This document shows, in pieces, positions 1-64,000 of a stretch of DNA of 64,000 nucleotides. The notes under the pieces were generated by a model. The model was not told the DNA's origin. It was given only the letters and a program-made list of their open reading frames with translations, and did no database searches. The first letter of the stretch is position 1, and every line of letters starts with the position of its first letter. The stretch comes from Octopus vulgaris (taxonomy: Eukaryota): assembly GCA_951406725.2 (NCBI GenBank), contig OX597822.1:47678001-47742000 (forward strand). Reading direction: 5' to 3'. The position numbers and the translations under genes were made by a program.

Positions 1-164
1 TTTAATATATATGCTCGCTAATATATGACCTGCGTTGGACTCCTCATTCGTATCATTATTGAACCTGGGAGCTTAACTATAGTCTGTCCATAGCACTTAC
101 TCAGCATTACCTGACACCTTTGGGTCTTCTTGACACCAATACCTCTCACACCCTTGATTTTATA

Positions 165-209
<45 letters not shown>

Positions 210-594
210 CAAATATGCTAAAAAAACAGCCGTCCCCATTTGTAAAACTACAAAGTGGACGGCAGATGTCTCAGTATCAACTGATTTCACTTCCTGTGCC
301 GAATTGACACTTAAAGCTCATTAGCTGGGCTTACTATGTAAACTATTTTAAAAAATACATTTACCATTCCGTGAGCGCCTGTTCAGCTGAACAGTGTCTT
401 TCAAACGAACATTAGCGAGCAAGTATAAATTCAAAATTCAAATAAATTATTATTATCTTTAAAAAAAATAATGATAATGTGGCCAGCAAACATAATCCAA
501 ATAAAATCAAGGTACAATTTGCTGGTCACCTTATCATTACTTTTTTTTAAAATAATAATAATTGATTTGAAAATATATATATATATATACATGC

Positions 595-900
595 AGGCGC
601 AGGAGTGGCTGTGTGGTAAGTAGCTTGCTTACCAACCACATGGTTCCGGGTTCAGTCCCACCGCGTGGCACCTTTGGCAAGTGTCTTCTACTATAGCTTC
701 GGGCCGACCAAAGCCTTGTGAGTGGATTTGGTAGACGAAAATTGAAAAAACTCGTCGTATATATGTGTGTGTTTGTGTCTGTGTTTGTCCTCCCAACATC
801 GTTTGACAACCGATGCTGGTGTGTTCACGTCCCCGTAACTTAGCGGTTCGGCAAAAAAGAACGATAGAATAAGTACTAGGCTTCGAAAGAATAAGTCCTA
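595..900 (+). mobile_element. SINE family A (tRNA-derived head, CORE-like segment, internal TA/TG microsatellite), 3'-truncated
   Basis: A-box-like TGGCTGTGTGG, B-box GGTTCAGTCCC and CORE-like CCTTTGGCAAGTG. Near-identical to copies at 14055 and 21406. Stops abruptly at AATAAGTCCTA. Confidence 0.85.
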
Positions 901-1612
901 GGTGGATGAGGAATTTTTTCCCAACCAAGCTCTTCGATCTTCTGTGATGTGATCTTTGCAGAGTGGGGTCGCACATTGTCCTGATGAAACATCACTCCTT
1001 TTCAATTCGCTAATGCGGGTCTATTTTTCTTAAATGCTTGGTTCAAACGCTCTAATTGCTGACAATAGACTTGAACATTGATTGTTGCATTAGGTGGTAA
1101 CATTTCAGAGTGAATTGCTCCTTTACAATCCCACCAGATAGAGAGAAGGACCTTTTTTTCCATGAATTTTCCTTCTCGGTTGTGGTTGAACTTTTTCCTT
1201 TTTTCCAAACCACTGTTTACGACGTTTAACATTTCAATACAGGATCCATTTTTCATCACCAGTCACAAAGTCATTCGTGAGAATGGAGAGAAGAGCAGAT
1301 GTCAACTCGATATTTGCGGTTGCTTTCGGACAATTCATGAGGCACTCATTTTCCAAGTTTAGGAACCTTTCCAAGTTGTTAAAGATGACGATGAACAGTT
1401 GTATGGTTTGAACTTTGCTTTACTGCCAAATTTTCAACTGATAATGCAGGATTTTCTTCAAGTAATGCCTCAAGGAGCTTATCATCAAACTCAATTGGAT
1501 GTCCTGTTCGATCTTCATCTTCAAGGCTGAAATCTCCACTTCTGAATTTTGCAAACCATCTTCTGCAAGTTCTTTCATTCAAGCATTCTTTCCCATAATG
1601 ATCTGCGTACAA
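901..1612 (-). pseudogene. Decayed mariner (Mos1/SETMAR-like) transposase
   Basis: Minus-strand translation gives an HTH region (ERTCRRWFAKFRSGDFSLEDEDRTG), *VPHEL, VTGDEKWILY, KVLLSIWWDCKG and FHQDNVRPH...LGWEKIPHPP, with stops and frameshifts. Truncated before YSPDL. Confidence 0.95.
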
Positions 1613-1751
1613 TCGCCATTAACAACGTTCACTCTGCTCGTTCTTCTTCCTTAGTCTTCTACATTCATTCACTTGTGACCTAGACATCGATAACATCCTC
1701 CATTGCGGACATGTCACACTTGTCTGTTTCAGTGCTACAAAGTCTGCTGAT

Positions 1752-1920
<169 letters not shown>

Positions 1921-2835
1921 TTTTGCACCTTTTGTAGTTTATTGTGTCAAGACACACAAAAATAATAGCCAATCAACAAATACAAACAAGTAATTTACGT
2001 ATCCACATCAAAGAACGGCAGCCTCCAAATTGTAACCAGTTGTCGCCTGAGGATCGCAGCATCATGTAACTCGAGTTGTGAAATATTGAATTTGAATAAA
2101 TCAAGACTCATACAATTAACGTCATACATTCTGTATTTCGCATTCGATCTTCATATGATTTTATAAGAGTTTTTTTTTTTTTTTTTTAGATTTTTATCTG
2201 TTTATCTTCTAACATGAACTTTAATCGAGCAGGATTTAAGTTACACGTTTCTTAAATATTATTGTATTTTACTCTGCTTCGTGTTATTATTCATTTTCTA
2301 AAAATTATCACGCCAACCTTAATTTAATTGGATTGATTTCTACATAATCCCACGTAGTTTTTTCCCATGACCTTACATATTTCGAAATTAAATTTCCTCC
2401 GTTTCATTTTGATTGGCCATTTTTCTTTGTCTCTCTCTCTCTCTCTCTCTGTTTCCCCGCCTCTTTCATACCCTCCATTAATAATACCTTTAAATCTCTT
2501 TATGATTTCACTGTCTGTTACACGCTTTCCAATTGCTTCCACTTAACCTATGAACCGTACTTATTGTTCGTCCATATTTGATGCAATTTGTCGACCATGC
2601 GTTTCATCCTTCGGGGTCGATAAAAGAAGTACCAATTGATGTAATCTACTTAATTCCTTCCCCCGAAATTTCTGGCATTGTGCCAACGTTTGAAACCCAT
2701 TGTAACTGCCAGTATATTTTAACTTTTATCTCTTGTTTTCTTTTTCTTGATATTTTTCCTCTTCTTTTTTCTTCTACGTGTTCATTTTTCTTCTCTGTCT
2801 GCATCCCACCTTTATTTATTTATTTATTTGTCTCT

Positions 2836-3146
2836 TTATTACCCCCGCCTTCGCTAAGGCGGAGGTATTGTTTTCAGTCGTGTTTGTTTGTTTGTCCGTC
2901 GGCAAGATATCTCAAGAACTGCTGGATGGATTCAGATGAAACTTTCAAGGATGTTTAACCTCGTGACTGGCACAAACTGATTAGATTTTGGGATCAATCC
3001 GGTACCAGACAAAGATCCTGGATTTTTCCTGTTTTTTTACTTAACCTTTGAGAGTGGTTGGGTTCATTTTTAGTATTCTCATTTTAAAAATCATCTCTGG
3101 CTAATTATTGGCGGAAGTCTGCGCTCTCTGAGTGCTGCTCTTGTTT
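2836..3146 (+). mobile_element. Helentron-associated non-autonomous element (HINE/DINE-1-like)
   Basis: 5' TT-ATTACCCCCGCC with a palindromic partner (CCGCCTTcgctAAGGCGG), a short (GTTT)n, a 3' subterminal IR GGCGGAAG, a terminal stem-loop GCGCTCtctGAGTGC and a T-rich end. Confidence 0.75.
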
Positions 3147-3299
3147 TACTTGTTTTTCGTCTTAAATTTTAATCCTTTACTTCGACCCTTGTTTTTTAAA
3201 GTACTTTTCTTTTTCGCTGTAATTATTATACCTATTTCCACGTACATTGGCGATTTATGTCGTTCAGGTTTATTATAATCGTTTTCATCCAATCGTTTT

Positions 3300-3439
3300 T
3301 TATGTGTGTGTGTGTGGTGTTCATTTGTTCTTCATCACTGCTTGACAACCAGTTAGTCATTAGACTGCGGCCATGCTGGGGCATTGCCTTGAAGAGTTTA
3401 CTTAATCGTTTTTATCCAATAGATTCCTCTGTGTGTGTG

Positions 3440-3485
<46 letters not shown>

Positions 3486-3640
3486 TTTGTGTTTGTGATC
3501 CCTCCACTATAGCTTCACAGCCGGTGTTGGTTTGATTAGGTCCACGTAACTTAGTATTTCTTTAAAAGTCATCAATAGAATTAGTACCAGGCTTAAGATA
3601 TAAGTACTGGGGTCAATTTGTTCGACTAAACCCTTCAAGG
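3300..3640 (+). mobile_element. Rearranged SINE family A fragments (both orientations)
   Basis: A + strand 3' half (GCTTGACAACC...TAAGTACTGGGGTC) interrupted by a minus-strand tail fragment (AGTCATTAGACTGCGGCCATGCTGG, ~3355-3410). Confidence 0.7.
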
Positions 3641-3894
3641 CCCTATCGGGCAGCTTTTAAGCTAGCTCCTGTGGAGGGCTCTTCATTGGGCTTTGAGCCC
3701 AACAATGACTCTTCATTCTCTGAGTACATATTAAATTTTTTATTAAACTTGACCAATATTTTTCAAGCAATGAACATTTTTCGTTAAAACAATATAATTT
3801 GTCGACTTGGAACTGATTGCAAAGCTGCATGATAAACAACAGTTTTTGTCTTCCCATTCGGGGGTCAATACATTTTTTTTCTGTCTAGCCTCTT

Positions 3895-3937
<43 letters not shown>

Positions 3938-4366
3938 CTCTCTCTTCTGTTGATTGTTTTCAATTATCACCATCACCAGTACCACCACCATCGCTACCAC
4001 AACTGCTATACACACACCATTCAGACTTCTGACACTACCACCACCAATACCTTTGACTTCACCACCTTTCCCTCTACCACCTTTATCATTGTCTTTCGCA
4101 TCACTTACTATCACCGTCATCCCTGACCGCCTCGGCTGCCACCACCACCACCATCATCACCATTGCTTCCGCCTCTGTCACAACTACAGCTCATACTATT
4201 AGCATCACCCTATTACCATCACAACAGTCAATCTACTACCGCCCTCACCGTCTCTATGCCTACTATTGCTCTCACCCCAGCAGGAGGAATAGTAGAAGTG
4301 TCATTGAATAGTGAGAGAGAGGGTCAAAGTGTGACACACTGACACACAGAAGTTCATATTGGCATT

Positions 4367-4404
<38 letters not shown>

Positions 4405-4464
4405 TATTATTATCATCATCATCATTATTATTATTATTATTATTAGATAGATAGATGTAACTTT

Positions 4465-4650
4465 GTTTCTGTGTTTGTTCCCCATCACTGCTTGACAACC
4501 GGTGTTGGTTTGTTTACGTGAATGTAACTTAACGGCTCGGCAAAAGACCGACAGAATAAGTACTGGGGTTGATTCGTTCGACTAAAAACTCTTCACGGTG
4601 GTGCTTCAGCACAGCCGCTGTCTAATGACTGAAACAAGTAAAAGATGAAA
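4465..4650 (+). mobile_element. SINE family A, 3' half
   Basis: GCTTGACAACCGGTGTTGG...ATGACTGAAACAAGTAAAAGA. Confidence 0.85.
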
Positions 4651-6210
4651 TGCAGTGAGTCACTTTTGTAGAATCCACAGTAACAACTCCTGGTATGTTT
4701 CGCTCTTGTTTGACCTCATCAGCGAATCATCGTCAAGTGGTTACGACGGGGGAGCATTTTTTTTTTTTTTTTTAGAGGATGAATGGAAATAGATTGACTG
4801 GGAACGGTTTCCCTGGAACGCCTGCTGCACGAAAACCGAACTGTATACTGGGTGCGAGTCTACTTGATGTCGTAAATCAAGAAAAGCTCAAATTAAAATG
4901 AGACCTTTAAGTAATATAAAAAAATAATTTCCTGGATAATTAATTGGGGTCAGAAAAAGACAGGAGGTGACAACTCCGAGATTTTAATTAAACTCAGTGA
5001 AGATTACTTCGCTCCTGCTTCTTTACCTTATAAATTTTATTCTGTATTCTAATTGTTTTCTTTGTTCAATAACGAATTTTAAACTCGCTATAGCCAATAA
5101 AATACGCATGTGTTTGTGTGTGTGTGTAAGAGAGAGAGAGAGAGAGAGAGAAAGAGGGGGAGGCGGGGAGGGCATAGGGAGATTAGTCAGCATATAATAT
5201 TAGGGCTCCGTGAACTCTCTTGGTCACTTCCTGTCTACTTACTTGCTTCGCTCGGTTTCATTGTTGGATGTTGGGGGACAGGCTTGCAGTTGCAACCAGA
5301 CACGAATCTGTCACAGATATTTGACCGGGTAGACATCTCTGTCTGTCTGTCTGTCTCGCCAATAAGATCGGAACGAGAACCTCTGAGTAGCAATGGAGTG
5401 AATCAGTAGCAGCTCTGTGTGTTTTTGCCACACACACACACACACGCACACATACACGTATAGACATATACGCTCACATAATACACACGCGTATGTGGAG
5501 TTTGACATTTATCCCTTAGAAAGTCTTATTCAGCCTCGAATTGCGGGTGGAGAGGTGTTTTACCTTTTAATTTTCTTTCTTTTAAATTTATAAACCTCTA
5601 CTGAAATGAAAGGAAAGCTTGGAACAGAATTAACTGTTTTTTTTTATAGCCAATAACGAGACATACGCGAATCTGAACTCATAGTCTTATATATCATTAC
5701 AATGTTTGTATGTATGCATGTATGTGTGTGAGAGAAAGAGAGAAAGGGGATGGAGATAGAAACATCTTGTAAGAATATCTCTCACTCCAGCGTATTGCAG
5801 CTGCTGTACACACTCGCTCAGACACCAGTTTGAATATACATACATGCAATTCATACGAGTTTTACTATATATTTATTATCTTTAAACAGAGTATTTGCTT
5901 TGCGCATAATCAATGATTAGCAACTATCAGCGCAGCGACAGTTGCAAATAACACTAGGGCTTGCGTATTCACTTCTCTATGCTTTCTTATTTCAGTTTAG
6001 CTAAATTGTGAGGATGTTGCTGCAAATGGGAGATGTCAACCGTCTCCGTTGGCCGTTAAAAGTACACACGCACACACTTAAAACAAAGATCAGATTTTAT
6101 GGTATTATTTTGAATTCTGAAGTTACAGTTGTTTCATTACTTAGGAAATACACTTTATAAACATAAATATCAATAACAATATAGAAATAATGAACTCATT
6201 GTAAATTTTC

Positions 6211-6610
6211 TTTTATCTTTTACTTGTTTCAGTCATTAGACTGCGGCCATGCTGGGGCACCACCTTGAAGAATTTTCGTCGAACGAATTGACCCCGGTTC
6301 TTTTATTTTTTACATTTTGTCTTTTTATCCTGGTTCTTATTGTATAGTTCTTTTTGGTCGAACCCCTAAGCTATGGGGGCGCAAACACACCAACACCTGC
6401 TGTCAAGCATTTGTGGCGGACAAGCGCAAACACACACACACACACACGTTTATATGCGACAATTTTCTTTCAGTTTCCATCTACCAAATCCACTCACAAG
6501 GCTTGGTCGGTGCGAGGCTATATTAGAAGACACTTGCCGAAGGCTGCTCCGCAGTGAGACTGAACCCACAACCATGTGTTTAGGAAGCAAGCTTCTTACC
6601 ATACAGCCAC
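6211..6610 (-). mobile_element. SINE family A, near full length
   Basis: Reverse complement of the family A sequence from head (GTGGCTGTATGG) to tail. Confidence 0.9.
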
Positions 6611-6642
6611 ATTATTATTTAGTACCTTTTGTAATCCTTTGT

Positions 6643-6958
6643 GAAGGCGCATGGCTCAGTGGTTAGACCGTCGAGCTTATGATCGTGAGGTTATGAGTTC
6701 GATTCCCGGACTGGGCTGCGTGTTGTGTTCTTGAGCAAGACACTTTATTTCACGTTGCTCCAGTTCACTCAGCTGTAGAAATAAGTTGCGACGTCACAGG
6801 TGCCAAGCTGTATCGTCCTTTGCCTTTCCCTTGGATAACACTGGCTGGCATGTATGGGCGACTGCTGGTCTTCCATAAACAACCTTGCCCGGACATGTGC
6901 CTGGGAGGGTAACTTTCTAGGTGCAATCTCATGGTCATTCATGATGGAAGGGGGTCTC
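6643..6958 (+). mobile_element. SINE family C (tRNA head + CORE-like domain), tail type 1
   Basis: A-box TGGCTCAGTGG, B-box GAGTTCGATTCC and CORE-like TTGTGTTCTTGAGCAAGACACTT. Flanked by a TGTAATCCT duplication (6630-6638 and 6961-6969). Confidence 0.85.
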
Positions 6959-6974
6959 GATGTAATCCTATATA

Positions 6975-7019
<45 letters not shown>

Positions 7020-7059
7020 ATATATGGACTAGTGTCCATATATAGTTCGTCTCATTATT

Positions 7060-7265
7060 TCTTTATTGCCTACAGGGGGCTAAACAGAGAGGGGACAAAC
7101 AAGGACAAAGGGATTAAGTCGATTACTTCTACCACAGTGCGTAAATAGTACTTCATTTATCGACCCCAAAAGGATCGGCGGAATTTGAACTCAGAACGTA
7201 AAGACAGACGAAATACCGCTAGGCTGTTCGCCCGATATGCTAACGATTTTGCCAGCTCGCCGCCC
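7060..7265 (-). mobile_element. SINE family B with perfect 17-bp TSD
   Basis: Head GGCGGCGAGCTGGCA...GAGTTCAAATTCC. TAGTTCGTCTCATTATT is duplicated at 7043-7059 and 7266-7282. Confidence 0.9.
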
Positions 7266-7479
7266 TAGTTCGTCTCATTATTGCTGTCGGTCCTAATCGA
7301 GTTAAACTTATATTTAAAGATGTTCCAGCCTTAACAATCCTCTCTTGTATCTCCCATCTGTCTGTCTCATACGTACGCAACGACATAAATATTCTGCAAA
7401 CGGAACACACTCCTATACAAAACGGTACAATTTTACGCCCGCACACATGTGAATTGCATTATACTACAAACTGAAGAGG

Positions 7480-7920
7480 AAGCCCCCAACTTGGCCGCTC
7501 GATTACCTAGAAACAGCAGGCAAAGTTCCCTCAAATCATATCTTGTCTTTAAAAAAATGAAGAGAAACGTTGGAATACGTTGAATATCTAGTCTCTGAAA
7601 TTTAAATAGATGGGATGGTCATGGGTGAAACGCCGTTGGCCATAGGCTGGCTTTTGCTTAGTCAATATTGACCTGGCGTAACGCGGCGTGCTGACAGAAA
7701 AGTTAGCATGTCGGGCGAAATGCTTCGTGGTATTTCGTCTGTCTTTACGTTCTAAGTTCAAATTCCAACGTGGTCGACTTTGCCTTTCATCCATTCGGGG
7801 TCGATAAATTAAGTACCAGTTGCGTACTGGGGTTGATCTAATCGTCTGGTCCCCTCCCTCAAAATTTCCGGCCTTGTGCCTAGAGTAGAAAAGAATATTG
7901 ACCTGGTGTTCAACAACAGT
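7480..7920 (+). mobile_element. Old family E repeat ((AAC)n tail) interrupted by a family B SINE (~7680-7893)
   Basis: Family E motifs CTAGAAACAGCAG..CCCTCAAATCA, GGATGGTCATGG and GACCTGG..CAACAAC. The B insert is flanked by AATATTGACCTGG at 7664-7676 and 7894-7906. Confidence 0.8.
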
Positions 7921-8055
7921 ATTACATAACCACAAGTCAGTTAGCACCTAAACATGAGCAATCACGGACTAGTTATTACATGAACAAGAACAATCACACG
8001 CCCGTAGGCATTCATGGGACACACGTACAAGAGTGCGTCTGTCTGCCTGCCTGCC

Positions 8056-8089
<34 letters not shown>

Positions 8090-8094
<5 letters not shown>

Positions 8095-8260
8095 GGATGT
8101 GTGTTAAAAAGCTTGCTTACCAACCAAATGGTTCCGGGTTCAAATCCCACTGTGTGGCACCTTGGACAAAGGTTTTCTACTGTAGCAATCAGGCCGATCA
8201 GATCCTTATGACTGGATTTGGTAGACGGAAACTGAAAGAAGCCTGTCCTATACATATACC

Positions 8261-8307
<47 letters not shown>

Positions 8308-8485
8308 TTGTCCCCCTACCATCGCTTGTCAATGTTGGCATATTTACGTCCCCGTACTCTAGTGGTTCGGCAAAAGAGACCGATAGAATAAGTACTAGGC
8401 TTACAAAGATTGATTTGTTCGACTAAAGGGCGGTGCTTTATCATGGCCGCAGTCAACTGACTGAAACAAGTGAAAGAAAAAAATA
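8090..8485 (+). mobile_element. SINE family A
   Basis: Head, CORE-like segment, internal TA/TG run and tail all match other copies. Confidence 0.9.
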
Positions 8486-8558
8486 AAAAGGAATATATAT
8501 ATATAATATATAAATATATATTCATATATGTGTACGTATATGTACATACACTTATACG

Positions 8559-8595
<37 letters not shown>

Positions 8596-8643
8596 TAGGA
8601 AGAAATGGAGCTGAACGAAGATTTAACAAAATTCCTTTTTATT

Positions 8644-8729
8644 ATTTTCTACATATGTTTCAAAGGCTGCAAAGTCCCTAATTCGGATTGAATAAGGAGT
8701 CCATTTTGCAGCCTTCTCTTCAGGAAAAT
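8644..8729 (-). ncRNA. Type I hammerhead ribozyme (mirror copy in the left palindrome arm)
   Basis: Reverse complement of 8973-9059; differs only in the distal part of stem II. Confidence 0.85.
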
Positions 8730-8972
8730 CCAGGAACTTAATTCTCCAACAAAATGCACAGCAAGCTTTTCGACAAACGCTCACGAGGAGCCCATGGAAT
8801 AAAAATTTTATTCCATGGGCTCCTCGTGAGCGTTTGTCGAAAAGCTTGCTGTGCATTTTGTTGGAGAATTAAGTTCCTGGATTTTCCTGAAGAGAAGGCT
8901 TATTCCATGGGCTCCTCGTGAGCGTTTGTCGAAAAGCTTGCTGTGCATTTTGTTGGAGAATTAAGTTCCTGG

Positions 8973-9059
8973 ATTTTCCTGAAGAGAAGGCTGCAAAATG
9001 GACTCCTTATTCAATCCGAATTAGGATACTTTGCAGCCTTTGAAACATATGTAGAAAAT
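8973..9059 (+). ncRNA. Type I hammerhead ribozyme with extended stem II
   Basis: ATTTTC [CTGAAGA] GAAGGCTGCAAA...TTTGCAGCCTTT [GAA] AC-ATAT-GT [A] GAAAAT: stem I 6 bp, stem II 12 bp plus an inner hairpin, palindromic stem III, GUA cleavage triplet (cut after 9053). Confidence 0.85.
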
Positions 9060-9266
9060 AATAAAAAGGAATTTTGTTAAATCTTCGTTCAGCTCCATTT
9101 CTTCCTATACTAAATATATAAAACTTCAAATTTCCGCACTAAGGCACGGAGTTTAGGCCCCATGGTCGTAACCTCAACCGTGCTTTTTCTGTTGTGATTT
9201 TTGCTACCCAGGTATCGGTTATCATTTGAATTATCCGTAATAAGATAATTCATTTATCTACTTCAA

Positions 9267-9330
<64 letters not shown>

Positions 9331-9332
<2 letters not shown>

Positions 9333-9476
9333 CATATGTGGGCACAGGACGTCTTGAAACATGTACAACAACAACAAAAAGTACGAGTACATGGAATGTG
9401 AACTTTTTTTCGAACAACGAAAGACACAAATGGAAAACAAGACAAACAACATAAAGAACGACCCTTCATCAGTTGC
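9331..9476 (-). mobile_element. TA-embedded fragment, probable Penelope-like pLTR remnant
   Basis: Unique GT-rich island between TA and CA runs, beginning CTGATGAAGGG on the minus strand. No complete HHR. Confidence 0.35.
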
Positions 9477-9649
9477 ACACACACATATATATATATATCA
9501 GTCTTGATAGGTAACAGCTTGTATTGTATGCATTTTATGTGTATCGATGTCTACTTGTAAGTGCTGGCACATATATATCTGAAGTGTGTGTGTGTGTGTG
9601 TGCATTTGTACATTTAGTGAGAAATGTATCATCTGTGTAAATAGACATG

Positions 9650-9963
9650 CACTGGCGGACCGGCCATGTTGTCAGCTTGCCCTTTGGCCAGTGTGCCCCT
9701 GCGCCATTACAATCCATATATGGGGACCTATGTTAGTATCTAAGGGGCCCATCCCCTCAAGTTTGATAATTTTTTATTCACTCCTGGAAGAATGCATTAA
9801 CTATTTCAGCCTGGCTGTGTCTGTTGACAGTTGAAAAGAATACTTTCAACAAAAAAAAAACAAAAGCAAAAACAAAAAAGAAAAATTAAACGATAGCATT
9901 GTAGTTGCGGGTGGGCAACTTAGTCTCCTGGCAACCAATATTTTTAGACCCAGTCCGCCACTG
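9650..9963. mobile_element. hAT-type MITE
   Basis: TIRs CACTGGCGGAC / GTCCGCCACTG and an 8-bp TSD TAGACATG / TAGATATG. Confidence 0.85.
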
Positions 9964-10099
9964 TAGATATGTGTGTATTTGCTTGTGACTTGTTGCGTGA
10001 GTGTGCTTGTTTTTCATAACTGATGGCCAAGGTGAATAAAAAAAAAAAACCGAGATGATGGTTAAATCAACAACAAAAACCAAAGCAGGAATCCTGTCA

Positions 10100-10295
10100 A
10101 GGAACTCCTGTGTGGTAGCTGAACCTGCTAGAAATAGCAGCCAAAATCGTTTGAAATTATATCATGCTATTTTGATAAGAGGAAAGATATATTGAACAAT
10201 GCAGTCTTTGATATACTGTCTAAAGAAATGAAACAAGGGGATGGGATGGGATGGTTATTAGTGGCTTATGATAGAGCTAGGGTTTAAAACAACCT
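10100..10295 (+). mobile_element. Old family E repeat
   Basis: ACCTGCTAGAAATAGCAGCCAAA...GGATGGTT...GGGTTTAAAACAAC. Related copies at ~14920-15110(-), 25860, 26150, 26500-26670, 35610-35810(-), 36000, 38240, 49560, 56070, 57930-58100(-) and 59320(-). Confidence 0.7.
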
Positions 10296-10635
10296 ACACA
10301 AAATCATAACTATACCAATAGCAATCACTGCGGCGACCACAGTAATAATAAAAGTAAAAAAGATTGTCGGAGTGTGAATGAAACAGGTCATCTCTGTATG
10401 ATGTAAAAAGAAATCATTAATATTAGTTTTTATATTGCATGCGAGCGATTGTGGGTGGACAAGGGTCGATAGTGAAGTGTGTCATGTTGGGTAGAAGCTA
10501 GATGATGGTGGTGGTGATGATGATGATGATGATTGTGGCGGCGGCGGTGGTGGTATTGTTTTTTTTTTTTTGTTATGAGACAGACATGGTTGACTGATTG
10601 ATATACTAAACGGATTTCCTTTATTTGTTATTCAC

Positions 10636-10976
10636 TGGTTTCAGTCATTAGATTGCGGCCATGCTGGGGCACCGCCTTGAAGAATCTTGGTCGAACGAAT
10701 TGATGTCAGTATTTATTATTATTATTATTATTTTTTAGCCTGGTACTTATGCTATCAGTCTCTTTTACCGAACTGTTAAGTTACGGGAACGTTAACACAC
10801 CAACACCGGTTGTCAAGCGGTGGTCATACGCACACACATACACGACGTGCTTCTTTCAGTTTTTGTCTACCAAAAATCCACTCAGAAACCTTTAGTCGAC
10901 CCAGGGTGCCACGCAGTGGGACCGAACCCAGGACCATGTGGTTGGGAAGCAAACTTCTTACCACAGCTGTGCCTGC
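10636..10976 (-). mobile_element. SINE family A
   Basis: Matches other copies, with an internal deletion. Confidence 0.85.
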
Positions 10977-11296
10977 ATTCATTTACAGTATTTAGTTACT
11001 TTTCCTATCGCTGCGGCACCTTCAACCATTCACTATTGTAGCTGATAAATGTTTCTTTTGCCGACGCATCGTGAGTTCTATTAGGATCTTCCGACAGAAA
11101 ATGGGGGAAGAGAGGACCACCACCACCACCACCATGAATGAATTCTGAGTTGAAATCGAGCTCGGATCGGCTTTGGTGTTCCTTCTGCTGGTAATGATAA
11201 AAACAGAGTATGGGTTGGTTACGGCTGGATTAGGATAGACCTGGGGTTTAAACTACATGGACAAAATCACAAGCATAAAAGCAGCATCCTCTACAG

Positions 11297-11555
11297 GAAT
11301 GCTTCTCAACCAAGGTCCGCATGACCCTTGGTCGGGGGTGGGGTGGGTGGGTCCATATGACATTTGGGGATCCATATAAAATGTCTGTGCAATAAAATCG
11401 GTTAGACAATACACAAAACATTTCAACATTTTTTTATACTATTCTAATAATATTCAGTTATAAAACGATAATAGGATTTCTTAAACATTGATCGCATATG
11501 AGGGCTCACCTAACTAAAATAGGAACCAAAAGGTTCAGTAAAATGGTTGGGGTAA
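11297..11555. mobile_element. Degenerate hAT-Charlie-like MITE
   Basis: AATGCTTCTCAACC start, repeated GGTCC motifs and an AAATGGTTGGG end. No clear TSD. Confidence 0.4.
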
Positions 11556-11569
11556 AGACTTCCTCCCGT

Positions 11570-11990
11570 CACCCCATTTTCTCGCAATGTTTTTTTCCAT
11601 AAACCCCATTTTCGGATACGGAGATTCCGGGAAATTGCCAAAAATCGGGATTTTTAAATTTCTTGGCCCCCACCTCTCCCCCAATTTCTTCATTTTTCAT
11701 TTTTTTCTCTAACTGTAACCCTAAAAACCCCAACCCTCACCCTAACCCTAACTAGAAAAATTTTTGGAAATTTTTTTCACAATTATATTCTCCATATTTT
11801 TCCGTATATTGTGAAAAAAAATTTCTGAAAAAAGTTTAAAATGAAAAAATTGGGGAGAGGTGGGGAGTAATTTCAAAATGCCGATTTTTGCCTTTTTTTT
11901 TTTGCAAATTCGTATTCACCGTAGCCGAAAACGGGGGTCTGTGTAGAAAAATAAAATAAAGTAAAATAAAAAGGGGTGGGTTTTTTTGGG
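11570..11990. mobile_element. Foldback-type MITE with long imperfect inverted arms
   Basis: Nested IR pairs: ACCCCATTTTCGGATACGG/CCGTAGCCGAAAACGGGGGT, AAAAATCGG/CCGATTTTT, CCCCACCTCTCCCCCAATTT/AAATTGGGGAGAGGTGGGG and GAAATTTTTTTCACAAT/ATTGTGAAAAAAAATTTC. Confidence 0.75.
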
Positions 11991-12576
11991 GTGGGGGGTG
12001 CACTGCACTACAGCGGCAACAACAACAATAGTAAAGATAACAACGATTATCTCGATAAAATGCTTACTAATCAAGTAGATAAGTGGTGTTGATAAGTATA
12101 ATCGACAATAAAATCCCGATGCCTAACGTATCTGTGTCTACCTATAATCAGAAAGTTTGTTTTTCCTTCAAATGTCCTAGGAGAGTACAAACTGTAGAGC
12201 ACGGAGAGTACAAACTGTAGAGCAACCAGACGCCCTCGCAGAGTCCCGCTCTTGCCCAGATCGATAAAATCGATTATACCTGGGAACCCCCAGAGCGGTT
12301 GATTATCGACCTTATATGTATTATATCGATCGTCGTTATAATCCATTATAACCTTCCCCGCCCTCAAATACTTGTGGTTTTGTAACTTATTAATCATCAC
12401 ATTTAAAAGGAAAAAAAAAAACCCCTTTCGATATCTAGTTACGTCCCTTTACATATTTACCTTTTGGGTTATAAAAAAAAATCATAGGGTTCGACTCGTG
12501 TTTCTTTCGGGATTGACAGCCAGACTATTCCCAACATTTGTAGCCATTATCCAGCTTATTGCTTATATATTATATA

Positions 12577-12685
12577 TTCATCCTTTCGGGGTCGACAAAA
12601 TAAGTACCAGTTGAGTACTAGGGTCGATGTAATCGACTATCCCACTCCCCACAAATTTCAGGCCTTTGTGCCTATATTAAAAAGG

Positions 12686-12734
<49 letters not shown>

Positions 12735-12960
12735 GAAGGCGGCGAGCTGGCAGAATTGTTAGCATGGCGGGCAAAATGCTTAGCTGCATTTAGTTCGTCT
12801 GTACGTTTTGAGTTCAAATTCCGCCGAAGTCGACTTTGCCTTTCATCCTTTCGGGGTCGATAAATTAAACACCAGTTGTGTACTGGGTCGATCTAATCGA
12901 TTGGCCCCCTCCCACCAAATTTCAGGCCTTGTGCATAGAGTAGAGAAGATTATTATTATT
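12577..12960 (+). mobile_element. Two tandem SINE family B copies with (ATT)n tails
   Basis: A 3' half at 12577-12685 followed by (ATT)n, then a full copy at 12735-12948 followed by (ATT)n. Confidence 0.85.
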
Positions 12961-13019
12961 ATCATCATCATTATTTATTATTATTTATTTAATGTGCAGT
13001 GGACAGAAAATGAAAAGGA

Positions 13020-13229
13020 GTGCCAGTGTTGGTGAGTATACGTCCCCGTAACTTAGCGGCTCAGCATAAAACATCGATAGAAAAAGTCCTGGAGTAGTTT
13101 CGTTCGACTTAAACCGATAGAAAAAGTACTAGGCTTACAAAGAATAAATCCTGGGGTTGATTTCTTCGACTAACATCCTTTAAGGCGGTGCTCCAGCATG
13201 GCCGCAGTCAAATGACTGAAACAAGTAAA

Positions 13230-13235
<6 letters not shown>
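13020..13235 (+). mobile_element. SINE family A, 3' half
   Basis: Tail GCGGTGCTCCAGCATGGCCGCAGTCAAATGACTGAAACAAGTAAAAGA. Confidence 0.85.
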
Positions 13236-13270
<35 letters not shown>

Positions 13271-13271
13271 T

Positions 13272-13664
13272 ACTCTTATTTGTTTCAGTCATATGACTGC
13301 GGCCATGATGGAGCACCGCCTTTTGTCGAGCAAATCGACCCTAGGACTTGTTCTTTGTAAGCCTAGTACTTATTCTATCGGTCTCTTTTTGCCGAACCGC
13401 TAAGTTATAGGGACGTAAACACACCAGCATCGGTTGTCAAGTGATGTTGGGGGGAGGGGGGAAAACACACAGATATATACATATGTATATATAAATATAT
13501 ATATATATACGACAAGCTTCTTTCAGTTTCCGTCTACCAAATCCACTCACACGGCTTTGGTCGGTCCGATGCTATAGTAGATGACATTTGCCCAAGGTGC
13601 CAGGCAGTGGGACTGAACACGGAACCATGTGGCAAGCTACTTACCACAAAGCTACTCCCGCGCC
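13272..13664 (-). mobile_element. SINE family A
   Basis: Near full-length reverse-complement copy. Confidence 0.9.
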
Positions 13665-13696
13665 TCTGTGTGTGTGTATATATATATATGTATATG

Positions 13697-13770
<74 letters not shown>

Positions 13771-14054
13771 TGACACTGCGTGGCACCTTAGGTGTTATGT
13801 ATTAGTCCCGACCCACCCAAAAAGCCTTGAGAGTGGATTTGGTTGATGGAAACTAAAAGAAGCGCGTCTGTGTGTGTGTGTGACCATCACTTAATATCTG
13901 GTGTTGGTGTGTATGCACCACTGTAATCTAGCGGTTCAGTAAACGGATCCGATAGAATAAGTATTGGCATCGATTCATTCGGCTAAAATTCTTGGAAGTG
14001 TCGCCCCAAGCATGACTGCAGTCTAATGACTGAAAGAAGATTATATATATATAT

Positions 14055-14220
14055 AGGCGCAGGAGTGGCTGTGTGGTAAGTAGCTTGCTTACCAACCACA
14101 TGGTTCGGGGTTCAGTCCCACTGCGTGGCACCTTGGGCAAGTGTCTTCTACTATAGCCTTGGGCCGACCAAAGCCTTGTGAGAGGATTTAGTAGACGGAA
14201 ACTGAAAGAAGCCCGTCGTA

Positions 14221-14280
<60 letters not shown>

Positions 14281-14480
14281 CGTGTATGTTTGTGTGTCTG
14301 TGTTTGACAACCGATGCTGGTGTGTTTATGTCCCCGTCACTTAGCGGTTTGGCAAAAGAGACCGATAGAATAAGTACTGGGCTTACAAAGAATAAGTCCC
14401 GGGGTCGAGTTGCTCGACTAAAGGCGGTGCTCCAGCATGGCCGCAGTCAACTGACAAACAAGTAAAAGAGTAAAGAGTAA
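14055..14480 (+). mobile_element. SINE family A, full length, young
   Basis: AGGCGCAGGAGTGGCTGTGTGG...GGTTCAGTCCC...CCTTGGGCAAGT...tail. Preceded by an older copy at ~13770-14040. Confidence 0.92.
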
Positions 14481-14484
14481 ATAG

Positions 14485-14552
<68 letters not shown>

Positions 14553-14553
14553 T

Positions 14554-14592
<39 letters not shown>

Positions 14593-14639
14593 TCGCCGGG
14601 GGACCCGCCTGTCCCTAGCCATATTCAGGGAGCCTTATG

Positions 14640-14714
<75 letters not shown>

Positions 14715-15907
14715 AGAGAGAGAGAGAGGAGGCGGTACAGTAAGCATGACCATTGCAAACCTTAGATTGATGACATCGAGGCAGCTGATGCCCAGTCTGA
14801 ACATCTGCAGAAAAAAATGCGGGTGAGGGAGAACTGAGTTTGCTTCACGTCTGGTTCGAATGCTTGCAACTCTGCTAAAAAGTTCATTGTTCTGGAAGCG
14901 GTATAATAACATAGATCAGTTGTTGTTGTTGTTGTTGTTCAGCCCTAGGTCAACCCCAATCGGGCAGGCATTTAAATTAAAGCGCTTCTGCTTGTAGGGA
15001 ACACGGGACTATGTCGTTCCAAGTGTCTTTTTCTTTTTTCAACTTTTAAAATGGCAGGGTGTTCTGATTTGAAGGATATTTAGCTAAGATCGTGTGACTG
15101 CGCAGTCTCTCTCTCTCTCTCGTGTGTGTGTGTATATACACCCCGAAACGCACGTGCACACATACACATACCATCCATATGCAATGTATATGAGAGAGCA
15201 GTAATGCATCGTGGTCGATTTAATCGACTGTGCCCCATCCTAGAAATTTAAGACGTGGTAATTGGAGAAATTATTGATTTATTTTAATTTTATTTTTAGA
15301 TTGTTTTTTACTCTTTCTTCTAATGTAATAATATATATATATCATTCGGAAACGATATCAGATGCGTCACATGCGTATATCACACGTGGACATATGTGTG
15401 CATAAATGCGAAAATAATTGCATATGAATATGTATAATTTACGAATTTCTGCACGCCTGTGCGTGTTTGTACAGACACACATACGTCTAAATTTACCTCT
15501 CGTAAATGAAAGTGTGTGTGTGTGTGTGTGTATATTAAATTCTTTTCTCTCTATCTATAAGGATATTCGTCCACTTTGTCTTCTCCATCCTTTCTCGTTC
15601 CGCTTTTTAAATCTTATTTACCTCGTTCTCATATCTTCAGCCTTCATTCTCGTGCGTTCCTACGTTCATTCGTTTCGTCATCATTCCTACTTTTGCAATA
15701 TTTTTTTTTTCTCTGCTTCTTCTAATGATTTCCTTCCATTCGTTTCTTCGCTCATTTCTTTAAAATATCTCAAGTGAAAGTAAGACAACGGCAGCGACTA
15801 AGTCGTCGATGTAGAGCGAAAGACTTTTAATACATATTACAAATTACTAAAGTACAAAGACTATTTTACTAGATGTATCTGAAGTACCCTCTGCAGCGAT
15901 GTAATTG

Positions 15908-15941
<34 letters not shown>

Positions 15942-16420
15942 ATGTGTGTCCTAGTGATCAGGTGGTAGGTGTACGAGAAAATGCTTTGATTTCTATTAAT
16001 GTTTTTGCAAAAATAAAAGTATAAGTTGATACAAGTGTGCGAATATAATATTGATAGTTGCAAACTCTCCCACGATTAAATTGTTTAATTTCCATCCATC
16101 TCACAAATGCAAACTAAATCTTTTGCCATAGAAATGGCTTCTGAAACTACGGAATAATAAATATGTATCTTTAATTTGTTGTTTATTTCATTTTTGTCCC
16201 AATTTTTTTTTTTTACACTACAAATGTTCGTTCACACTTAGACGAGTTTAAACGTAGAAAACTTTGTGCTTGTGAGCATATTTTTTAGATTAAATATTTC
16301 AAAGGCTTTTATATATTTATACAACTGGTATATATTTTGTAAGTAATAATTTAAGATAGAAAATTAGCAACGAACTTTTGACGAGAATTAAGCCACGCAT
16401 CTCTTAACGCGTTCGTGTGT

Positions 16421-16467
<47 letters not shown>

Positions 16468-17811
16468 CGGCAGAAGTTATTGTGTTAGTTCTATTTTCCT
16501 GTTTGCATCACCAAATTTATCTACGCGCGCGCGCGCACACATGTATAGGTGTATATTTATATCTGTATCTAATGACTAATTAAATGTAAAATAAATGTTT
16601 GCGGCTTTGTTTTTGAAATGTCTCTTATTAGGTGTTCTTGTTGCAAAAACAAAAAGAAAAAACCAGTGGTTTTTCGTTTTTCATGCAGTAATTCACAGCC
16701 ACAATCATCCGCGTATAAGGCAATGTTAGTGTTTAAAAAAAAAAAAAAGAAAAGAAAAAGAAAATTCAATCTGTTTTCCCTCCAAATTTGTGGGTTTGTG
16801 TCATTATTGGTTTGTTGTTGGATGTTCAGATCACTGAACTCGAGTTTGTCCTTCATACCAGTGGGGTGGGGCTCGATAACTTACCCAACAGTCCTACATT
16901 AGAGTGAATTCCTTGGGCCTTAGTAAAACTTATCAACCTTTTGGGTTTTCGCGGTTTATATTTACGTTGTACTTGTTTGTGGCAAATGAATTGATAAGAG
17001 TTTTGAGTTAGGCAGAATAAGCAAAAATGCAAGTTGTCCTAATGTTCAAACCCACCTGGGCCAACTTTACCTTGCATTCTTCCGAGGTTAATAGAAAGAG
17101 TACAGTCAAGTCCTGACGTCAAAATAATCGACCCTTTCTTCCCCTTAAAATTCATGGCCGTGTGTCTATGTTAAAAACTATTATTGTTGTTGTTTGACCC
17201 CTGATGTATGATCAGCGATTTATTAGCTGTCCCCAATCAGATTTGTTTTCAGATAGTGTGCTTTATTGTACTATATTGTACAGTGTACAAGCCTGTTGTA
17301 TGTACACTGCGGGTACATTGTCGTTTTACAAAGATATGGCTCTTATTTCTAGCAGGTCGAACGACCACATTGAAAGTAAGCTCTGTCGGTGGCTCTGACA
17401 GGATGCGTAGGTTGGGAAAACACTGAGGAAAGTGGGTTGGTAGGTGTAGCCAGCCATTGGTGTCTGCTTGAAAACAAGAGCTGGCAAAACTCAATAGCTA
17501 ATAGATGACCGTAAATGAGTGAGTGTAGTATACATGCCTATATACACGCATATATGTATATACACGTGCGTATGTGCGTGCGTGTGGAGAGAGGGGTGAC
17601 AGTGCTTTTTGCATGGTGTTTTCACAATGTGTCTAAATACATCATCTGATGTAACAAGCTGCCATCGTCATGTTACGTTCGAGTTGGCGTGTTTATGTTT
17701 TATTGTGCACGCGCGCACAGGCGTGCCAGTCTGTCTCTCTTCTCTCTCTTCACACACACATACGTACACACATCTCATGTTTTTCTGCGCATATAATTAC
17801 TCTCTCTCTCT

Positions 17812-17872
<61 letters not shown>

Positions 17873-18346
17873 ATACAAATAAGAAAATGGAGAAACAATT
17901 TAGTTGGCTCATCAGCTTTAGGATATTAGAATGTTGACTTATTTATTTATTTAACAAAAACGAGAACCATAATAACATACATATATACATTAAAATTCAA
18001 TACATTTAAGATAAGAATACAATTATAAAATCTTAATATAAATTATTGAAATCATTAAAATCACTCTTACAGCTGTTTCAGCCTATGGATAAAAGTAATT
18101 TTTTTCTGTGCCAATAGTTGTCAATTATATTGAGGTTGTAGGCATTTAAAAACGGGGTACTTATATATAACCATAGACCTCGTCAGAGGTTATAAAGAAC
18201 TTTCAAAATATAAATACATGAAACAGGATACACGTACAATTTAATATATATAAATATAAACATATATCCATATACACATTATGCCAACAGTATATTGGAT
18301 AAGTATTATCCCTTAGTGGGTTGGATCCACAATCCCTAACTTACTT

Positions 18347-18350
<4 letters not shown>
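17873..18350 (-). mobile_element. TA-embedded HHR-bearing element (Penelope-like pLTR/retrozyme-like)
   Basis: Unique island between (TA)n runs that contains the HHR at 18063-18190. Confidence 0.6.
18063..18190 (-). ncRNA. Type I hammerhead ribozyme with ~82-nt stem II insertion
   Basis: Minus strand: ACCT [CTGACGA] GGTCTATGG...CCATAGGCT [GAA] AC-AGCT-GT [A] AGAGT. Stem II 9 bp, palindromic stem III, GUA triplet; stem I is weak and bulged. Confidence 0.7.
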
Positions 18351-18388
<38 letters not shown>

Positions 18389-18390
<2 letters not shown>

Positions 18391-18700
18391 ACGACGTCTA
18401 TACATTTCTAACCTTGAACTTGTTCGCATAAACTGTCCCGTTCGTTTTATTTTTATTTTCTCATATATTCTCCTTCTTTCTGTGTTTTTTTTCTCTGTGT
18501 ATCTTTCTGTTGAAGAGCGTAGGCTCGAAACGTTAAAGACTTGTTTTATTTATATTTCCTGAGCGCCATACTAATACAATTGTTTGTTTGTATTCCACCT
18601 GCCTTCGTCTTTTGTTTATTTCCGTAAACCTGCCTTCGTCTTTTGTTTATTTCCGTAAACCTGCCTTCGTCTTTTGTTTATTTTCATAAAGCTTCCCGTT
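18389..18700 (+). mobile_element. TA-embedded element with minimal HHR-like motif (18502-18539) and 3 x 31-bp tandem repeat
   Basis: TCTTT CTGTTGA A GAGC-gtag-GCTC GAA ACGT T AAAGA. ACCTGCCTTCGTCTTTTGTTTATTTCCGTAA occurs about three times at 18598-18690. Homologous to 23180-23340. Confidence 0.7.
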
Positions 18701-18775
18701 ATATATATATATATATATATATATATGATTTGCCTAATAGTGGTTTTATCTCTAATTTAATTTATATATATATAG

Positions 18776-18945
18776 TCATCATTTAATGTCCATCCGTCAT
18801 AATCCTGCAAACCAGATGATCGCGTTGAGCTCCAACGTATACTTTGACAAGTTTTCTACAGCTTCGTGCTCTTACTGGCGCCAACCACTTTACAGAGCGT
18901 ACTTGAGAATTTTCCCCCGTGGCATCACCTAGTGAAGTCACCAAA
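18776..18945 (-). mobile_element. Old copy of (TGA)n-tailed repeat family D
   Basis: Diverged match to 22485-22696 (TTTCTACAGCT, CCAACCACT). Confidence 0.55.
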
Positions 18946-19926
18946 TAACTGGCAAAACAGACTCCTTAACAAATTGAGGGTGGGTGATTTTGTACCTGAT
19001 GTCGGAAGGCTAAAGCATGAAGAGCGGGTGTCTTACTGTAGAGGAGACACAGGACTATTACAGCAGGAAAGGGAGAAAGAATAGTGGAAATGAGATGTCG
19101 GGGCGCACACTTAAGATACAAAAAGGTGTATAAAGATAGAATTGGGGCAAAGAGAATCGGGGCCAACTGGATGGATATGTTCACGAAATTGTGAAAGGAG
19201 AGTGACAGATTGTAGAAATGAGAGAAGTGAATGTAGTGAACGGCGAACATGGGTGGAGATGTGGACAATGGTGAATCTCAGTTTGAGGGAAGGAATGGGT
19301 TAGGGAGGAGGTAGTGATAATTGGCAATGCATAAAAAGCGAGTCTGAGAGTAACAAACATCTTAATAAAAACGTTGATACATGAGAGATGTGGAAATGAC
19401 GGGAAGTGTGGTGGAGAAAGAAGATATACAGTGGCAGGGACGGAAGTTAGTGGCACGTAGAGAAGGATATAGTGCGTAACAAAAAAAGGGGGTATCAATG
19501 GAAGATATGAGATACTATTCAGAGGAAAAGGGGTTTATTGAATCTCTATTTCCTTCCTCTCTTCTTCGCTCTCAGATGGAGGACAAGATCCTAATCTCTT
19601 CTAGAAATTCCCTTCAGAATATCTGATGCCACTGGAGAACTTCACGGGTTTTTAAGATTTCAGATTTTACCCCCTAAACCTTCCCTGTTCAATTATAATA
19701 TGTCTCTAAGTCTTTCTGATGGTATTTTCCCTCTTCTCGTGTTTCGCTGTGCTTGTTGTTGCCTTGTTCCAGATCAGGACTGACCTAGATCAAAACAACA
19801 ACAAACTCCGAACAGTTCCGGCCTTCCTGGAACTCCTCAGCAGAGTATAATTTTTCTCGTAGTTACAAGACTGTGGAATAACTGACAATATATAGGTTTC
19901 AATAAAAACGCGCACACACACACACA

Positions 19927-19979
<53 letters not shown>

Positions 19980-21405
19980 GGAAGTTGAAAATTTCGCAAA
20001 TTGTTACTTTCTTGTATCTGATTTCCAGACGTAGGGGATGAATAGAATAAGAAAAAATACAAAAAGAATAACAATAAATAACTGAACTCGCAGAAAAAAT
20101 TGATAAGTTTTGAGTGTGTGTTAAAAGATCCTGTTAGATCACTTATTTTAAAGTTCTTATATGTTTCAAATACCTGTAATATTTTCATTAAAATTTATAT
20201 ATTTAAAATACTTATCGAGATAGAATTGTATGACGGGGAGTGGCGGCACAGTGTGCGACAAACAAAATAATGAATGTATACTGAAAAATTATGCTTGTTT
20301 GAGGAAAAAGACGTGAATGTTATTAGAATTGTTGAATTAAGTAGTTATGCGGTTACATTCTAAATAAAATAAATTTAAAATGTATATTTGTGTATTTGCG
20401 ATAATTACATCATATGTATAATAAATTCATGCGAGAGAATTTTTTTCTGAATAAAACTGAATAAAATTACAAGTATGTGATTAAAAAAAAACGAAACAGA
20501 AAAAACCCTGTGTTTTTGAAAATTTGTTAAAGTATTTTCCGCCATACAAGTCGGATGTTTAGTATAAACATTCAAACATTATTATCTTTCCAAACCCTGC
20601 TGCATTACGTCGATCTTCCTTTTTGGTCTCAAAAATTCGGCTTGTACGTCGGAAAATATAGTAATTAAGCATAATGAATTGAAAATGCGTGGATTTGAAT
20701 ATGAACAAAATAAAATTAAAACGTATTTTTGTGTAAATAAGATAGGTACAAGCAAATACTTAGGTACTAATGGCGAAAAGAAACAAAATGGATGTCAAGT
20801 TTAGCAGCAACACAGCAAAGTCAAATTGATTTTGACATTATCGATCAAGAAGGTACTTAATGCTCCAAAAGTTCCTTAGGGCCGTATTTATAAGAATATA
20901 AAATATTAGAACTTATCCGGGAACAAAATAACTTTTCAGAGAGACATGACTGACGGCATAAGTAATTTAATATGAATTTGTGCAATTAAAGGTTCGTTGT
21001 TTTTCTCAACCTCAACTTTTAGCATGCTTATAGATTTGCATTTGGTTTCTGCTCCCCACTAACAAAAAAAAAAAAAGTTTCCGACTACCTGTCGTGTTTC
21101 TTCACTTATAATTCCAGTCACTTCCAGATATAGTCGTGTTTTTCATAAGGAGTGTTGTGAGGAATGGAAAGGGAACAGACAAATCAACATACCTTTTAAA
21201 AAAGTAATGTTCATTTGAAACATTGAAATCTTATTTTGGCAATAAAGAGACTTGCGGTATGTTCAAGATGTTCTTGGAGAATGTGAAAGTGATCTTAAAT
21301 TGCTCGACTCCTTTATTGCACTGCTCTCTGAATGGCATCATTTAATTAATCTACTGCTGCTTTGCTGGCATTTTCCACCTTTTACTCAGGTTCTTCATTG
21401 GTATA

Positions 21406-21810
21406 CTCTTTTACTCTTTTACTTGTTTCAGTCATTTGACTGCGGCCATGCTGGAGCACCGCCTTTAATCGAGCAACTCGACCCCGGGACTTATTCTTTT
21501 TGTAAGCCCAGTACTTATTCTATCGGTCTCTTTTGTCGAACTGCTAAGTAACGGGGACATAAATACACCAGCATCGGTTGTCAAGCAATGCTAGAGGGAC
21601 AAACACAGACACACACACATACATATACATATATATATACATATATACGACAGGCTTCTTTCAGTTTCCGTCTACCAAATCCACTCACAAGGCTTTGGTC
21701 GGCCTGAGGCTATAGCAGAAGACACTCGCCCAAGGTGCCACGCAGTGGGACTGAACCCGGAACCATGTGGGTGGTAGACAAGCTACTTACCACACAGCCA
21801 CTCCTGCGCC
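21406..21810 (-). mobile_element. SINE family A, full length, young
   Basis: Complete head-to-tail reverse complement, very similar to the copy at 14055. Confidence 0.92.
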
Positions 21811-22484
21811 ATTTATATATATAAATGTTATATCATATGTTATATTTATATAGTTTCTTTTTTTTTTTTTCAATTCATGAAATTGACTTTTTTAAAAATA
21901 TAGTTTAAACTTTTTGGAAAAATTTAATTTCTTTTTATCAATGATACCTTTTGTCACAACAACAGTTATTGTTGACTTTAAAAAGAGTGAACTAGCAAGA
22001 ACATTGTGGGCGCAAGTTCTTAACTGAACCTGGAAAAGTACAACATAAGAGGTGGAGGCCTAAGAATATTCCCGCTGAAGTTGGAAATTAAATTTTAAAA
22101 GAATGTTTTTAGTTTCATTCAAATGTAGAAGCATCCCCATATTTGACTCTCCACTTTGAAGAAAATTCTATATGGAACTTTATATGTTTATTCCTTATAA
22201 AATAATATATGGTGGGCGATGGCAGAGAGTTGAAGCACTTGTATATGATGGAGATGAAGCTTGTCTTTCAAAATTTAAGAATGCTCCTCTCGCGTTTCTT
22301 CAACTGCAGCTGAGCTGATATTTAAACATACAGAAACATGAGTTCATCGAGAAGATGAAGAATAACTAGGATGTACTTTAACTTAGCCAGTATGAGTCAT
22401 ATAGGTAGTGGTATCATATCAGCTGAGAAATAATGAGAGATAGATAGTACAGTGGCTTCAGTGAAGTCTATACTACTAAATCAG

Positions 22485-22696
22485 CATCATCATCATCAGC
22501 TTTCCTTGCTGGCATGGGTTGGACGGTTTGACTGAGGACTGGCAAGCCAAGAGGCCGCACCAGGCTCCAATCTGATCTGGCAAAGTTTCTACAGCTGGAT
22601 GCCCTTCCTAACGCTAACCACTCCGAAATTGTAACGGGTGCTTTTTAAGTGCCACCGGCATGGGAACCAGTCAGGCGGCACTGGCATCGACCACGC
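22485..22696 (-). mobile_element. SINE/LINE-derived repeat family D with (TGA)n tail
   Basis: Minus strand GTTAGGAAGGGCATCCAGCTGTAGAAAC...CCAACCCATGCCAGC followed by (TGA)n, a tail type seen in RTE/L2-mobilised elements. Confidence 0.7.
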
Positions 22697-23177
22697 ATAT
22701 ATTTAAAATATTTAAAATTTGTCCCCACTAGAGTGAAAAGATTCGGAACCTATTTCCATGAAGATCTGGAATTCCAACATCTTCGGCCTTTTGACCTCCT
22801 TCCTACTCCCAACAAGTCTTCTATAAAGGTTACCCAACAAACTTCCTTTTCCCAAAGTGCACAAAATTTTATTCATGTTCCTTAGATTCAGAATAAACCA
22901 TTGACTATGATTTCGATGCACAAGAGAGGGTGGTATGGGGAGAAAGAAAACTAAACGCTAATTTTAACGACATGGCTAACATGCTAAGAGCACTCCGTTT
23001 TCCCCTTCTATTCTCTCTACTTTTCTCCCTGAATTCATCTAAAACAATATTATTTAAATTCATCTCCAACTACAATAATTAATTTCAATTTGTCTTGTGC
23101 TTTTCTAAGTTCATTTAATTATAAATATTACGCCTGCGTCGTACACTTGCGCTGGTTGTGTGTGTCTGCATATATAT

Positions 23178-23336
23178 AGGGAGAATTCACGAAAAAAAAA
23201 AACAAAAGACGAAGACAGGTGGTGTAGAAAACAAACAGATGTATTAGTATAACGCTCGGGAATTGAAAAAGTCTTTAACGTTTCGAGCCTACACTCTTCC
23301 ACAGGAAGGACACAGACAGAAAAAAGGAGAGAAAAA

Positions 23337-23338
<2 letters not shown>
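23178..23338 (-). mobile_element. TA-embedded element with minimal HHR-like motif (23271-23310)
   Basis: Minus strand CTGTGGA A GAGT-gtag-GCTC GAA ACGT T AAAGAC. Downstream sequence is homologous to 18540-18700. Confidence 0.7.
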
Positions 23339-23396
<58 letters not shown>

Positions 23397-23527
23397 ATAG
23401 TAATGCAATACGAGAGTATTGCTTTCCAGTAAAGGATACCCCGTGAGGGTAAAATTATACATATAAAAGTAAATATCGGTGCTTCGTTGTGCCATTTATT
23501 TACTTATATATATATATATATATATAT

Positions 23528-23922
23528 TCTTTATTCTTGTCTTTGTTTCAGTAGTTTGACTGCGGCATGCTGGAGCACCACATTAAAGGGGTCTTTTTCT
23601 AGTCGAAAAAATCGACCCCACGACTTATTCTTTGTACGCCTGGTACTTTTTCCATTGATCTCTTTTGCCGAACTACTATGTTACGGGGACATAAACACAT
23701 CGACATCGGTTGTCAAGTGATGGTGAGGGACAAAGACACACACACATTCACATATATACACATATACGACGGGCTTCTTTCAGTTTCTATTTACCAAATC
23801 CACTCGCAAGGCTTTGGTCGGCCTGAGGCTATAGTTGAAGACTCTTGCCGAAGTTGCCACGCAGAATGACTGAACCTGGAACTATGTGAATGGGAAGCAA
23901 GCTTCTTACCACATAACCACGC
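23528..23922 (-). mobile_element. SINE family A
   Basis: Near full length. Other minus-strand copies or fragments: 24510-24700, 31410-31700, 32285-32665, 39990-40350, 43480-43690, 46580-46750, 52010-52325, 53130-53460 and 61475-61760. Confidence 0.88.
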
Positions 23923-23974
23923 CTATATATATTTATATTGTTGCCTATTAGTCAATTCTAATACCAACAGTGAT

Positions 23975-24036
<62 letters not shown>

Positions 24037-25349
24037 ACACATTATTTAGAGTAAGCATAAGACATTAATAAAGCAACATGTCAACAAAAGGCTTTTATCA
24101 TTACGAGATGTATAAAAATACGTATTTCAGCAACGGAAGCAGTATTAGTTCAAAATAGCGTTCTGTATATCTTACACAACGTGGATATACAATAAAATTA
24201 CTTTTGGTAGCATTTTGTTAGCAACAATATTTTGTTAAGAACAGTAGCGAAATATTTCTTCCATAGCTTATTCAGTGATTTTTAGCTGTGTACGTTCCTT
24301 CAGGTGACAAAAAATCATGAGCGGTCTCATAAAGAAACATCACAGATAGCAAGAAACTCATGAGTCGTCAACAACAATGTGAATCATCAGTTTGGAACAA
24401 ATAAAAAAAAACTCTATGACATGTGTAGGCTCCATGGAGTGATCACAATGCTGTTTAAATTATCTTTGCCCTCTTTGTGCATCTAAACATAGTTCTGTTT
24501 TTATACGTCTTTTATCTTTTACTTGCTTCAGTCATTGGACTGCGACCATGCTGGGCAACTGCCTTGAAGGGTTTAGTCGAACAAAGTGATCCCATGGTTT
24601 ATTTTTTCCTCAGGTTTGGCGCTTATTTTATCAGTTTCATTTACCGAACCGTTATGCTACGGGGATGTAAACAAACCAGCATCAGTTGTCAAACAGTGGG
24701 AACGGGGAATACAAAATACAAAATACAAAAAAAAAAAATAAAACAGTAACACATGCGCGCGCACGCAATTCTTTTTCTTTTTGGGACTTTAAATTTCGAA
24801 GCAGACAAAGCTATAAATGATAGCGTATACTGGGTTAAAAAGACCCTTTGGGATAGATAGAAAAAAGTCAAAGGTTACCCGTCGATGTCGCCATCGAGTA
24901 ATTTCCTTCTACATCTCTGTCTATTTATCTGTCTGTCTGTCTGTCCCTCACGTCCATGAACAACAGTAATACGGCTATAAATAGCCACTTCCATCTTTAC
25001 CACCACTATCATCATCATCATCACCATCATTTCTATATTCTGAACTGTCAACTAACCTCTCACACACTACCATCATCGTCTCTCCGCAACACATGAAACC
25101 ACTCAGAAGCGCCTGCCTCTTTTCCAGCCACTCATGCCACCACGATCATCACTGCCGCTGTTGCGACAACCACTTAAAGACTTCTTCCACTTAGGCACGT
25201 CACTATATTATTGTTATGCTCACACTTACACACGAACGTTCTGTTGTTGCTGTAACACATATAAAATATATATAAAATGTGATCGGCAACCATTACAACA
25301 GTGCCGCCACCAGCACCACTGTCACCACGCTGTGATGTGATGTGATGTG

Positions 25350-25389
<40 letters not shown>

Positions 25390-25484
25390 GCGTGTGTGTG
25401 TTTTACTGTGAATGCAACTAGTTGCAGCTGTAGTAGTATTGCCGTAGCTCCTGCTGCCATTGTCGCTGCTGCTGTTGCCGTTCA

Positions 25485-25519
<35 letters not shown>

Positions 25520-25566
25520 CATTCAGTTGGGTCGGTAAGTGTATTCATTCCATCTGTGTGTGTGTG

Positions 25567-25603
<37 letters not shown>

Positions 25604-25658
25604 GTATGTATGTATGTATGTATGTATGTATGTATGTACCTATGTATATATCTATTTA

Positions 25659-25692
<34 letters not shown>

Positions 25693-26006
25693 GTATGCAT
25701 CCTTCTTCTTCTGTAAGTTGTGACCTTTTCAGTCGTCCAAATTAATTTGGACACTGTAAACTGCTGTTCGCGCCTGTGCCCGCCCCCTCGTTACTGGCAT
25801 CAACACTGATATGTTACACCCCTCCCCTAACTCTCATCAGGCTGGGAGCCAATGAAGGGCTTTGCTAGAAATAGCAGACAAATCCCCTCAGATCACACCT
25901 CTACATTGGTCAATGTTATCTTAAATAACATGAAAAGATGGTGCGATTTCGGATGGAATCATAGTTTTACTACAATTGAGCGCTGACCGGAGAGTCAAGC
26001 TCTCTT

Positions 26007-26061
26007 CCTCCTCCTCCTCCTCCTCCTCCTCCGCCTCCTCCTCCTCCTCCTCCTCCTCCTC

Positions 26062-26107
<46 letters not shown>

Positions 26108-26110
26108 CAC
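26007..26110. repeat. Compound (CCT)n(ACT)n(CCA)n microsatellite
   Basis: Seen directly. Confidence 0.95.
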
Positions 26111-27317
26111 CGCAATTGCTGCTGATAGACATTGAAGAAGCTTTTTGTGATCAGTCGTAGAAATAGCAACCAAATCTCCCTCGAATCACACCTTACGTAT
26201 TGTCTTGAAGGAAGCATTGTATAATGTGGTCACATACGTACATACATACATACATACATGTATGTGTGTGTGTATGTGGACATACACGTCATGAAAGAAA
26301 AGGAGACAGGATGGTCATGGTTGGAATATCATTTGATTATGTCAAGCCTTATCAGGATTTATCTTAGAGTGCTGGTACTACTGCTGCTGCAATCGCATCT
26401 ACCACTTTTGTAGTCCCACCACAAATATCTCATGTTCTAAGTTAGAAAATATGACCAACAGCCAGAAACATTATAGTAGCCCTAAGCAAATAAGGGAGTC
26501 TGTTTACGTGTGTGCTCGGCCTGTTAGAAATAGGTGCCATTTCTCCCTCGATTTACACTGTACTATTAGAAGGTGTAGTCCTACATATGTATAGAAGGTA
26601 TGCTCGTGGTTGGACTACTTTTTATCATAAGTCTTGCTCAATCAGGGTTGGTCTGGGGTTAAACAACAGCCATCGCAAATCCGTGCCATCGAGTGAAGCT
26701 CTTGTGTATCATTCTCAGTTGAGTCTTGCACGTAATTTCTTTTTGATATCAAATATTGCTGAAATGCCCTGTTCCCAACAATATGTGGGCGGGAATAATA
26801 GCCTTTTGCTAATTGGTTGTGATTATTTCAAAGTTCCAGTAATTTTACACTACTTGCGTACCTCTGTTCAATGTGCTTGTTGTTATTGTATAAACCCAGG
26901 TTAGCTCTGATCGGACAAATCTATGGCTCATTAAAAATACTATTGAACGACTAGCCCTGATCAATGAATACACCACACTTCTACCTCCAGTCATAGCTTA
27001 CCATTGGATGATGCAGCTGAGATGCGCCATGTCAGAATATAAAATTGTATAGTTAGAACTATAGTTAGAAGTTATAGGGAGAGATGTGAGTTGTGGTGTT
27101 TTTGCAGTTTTCAAGGATAATAGAGTATTACCAGAAATTAAACCTTGATCTTTGAATAGATTTGCAAGCAGTTTTCTACAAACACTGCAGTGCTTGCCGT
27201 TCCACCATTTACATTTCTGATCACTATGTAATATAGAGTTGATTAGTAAAGCGTTGTTAATTTGATGTTTCCCAAAATATGTTGATTAATTCAAATTACG
27301 CCTCCTTTTGATGACAA

Positions 27318-27370
<53 letters not shown>

Positions 27371-27372
<2 letters not shown>

Positions 27373-27909
27373 GACAGTGGATCTCATGGCTTCTGATCTT
27401 AACTGATTGGAAATGTTATCATGTACATTGTTTTGTCTTGGTATAAAAGATGGGCTACAACAAATATTCTGCTCAATACCACAGATTTGCTTGTCAGTTG
27501 TTTGACCGTAACCAGTTGAGCATGTCCCTTGGTGGCTGACGATATGTGCATCTCTGACCACGAGCAGAAGTAGTGGGGGAGCATCATAGCCGTTTGTTGC
27601 GAGGGATTCTTGAAGGTTTGGATAATTCACCTTTGGAAACATGGGTGTTTCGTTCAACGTCCTTAAACAATCCTTATTCAGGGACCTTTTGAGCGGGATG
27701 AGCTACTCGACCAGGAGAAAATTCTAACTGGGCCCCACCTGCAAGGTCATGCGCTGTTTATCTTGATATGAGATCACCATGTCGCGCACACAAGTTTGTG
27801 ATGCATGTACCTGGTGTACTCATATCAGACGGGTAGTCACGATGAGTATACTGGGCTTCGTGTATTTTACCCCAATGTCACTTTGATTGCATGTACTGCT
27901 CTCTCGCTC
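27371..27909 (+). mobile_element. ~540-bp interspersed repeat embedded in (AAT)n
   Basis: (AAT)n on both sides. Colinear with 62190-62742 on the opposite strand. Confidence 0.85.
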
Positions 27910-27952
<43 letters not shown>

Positions 27953-29017
27953 GAATTAATCTGGTCAAAATCGCAAAGACGAAGGCTCGGAGTTTCTGTT
28001 GATTAAGTATAGAATACAGTACGTCTTTCGGGTGCATCCGTTATTGTAGATCTTAGAATGAGTGGAGGTTGTTTTTCGCGATTGGCTGGCGTGTTAACTT
28101 TGACGAATGCTTACGGAAAAATATCCAATCTATCAAGGGTTAGGGTTAGGGTTGATTGATGAGGTAAACTAAGATAGAATAGGTACGAGAATGAGGTCGA
28201 TTTGTTCGACTAAATCAGTCAACGTAGTGCTCAAGCATGGCCGTAGTTCTGTAACTGAAGCAAATAAAACACAATTGATGTATAATGCCGTGTGGAGTGA
28301 GTCTGATTTTTAAGCCTCTTTAGTTTCGTATTCAATGTTATTTATGTATTGATATATTTATTAAAATTAACGTCGCTCAAAACCCACCACGGATCTTTTG
28401 TTTTTAATGTTCCCATAAATTGATTAAACTGCATATATAATAAATGTTTTATGAAATCCTTACTGATTATTACTTTATATTGGATTCAGAATATTTAATT
28501 TCCCCCTAATATATGTATTATTTTCTCTTTTTTTTTTTTATACCTAATTTCCTATATAACTCTTATTGTATGATGGCAAAGTCTACCCTAAAATGGACAA
28601 CTCATTTCCTAGAATTCTGTGATACAATATTAACAGGAAGCAAAGAAGCTTGACTGTAAAAGAACAGTGGAAATTAAATGGTTGCTTTTATGTCCCCTAA
28701 TTTATTTAGTGATCTATTCAGGTTTTCGTACGACTCCGGAATGGCGTTCGCGAAACACGTGCACTCACAGATACATTGGTTTTTCTCTCTGACACACGCC
28801 CTGAACTTGCCACTCACACACTCATACTCGATGAAGAGACGAAACGGTAGTGTGGTGTTCAATTGTGTGATTTTACGGTCTGAGTTCAAGTCGTACCAAA
28901 GTCGACTTCACCTCTCAACCTTCTGGGGTTGATAAAATAAGTGCCAGTTAATTACTGAGGTCGATCTAATTAGCTACTCCCTTACTCGGTATTTTGAACT
29001 TTTTACCCATGTAAGAA

Positions 29018-29020
<3 letters not shown>

Positions 29021-29086
<66 letters not shown>

Positions 29087-29097
29087 ATCTATATATA

Positions 29098-29161
<64 letters not shown>
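29021..29161. repeat. (TA)n microsatellite
   Basis: Seen directly. Confidence 0.98.
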
Positions 29162-29164
<3 letters not shown>

Positions 29165-29340
29165 CAAAATAAGCAACAGGTAATGCAGTACGATCGTTTC
29201 ATGCGACCCCATTTAATGTAATTGTTGCTTATTTTGATTATAATCACCTTATTTTAAATTATGTATATAATACCATACTAAATTCTGGTGCCTTCAACTT
29301 AAGTACCATATTCATCTGAATCTAAATTTTACTGAACTTA
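29159..29340. mobile_element. TA-embedded inverted-repeat fragment with HHR 3' half (Penelope-like inverted pLTR remnant)
   Basis: 20-bp IR TATAATCAAAATAAGCAACA (29159-29178) / TGTTGCTTATTTTGATTATA (29223-29242). The minus strand between the arms reads GAA AC-GATC-GT A CTGC. Confidence 0.55.
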
Positions 29341-29581
29341 TATATATGTGTGTGTATACACACACACACACACACACGCACACACACATACACACACACA
29401 TAAAGTGTGTGTGTGTGTGTGTGTGCACGCGCGTGTGAATATATGTATAATATATGTATACATGTGCATGCATATGTGTGTTATTATTTTTAGTGGAACC
29501 TGAATACGAGAAAGGTAAAAGGGGCAGATGAAGGAGGTAAATGCGTAAGATGAAGGAGGTAAATGCGTAGAGAGATAGAGA

Positions 29582-29624
<43 letters not shown>

Positions 29625-30251
29625 GTAATCTGATTCAGATAACAAGATACGAGACAAATTAAATAGTACAATGCAAGACAGTTAAGTTAGACTTCTGTCT
29701 TGTAGTAATCGACGATCCTTCGATATTGGTCTATAGAGTGTCAGTATGAGGAGACATCATTCACTCTCTCTTTGTCTATGCCATGAGGAAGGTTGTGTGA
29801 GTGAATGACGTCGTGTTCCATTATCGAAGGATTGCCTAATAATCAAATTAACCTCACCGTCCCTTAAGAATATTTGGTGGGGGTTACATTGAAATGACCG
29901 GAAGATATTTCAATATATCTAGGGCTGAACTAAGGCTATGCAGATTTTTATTTGCAACAAGTTTCACTATGGAAGGAAATCGAAGATATAATTGAAATCT
30001 TTAATATACTGACAACACAATCTTAATTATGTATGGAACGAAATCGGAGATATAATTGAAATTTATAACAAGGAATTATTGTGAAGATCTATAAATTTAT
30101 GCATTACAATTGAAATAAGAACATCAATTAATAAAACCGTGGAATTTCTACGGATCTCGCTGTTAAAGTATTACTTCAAAAATGGAAAGCCCTAATGATG
30201 AATTTCTATCGTCTTTCCTCTGCGCCTCTATGGCAGCTACGCATTTTTTTT

Positions 30252-30329
<78 letters not shown>

Positions 30330-31577
30330 GTGTTAGAGTAAAGAGGTAAATAACGGAATAAAAGAATTTACTGAACAAAAGCAACCGAACAGACGACGTC
30401 TATGTGTTGTTTCAAGCACACTTCACGTCTGAACATGTTTCCAGGCTATGATTGTTCTCAGCTCAGATCTCGTTCCCTCATCAGTATGACATTTATAGCT
30501 GAAACTTCACCAGCAAAACCAGTGTGTGTGTGTATGTATGTGTGTGTTCATGTATGTAATTTGTGTCTATACGCATTTGTCGGGTGTTGTAAGTGTTGCG
30601 TTTGAGTGTGCGAGTGTGTTTGTGTATCAGTGTTAGTGCGTGCATATGTGCATGTATGTATATGTATGTATGTCTCTATATGTATATACATATATATGTC
30701 TCTACGAGTGTGTGTGTGTGCGTGCGCGGGTGAGTTTATACGCTCACGTCTGCGTGCGTACCTATGTATTCATACACGCTTGTGCATGTGCGCATTTGTG
30801 CGTCGCTCAGATTTGTTTATTTTTATGGCTGATTTTGCTTGGCAGAAACGGTTAACTCCTTCTGTTCACAAGGTTTTCTTTCTAATCCAAATTGTACCAA
30901 CCATGATCGGAACTAGACGTAGGGAATTACCTGTGAATTGTTCAATGCGTAGCGCAAAGCAAATGTCGAAACTGAGTGTCGGGTGAAGCGATGTTGCTAA
31001 CAATATCTTGGAATGAACCATACATCAGGAATGGTGGAGGGGAGTGGCAGTTTCGTTTGAATCGATTGCAAAACTAGTTTTGAAAGATGAAAAACAAAGC
31101 TAAGCTCAGCGGGAATTGAATGCCGTATGGAAACATGTTCAGACATAACGTTCATGGCTGTGCGATTAAAGAAGTTCATTTCACAACTCCGTGATCTCGA
31201 ATCCAGTTCTAGTGCACGATTCTTTGGTTGATCGAAGCATGAATGAAATAGTAGGTGTGATTTTGTGAATGCTCCACAGAGGGGCCGTTACTGTTTTAGA
31301 GTGTTGGGCTTAATCCATTGACCAGCTTAATACCACCACTTGGCCCGTTAGGGTTTTTTAGTGAAGCCCACTTTCCTGGAAGTATTCAGACCAGGTCTCT
31401 TGGTTTAGTCTTTTATTCTTTTACTTGTTTCAGTCATTTGCCTGCGGCCATGCTGGAGCACCGCCTTGAAGAATTTTAGTCGAACGAATCAACCCCCGTA
31501 CTTATTCTATCGGTCTCTTTTGCAAAACCACTAAGTTACGGGGACTTAACCACACCGACTTGGTGGTATGAGACAAA

Positions 31578-31612
<35 letters not shown>

Positions 31613-31787
31613 GACGGGCTTCTTCTGAGGCTGTTGTGAAAGACATTTGCCCTAGGGACTGAACTCGAAACTTCTTACCACACAGCCACGCATGCGCCTG
31701 GTTGAGTGTAACTTCCTTTCTTCTTCCCATCAATCTCAGAGCTCCTAAAACAGGTTATGGCCCTTACCCTTTCTCTTCTAACCTTAG

Positions 31788-31848
<61 letters not shown>

Positions 31849-31930
31849 CACACATATACACATACACGTCCTATATCAATTGAAGCTATTTAACTTGGCG
31901 CTCTACTCTTTCTGTCAGTCTATTACTTAT

Positions 31931-32102
31931 AAGGCGGTGAGTTGGCAGAATTGTATTTACGTTCTGAGTTCAAATTCCGCCGAGGTCGACTTTGTTTTTC
32001 ATCCTTTCAGGGTCGGTAAATTAAATACCAGTTACGTACTGGGGTCGATCTAATCGACTGGCCCCTCCCCCCAAATTTCGGGCTTTGTGCCTAAAGTAGA
32101 AA
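31931..32102 (+). mobile_element. SINE family B (internally deleted head)
   Basis: AAGGCGGTGAGTTGGCAGAA...GAGTTCAAATTCCGCCGAGGTCGAC... Other B copies or fragments: 2590-2700, 17040-17180, 28850-28985, 32820-32980(-), 48430-48590(-), 50925-51070, 51690-51900, 53680-53880(-), 59670-59800, 60170-60300(-) and 62015-62170(-). Confidence 0.85.
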
Positions 32103-33613
32103 AAAAAGGGCTACAACTAAATCCTTAAATCCTTTAAAATGTTTTAGCCCGAAGGCCGCGGCCATGCTGGGGCACCACCGCTATTGACAATAATAAAGGT
32201 TCCTAATATAGGTACGGAGCCACCAACTTTAATACTTTACTGGTACTTAATTCCAGCGTTTCCATAAGAATGAGTTTTCTTTTATTTTTTGCTTGTCTCA
32301 GTCATTAGACTACGGCCATGCTGGGACATCGCTTTGACGGGTTTTAGTGAAACAAATTGACCCCAATACTTTTTTTAAAAAGCTAGGTACGTATTCTTTC
32401 AGTCGCTTTTGCTAAACTGCTTGGTTATGGGGACGTAAACAAACCAACAGCAGTTGTCAAGGTGCGGGTAGGGGGCATAGTCATAAAGACATACTCACAC
32501 GCATACACATATCCAGCAGGCTTCCACGCAGTTTCCGTGTACCAGACTCTCACTCACAATGTGTTGGTCGACCCAGGATTATAGAAGACATTTGCCCAAG
32601 GTGCTGCACTGTGGAACTGACCCGAAACCATGTGATTACAAAGCGAGATTCTTAACCACACAGCCTTGAACTTAAAACTTTTAAGGGTCGTAACGAAACA
32701 CGTGAAAGCATTTTATTTGCTACTCTATCGCTTTTAAATAATAATCGTTTCTGAAATAAGTAGAACCCTCTCCGCCCCCACAAATTTATGGAAGCGACAG
32801 AGATGAGACTTAGTCGATTTGAATCGGTTGTAATACTTAAATGCCTCTTCATTTTCTCGACACCGGAAGGATGAAAGCCAGAGTTGAACTCGACAGGATG
32901 TGAACTCAGAACGTCAAGAGCCGAAACAAAATACCGCAAGGCATTATTTTTCCGACACTCAAACGATTCGGCCAATAATAGAAGGCTCATAAAATAGATT
33001 ATTTATCTGTTGCAGCAGGCAATATAGCAAATGATAAAGAATAAATGGAGAGGAAAGCTATTCCTTGAGGGATTGGAATATTTTATTGTTAGAGACTGTA
33101 GACAATTGAAGCAGTTGGCAGCGAGAAAATGTTGCCAACAATGATTCTGGATGGTAGCCAAAAGACGCTTGGTAATGCTTTTTTTATTTAGATTTTAATT
33201 CTGTTACACACACGATGTGTGTGTGTGTGTGTGTGTGTGTGGTGGATGGATGGATGGCTGTTGGTTATGTCGGACGATTGAGATAGGAGTGCTTAACACA
33301 CGTTGTAGATGATATGGGATTTATATATATACGTATATATAATTGAAACTGAAACTGAAAGTTTTTTTTCTCACGACCGAGTTTCACACCCGAAAATCAC
33401 AGTGGTGTAAAATTCAAGTTGCATGACAAACTCTCGTTTCTGTGTTGTCTTGTTGTGCTTTGCTGTGATTATGCAGGTTTTTCGGTAATTTCTGATCCTC
33501 AGTGTAGTTAGCTGTTAGAGCTAGATGTAATTTTATCCATACAATGAGTAAGAAATTATAGTCTTGCATGGCCAGTGTGTCGTTTTAAGTCAGCCATGAA
33601 GAGTATATACATG

Positions 33614-33802
33614 CAGTAATCCCTCGCCATATCGCGATTCACCTATCGCGCACTCAGTACATCGCGGATTTTTCTGGCTAATATATGTAAATTTATATCG
33701 TGGGTTTCTGCGGCCGATGGGTATTTATATTTTTTTTTAGATTTTAATTATTTCTGTGTAAGATTTCGGTACGTAACACCTGCGATAGTCGATGGGTTAC
33801 TG
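33614..33802. mobile_element. Tc1/mariner-pogo (Tigger-like) MITE
   Basis: CAGTAATCCCTCG...TATCGCG start and GCGATAGTCGATGGGTTACTG-TA end, with a TA-type flank. Confidence 0.75.
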
Positions 33803-33924
33803 TATACGAAAATTCTACCGGAAGCAATGTAAACGTGTTCGTAATTGTTTTTTCTTTTTTCATAACTGACACTGGTCATTCAAATTGCATTTGCTGGTAA
33901 TGTAACTCTTCCTCTATACAAATA

Positions 33925-34290
33925 TACTACTCACCATAATCTCCATGACAAGTGGGGCATTTGCGCTATCGTTGAACCCAAGTCGACAGCCCTCTTTGCA
34001 AAATTCAACTGTGTACTTGTATCGATTTCTTCACAACAATTTCACCCACTTCTGTGTCAACAAGTCGTTGTCCCCCCAAACTGTCCTTCTTTTGACCGAA
34101 CAGGTAGAAGTCGAAGAGAGCCAGCGTACAGTGGACGAGGACCAGCCTAAAGTGCCGATGTCCGATATGCCCGATATGTTGTCAAAGATGATTGTGGTAC
34201 TCAACCCAAACGCACAGTGCAACTAGTATATTTAGGCCGGTGTAATAGACTTGCTGTGGAGTTGCCCCGGTGTGTAAATGCTTCTTCAGA
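33925..34290 (-). pseudogene. Heavily decayed mariner transposase C-terminus
   Basis: Minus strand reads LGW...LFDFYLFGQKKDSLGGQR...CKEG..VQR*RKCPTCHGDYGE*, matching the mariner SDFHLFGPLKDALRGRRF...QRWRKCI..GDYVE pattern. Confidence 0.75.
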
Positions 34291-34389
34291 CAAATCAAAC
34301 ATGTTCTCTCATACACGCGTATAGAACACAAACATATTTTCTTTATTCACTTGAGCACTGAAAGATCAGTAAATTTAGAAGGAAAACAT

Positions 34390-34449
<60 letters not shown>

Positions 34450-34802
34450 CGAAACTAAAGGTAGTAAGGTTACGAGACGTTTTGGTGCCGACATTTTAAA
34501 GTTTATCTCCCCCTTGCTCTCTCTTTGTTTATATGTGTGAGCATCTAGTTCTGTTTATATACATGTATAATCTCTCCCTCTCCCTCCACTGTCTTTTTCC
34601 CACTCTGTCTTTCTGCGCGCTCGTGTAAGTTTACCTTTCGATCCACAACGCACTGTCACCAAAACATTTTGAATGTTCACTCAGCCGTGCCAAATCGTCA
34701 GCGTTCAAATAGTTGTCTTATCTCGCGCGAGTAACACTAGTAATTTATCTAGTAATTTACAAATAAAAATTAGTTACTAAATAAAGATTTTTTTCAATAT
34801 AG

Positions 34803-35172
34803 CAGGCGTAGCTCTGTGGTATGTAGTTTGTTTCCAAACCACATGGTTCCGGGTTCAGTCCAACTGCATGCGCCTTCAGCAGGTTTCTTCTACGACAGTC
34901 ATGGGCCTATCAAAGACTTAGAAGTGGATTTGGTTGACGAAAATTGAAAGCAGCCCGTCGTATATATATATGACCGCGTGTGTATCGTTGGCAATTTTTT
35001 TCCTCCGTCTTCCCTTCCTTGGATCTTTCCTTTTTCTATGTTTCTGACGAAGAGCTCCGCTCGAAACGTTAAATCCTCCTTCTTTCTTTCCTTTTCTGAG
35101 CATCCAATAACACTATACTTGTTCCACGTCCTCACGTTGTTGTGTTTTCTCTTTGCGTTTTCATGTTTGGAT

Positions 35173-35211
<39 letters not shown>

Positions 35212-35456
35212 ATGTGTGTGTGTGTGTGCGCGCGCGCGCGCGTTTCTGTATCTGCTTGACCTCCGCCATCGCTTGACAACCGATGTTGGTGTGTTTATAT
35301 CTCCGTAACGTAGCGGTTCGGCCAAGGAGAGCGATAGAATAAGTACTCGGCTTAAAAAAAAAGTACTGTGGTTGATTCATTCGATTAAAAACTCTTGAAG
35401 GCGGTGCTCCAGCACGGGCACAGTCAAATGACTGAAACGAGTAAAAGATAAGAGAT
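34803..35456 (+). mobile_element. SINE family A carrying a nested HHR element in its internal (TA)n
   Basis: Head 34803-34960, insert 34972-35177, tail 35250-35456. Confidence 0.85.
35040..35074 (+). ncRNA. Minimal type I hammerhead ribozyme (Penelope-type)
   Basis: GTTT [CTGACGA] A GAGC-tcc-GCTC [GAA] ACGT [T] AAAT: canonical core, an extra A after A9, and a loopless palindromic stem III (AACGTT). Confidence 0.7.
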
Positions 35457-36048
35457 AGACTAAAAGATCGAAAACCAATCCAATGCTATGTTCAGCGCAC
35501 AAGAATAAGACACCAAATTCATCGAAATGTGTGAATGAAGGTCGGTATTAAAATCTCTTACCTCTAAACATGAGGCTAATAGCCTGAAACATTTACAATT
35601 CTATGAACTTTGTAGTTGTTGTTAAGCTTTAGAGTGGTCCCGATCGTGCAGGTATGTGTTCAAGGGTGTTCCAATCGCGACTGCCGCTCCTTATTAGCTG
35701 TATCTAGAATGACATATCATAATGTGTCCTTTCTTTAACACAGCAGAGTGAGATATGACGATTTGGCTGCTACTTCAAGCAGATAGATCGATTATACTGA
35801 GACTTCCCGTAGGCAAGTACTTGGGAATTTCAGAGACAAATTTAGCTTGTTCTTCTCCACGCCTCTCATCTCATCTTCCTGACTCATATAAATAAACATA
35901 TAAATATTTATAATGTTCTTTTAAATTTATTTGTAAAAATCTCCAGCACATACAGTCACACACATGTGTGGAGAGTTAAAGAGGTAGTCTCTATGTTGTA
36001 ATTAGAAACAGCAATCAAATCTCCCTCATCGTGTTTCTAGAAAGGAAC

Positions 36049-36162
36049 TCTTTCGGTATTAGTAGACGACGTCATTCACCGTCTCTTTCAGCCTAGCTTC
36101 TTTATTCATGTCACGGGAAAACGTCGTGTGGGTGAATGGCGTCATCTACTAATAGCGAAAGA
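36049..36162. mobile_element. Small MITE/hairpin with ~32-bp inverted arms, nested in a family E copy
   Basis: TCTTTCGGTATTAGTAGACGACGTCATTCACC / GGTGAATGGCGTCATCTACTAATAGCGAAAGA. Confidence 0.75.
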
Positions 36163-36924
36163 CCACCCCTGGAAATAAAATTTAGGGTTGGTTACGGTTG
36201 GAAGGTCTTTGATCATAGGTTTAATTAATCTAGGCCGTTTCGGAACAAAACTACTAATGTGTTGGCTGTTTCTGTTACATATATAGTTAGTGTTCTATCA
36301 TTCAATTAAGCACAGTAAAATCACGAAAGCACAATTGCAGATAATGCCAAGAAAAATCTTTTTGAATCGTTTTCATAATAATAATAATAATAATAATAAT
36401 GGTATTTGTTTATTTGTTGATTGGCACTTTTGTGTGCAGATTTGTTAGTTTTCTCATGTGATTTCAGATACATTCCGGTGCGTTTAATTCATTCAATTGT
36501 TCGGTGTTACTTAGATTGTTCTAGAAAACAACAGCCGAAATGGAGTGCGGCAAAGCGTGTCTGTTAGTAAATATAAAACTATAGAACTTTGCACTGGCTG
36601 GCTGGCTGGCCGTTCGGTTACTTCGTTTCGATGTTCCCCTTGTGTTGTGTTGTGTGTGTGTGTGTGCGTGCGTGCACGTGCATGTTTATGATATTGCACC
36701 TGAATTGAGAAGCGCCTGAACGGTTCGATGCGTGCGTTGGTGGGGGATAAATAAATAATATGGGGAATATGTAGGCCGCGTGTGGGAGTAAAGGAGAGAG
36801 AAATGAGATTCTATTCGGGGGTGGTTGGAGTGAAAATCAATCATGTTGTTTCAGGTCAAGTCTGGCGGCTCATTGATGAGTTTCTTTTCAGGTTACGTAG
36901 CCTTCCCCACCACGTTATCACGCA

Positions 36925-36991
<67 letters not shown>

Positions 36992-37361
36992 ACACAGAAA
37001 GATGTTGAACAGGAAGTTCATTGCTTAGCCTTATCGAGATCAGCGGTATCTGCTGGTGTGTGATCTACGAAAGAAGTGGGGTAAAAACGAATTGTGACGT
37101 TCATGTCTTCTCAAAGAGCATTACCGCCGTAACTGGAATAACTTCAACCGAGAATCGAACTAGGATCGTGGAATGAGATTGTTCGCCATTTGATGATAAA
37201 TCTCTCATGAAAATGCTATGCTACTTAGGGGTGGGTAGAAATTGGGGTTTATATCTTGTCACTTGTCTTTGTGGTCGGACTGTAAATGAAGTACCACATC
37301 AGCAGCAATGCCGAGTTCAGGAATGACCTTAGATTGGATTAGTGCTCTAAACTCGTTAGAC

Positions 37362-37514
37362 CAGTCGTGAGCAAACTGTGCGGTCCGCGGGATTTCCTAA
37401 ATGCACGTCTAACGAAAAATTAGCTTGAATGTTTTTTTCTTCAGTAGTTCGGCCTGCCTGACAATGAGGTGTCCCTCATGCGGCCCGCTTCTCGAGAAAG
37501 GTTGCCTTTGTCCG
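37362..37514. mobile_element. hAT-Charlie-like MITE
   Basis: CAGTCGTGAGCAAAC...GCGGTCCGCGGG / GCGGCCCG...AAAGGTTGCC, with imperfect 8-bp flanks CGTTAGAC / TGTTACAC. Confidence 0.6.
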
Positions 37515-37827
37515 TGTTACACGGTCTTGCTGTTGTCTCTGGCCACGCATATGAAACACCATGAACCGCAAAATCAACTAAAACAAAAAAAGAACTACAC
37601 ACAACCGACTAAGCAGCACTTGGCCAATTAAACGTCAACTTCTAATCTACAGTCACGTTTTCATCTCATTCTACCTCTACCGCTCCAATAAGGACCTCCT
37701 CTCCTTTTTGTTAACGGATTGGTTCTGAACCTTTTGTAAGTCCTATGTCTCCTTTCACTGAATAATTGTTTTTTCTTTTATTCCTTACAAACACCTCTTA
37801 AAAGCAGATTTCAAAAATAAAATAAAG

Positions 37828-37864
<37 letters not shown>

Positions 37865-38994
37865 CCACCCAACACATGACTTTTTTATGAGCGTGGACTA
37901 GTGTCCTCTATTTTAAATTTTTATGGAAATTATTAAAGAAGGTGAAGGCTTGCATCATGAAATTAGGTTCTTTTTTAAATTCTTTCCAATCAAAATTTTA
38001 AAAGATATTTCCCCTGATATATTTTCTCACTTTTGCTCCATTGATGTAGTTTTCCTTGATGATAACAAAAGTTACATTCACTTTTTCTCTCCCTAGAAAT
38101 AAATAATATAAAAGTTAGAAGCACTTAAAGTTACGCAATTTTAGCCAATCGAAACCTCCATTGAGAAAATGACGGAAGTCGCAATTGCCTGCTTCCATAG
38201 AAACTGCGCAAATGTAACGAGACAATGAAGACGAAACATTTACGTGGTCTCTCGACCTGTTAGAAATAGCATTCAAGTCTTCCTTAAACTACACTTTACC
38301 GTCTAAAAGATTAAAAGTACAATATATTATACAACGTTGGTGGAGATGAACTTTCTGAATATAAAGCGGAATTGCTTTGAATACTATTGATCACAATTCT
38401 ACTTGATCAAGAATTTTTTTCCCATAATTAGAGCAACGATGCATCGTAATATGGTGTGTGTATGTGTATGCGCACGCATGCATGTGTGTGTGTGTGTGCA
38501 TATAAACATACATGTATGTATATTTATATATTTATGTTTGTGTGTATGTATATGTATACACACACACACTCATGCACTTACGAACGTGTGTTTCATTCTC
38601 CTTTTACACGATCTTTCTGCTTCTCTGTCTCTTCTCCCGGTCTCTATGTCTCTCTTTCACTCTGACGTTCCACTTCTGCCTTTCTTTTGGTCTCTATTTC
38701 TATGCGTTTGTTTCATAAACGCTGATTTCTTCTTCCCCCTCATCCTCCCCCACCGCCTTCCCGCTCTCCGTTCCAACTGTTACTCAAGGAGAAAATGTCG
38801 TCATATCTCCGTTGCAGTATTGGTTGCCTGTTTGTGTGTAATAAGTGTGAGTGAGATGTGCTAGTTGCATCGGTGATTCCTTCTGGAATCACAATAACGA
38901 CTGCAGCTCTAGCTTTTCCTTGTTTATCAGTAAACGTGACACTTGGTGTCGTCTGCTTTCATTCAGTACGTCACTGTTACGCGGTTAAGTGAAC

Positions 38995-39013
38995 TTCTTT
39001 TCTTTCTTTCTTC

Positions 39014-39100
<87 letters not shown>

Positions 39101-39190
39101 TTTCTCTTTTTCTCTTTTTCTCTCTTTTTCTCTCTTTCTCTCTTTTTCTCTCTTTCTCTCTTTCTTTTTCTCTCTTTCTCTCTTTCCTTC
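38995..39190. repeat. (TTTC)n and degenerate CT-rich repeat
   Basis: Seen directly. Confidence 0.95.
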
Positions 39191-39267
39191 TTTTGTGTCA
39201 TCTCCTATTTCGAAAATACGCATTTGTTTAAGTGTGTTCGTGCGTAATTGCTTAATTATGTATATAG

Positions 39268-39433
39268 ACGTAGGAATGGCGGTGTGATTAAGAAACTTGC
39301 TTTACAAAATCACGTGGTTTGGGGTTCAGTCACGCTGCGCGGCACCTTGAGCAAGTGTCTTCTACTATAGCCTCGGGCCAACCAATGCTTTTTGATTGGA
39401 TTTAGTAAGCGGAAACTGCGGAAGCCCGTCGTG

Positions 39434-39481
<48 letters not shown>

Positions 39482-39730
39482 CGTGTGCGTGCGTGCTTGC
39501 TGTCCTCCCATTCACCCCATTTGGCGACCGGGGGTTTCTTTCTGTTTACCTTTACCGTTGCTTGACAGCCGGTGTTGTTTTGTTTACGTCCTCGTAACTT
39601 AGCAGTTCGGCAAAAAAAATCTATTCGGATAAGTAACAAACTTAAAACTAAATGCTAGGTTCGAGTGGTTCGACTAAAACCCTTCAAGGCGGTGTATTCC
39701 AGCATGACAGCAGGCCAGTGACTGAAACAA
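39268..39730 (+). mobile_element. SINE family A
   Basis: Head to tail. Further + copies at 54035-54345 and 58810-59090. Confidence 0.85.
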
Positions 39731-39753
39731 AATTTTTTTAAATTACAACTGTA

Positions 39754-39814
<61 letters not shown>

Positions 39815-41683
39815 AATGGTTATATGTATGAGTATAGATGCTTTTGTGTCATATTTTGTCGTAATAATAGATTGGGTGGTGTATTGTTCGTGTGTCTTTA
39901 TGTACTTCGTCAGGTCATCATTAGGCTTTTGTTTGTCTTCCTAAACCTATTTCCATTTTGAAGTAATTGTAACTCTAGTATCTGTTACCTTTTAATTGTT
40001 TCGGTCGTAGGACGGCGGCTTGCTGGAGCACTGCCTTGAAGGATTTAGTAGGACAAATCGATGATAATATTTATTTCCTTAAAGCCTGGTATTCACTGCG
40101 TTGGTCTTTTTCACCGAACCGCTAAGTTACGGGGACATAAACACACCAGCATCAGCTGTCAAGCAATGCTGGTTGATAAACACAAAGAAACACACACAGA
40201 ACGAATTTTTCCAGATTCTGTCTACCAAATCCACTCCTAAGGCTTTAATCGGCCCGGCGGTATGGTATAAGACATTTGCCCTAAGTCACACGCTGTGGGA
40301 CTGAACCTCGAACCATGCGATTGGGAAACAAACTTCTTGCCACACAATCACATCAGAGCCTATCGACGCGTCTCGAAAATTTTATTTCGGATTTTGAGTT
40401 GTCACCTTTTGTTTTTGTTTTGTTAGGAAGAGTTTATCTTTGTTCACCAAAGTTTCTATGTCCTTGCTTCAAATAGTGCCTTGTTGAATTAAAAATATTG
40501 CCCGCCACATTATATTAGGATTTAGTTCGCTGTGACGCTGTAATCCCGATTTGCCTTTCCGTAGAACCATTTCACATCAACTAGATTCATTCACCTGCGA
40601 TTTCTGGTCATAACCGAAATGATTCGGTAGATAAGGTATCGAAATTGTTGAATATTGATTGTGTGATCAAATCCACATTAATAAATTTGTGTTTCTGCGC
40701 AGTACATTAAAATTTTTGTCTCAGTTCACCTAAACAGTATAAGGGAATAAGTATATAATAGCTAGCTACTAGCTCATATCTGCGATACGCTAGCGTACAC
40801 ACGCTGAGATTACTCATTTATATATCATTTCGAAATGATCTCAGTGCTGAGTACCTTCTCTTAACAGAAGATCTATCTTTTGAAGAAGGATGGCTGTTCT
40901 TAGAGCATCGCAAGAGTGCATTGCCTTATCTGTTCTGACTCATGGAGTTGTGACTTTAAGTTGCACCTCTTGACATCCTTGTTGACGAGCGACTCGATGG
41001 GTTGCGGTTTTTTTTTTTTAGCTCATTTCCGTTCGCATGGTGTCCGGGAGGTTCGTATACTCCCAAGTGGAGGAGATTTGTCTGACATCCATTTAACTCT
41101 AGAAAGCTGGAATGTAAGCGTTATTATTGGTGGTTATGCCATTGACTGAGTCTAGTGGGACCTTGTAATTAGCTTTTCAGATTTCATCTGTGTATTTATT
41201 GGAGTACACAAAACATACAACTTCATCTCGTCCCTCACACATAAACACATATACATTGGGACATGTACACACTGACTCACTCACTTTCTGTCTGTCCCTC
41301 TTCTTCCACTCTCTCTTTCTCTCTCTCTCTTACTCTCTCCCTCTCTCCACACACACACACACACACAATGTTACTTTTGTTTAACTGCTATGTCTACACA
41401 CATACATACGCATACATGCACACAGGAACACGCGCACGTTGGCACTTGCTAACGTACTCATGCATACACGTGCTGACATACTTAAATGCTCTTTAGCATA
41501 CACACATTTATATGCAAGTGCACACGCACACACACTTCTCTTACACACACTCTTGCTGTCTTTCTCTCACAAACGTTCTTACACTCTCTCTTTCTCACTC
41601 GCGCGTAATGCTTTGCACACCCCCGCTCTTCTTTTCTCTTGCTGTGTCGCTCTCACCCCTTCACACATTCACATACACATGCG

Positions 41684-41718
<35 letters not shown>

Positions 41719-42189
41719 GCGCACACACACACACACACACAAATTCATTGAAGTTCCGTATTTCTTAACCTCTCTTCCAGTGATGTTGGACCTACGTACG
41801 ATAGTCATGTCAGCCAACGACACGCTGCAGGCTTTTGCGTGACACACGCAGCTGGATTTTAGGTGACATGGGCTGGGCTTTGAACCAACACAAATTCTCC
41901 CTGCAATATACAAAGCTCATATTTGCATGCTTTTACACAATCTATTACGTCACATTAACATCAAATTAGAATCCTTCAAAACAAACACGAAGGAAAATTA
42001 GCTATATATAAACACACACACACACACACACGCCCACTAATTGATGTTAATTTCCCAACCCAAGGAGACTTTCCTCGCTAGGTTCTCCGATTGCCCTTGG
42101 AATTTTAACATTACTGCGAAGTTAAGAATTGAGAGTTTAGACACATACCCCCACACCAAAAATATGATCAGCATTATATACACACACAA

Positions 42190-42271
42190 GTATGTACGTA
42201 CGTACGTACATACATACATACATACATACATACATACATACATACATACATACATACATACATACATACAT

Positions 42272-42320
<49 letters not shown>

Positions 42321-42365
42321 TACATACATACATACATACATACATACATACATACATACATACAT
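42190..42365. repeat. (TACA)n/(CA)n compound microsatellite
   Basis: Seen directly. Confidence 0.98.
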
Positions 42366-42478
42366 GTGGGAGTGGTCAATCTATTGCCGGTGCTGTATCA
42401 GTAACAGTAGTTGTAGTAGTAGAGGTGCTTGTTATAGTTGTAGTAGAAGTAGTAGTAATGTTACGTTTGTTATATCGT

Positions 42479-42509
<31 letters not shown>

Positions 42510-42928
42510 TGTTTGTAAGAAAGAAGTAATTGTGGCTTGTGCGTGTTTCGAAATGTGGCACACACGCCCACCCGAGCACGCGCGTACGTGCACACCCAGG
42601 CAGAAACAGCACATGCACACTAGCACACATGCACATATAAACAAACAACACAGATGCATACGCACAAACAACACACTAGCAACGCACATAAACAACACAC
42701 AAACGCGGCTTTTCACACACACACACACATACCTATGTCTCATATCGATCGTTTACAATTGGTTATCTCCGCATTTGACTGATTGACTCACTTGTAATAA
42801 CTGTTCACCTCACCGTCATAACTGTATTGGTAGCGTTGCTTGTATCTTGTTGTTGTTGTTGTTGTTGTATATGTCATAATGTTTGTCGTTATACTACTGG
42901 TTGTACAGGTGCTGGTTATTCTGCTGGT

Positions 42929-43250
42929 GAAGGCGCGTAGCTTAGTGGTTAGGGTATCTGGTTTATGATCGATCGTGACGTGAGTTCGTCTTCTGGCGGT
43001 GCGATGTGTCCTTAAGCAAGACACTTTATTTCTCGTTACTCCAATCCACTCAGTTGGGAAAAAATGTGTTGCACCCGTAATTCAAACGGCTAACCTGGTT
43101 GCAGTCTGTGTCATGCTGAATCTCCCCGGGAACTACGTTAAGGGTGCGCGTGCCTGTGGAGTGCTCAGCCACATGCATAGTAATTTCACGAGAAGCCTGT
43201 TCCGCTGGTTGGATCGACTGGAACACTCGTCGTCGTAACCGACGGAGGAC
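42929..43250 (+). mobile_element. SINE family C, tail type 2
   Basis: Same head and CORE as 6643 (TGTGTCCTTAAGCAAGACACTTTATTTC..CCACTCAG), then an unrelated 3' part (CTACGTTAAGGGT...GTCGTAACCGACGG). Confidence 0.8.
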
Positions 43251-43697
43251 CGGTTTTTTTTTTTCTTTTTTGTAGTGTTGGTTTGAGGGTAATGGTGGTG
43301 ATGTTTGAACACTCACTCGTACAGCTTGTTCTTTTTGTTGTTGTTGCGTGCGTGCATGTGTGTGTGCGATGGTGGTTGATATTGTAGTGGTGGTCATGGT
43401 TGCACTTGTAGTTGTTGTTCTAGTATTTTTTTTTTGCCGATCTGTTAGAAGTTGCTGTAGTTCTGCCGCTGGTAACTCTTTCTAGTTTCACACATTGGAC
43501 TGCAGCCTTCTTGGGGTCTCGCTTTGAAGAGTTTTAAGTCAAACAGATCGCTCCCAGTACTTATATTGTTTTTTAAAGTCCCCCTACTTATTCTATTGAT
43601 CTCTCTTGCCTTAATCGCTAAGTTACAGCGACGTAAGCAAACCAGCAATGTTTCTCTAGCGGTTGATGGTGATATACACAACCAAAACTCAGAGACG

Positions 43698-43772
<75 letters not shown>

Positions 43773-44494
43773 ACTCCTGAAAGTTTATCTGAGAGAAGAA
43801 ACTTGTAAAGCAGTTTATATTCTGAACTCAGGGTTTGAACTAAGGCCATAAGCAGCCGGAATGAAAACCGCAAAGCTGCATAAATTTTATTCTTAAGAAA
43901 CATTTCACTTGAAAAGAAGTTTATATTTATATGACAAGAATTGTATAAATTCATAATATCAGCAGATGTAATTTTACTTACAAACAAATGCAATAGGGCC
44001 TCAGAGATACGATAAGTGAGAAGTACGATTGGATAATAGTTCTGAATTATTACAGGGCAAAACTGAATAAAATACACAAAATATTTTAATCTTTTTTGTG
44101 CAATTCCTAATAATTTTTAATTATAAAAAATACAGTAAGATTTCTTTTATATGCATTGAAAGGCTCATGAAGGCCCAGTATAGTGAAATAGGAATTAAAG
44201 GGGTACATAGGGGAAAATGGTTGAGAACTATAATATCCTTTCTCTATTGTAGAAGTCTATTTTCTTCTTCCAACCTTTCTCTCTAAGTTACGGTACCTTT
44301 TCCTCTCTTAATCATTTTCCCCATACCGCCTGAAATTTCACTATCTGCTCGCATGATTCACTGTCACGGAAGCTACTGAACGTTTGCTCTCTGTCTGTCT
44401 GTCTGTCTCCCCCTCTCTATCTCTCAATCTCCTATTTATATGTCTTGCTGTATAACTTTTTTGTCTCTTTACCATTGCTTTCACCATCTAGCGC

Positions 44495-44556
<62 letters not shown>

Positions 44557-45181
44557 TGTATGTGAGTAATATATATATATATATATATACAGAGAGAGAG
44601 AGAGAGAGAGAGATGTAGATATAGATATAAACGTGTGTCTGCAGGTATGTATATACATATATATATTATAAATATAACGTGTCTGTATCTGTTTCAGTTT
44701 CCTCTTCTCCCTTAACTCCCTTTATCCCAGTGCTATGTTCAATCCAGTGATCTCTAATCAACCATAAACATTAGTACACACACGTTAATGAACGTGAAGT
44801 GAATACATTTGCATAAACACGCGTACACGCATGCGTACGAGCGAAATCCAACGAGTCATGCTTATTTAGGTGCACGTGCACACACACCTACACACAGTTA
44901 TATGCATACACCTACAGACATGTACAGGGTGGCTTACGTTTAGATGCATTCTTAGATACGTCTTGGCATACATGTTTATTTAAGCACACACACACATACA
45001 CATATGCACACATACACATTCACATCGCAAGTATTCACACTTTTTTTTTTTACACACAGTAACTCTCACACGTTCACTTTCGCACACCTATATTCCTATT
45101 TTGACTCAAACACACACATTGAGATGCACTTTGATAAATGTGATGCAATGATGCTTACACAAACCTCCATCTTTGAGCACA

Positions 45182-45248
<67 letters not shown>

Positions 45249-45362
45249 TCTTTCTGTGCAGGCATTCTCTCTCGCGTGTTACGTTCCACCACCCCCACTA
45301 CTACCACACACTTCCTCCACAGTCACCCGTGGGTAAACTAATTAATCATATTACTCATAAGT

Positions 45363-45552
45363 AATATATATATATATATATATGTATACATATATATATG
45401 TATATGTATATATACGTATATATATGTGTGTGTGTGTATATATATATATGTATGTATGTATATATATATATATATATGTATACATATATATATGTATATG
45501 TATATATACGTATATATATATGTGTGTGTGTGTATATATATATATATGTATG

Positions 45553-45583
<31 letters not shown>
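45363..45583. repeat. Complex TA/TG microsatellite with a higher-order duplication
   Basis: The block TATGTATACATATATATATGTATATGTATATATACGTATATAT..GTGTGTG..TATGTATGTA occurs twice. Confidence 0.85.
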
Positions 45584-45585
<2 letters not shown>

Positions 45586-46749
45586 GCGCATAAAGATTTG
45601 ACAGTGTTGCTTCCACTCATTTCCAAGTGCTTATTCCGAACCCGTGTCGGTGACTTCCGTCAAATTTCCTCACATTCCCCGGCGTTCAATTAACCATGCA
45701 TAAATACGCAGACGACCGTCTTTCCCACCACCACCACCACTACTACTTCTACTACCACTACCACCACCATCATCATTATCAATTTTATCATCCTAATCGT
45801 AATTACCACCATCAACGCCAACAGCGCTGCTATCACCGCCATTTCTTCACCAACACTGCGACTGCAAGCACCACCACCGACGTCATCAGCATCAACCACT
45901 CCGACTACTATCACCGCAGCTGCGACTTGCATCACCACCGCCACCTGCACTACTACCACCACCATCACCAGCACTATCATCAACATTCCATCACAACTAT
46001 CATCAATGCTATCGCACTCTCTCCGCAGCCACCACCGCCGCCACCCGGTTACTAACGGTAGCATTTACACCGTCGCCACGTCCACCATTATAGCATTCAC
46101 TTGACCAAATATGAATACATATCATCCATGTAATGGTAACATTCATCAGTGAACAATTCATGCTTCATTTGGTTACTTCTCTCCCTTCTTCCTATTCCAC
46201 CTCTGTATATCTGCCTCTTTTTCTCTCTCTGTCTCTCTCTCTCTCTCGGTGTCTGTGGGCGGAAACGAATATTGCAAACCGTGTACGCCGTCGTAAAACT
46301 TACGTGTTATAAATATTTGGATGAAATAATCGTTAAAGCACCGGACAAAATGTATTTCAGTGTTTAGTTACAAATCCTGCTTTCAATTCAAATCTTGTCG
46401 AGGTCAACTGTCTTTTACCCTTTCGAGATAGCTTTTTTTTAAAAAAAAGGAAAGAAAGAAAAGAGAAAGAAGGAAGAAAAGTACGAATTGAGTGCATGGG
46501 GTCGATGTAAAACTGTTCCCTCTCTCATGCCTATGTCAGAGATTATGCATAAATTATTTGTATCTTTTAGCAGTTTTCTTTTATTTATTCCAGTCATTTG
46601 ATTGCGGCCATGCTGAGGCACCGCTTTGAAGAACTTTTAGTCGAATCCGTTCTTATGCTGGTTCTTATGCTATCGGTTAATTTTACCGAACCTTTAGGTT
46701 ACAGGGACGCAAACACACCAACATCGGTTGTCAAGCGGTTGTGGGGACG

Positions 46750-46803
<54 letters not shown>

Positions 46804-47529
46804 ACACACACACAACGCGCTATTTATATGATATTATTTTACCAGTCAAAATGTGTGTTCGGGTGTTATTACGTTTTTAAGACAACGGTGGAATGAAATC
46901 GAAAACAAAATTGAAACCTTTAACGTTCTGAAACAATATTACGAGGCTCTATAAATCTATAAATCAAAGTAGAAATATAAACTCTAATAAAGAGAAAGGA
47001 TTTCCACGGGCTCTGCTCGTTTGTAAAGTAGGAAAGAACAGTAAATAACGGAAACATTAGTAGGGTATGTCTCACTATGTTTTAAATTCGTATTGCTTTG
47101 AGTTTAAAAAATTTTTTTTATCTGTCCTTCCGAGGCTCGATTAAATAAGAAACAGCTATGTATTGGGAGTCAATTTGCTCAATTATGTCCGCCAGCATTT
47201 CTGGTTCCTGAATTCAGAAAGTAAAGAGCTGGAACAAGTTTCACAAATCTTTTGTCCGACGCACTAATAATTCCTAACACGCTCAAAGCTACAAATTTAC
47301 GAGGGAGGTTGTGGTCAATTACATGAACCTAGTGCTTATTTTAGCCCCTCCCCACCGTCTACCCGTGAGGAAGTAAGCCAAGACGACCCTGACTGCATTT
47401 AAACTCTACCGATTAAGCCACACAACAGGTGTGGTTTTCATTTGTGGTCCTGCTGCTGTTGTTGCCGACGCGCTCTTTCGCGTTTCCTTTTCTTCTCGAT
47501 AGTAAACAGTCAAGTGGTCTATACTGCCA

Positions 47530-47751
47530 TGGTAGAAACGTTAGCACGCCGGGCGAAATGCGTAGCCGTATTTCGTCTGTCGTTACGTTCTGAGTTCAAA
47601 TTCCGCCGAGGTCGACTTTGCCTTTCATCCTTTCGGGGTCGATAAATTAAGTACCAGTTACGCACTGGGGTCGATGTAAAACGACTTGATCCCTTTGTCT
47701 GTCCGTGTTTGTCCCCTCTATGTTTAGGCCTTTGTGGGCAATAAAGAAATA
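47530..47751 (+). mobile_element. SINE family B, 5'-truncated, with TSD
   Basis: TATACTGCCA on both flanks. Confidence 0.88.
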
Positions 47752-48704
47752 TATACTGCCACACATTTAGCAACTGGGCCTTCTACACCGAGTCACCAGT
47801 CCATGGGACCCCCATCTACTGTTTCAGTGGGAAATAGCTCTGATATAGTTTTGTGTTCATCGAGAGGTGAGATTATCAAGACCTGGAGCTCCGTGCAGAC
47901 TTTCTCGGCCATGCTCACCACATGTCCCTAGTATTTCTCAAAGATGACAACAAACTAAAGGCCAGTGTTCGTGCCTAGTCTTTTGTGACATTACCTCATG
48001 CACTTTCTCCCCTTTTCTCAAGTTGCTGGTTTTGGCTTGTTTTGGGTGCTGCCGTTACTGTCTTTACTGTTTCTTTCGGATCTTATTCTTTACCTTCTCT
48101 TGTACAACATTTACGCTTGAAGCGGTGTTTTTTTTTTTTTTTTTCTTTCAAAAAATTTACGTAGCGTTTGCTCACATTTTTGAGATAACTGCACCTCTTC
48201 CTGCTACAACTGAGGCCATTTTCGACCCTGAATTAATAATACAAAAAGATATGGCTCGCCAAACACGTTTAATATGGGGTAGACCTTTTATCAATCTGAA
48301 TGCTTTCTGATTTAATATATTGCAATAAATAAGAAATACTTTTTTTTCTAAGTTAATCCGGATGTGTCGCAAAGATCTGACATAAACGTTCGGTCGCTCC
48401 GACATTCACTGACAATAATAAAAGTTCTTCATGCTATAGGCACATGGCCTGGAATTTTGAGGGACTGGGCTACTCGATTACATCGACCCTAGTGTTCAGC
48501 TGGTACTTTAATGACCCCGAAAAGACGGAAGGCATAGTCGACCTTGGCGGAATTTGAACTCAGGACGTAATAAGCCGGAAGAAATGCTTCGCCTTCCAAT
48601 CTTCTTTCCTTATAACATTTAACAAAAGCGTCATATTTCACAGAAGCGATAATCTTTATGTGGTTATTTACAGGCCTACAGACACGTCTAGACACACACG
48701 CGCA

Positions 48705-48820
<116 letters not shown>

Positions 48821-49792
48821 AGCTGCCATTATGAACACAAACGCGCATTCATTCTTTCTAGAAACGCCCAAATCTATATCACCACACGCATTTTTGCATA
48901 CCTAGGCATACATACTCACTGACTCATGTATAAATATCTACACACACATACACTAGCGATCGTGACTTGCCTTTGTAATTACTTAACGGCCACTCTTCAC
49001 AGATCGTTTTCGTGAGCTATGGATGTCCATGACATCAAGGTTACATCTCGTTTTGTTTTCAGATTTGTGTTCATGACGTCCCTATGGAGTATAAAGCGAG
49101 ATCGATTATGTTTTTATTGTCCATTGGGTATTCAAGTTCTGCAAAGACAAATTTTTTAATGACATTTGGTAAACATACCCGCATACTGAAATTATTGTTT
49201 ATTTACTTTGTTGAAAATTTTATTGATGAGATGATCTTCCATACTTCAATTTTACTTGCCTGAGTGGCTTACTGTTCGGTAACCATTTATTCATACACAC
49301 ACACACATAAATACTAATAATTGTAGTTACATCTACGCATCTAAATACGCATGCTTGCTGTGACATTCATACGCGCATTCTGTAGATCTTCTGTGCAAAC
49401 ATGCAGTATGTTAACTAAAAAATATATACACGTATATTTGCACATTTAAATAAATACACATACGCACATATTAACATACACGAAAAAAAATGCCTGTACA
49501 TGTTTAATTACCACAACATACACACACGCACCCATTGTAATGCAACCAATGAGCAACTCTCTGCGCAGTTTATCGATCTGCTAAAAACTGCAGCTAGATT
49601 TTTAAATTACACGCTACTTTCTTTAAAAAAATAAAGGACACAGGATAAGGTAGTTACAGAGACTATTACTGGATAAATATATAAACGAGACTGTAACGCC
49701 TTTGAGAATTGATCCGTTCGATTATGACCGATGTAGGACTTAAAGCAATAGCTTACAAAATAAATAAACTATGTCTCTCACTGTTTCTCCCC

Positions 49793-49933
<141 letters not shown>

Positions 49934-50216
49934 ATACTCACACACTGTCATACACAATTATATTTGCACACAAGATTCTGTTTGCACACGACATTATTTA
50001 TAATAGGCAATACAACTTCCTGAATCGCGTATATTATATAAGCGACTCAGGAAGTTGCGCGCGTATGTGCACACAGTAACACCCACATACTCTCATGGAG
50101 CCATAGATATGTGCACATTAATTCGTTCTGGCAGACACTAATATGTAATAACCCCCCACCCCCACCACCATCACATAAACAAACACACATTGAAAATACT
50201 AACTTTTTGTATTCAT

Positions 50217-50870
50217 TCAAGTTATCTCAACCCCAAGAGGTTTTGTGTCGCAATTACCAATTAGCAATCGCGACCAACTCTGTGAATTCTTCGTTCTTGA
50301 GGTTATCTCTCCTTCTCCAATGGAGTGGGTCTCAATTGCCATTTGGTAATTATGACACATCGTCTAAAGGCAGAGATAATTTTAATAAATCAAGAATTTT
50401 ATTTGTATGGTATTTCATACACCTGTATTTGTCCTTGTTGCTTAAATACATACCACTGGGCTTCTCTGAGTTACTTCTTTCAGTGCATTTTTGTTTAATT
50501 TATGCAATTATTTAATTTACCTGGGCCATAAATGCGCCCTACACTTTTTGTATACGTCTCTATCTCTTGACTGCTGGAGATTGTGTATAGCAATTGTACT
50601 GATGACGTTTATAGAGGCAGAAACACGTGCCCACAACTGTCCTCTTATCTCCAAACAATAAGCCTGTTCATTTCCTTTATGACATATCAACTTCGGATTA
50701 ACTTGAGATTATCTCCCCTTTTCATATGAAGCTGGTCTCAATTGTCAAGTAGTAACTGTGACACATCCTCTAGAGACAGAAATATCTTAATTTATTAAGA
50801 CATTTATTTCTTGTATGGTATTTGATATACTTGTATTTGTCTATGCTATTCATATACATTTTGCTGGTCA
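50217..50870 (+). mobile_element. Decayed ~406-bp-period direct repeat containing an HHR remnant (retrozyme/PLE pLTR-like)
   Basis: 50296-50460 is repeated at 50702-50865. HHR remnant at 50591-50639: CAATTGTA CTGATGA cgtttatagaggca GAA AC-ACGT-GC C CACAACTG. Homologous to 61130-61470. Confidence 0.65.
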
Positions 50871-51354
50871 TTCTTTAATTTTTTTATGTTGGATAAAGTA
50901 ATATGCGATGTTTTATTCGTGTGTGCCTAAGTTCTGAACTGAAATGCGGTTGGAGTCGACTTTGCCTTTCATCCTTCCGATGCTGAAAGAATATCAGTCA
51001 AATGCTGAGGTTGATTAAATCAATTTTAACACCTCCCCTAAAATCGAGGCCTTGTGTCTGTGCTAGAAATCAGCATTTATACAGTGTAGATAAAAGGGAT
51101 CAGGTTTGTACTATATACAGGCTTTAACAGAGATTTCATCGGTGAAATTGGCGAACAACTTAAGATCCTCAGTGTAGACTTTAGGTCTGTAGAGAATATG
51201 TCACGTAGTGAGATTTCCGGAGGGTAACAGTTCTATTTAAAAATGATTTGCTGTAATATGTTGTTCATGTTTCTGGAGAAATATGGAAAAGAATAAATAG
51301 GCGAAGAGTTTTAAAATATTTTGAAGCAATGATGGCAGAGAAATACAATAGAGT

Positions 51355-51600
51355 GGAGGCGCGTGGCTTAGTGGTTAGGGTGTTGAACTCATGATCGTAA
51401 GATTGTGGTTTCGATTCCTGGACCGGGCGATGCGTTGTGTTCTTGAGCAAAACATTTCATTTCACGTTGCTCCAGTCCACTCAGCTGGCAAAAATGAGTA
51501 ATCCTACGATGGACCGGCGTCCCGTCCAGGTGGGGAATTTCTACGCCACTGAAACCAGGAAACCGGCCCTTATGAGCCTGGCATGGCTCGAGAAGGAACA
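51355..51600 (+). mobile_element. SINE family C, tail type 3
   Basis: Same head and CORE, then CCTACGATGGACCGGCGTCCCGTCCAGG...GAAACCGG...TGGCTCG and an A-rich end. Confidence 0.85.
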
Positions 51601-52496
51601 TTAAAAAAAAAAATAATACAAGGAACGGGTCTATAGGAATCGGGTAGGCTTCGACAATAATAGTGAGCACTGTTTATTACGCAGTTTGTTGAACGGTGAA
51701 CTCTGAAGAACTGTTAATACGCCGGAAAAGTGCTTAGTGCTATTTCGTCCCTTTTTACGTTCTGAGTTCAAATTTCGCCGAGGTCGAATTTACCTTTCGT
51801 CCTTGATGAAATTATTATCAGTTGAGCACTAGTGGGTCGATGTAATCGACTATCCCCCTCGCCCCAAATTTCAAACTTTTTGCCTATAGGGGAAGGAATT
51901 ATAAAGTTTGTGTGTTCAGAGAAACAGGAATTGTAGACACTATAGAAGACAAGAAATGGGGTAAAGATGTCATGTCACTTGACTAATGGTTATAGCGTGT
52001 TAAACAACTTTTTTACTTGTTTCAGTCACTGGACTGCGGCCATGCTGGGGTCATGCTCTTGACGGATTTATTCGAACAAATCTACCCCAGTGCTTATTGT
52101 TTGAAGTGTGACTCATATTCTATCGGTGTCTTATGTCGGACCGCTAAGTTGCGGGGACGTAAACAAACAGTAGTTGTTGTCAAGCAGTGGTGGGACTGGG
52201 AAGACGCGCGCGCACACAGCTTCCGTCTGCCAAATTCCCCACGATTCTCTGGTCGCAAGGTGCCACGCAATGGGACCTGAAACCGGAACCACGTGGTTGG
52301 GGAGCAAACTTCTCACCACACAGCCAAATAAAAATTGGTTGAAAAACATCCGGTGGATTTTTTTTTTATTGGAAGGGGTCTTTTTATTTTATTTACTTAG
52401 AAGTCTAACAAAGCCACTATCACTTAAGGACAAAAATTGAGGGAGATATTACGATTCATAAGCTGTTGCATTAAAAATCAGTGTAACTTAGATATC

Positions 52497-52894
52497 CCTT
52501 TCTACTCTAAGTACAAGGCCCGGAATTTTATGGGAAGGGGCCAGTCGATTAGATCGACCCCAGTACGCAACTGGTACTTATTTAATCGACTCCGAAAGGA
52601 TGAAAGGCAAAGTCGACCTCGGCGGAATTTGAACTCAAAACGCAGCGGCATACAAAATACCTATTTCTTTACTATCCACAAGGGGCTAAACACAGAAGGG
52701 ACAAACAAGGACAGACAAACGGATTAAGTCGATTACATCGACCCCAGTGCGTAACTGGTACTTATTTAATCGACCCCGAAGGGATGAAAGGCAAAGTCGA
52801 CCTCGGCGGAATTTGAACTCAGAACGTAGCGACAGACGAAATACCGCTAAGCATTTCGCCCGACGTGCTAACGATTCTGCTAGCTCGCCGCCTT
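52497..52894 (-). mobile_element. Dimeric SINE family B
   Basis: A full unit plus a head-truncated unit with a different tail. One flanking duplication: GTGTAACTTAGATATC (52481-52496) / GTCTAACTTAAATATC (52895-52910). Confidence 0.85.
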
Positions 52895-53523
52895 GTCTAA
52901 CTTAAATATCGGACTATCCTAACTGCAGCAAAGTTTACACCGTAGAGGTACCTAGGAGCCATTACAGATAACTATAAAATTTGTGTAGCAGCTGTTCCAT
53001 CCTAAAATGTGTCAGCAGTCATCTTGTCTGAATTGAACTTAGTTTTGGTTGAGGGACAGAGTGCGCATGCTTTCACAAACACTCGCGCGCGCCCGCCCTC
53101 ACCATTATTCTTTTTTTTTACTCTTCTACTTTTTTATTTGTTTCATTCATTTGACTGCGGCCATGCTGGAGCACCGCCTTTAGTCGGACAAATCGACCTT
53201 GGAACTTATTCTTTGTAAGCCTAGTACTTATTCTATTGATCTGTTTTGCCGATCCGCTAAGTTACGGGGACGTAAACACACTAGCATCAGTTGTCAAAGG
53301 ATGGTGGGGAAGAAACACAAACATACACATCTCTCTCTCTCTCTCTTTCTATATATATATATATATATATATATACGACGGGCTTCTTTCAGTTTCCGTC
53401 TACCAAATCCACTCAAAATGCTTTGGTCGGCCCGAGGCTATAGTAAAAGACACTTGCCCAAGGAAAAATCATGAAGAAAACGGGGAGTTTTAACATACGG
53501 AACATTGTGTGCATTTGTGGGCG

Positions 53524-53572
<49 letters not shown>

Positions 53573-53958
53573 ATGCTGTACTTTTCGAATTCCCGGTACA
53601 ATCCACCCGACCGGTTTCTCACAGTTTCTCTCTTACCAATTTCAGTCACAAAATATAGATCAATTTTTGGATATATATGGTTTCAAATTTTGGTATAGGA
53701 CCAGCAGTTTTTGAAGGGAAGGGAAGTCGGCCCTAGTATTTGACTGGTACTTAATTTATTGATTGCGAAATGATGAAAGACAAAGTCGACCACGACGGAA
53801 TATGAACTTAAAACATAAAGACGGACGAAATGCGAATTTTGTCCGTTAGGGCTAACGATTTTACCAGATTGACCACCTAACTCTTGGCTATGTATAAATG
53901 GTGTTTGCGAAGATAACTTCTTAACCATTCAACCATACTACACCCATCTCTCTCCCTT

Positions 53959-54034
<76 letters not shown>

Positions 54035-54349
54035 AGTCCATTTTGCAACCACGTAGTCAGTCCCACTGCGCGGGTCCTTGGGCAAGTGTCTTCTACAGTA
54101 AACTCGGGTTTGTGAGTGAATTTGGTAGATGGAAACTGTGTGGAAGCTGATTGTATATAATATACGTGTGTGTGTTTGTGTGTGTCTTCGCTTCGTCGCC
54201 ATCGCTTGACAACCGGTATTGTTTACGTTCCCGCGATATAGCGATTTGTCAAGTACTGGGGTCGATTTGTTTGACTAAACCTTTCAAAGGTGGTGCCCCA
54301 GCATGGCCGCAGTTCAGTGACTGAAACAAGTGAAAGATAAAAGATATAA

Positions 54350-54870
54350 CCGACATTTTAGAAGAATAGAATCGGAAGTGATCGAGTGCGCCAAACCCCG
54401 TAATTTCTTCGGTTGTGTCAATTCCACCAGGTTGGCCATGTGATTCGGATGCCGAGTAACCGGCTCCCGAAAGCGGCCCTCTTCAGTGAGATCGAAACTA
54501 TAAGTAGGCCTCATGGACGTCCGATACTTCGTTTTCGTGATCATCGTAAGCGGTCTCTCATGTTATGCGGTGACCCTCCCAGACTGTTAATCAGAAGGCA
54601 CGGGAGTCCTTGTGTGATGCTGGAGTGGAGCGCTTTGAATCCGAACGCAGGAGACTGCACGAAGAGAGGAGGAGACGTCGTCATCAACTCCCTGCGGCTG
54701 TTGTTCGGGGTCACTTTCAGTGTCCTCAATGTCACAGGATCTGGCTATCTCGTATCGGACTTGTCACGCCCGCTCCCATGAGAAGCAATGTGCTGAAGGC
54801 AGAGGATGATGAATGTTCTGGGTCCACGCTCTCATCACCTTTGATGGGTTGTCATAAGCAAGTAAGTAAA
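54350..54870 (+). pseudogene. RTE-clade (BovB-like) LINE 3' end, decayed ORF C-terminus
   Basis: GHVIRMPSNRLPKAALFSE...GRPILRFRDHRKRSL, then after a frameshift GVERFESERRR...FQCPQCHRIWLSRIGL (RTE C-terminal CxxC..SRIGL motif). Short AAGT-type tail. Confidence 0.88.
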
Positions 54871-55636
54871 ATTAACAATTCCGAAAAGCAATGCCCCCTC
54901 TCATCATCACTTGTTATAAACTGTGAAGTTTTGGAACACCATAAGGAAAAGATCACGGAATGGAGGTAAAATGCCAATAAATAATCAATAAAATAATAAT
55001 AAAATAATAATAAATAATTAATAAAAAAGAAGGAAGTTTTGAAAGTAAGAAATATCTTTCAGATTCGCAATTCCGATTGTAAGAAAACACGGGAATCCTA
55101 TATCGTCAAAGGGCGGACGGACACGGAAACACATACACACGCACACACACATTCGCGGTAACGTAAATGAGATCTCGCCCCTTGATCAGCTAAATGTCTC
55201 AAACTCCGAAGACATCGTTAATGTGTGTTGTTAAACTCCAGTTGACTCGCCAATAATTCAAGTCAACTCGATGTTTTCTGGGGTTTTTTCCTCCACAACT
55301 TTTACTCCGATTCATCCTTTTGTTTATTATTTAAACCATCTTTAAACGTCCTAAATCTCTCTCACTCTCTTTCACACACACACACGCGCACAATTTAAAA
55401 AAAAGTAAGCTAAGGGAAGTAACTCGAGTAAGCAATGGCTTGAATTTAGATAAATAGGTTAGTGAGTGACGTATGAAGAATATTCCCGATTAAAATTTCC
55501 CTTGCAATTCAAAAAAGATAACAAAAACTTAGTGATAATTATTAACGACTATGCAGGACAAGCTTGAGAAATTCAAGAAATGAAATTTTTTTCATAATAC
55601 TTCCTAGGTTAGGGAAAAAAATCTGGTGTGTGTATG

Positions 55637-55683
<47 letters not shown>

Positions 55684-56792
55684 GTATGTATTTGCGGGAC
55701 CGTGTTAGTGATCAGGTTGCTATTGCTGCAATGAAAATTGTAACACCAAATAATATATGTCGAAGTGAAATGAAATTTATATAGTTTTCTGCGTTTTTGA
55801 ATGGCTAATACTGGCGATTTCCATGGTGTTATCGTGCATATAAATTTAGCTCAACTCAAGATATATTTCAGCCAAAAGTTGAACCTGGCCATGTCTAGCG
55901 TAACTCGATGGAAACTGTTAGGTCATTTCAAAACCATGTTTTGTAATGTCCTGGACCCATTCATGTAGGGAGTTAAAAGAGATATCCAGGTATAAGTGGC
56001 TTATACACTCACACACATTATGTATATACTTCCGACTGTAACAAACGAAAGAGGGGAGGGGGGCTCGAAGTAGTCATTTGAAATGCTAAAAATAGCAACC
56101 ATATCGCTCTCAAACCATCCCCTACAACCTTAAAAAAAGAGAAAGGACACATTGGCTAATATTTCCTTGAAAAAAAAAAAAATAATAGATAAAACGTTGG
56201 AGAGTTAATGAGGGAACGTCTTTGATTATAAGGTCTGTTTCGGACAAAATGACCTCGGGGCGAAACAACTTCCGATTTCGTGTACATTCTAAGTACCTCT
56301 GTAACCTTTTCTGTATGAACTGTTTCCAAACTGTGTTTCTATTTACATCCAAGCCAGCATGCGCGCGCAAGTACATCCATTCATTCACACACACGCACAG
56401 TTCGTCTGTCGTGTGTGTTTACGTACTTTCTATGTCTATACGTATTCCTGTATACGAACGTCAGTTTTATTTACGTGCGATAACATAACTGACTTAAGCG
56501 TGCGTATTTAAATGGATACCAAGAGATGTCCGTATATACGCATGTTTGTTTTTGTGTGTGCGTTGTATGTATGATCGGCATTTTCCGGCTATATCCGCTG
56601 CCAATTTATTTTCGGAAATTGCCGACTGCATATTTTGTTTGACGATAACAATGAGGTCCTAATCATTTAGATTCTGATAATATCTCTTATTTTTCCTCTC
56701 CTACACACCACACATTCTCTCCCACCTCCATTTCCTTGCTCTTTATTTATCTATTCTGGCATATCTGTCAAATCTCTCTCTCTCTCTCTCTC

Positions 56793-56829
<37 letters not shown>

Positions 56830-57291
56830 CGTATGTGTGTGCACTTTAGATAATTTGTCCACTTTATCTCTTTTACTCTTTTCATTTTCTTCCCGTTTCA
56901 TGCTCGTTTTAACTCCAACTCCCCCTCTTTCTCACTGTTTATATTTATCTCTCGCCTCTCCCTCTTCCCCACTGGAAGAGCAAACGATATCACATACGCA
57001 AGAAGGTTCGCGGCGCTGGTTTTACAATAAATATAGATCGATGAAACATTTGTTTGATAATCCTAGTTTTATGTGTATATTCTCTGAATGTATAAATACA
57101 AGGATTCATATATATATATATGTATGATGTGTGTGTGTGTGTGTGTATATACATGTTGCTTAGCCAGATCAGCCCTAACTTGCGATCAAGTTATTCTAGC
57201 TGTGGCCATCGCTTTCTCATTCATTCTTCCTTTCCTTCCTTTCTCTCTCTCTGTCTCTCTCTCTCTCTCTCTTCTCTCTCTCACTCACTCA

Positions 57292-57328
<37 letters not shown>

Positions 57329-57337
57329 ACTCACTCA

Positions 57338-57389
<52 letters not shown>

Positions 57390-58282
57390 CTTTTACAGAG
57401 ATAATAGATAGATAAGTATTACATTATTTAATAGCTCCTTCGACTCTTTAAAAGTAGCAAGATACAATTTGAGGGAGATCTGGCTACTATCTCTTGCAAG
57501 TTAAGCGGCCATACAGAGCAACAATACGTATGAGACATGGTTCATCGTAAAGCGGGCTGTACTACTAAAAGAAATTCAAGGTAATCTTTCGTTAGGCGTG
57601 CCATTCGGAAAGTCTCACCAGGCAGCGCTTTGCTCATGCCTGATTTAAAGTAAGGGCGGGAAACAGTTTGAGTCCGTACCATTGGCGATTTGCAAGGACA
57701 TGAGAAACTGTGATGGGTGCGTCTGTACTAAGGAAAACATTGAAACCTTAATTTTACAATTGACTGAAACTAGAGAAAGAATAGTGTGTGTATGTGTATT
57801 TACTAACAGGGATTACGATGCCGTGTAAGTAGCAAGTATTACATCTGACACTAAATGCGTGTGATAATATAACGGGCTTGAGCGTTTATATTTCTACGCA
57901 ACAAAATATAGTGCGATGTTGCTTAGCCACCCCACCTTCCTTCGCCGACCCAAATCAAGCATAGTTGTAATCAAAGGTGTTCCAGCTATAACCATCTCAT
58001 CTTTTCTTTTTAAGGCATAGTCAATTTTGAGACGGTGAGGTGTGTGTTTGAGGGTTATTTTGCTGCTGTTTCTAGCAGGATGCGTTACAACATAAAGGCT
58101 CGATGTATTGTGCACGCATATATAAAGGGATGTTGAGCAAGCTGTGACTAGAAGCTTTCTAGAAAGATAACAGTGTAACGATGTTTGTAAGATAGGTAGG
58201 GAGGAAGATGAGACAAAATAAAATGAAACAGAATAGGTAGGTAGGTATGTATGTAGGTAGATAGATAGATAGATAGATAGCT

Positions 58283-58512
58283 TAGCGCTTTCGAATCAAC
58301 GATTCTCCGGACTTTGATCCTTATTTTCCGCTCTTTCTTGATGTGGTTAGTTTTTCATCTAGCCTGAACCGCCGAAGTGAGCTGGATGCGTGGAAAACAC
58401 GTTTACTGTTTCTAGGATATTTTAATCATGAAAGAACGAAAAACTAACCACCACCAAGAAAGAGCGGAAAATAGGGATTAAAAAAGTCTGCTGAAGAATC
58501 ATCGATTCAAAA
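58283..58512. mobile_element. Inverted-repeat fragment with degenerate HHR-like motif in each arm
   Basis: ATCCTTATTTTCCGCTCTTTCTTG..GTGGTTAGTTTTTC pairs with GAAAAACTAACCAC..CAAGAAAGAGCGGAAAATAGGGAT. The arms carry GAATC-nnn-GATTC hairpins, one preceded by CTGCTGAA and the other followed by GAAAGCGCTA. Confidence 0.55.
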
Positions 58513-58600
58513 ATACTCACTAAATAACCTATAACACCCACCAACAAGGCTCCTCCATCCAGGTTACACGCCATATGTAAACTATCCTCTCTTCTTACGG

Positions 58601-58748
<148 letters not shown>

Positions 58749-59469
58749 ACTTCTATACCTACTCCTAAATCCACAAACCTTTCAAAAAAATGTTTTTATA
58801 TCCATCAACCTGCGTAGCACCTTGGGCGAAGCTTTGTGAGTAGATTTGGAAGACGGAAATCGAAAGAAGCCCCTCGTATATATGTGTGTGTGTTTGCCCC
58901 CTCCCCCATCGCTTGACAGCCGATGTTGGTGTGTTTACGTCTCCGTAACTTACCGGTTCGGCAAAACAAACCAATAGAATAAGTACTAGTCTTACAAAGA
59001 ATAAGTCCTGAGGTCGATTTGCTCGACTAAAGGCGGTGCTCCAGCATGGCCACAGTCAAATGACTGAAACAAGTAAAAGAATAAAAGAATCTGTTACAGA
59101 AAATTAAACCTCCCTGTAGTCTACTTCCTCTGTTGTTTTCTCTATTATTATTTTATTTTCTCTCACCTTTCTCCCCACCTATCCCATTTGCTGCCGTTAT
59201 CCTGTTGTCTTACTAAAACCCAACCATGTTGCCTGAGATACATCAACACATTAAAAGCGTTCTGTGACAAATTTTGTTTCCATTTTCTATTTTTCTTTAT
59301 GAGTGGGGAGGAGAATCTAAGACTATCTAGTGTGAAAATGGATGTGGTTCAAAGGCTATTTCGTTGCTGTTTCTAGCAGTTCGAGTGACCGTGGCGAGAC
59401 TTCGTCGTTGTCTTATGGACAGGCGACTGAGTTACTTTTGTAGAAGTGATAGAAATATATAGACTATAC

Positions 59470-59645
59470 CAGTGATTTCCAGCTTTTTCACTACGAAGGA
59501 CCCCTTTTTATTTAAATGAGTTTTCCCACGGACGCCTTTTAATATGCTTATCTTTATATATATATATATATATATATATGAAATTTTGGATTTAGTTCAC
59601 TGACTCCTAGTACTACCTTTGCAGACCACACGTTGGGAACCACTG
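59470..59645. mobile_element. hAT-Charlie MITE
   Basis: TIRs CAGTGATTTCCAGC / GTTGGGAACCACTG and an 8-bp TSD GACTATAC / GACCATAC. Confidence 0.85.
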
Positions 59646-60772
59646 GACCATACTAAACACTTAGTAGATGATTTAAATTCCGCTGAAGTCGGCTTTGCCT
59701 TTTTTTCCTTTCGACGTCGATAAAATAAATAGCAAAGTCGATGTAATCGATTCACCTCTCCCCCAAAATTGCTGGCCTTGTGCCAAAATATGAAGCCATT
59801 ATTCGTAAGGTCGCTTTCAGATTATGAGCGTGGACAGCTAATAAAACAAAATGCAATTGCCTCCTTTCCAACACAATGCATTTAACCCCACGAACTCCAG
59901 CGGAGGGCAAAAATAAGTGGCAAAACAAACGAGTGGGTACATTTTTGAGTGCCTTCTGACACTTCTTGAATAAAATCCGTTGTTAACAGAACTTCGAAAT
60001 GGTCCCAGTTCATTTAACTGTCAAAGAAGCAAGTAACAACTCAATCTAAAAAGTGACAACTTATCATCTTAGGAGAGAAATATACCTTGTGCATTTAATG
60101 CCATCTGACGGTGTCACGATTTTGATTTTCTGGAAGCTTTACTAAAATAGTAACTTCTAATATTCTTTCAAATTTTGATACAAGGCCAGGATTTCGAAGG
60201 GAGGGAGGTCAATTACATCGACCCCCCCGGTGCTCCATTCGTACTTATTCTATCGATCTCGATATGATGAAGGATAAAGTCGATCTTGGTAGTATTTGAA
60301 TATGGCGCTAGCTACTTCACTCCGTCCTCTACATTCGTGGATTCTCTATTCTCCCTCCATATATATTCTGCCTGTCTGTCTGAAAGAACCTGACAGAAGA
60401 GTGTAGATTGTTTGTCTGGTTTGTATTCTAGAACACAAACATATTCAAAATACGTGCGTCTGAGTTTCTCACAATTACTTTTTCGCCTACTTTGTCTTCT
60501 CGAGGAAAAGAAATAAAGAAAGGAACAAACATAAAATGTGTACTGATTGACACATAGACGGAGTTTTGTATTTCTCTGTCTCTCTCTGTCTCTCTTTCTC
60601 TCTCTCTACTACACAGGTTTTCATTGTTTGACACTCTCTCTTTGCTCTGTATCTCGCTCTCTCACACACTCGCACACGCCAAGAGCGCTAACTAAAATCA
60701 TTGATAATCATATTATGTACAAGTCCTTCGCGTCACTCGTTTGGTTAGTCGATCTGATCAGGAAAAAAGGAA

Positions 60773-60814
<42 letters not shown>

Positions 60815-60911
60815 AACATCACAATGTCTGCTCTTGGTGTTATCAAAAGCTGCAGACCTGTTAGTTTGGACAAACAAAACAGCTTACCTGTCTGTGTGTC
60901 TCTCTTCCTCC

Positions 60912-60976
<65 letters not shown>

Positions 60977-61129
60977 TATGTAGCTGTATGTGTGTATTTA
61001 CAAACACGTATCGAAAGACTTCTTTCAGATAATCTGCACTTGTAACATTGTTTCATACAGACAGCCGAGCACGTTTCTGTCATCAGTAGTCAATAAAGAG
61101 AACTTCATTCTAGCTTCCTCTATCAAATC

Positions 61130-61470
61130 ATGGTATTTAATGGACCATTCTATATATATATATATCATAAATGAAGAATTTGCTCGTATTTGTTTATGCT
61201 GGTCAAATACGTGCCCCTGGCCATTCAAGTATTTCTCTTGGTTAATTTTTGTTTAAATTATGCAAAATTACCTAGGCCAGGAATGTGTTTGACTATTCGT
61301 ATAGGTCTAAGTTCCTTGGCTACAGGAGATCAGATCGGACTAAAGCCGTGCTGTCGACGTCCATTCATGCAGAAACTTGTGTCCATGGCATGTCAACATT
61401 GCCGACTTCTTGTTTCTTGAGATTACAGGATTATCTCCCCCTTATCAAGTGGAGCTCGTCATAATTGCTG
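61130..61470 (+). mobile_element. Second copy of the 50.2-50.9 kb HHR repeat family
   Basis: Shared colinear blocks (GTATTTGT, TTTTTGTTTAA.TTATGCAA, TTACCT.GGCCA, GGAGAT, GATTATCTCCCC). HHR remnant at 61345-61389: GCCGTG CTGTCGA cgtccattcatgca GAA AC-TTGT-GT C CATGGC. Confidence 0.65.
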
Positions 61471-61943
61471 CTTGTTTACTGGACTGTGGCCATGCTGGGG
61501 CACCACCTTGTAGGATTTAGTCGAACAAATTGACCCTAGTAGTTACGTTTTCAAGTCTGGTATTTATTCTGTCACATTTGCCAAACCGCTAAGTTACGGG
61601 AACGTAAACAAACCAATATCGATTTTAATAGGTGAGTGAGGGCTTACGATAGGCTTCCGTAGTTTCTGTCTGCAAAAATTCAGTCACAAGGCACTGGTTG
61701 ACCCGAGTAGAAGATACTTGCCAAAGGTGCCGCGCAAAGAGACTGATCCGGAAACCACGTAGTTATGCTGCGTGTACGTGCTTGTGTGTATGTTTGTGGC
61801 GCTGTTCTGAGAGCGATATAACCAGCGAAAAAGAAAATGGTTGAAATCTGTATAAGAAAAGATTATGTCGTTCTGTACACATTTTCACTATAAGTGTTTT
61901 ATTGAGATTTTCATGCTTTGGCATTGGAAATAACTATGTGAAT

Positions 61944-61988
<45 letters not shown>

Positions 61989-62189
61989 GAGAGAGAGCGG
62001 GCGGTTGATAATAATCCTTTTGTAGGCACAAGGCCTGAAATTTTGGGGGTGGCAGCAGTTAATTACATTGACCCCGAAAGGATGAAAGGCAAAGTCGACC
62101 TCGGCGGAATTTAGAGTAAGAACGTAAAGACAGACGAAATACCTCTAAGCATTTTGTCCTGCGTGCTATTAATTATAATGACTATTATT

Positions 62190-62742
62190 GAGTGTGAGAG
62201 CAGTGCATACCATCAAAGTGACAATAGGGTAAAATATACGAAGTCCAGTATACCCATCATGACTACCCATCTGATAAGGGTACACTAGGCACATGCATCA
62301 CACCATATGTGCGCGACATGGTGATCTCATATCAAGATAAACAGCACATGACCTTGCAGGTGGGGCCCAGTTAGAATTTTCTTCTGGTCGAGTAGCCCAT
62401 CCCGTTCAAAAGGTCCCTGAACAAGGGTTGTTTAAGGATGTTGAATGAAACACATGTTTTTAGAAGTGAATTATTCAAACCCCAAAGAATCCCTCTCAAC
62501 ACATGGCTATGATGCTCCCCCACTACTTTTGCTCGTGATCAGAGATGCACATATCGTCAGCCACTAAAGGACATGCTCAACTGGTTACAATCAAAACAAC
62601 TGACAAGCAAATCTGCGTTATTGAGCAGAATATTTGCTATAACCCATCTTTTATACCAAGACAAAACAATGTACATAATAACACTTCCTATCAGTTAAGA
62701 TCAGAAGCCACGAGAGGCACTGCCTGGTACTCCATCAGGGCA
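62190..62742 (-). mobile_element. ~550-bp (AAT)n-embedded repeat, second copy
   Basis: Reverse complement of 27371-27909 with ~15 extra bases at the presumed 5' end; ATT runs on both sides. Confidence 0.85.
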
Positions 62743-62763
62743 CTTATTATTATTATTATTATT

Positions 62764-63716
62764 CAGAATCGCACCTCTCCTTCAAAAATGCATTAAAAAA
62801 AAAGTTCCGAGTCCTACGTTTTAGATGTCAGAGATTACGAATATGCTTAAAATTTTTTTTAAATTTCACCCCCTCACCCCCAATTTGAAATTTTGATTTT
62901 GTTTAAAGAGATTGTTGCAAATTTTCGAACACATGCAAATCCAGACAAAAACATTAAAGTGAAAAGAATTTGCGTTTTACTTGTGTTTACCTTAAATAAT
63001 CGTAAATAATAATTTAATGTAAATTAAATATACACCTCATGGCTAACCACATTGGGGAGGGGGTGTTACTGTAGTTTTATAGCCCCAACACCCCCTCCCC
63101 AATGTGGTTAGCCATGATAAGATGGCTTCTATACTTTACATTATCGAGCGATTACTGTTTCAATCTCATTCTGAGATTTAATTATGCCTAAAATATACAC
63201 CATTTTATGAGAAACAAGCATTAATGTTATAAAGTTTAATAAGGGGCTCAAATTTCATCCTTTCCCCAATTTTGAATTTTGAGCTTTTTCATCCATTTAT
63301 TTCTTTGTCTATTTATCCCTATCTGTTTATTCATATCTATTTGAATTTAAAATTTTGAAAAACGTGGTTACTTGCATATTCGTAATCTCCGTCATCGAAA
63401 ACATCGAAAAAAAAAAAAAAACAAAATCGGAAATGTTTGTTTTTTTTGAGGGAAGGGTGTCTGTGTGTCCGCTGAAGAGGCGGGGTAAAATTTGGGGGAA
63501 GGGGAAGTTAAGGTGGGCATTTTAAATTTGGAAAAGGTGGTTTGAAAAAAATTTCGAAAAAAGTTCAAAATTTTAAATTTTGGGGGATGAAAGGGGAGTG
63601 AAATAAATTTTATTTTTTTAATTTTTGCTTATTCATAATCTCCGACATCTAAAACATAGAAATCCGAAAAAAAAATTTTTTTTAAATACATTTTTCAAGG
63701 AGAGCTGCGATTCTGC
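62764..63716. mobile_element. ~950-bp foldback/MITE with ~140-bp imperfect TIRs and an internal perfect hairpin
   Basis: CAGAATCGCACCTCTCCTT..AAAAATG...TTTTAGATGTCAGAGATTACGAATA pairs with TATTCATAATCTCCGACATCTAAAA...CATTTTTCAAGGAGAGCTGCGATTCTG. A third TIR-like block lies at ~63375-63405. 31-bp perfect IR at 63037-63067/63087-63117. Confidence 0.8.
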
Positions 63717-63734
63717 ATTTAAACCTCCCCCCCC

Positions 63735-63801
<67 letters not shown>

Positions 63802-64000
63802 TATACTTACATACATACATACATACACAGTGAATGGCTAATGGCTGTCCTGTAGCGTAAAATAGAAATGAAAGGAGTTCAAAGCCAAAATGTGTTTGAC
63901 AAACTCTGCTCTAAAGTGTTACGAGTTGTAACAATTGGTTATTGCTATCACTATGTCTAGGCGCAATCAATACTCCCGCGCGCGCACGCACACATTCCCT

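Follow-up and report, generated by a model that had tools for sequence, protein, structure and literature searches.

The window analysed here, a stretch of 64,000 nucleotides from Octopus vulgaris, contains a large palindrome. A left arm of 214 bp (8591-8804) is mirrored around a single central base, A8805, and the inner pairing of 8710-8804 with 8806-8900 is 100% over 95 nt. Global alignment of the arms places an exact extra unit of 92 nt on the right side; over the rest of their length the arms are one substitution and one inserted base apart, both in the loop region of stem II of the hammerhead motif described below. The 214-bp arms with a 1-nt centre at 8805 and the 92-bp tandem duplication on the right side had been proposed in an earlier, sequence-only reading of this DNA, and both are confirmed. 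That reading placed the end of the insertion at 9112, which is wrong: it missed a one-sided tail, conserved in the family, that continues for ~158 bp more, to ~9270. The whole insertion sits in (TA)n, with (TA)14 on its left and (TA)29 on its right. The features are:

8565-8592, no strand: (TA)14 target tract, left flank, merging with the arm end.
8591-8803, minus strand: inverted pseudo-LTR (pLTR) arm; its outer end is the short end A (~+60 from the cut site) and its inner end lies at the 5′ hotspot.
8644-8729, minus strand: type I hammerhead motif, predicted cut between 8650 and 8649.
8804-8806, no strand: junction of three bases, AAT, non-templated by the element.
8807-8899, plus strand: extra 92-bp unit of pLTR that begins at the 5′ hotspot and ends 7 nt into stem II.
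8900-9112, plus strand: direct pLTR arm, beginning at the 5′ hotspot.
8973-9059, plus strand: type I hammerhead motif, predicted cut after 9053, G10.1·U11.1 closing pair.
9113-9270, plus strand: one-sided tail of ~150-160 bp, up to the long end B.
9271-9328, no strand: (TA)29 target tract, right flank.

The AAT junction likely represents extra A residues on both cDNA ends. The 92-bp unit contains the 5′ half of the hammerhead only, and its junction has a single occurrence in the assembly. Just inside the 5′ hotspot, at 8813-8831 and again at 8905-8923, CCATGG is followed by a hairpin of the GCTC-N5-GAGC type; this combination recurs in several subfamilies and is a candidate promoter or reverse transcriptase (RT) pause element. 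A crude ORF listing of the window, inspected by eye, held no recognisable host gene, at a resolution that small exons would escape. Immediately to the left of the insertion, at 8090-8480, is a common interspersed repeat, which we take to be an octopus SINE, and which also lies beside many copies of the family.

Judged by its sequence, the locus is the pLTR of a young Hydra-type Penelope-like element (PLE). The ORF for RT and the GIY-YIG endonuclease (EN) is present in related copies and not in the window; longer copies carry a 3′ UTR and this ORF upstream of the arm, and it is this linkage that bears out the suspected PLE pLTR origin. The order in full-length copies is pLTR, hammerhead, site A, tail, site B, ~50 nt and the ATG, with pLTR, tail and ATG contiguous in four loci (L132, L134, L138 and L169). 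Uninterrupted ORFs were found in three subfamilies, at L153 (900 aa), L157 (903 aa) and L169 (895 aa), the last two being 85% and 71% identical to that of L153. A young age had also been proposed, and is supported by the intact ORF of L153 and by a mean divergence of 1.9% between arms of different insertions. As in EN+ Penelope-like elements, the pLTR occurs in direct and/or inverted orientation with a tail at one end. A model of the 900-aa L153 protein (mean pLDDT 79) had telomerase RT as its top fold match (E 6.9e-9). When the C-terminal domain of this protein was folded alone, the best 11 fold matches were all GIY-YIG nucleases, at weak scores (best E 0.047), and the domain has the invariant Y, Y, G, R, H, E and N. 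The Pfam GIY-YIG model matched 6 of 60 aligned proteins, with the query itself unmatched; a Pfam search of the family's own ORFs returned nothing meaningful, and a PDB sequence search returned nothing. Among named homologs of the ORF, the one with the best score comes from Argonauta.

The Hydra clade of C-terminal EN+ PLEs was defined by Craig et al. (2021, PMC8557442). Inspection against that definition found the DKT motif, the CxxC and CxH motifs around E and N, and a C-terminal EN. The family thus shares with the clade a single ORF that joins RT to a C-terminal GIY-YIG domain (DKT; CxxC..E..N..CxH), a hammerhead in the 3′ region and insertion into (TA)n; 117 of 126 family ends abut TA-rich DNA. 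It differs from the clade in having RWL or RWF instead of RWK (among 120 homologs, 80 have RWK and 108 have RW), in the length of the ORF (~900 aa versus ~700 aa) and of the unit (~3.6 kb versus <3 kb), and in the linker, where an Asn/Ser-rich stretch of ~130 aa stands in place of CxCx5C. The CxCx5C pattern was found in 95 of 96 homologs with the EN end and is absent from all three intact ORFs; for this reason the family, whose placement is set by motifs, is referred to as “Hydra-type”, a derived lineage. Copies with these linker-less, Asn/Ser-rich ORFs (L153:974-3673, L157:2714-5422 and L169:971-3655) end in (TA)n, which argues against the idea that the linker directs targeting. Hydra-1_Obim, a member of the clade, appears by eye to be a different family and keeps CSCR..ECP. 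A Naiad identity was rejected because the EN is C-terminal.

An intact-looking type I hammerhead had been read on each strand of the palindrome. The hammerhead pattern matches both, with predicted cuts after 9053 on the plus strand and 8650 on the minus strand, and the predicted 3′ products begin at 9054(+) and 8649(−), as originally given; a pattern scan of the 64-kb window returned only these two matches, both in the palindrome. The match of the hammerhead model at 8644-8729 (−) holds by construction, as the model was built with the window's copy. The motif consists of stem I (ATTTTC/GAAAAT), CUGAAGA, a 12-bp stem II, GAAA, stem III (ACAUAUGU) and GUA. Stem II is closed in the window's copy by G·U and not by the usual G-C, a substitution on which the available text of PMC2837043 is silent. 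A 28-mer from the motif has at least 100 + 100 exact matches in the genome, compared with 0 + 0 for a reversed control, and this difference (at least 200 versus 0) indicates that the motif is not a chance occurrence. Rfam did not corroborate it, with no hammerhead match at the gathering threshold in the window or at E ≤ 10 in 8400-9400 (the miRNA matches in the window were generic hairpin matches below threshold), so the case for the motif rests on anatomy and covariation.

Covariation was assessed in an alignment of 12 rows, hand-picked to represent subfamilies, from which the right arm and one misaligned distant motif were omitted. The window's motif has the core CUGANGA, GAAA and UH with three helices; the 12 rows keep this core, with variation at N7 (A/U) and H17 (A/C), which are free positions of the hammerhead core. 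Across these rows, 88.8% of alignment cells are paired, a percentage reached by 0 of 500 shuffles and compared with 34-46% for slid controls, and 11 of 29 pairs changed on both sides. One pair of stem II is broken in 8 of 12 rows; the closing pair of this stem is G-C in 8 of 12 rows and G·U in the window's subfamily. The evidence is good but not clean, given the relatedness of the rows, a structure modelled on the window's copy and the broken stem II pair. With that reservation, the motif covaries across subfamilies. The dimer-type stem III noted earlier also stands: self-complementarity is kept in ACAUAUGU, ACAUGUGU and ACACGUGU, as would be expected for dimer-type cleavage. More distant hammerhead-like motifs with different stems were seen beside copies of the window's family (L167:670-762 and L163:5197-5291), and probably come from other families.

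The organization of the family was determined from 99 loci, 39 obtained by an arm search with extensions and 60 by a pattern search. These formed 90 groups, of which a single weak one was set aside; the remainder are 52 inverted pairs and 37 insertions with no partner visible in the retrieved DNA. The outer ends cluster at two positions: A, ~+60 from the cut site, and B, ~+215. Among the 52 inverted pairs, 49 are A/B, one is A/A (C4:11870467), two have an unclassifiable end and none is B/B. Once one local duplicate is removed, A/B accounts for 48 of 49 independent classifiable pairs (binomial p = 1.8e-13 versus 50%). Two further sets agree: nine of 20 loci around ORF starts show both outer ends, and all nine, from four subfamilies, are A/B by eye; 25 loci from a centre-pattern search comprised 23 chance matches and two family palindromes, both A/B. 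The total is 59 A/B among 60 classifiable inverted insertions. The arms have no shared sequence in 9 of 48 pairs, and the A arm reaches >25 nt further 5′ than the B arm in 20 of 48. Two of the loci, L032 and L037, look like one duplicated insertion, and at L101:4188-5423 a whole A/B insertion occurs twice, inverted, ~850 bp apart.

The inner, 5′ ends are also non-random. Of 44 unbiased ends within −300 to −77, 19 fall in the 18 nt from −160 to −143 (scan-corrected p = 0.0006 versus exponential decay; 19 of 59 ends overall). In five pairs, the window's included, both arms end at the same base, always at −154 to −159. Extra A/T residues are present at three −154 junctions, those of the window, C5:104801574 (A12/T9) and C7:123032033. 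The second of these (L105:2795-2815, G000:C5:104801574) is a perfect palindrome with its A12/T9 centre at the 5′ hotspot, and suggests reiterative A addition by RT. Fifteen copies with end A are truncated at −455 (L076, L084, L086, L088, L094, L106, L108, L114-L116, L122 and L125-L128) and were counted once in the 5′-end statistics; several share flanking matches and are therefore probably one insertion inside a larger repeat.

These data point to an origin of the palindrome as a 5′-truncated, head-to-head pLTR insertion into (TA)n, made by priming from both target strands at A and B, a reading to which we give a probability of about three in four. What is shown directly is that the insertion belongs to the family, that 3′ ends are fixed at two sites and pair with each other, that 5′ ends have a hotspot, and what the junction sequences are. 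Because A/B pairing is near-universal, the two cut strands are likely each to start at a different fixed point of the RNA. In the proposed mechanism, the RT/GIY-YIG protein, possibly as a dimer as modelled for the anole element, would cut both (TA)n strands, after which one target 3′-OH would start reverse transcription at A (~+60) and the other at B (~+215) of the element RNA. At the window's locus, both cDNAs would have run to a common stop at ~−154, possibly the RNA 5′ end, and gained an extra A; joining of the cDNA 3′ ends, bluntly or by 1-6 nt of microhomology, would then have produced the mirror. The extra 92 bp may stem from a second pass or from fold-back during end joining. The possible identity of the common stop with the RNA 5′ end is suggested by the extra A residues and by the sequence CCATTT, which resembles the initiator consensus. 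In 4 of 52 pairs and in both extra palindromes, some ends lie at −157 to −160, 2-5 nt beyond the A at −155 taken as the putative initiator; the stop may therefore reflect pausing of RT and not the start of the transcript.

Support for priming from both strands comes from work on an anole PLE, which cleaves and extends both strands and has its tail between two RT start sites (Frangieh 2024, PMC11167929). A paired priming, which extends the two start sites and the two-strand extension shown in vitro for that element, best explains the A/B pairing and the non-overlapping arms of the octopus insertions. The same study reported no start-site difference between the two strands in vitro, which counts against a paired use of A and B. 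Also to be set against paired priming are the one A/A pair, the 37 insertions without a partner in the DNA fetched, and a tail 4-5 times longer than the 30-40 bp described. A more general proposal, to which we give somewhat less than even odds, is that inverted PLE insertions arise by obligate twin-priming, in which one RT/EN dimer would always use A and B of the same RNA, palindromes like the window's would be the product of run-off at the RNA 5′ end, and the octopus lineage, with its sites ~155 nt apart, would target (TA)n without the linker zinc finger to which that role was assigned.

An unlikely alternative is fold-back, in which the cDNA or an antisense template snaps back, so that the inverted arm copies the first strand and ends at a TA-like A; self-priming with an antisense template was already proposed by Arkhipova et al. 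(2013, PMC3846280). Fold-back predicts near-symmetric 5′ ends, and the 5′ ends are within 15 nt in 15 of 49 pairs, compared with 5.2 expected by permutation, often lying 9-13 nt apart with short microhomology (2-6 nt); these pairs consequently count against paired priming. Arms of the same insertion are 1.2% apart, compared with 1.9% between insertions (n = 30, p = 6e-6), and have rare variants in common, such as a T that occurs in four arms out of 109, the window's two included; these similarities count in favour of paired priming, and the shared variants are also in line with fold-back. Such similarity could also come from gene conversion in the palindrome. In favour of fold-back, site A is followed by a TA-rich run that resembles the target. 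However, fold-back cannot give the 9 of 48 pairs with non-overlapping arms, for which it is excluded, nor the 20 of 48 in which A lies further 5′ than B, since in such pairs the one arm cannot have been copied from the other, in either direction. The self-priming of PMC3846280 is therefore in conflict with at least 20 of 48 pairs. At the window's locus, the 1-nt loop with A/T extras better fits two A-extended ends. Fold-back may nevertheless be the source of a subset of insertions, the 92-bp piece included.

The sequence-only reading had proposed a different kind of explanation, in which the palindrome is a selected self-processing or self-silencing unit with cleavage competing against a 200-bp hairpin. 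The layout supports its premise that the antisense arm is transcribed first in either direction; both motifs look intact, the family motif covaries, the hairpin would give long dsRNA, and small RNAs from Penelope copies have been reported in a rotifer (PMC3846280). The predicted energetics do not support a real competition. The hairpin is predicted at ~−400 kcal/mol, compared with ~−15 for the hammerhead-shaped fold, and minimum-energy folding did not produce the hammerhead core even from the isolated motif. Equilibrium pairing probabilities, which are not kinetics, are 0.12-0.14 for stem I pairs and 0.99-1.0 for stem II pairs when the motif stands alone; in a transcript prefix that includes the left arm and stops a little beyond the motif, the values for two pairs of stem I and two of stem II drop to 0.000. 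Each transcript would hold one complete sense hammerhead, so the dimer partner is missing, and the motif has a short stem III and a G·U closing pair. PLE hammerheads of metazoans showed no cleavage as monomers and low cleavage as dimers (Cervera and de la Peña 2014, PMC4209133), and the anole PLE hammerhead cleaved with protein only, its cleavage not being needed for insertion in vitro (PMC11167929). Nor is a two-ribozyme layout constant in the family: in many inverted insertions just one of the arms has a hammerhead, and arm length ranges from ~25 bp to >3 kb; for this reason the arrangement looks like an insertion by-product and not a selected unit. A selected unit is thus very improbable. 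The hammerhead would instead be a passenger here, being part of the full-length element, in which it would work as a dimer or assisted by protein. Any read-through RNA from the locus is predicted to fold into a long hairpin and thereby to trap the motif. If transcription of the locus occurs, dsRNA that serves as an ADAR or siRNA substrate is plausible, but as no more than a side effect. The palindrome is a real, stub-sized insertion in which a mobile element of known type has left the end that bears its ribozyme, and not a purpose-built RNA switch.

The least probable explanation, an assembly artefact, could draw on the exactness of the duplication, on the single occurrence of its junction in the assembly and on the failure of any of 32 contig pieces from four other runs to bridge either window junction (these runs hold at most half of the words of a family copy, and are therefore probably from other individuals or species), but the arms differ at two positions, their ends are different and family-typical, 60 similar insertions obey one rule, and for an inverted junction of the family there are bridging contigs from three independent studies. 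An artefact confined to the 92-bp duplication is quite unlikely, if less so than for the whole palindrome.

The bridging contigs, from runs presumed by a guessed label to be RNA, span an inverted junction between a pLTR arm and an ORF start (L132:1704 to 2030). Contigs of four presumed-RNA runs cover the pLTR and have an A>G excess, which is unreadable as editing without matched DNA. A 5′ UTR intron is not supported: a donor-like CAG|GT is present at 9211/9212, but the AG that could serve as its acceptor is not conserved in other subfamilies, and the pLTR contigs of these four runs contain no intron joint.

Among the closest parallels are inverted pLTR insertions with a one-sided tail, as in Pen2a/Pen2 of Adineta (PMC3846280; PMC8557442, legend to Fig. 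2), which share the head-to-head inverted 5′-truncated copy with a palindromic junction, the tail at one end only and an Asn-rich insert between RT and EN. Differences are the tail, ~150-160 bp in the octopus family versus 30-40 bp in described inverted pLTR insertions; the near-obligate inverted pairing, described as “optional” or “often” in PMC3846280 and PMC8557442; and the non-overlapping arms, which argue against the self-priming proposed for the Adineta elements. Like the PLE hammerheads of PMC4209133, those of the window are type I motifs in the pLTR with a long helix II and a short palindromic helix III, and dual opposite-strand motifs 100-700 bp apart were already reported there in Schistosoma. 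They differ from the published motifs in the G10.1·U11.1 pair of the window's subfamily, where G-C is conserved, and in having no bulged base after position 9 and a helix II of 12 bp that carries an extended inner hairpin. Poseidon of Anolis (PMC11167929) also has two internal RT start sites bracketing a tail, extension of both strands and an AT-rich target; its start sites are inside the ORF start and its hammerhead overlaps the ATG, whereas both octopus sites are upstream of the ATG, ~155 nt apart. The non-LTR retrozymes (bioRxiv 10.64898/2026.07.22.740005) share small type I hammerhead repeats related to PLE pLTRs. Their units follow one another head to tail, and each has its own motif; a retrozyme identity was rejected because the octopus locus is head-to-head and its 92-bp tandem unit contains the 5′ half of the motif only.

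Taken alone, the locus is transposon debris of a type already on record: inverted pLTRs, one-sided tails, opposite-strand hammerhead pairs and Hydra-type PLEs in octopus (PMC8557442) have all been reported. Within the literature searched, no account of paired priming was found, nor any 150-160 bp tail or linker-less Hydra-type lineage. How PLEs come to have inverted copies and a tail at one end only is named as an open question in PMC8557442, PMC3846280 and PMC11167929, and the portions of PMC11167929 consulted draw no link between the two start sites and the inverted copy. The one-A-one-B rule and the non-overlapping arms of the octopus family separate paired priming from self-priming, and the wide spacing between A and B, together with the intact L153 ORF, makes the family a convenient test case in vitro. 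The loss of the linker with targeting kept bears directly on the proposal that the linker directs (TA)n insertion.
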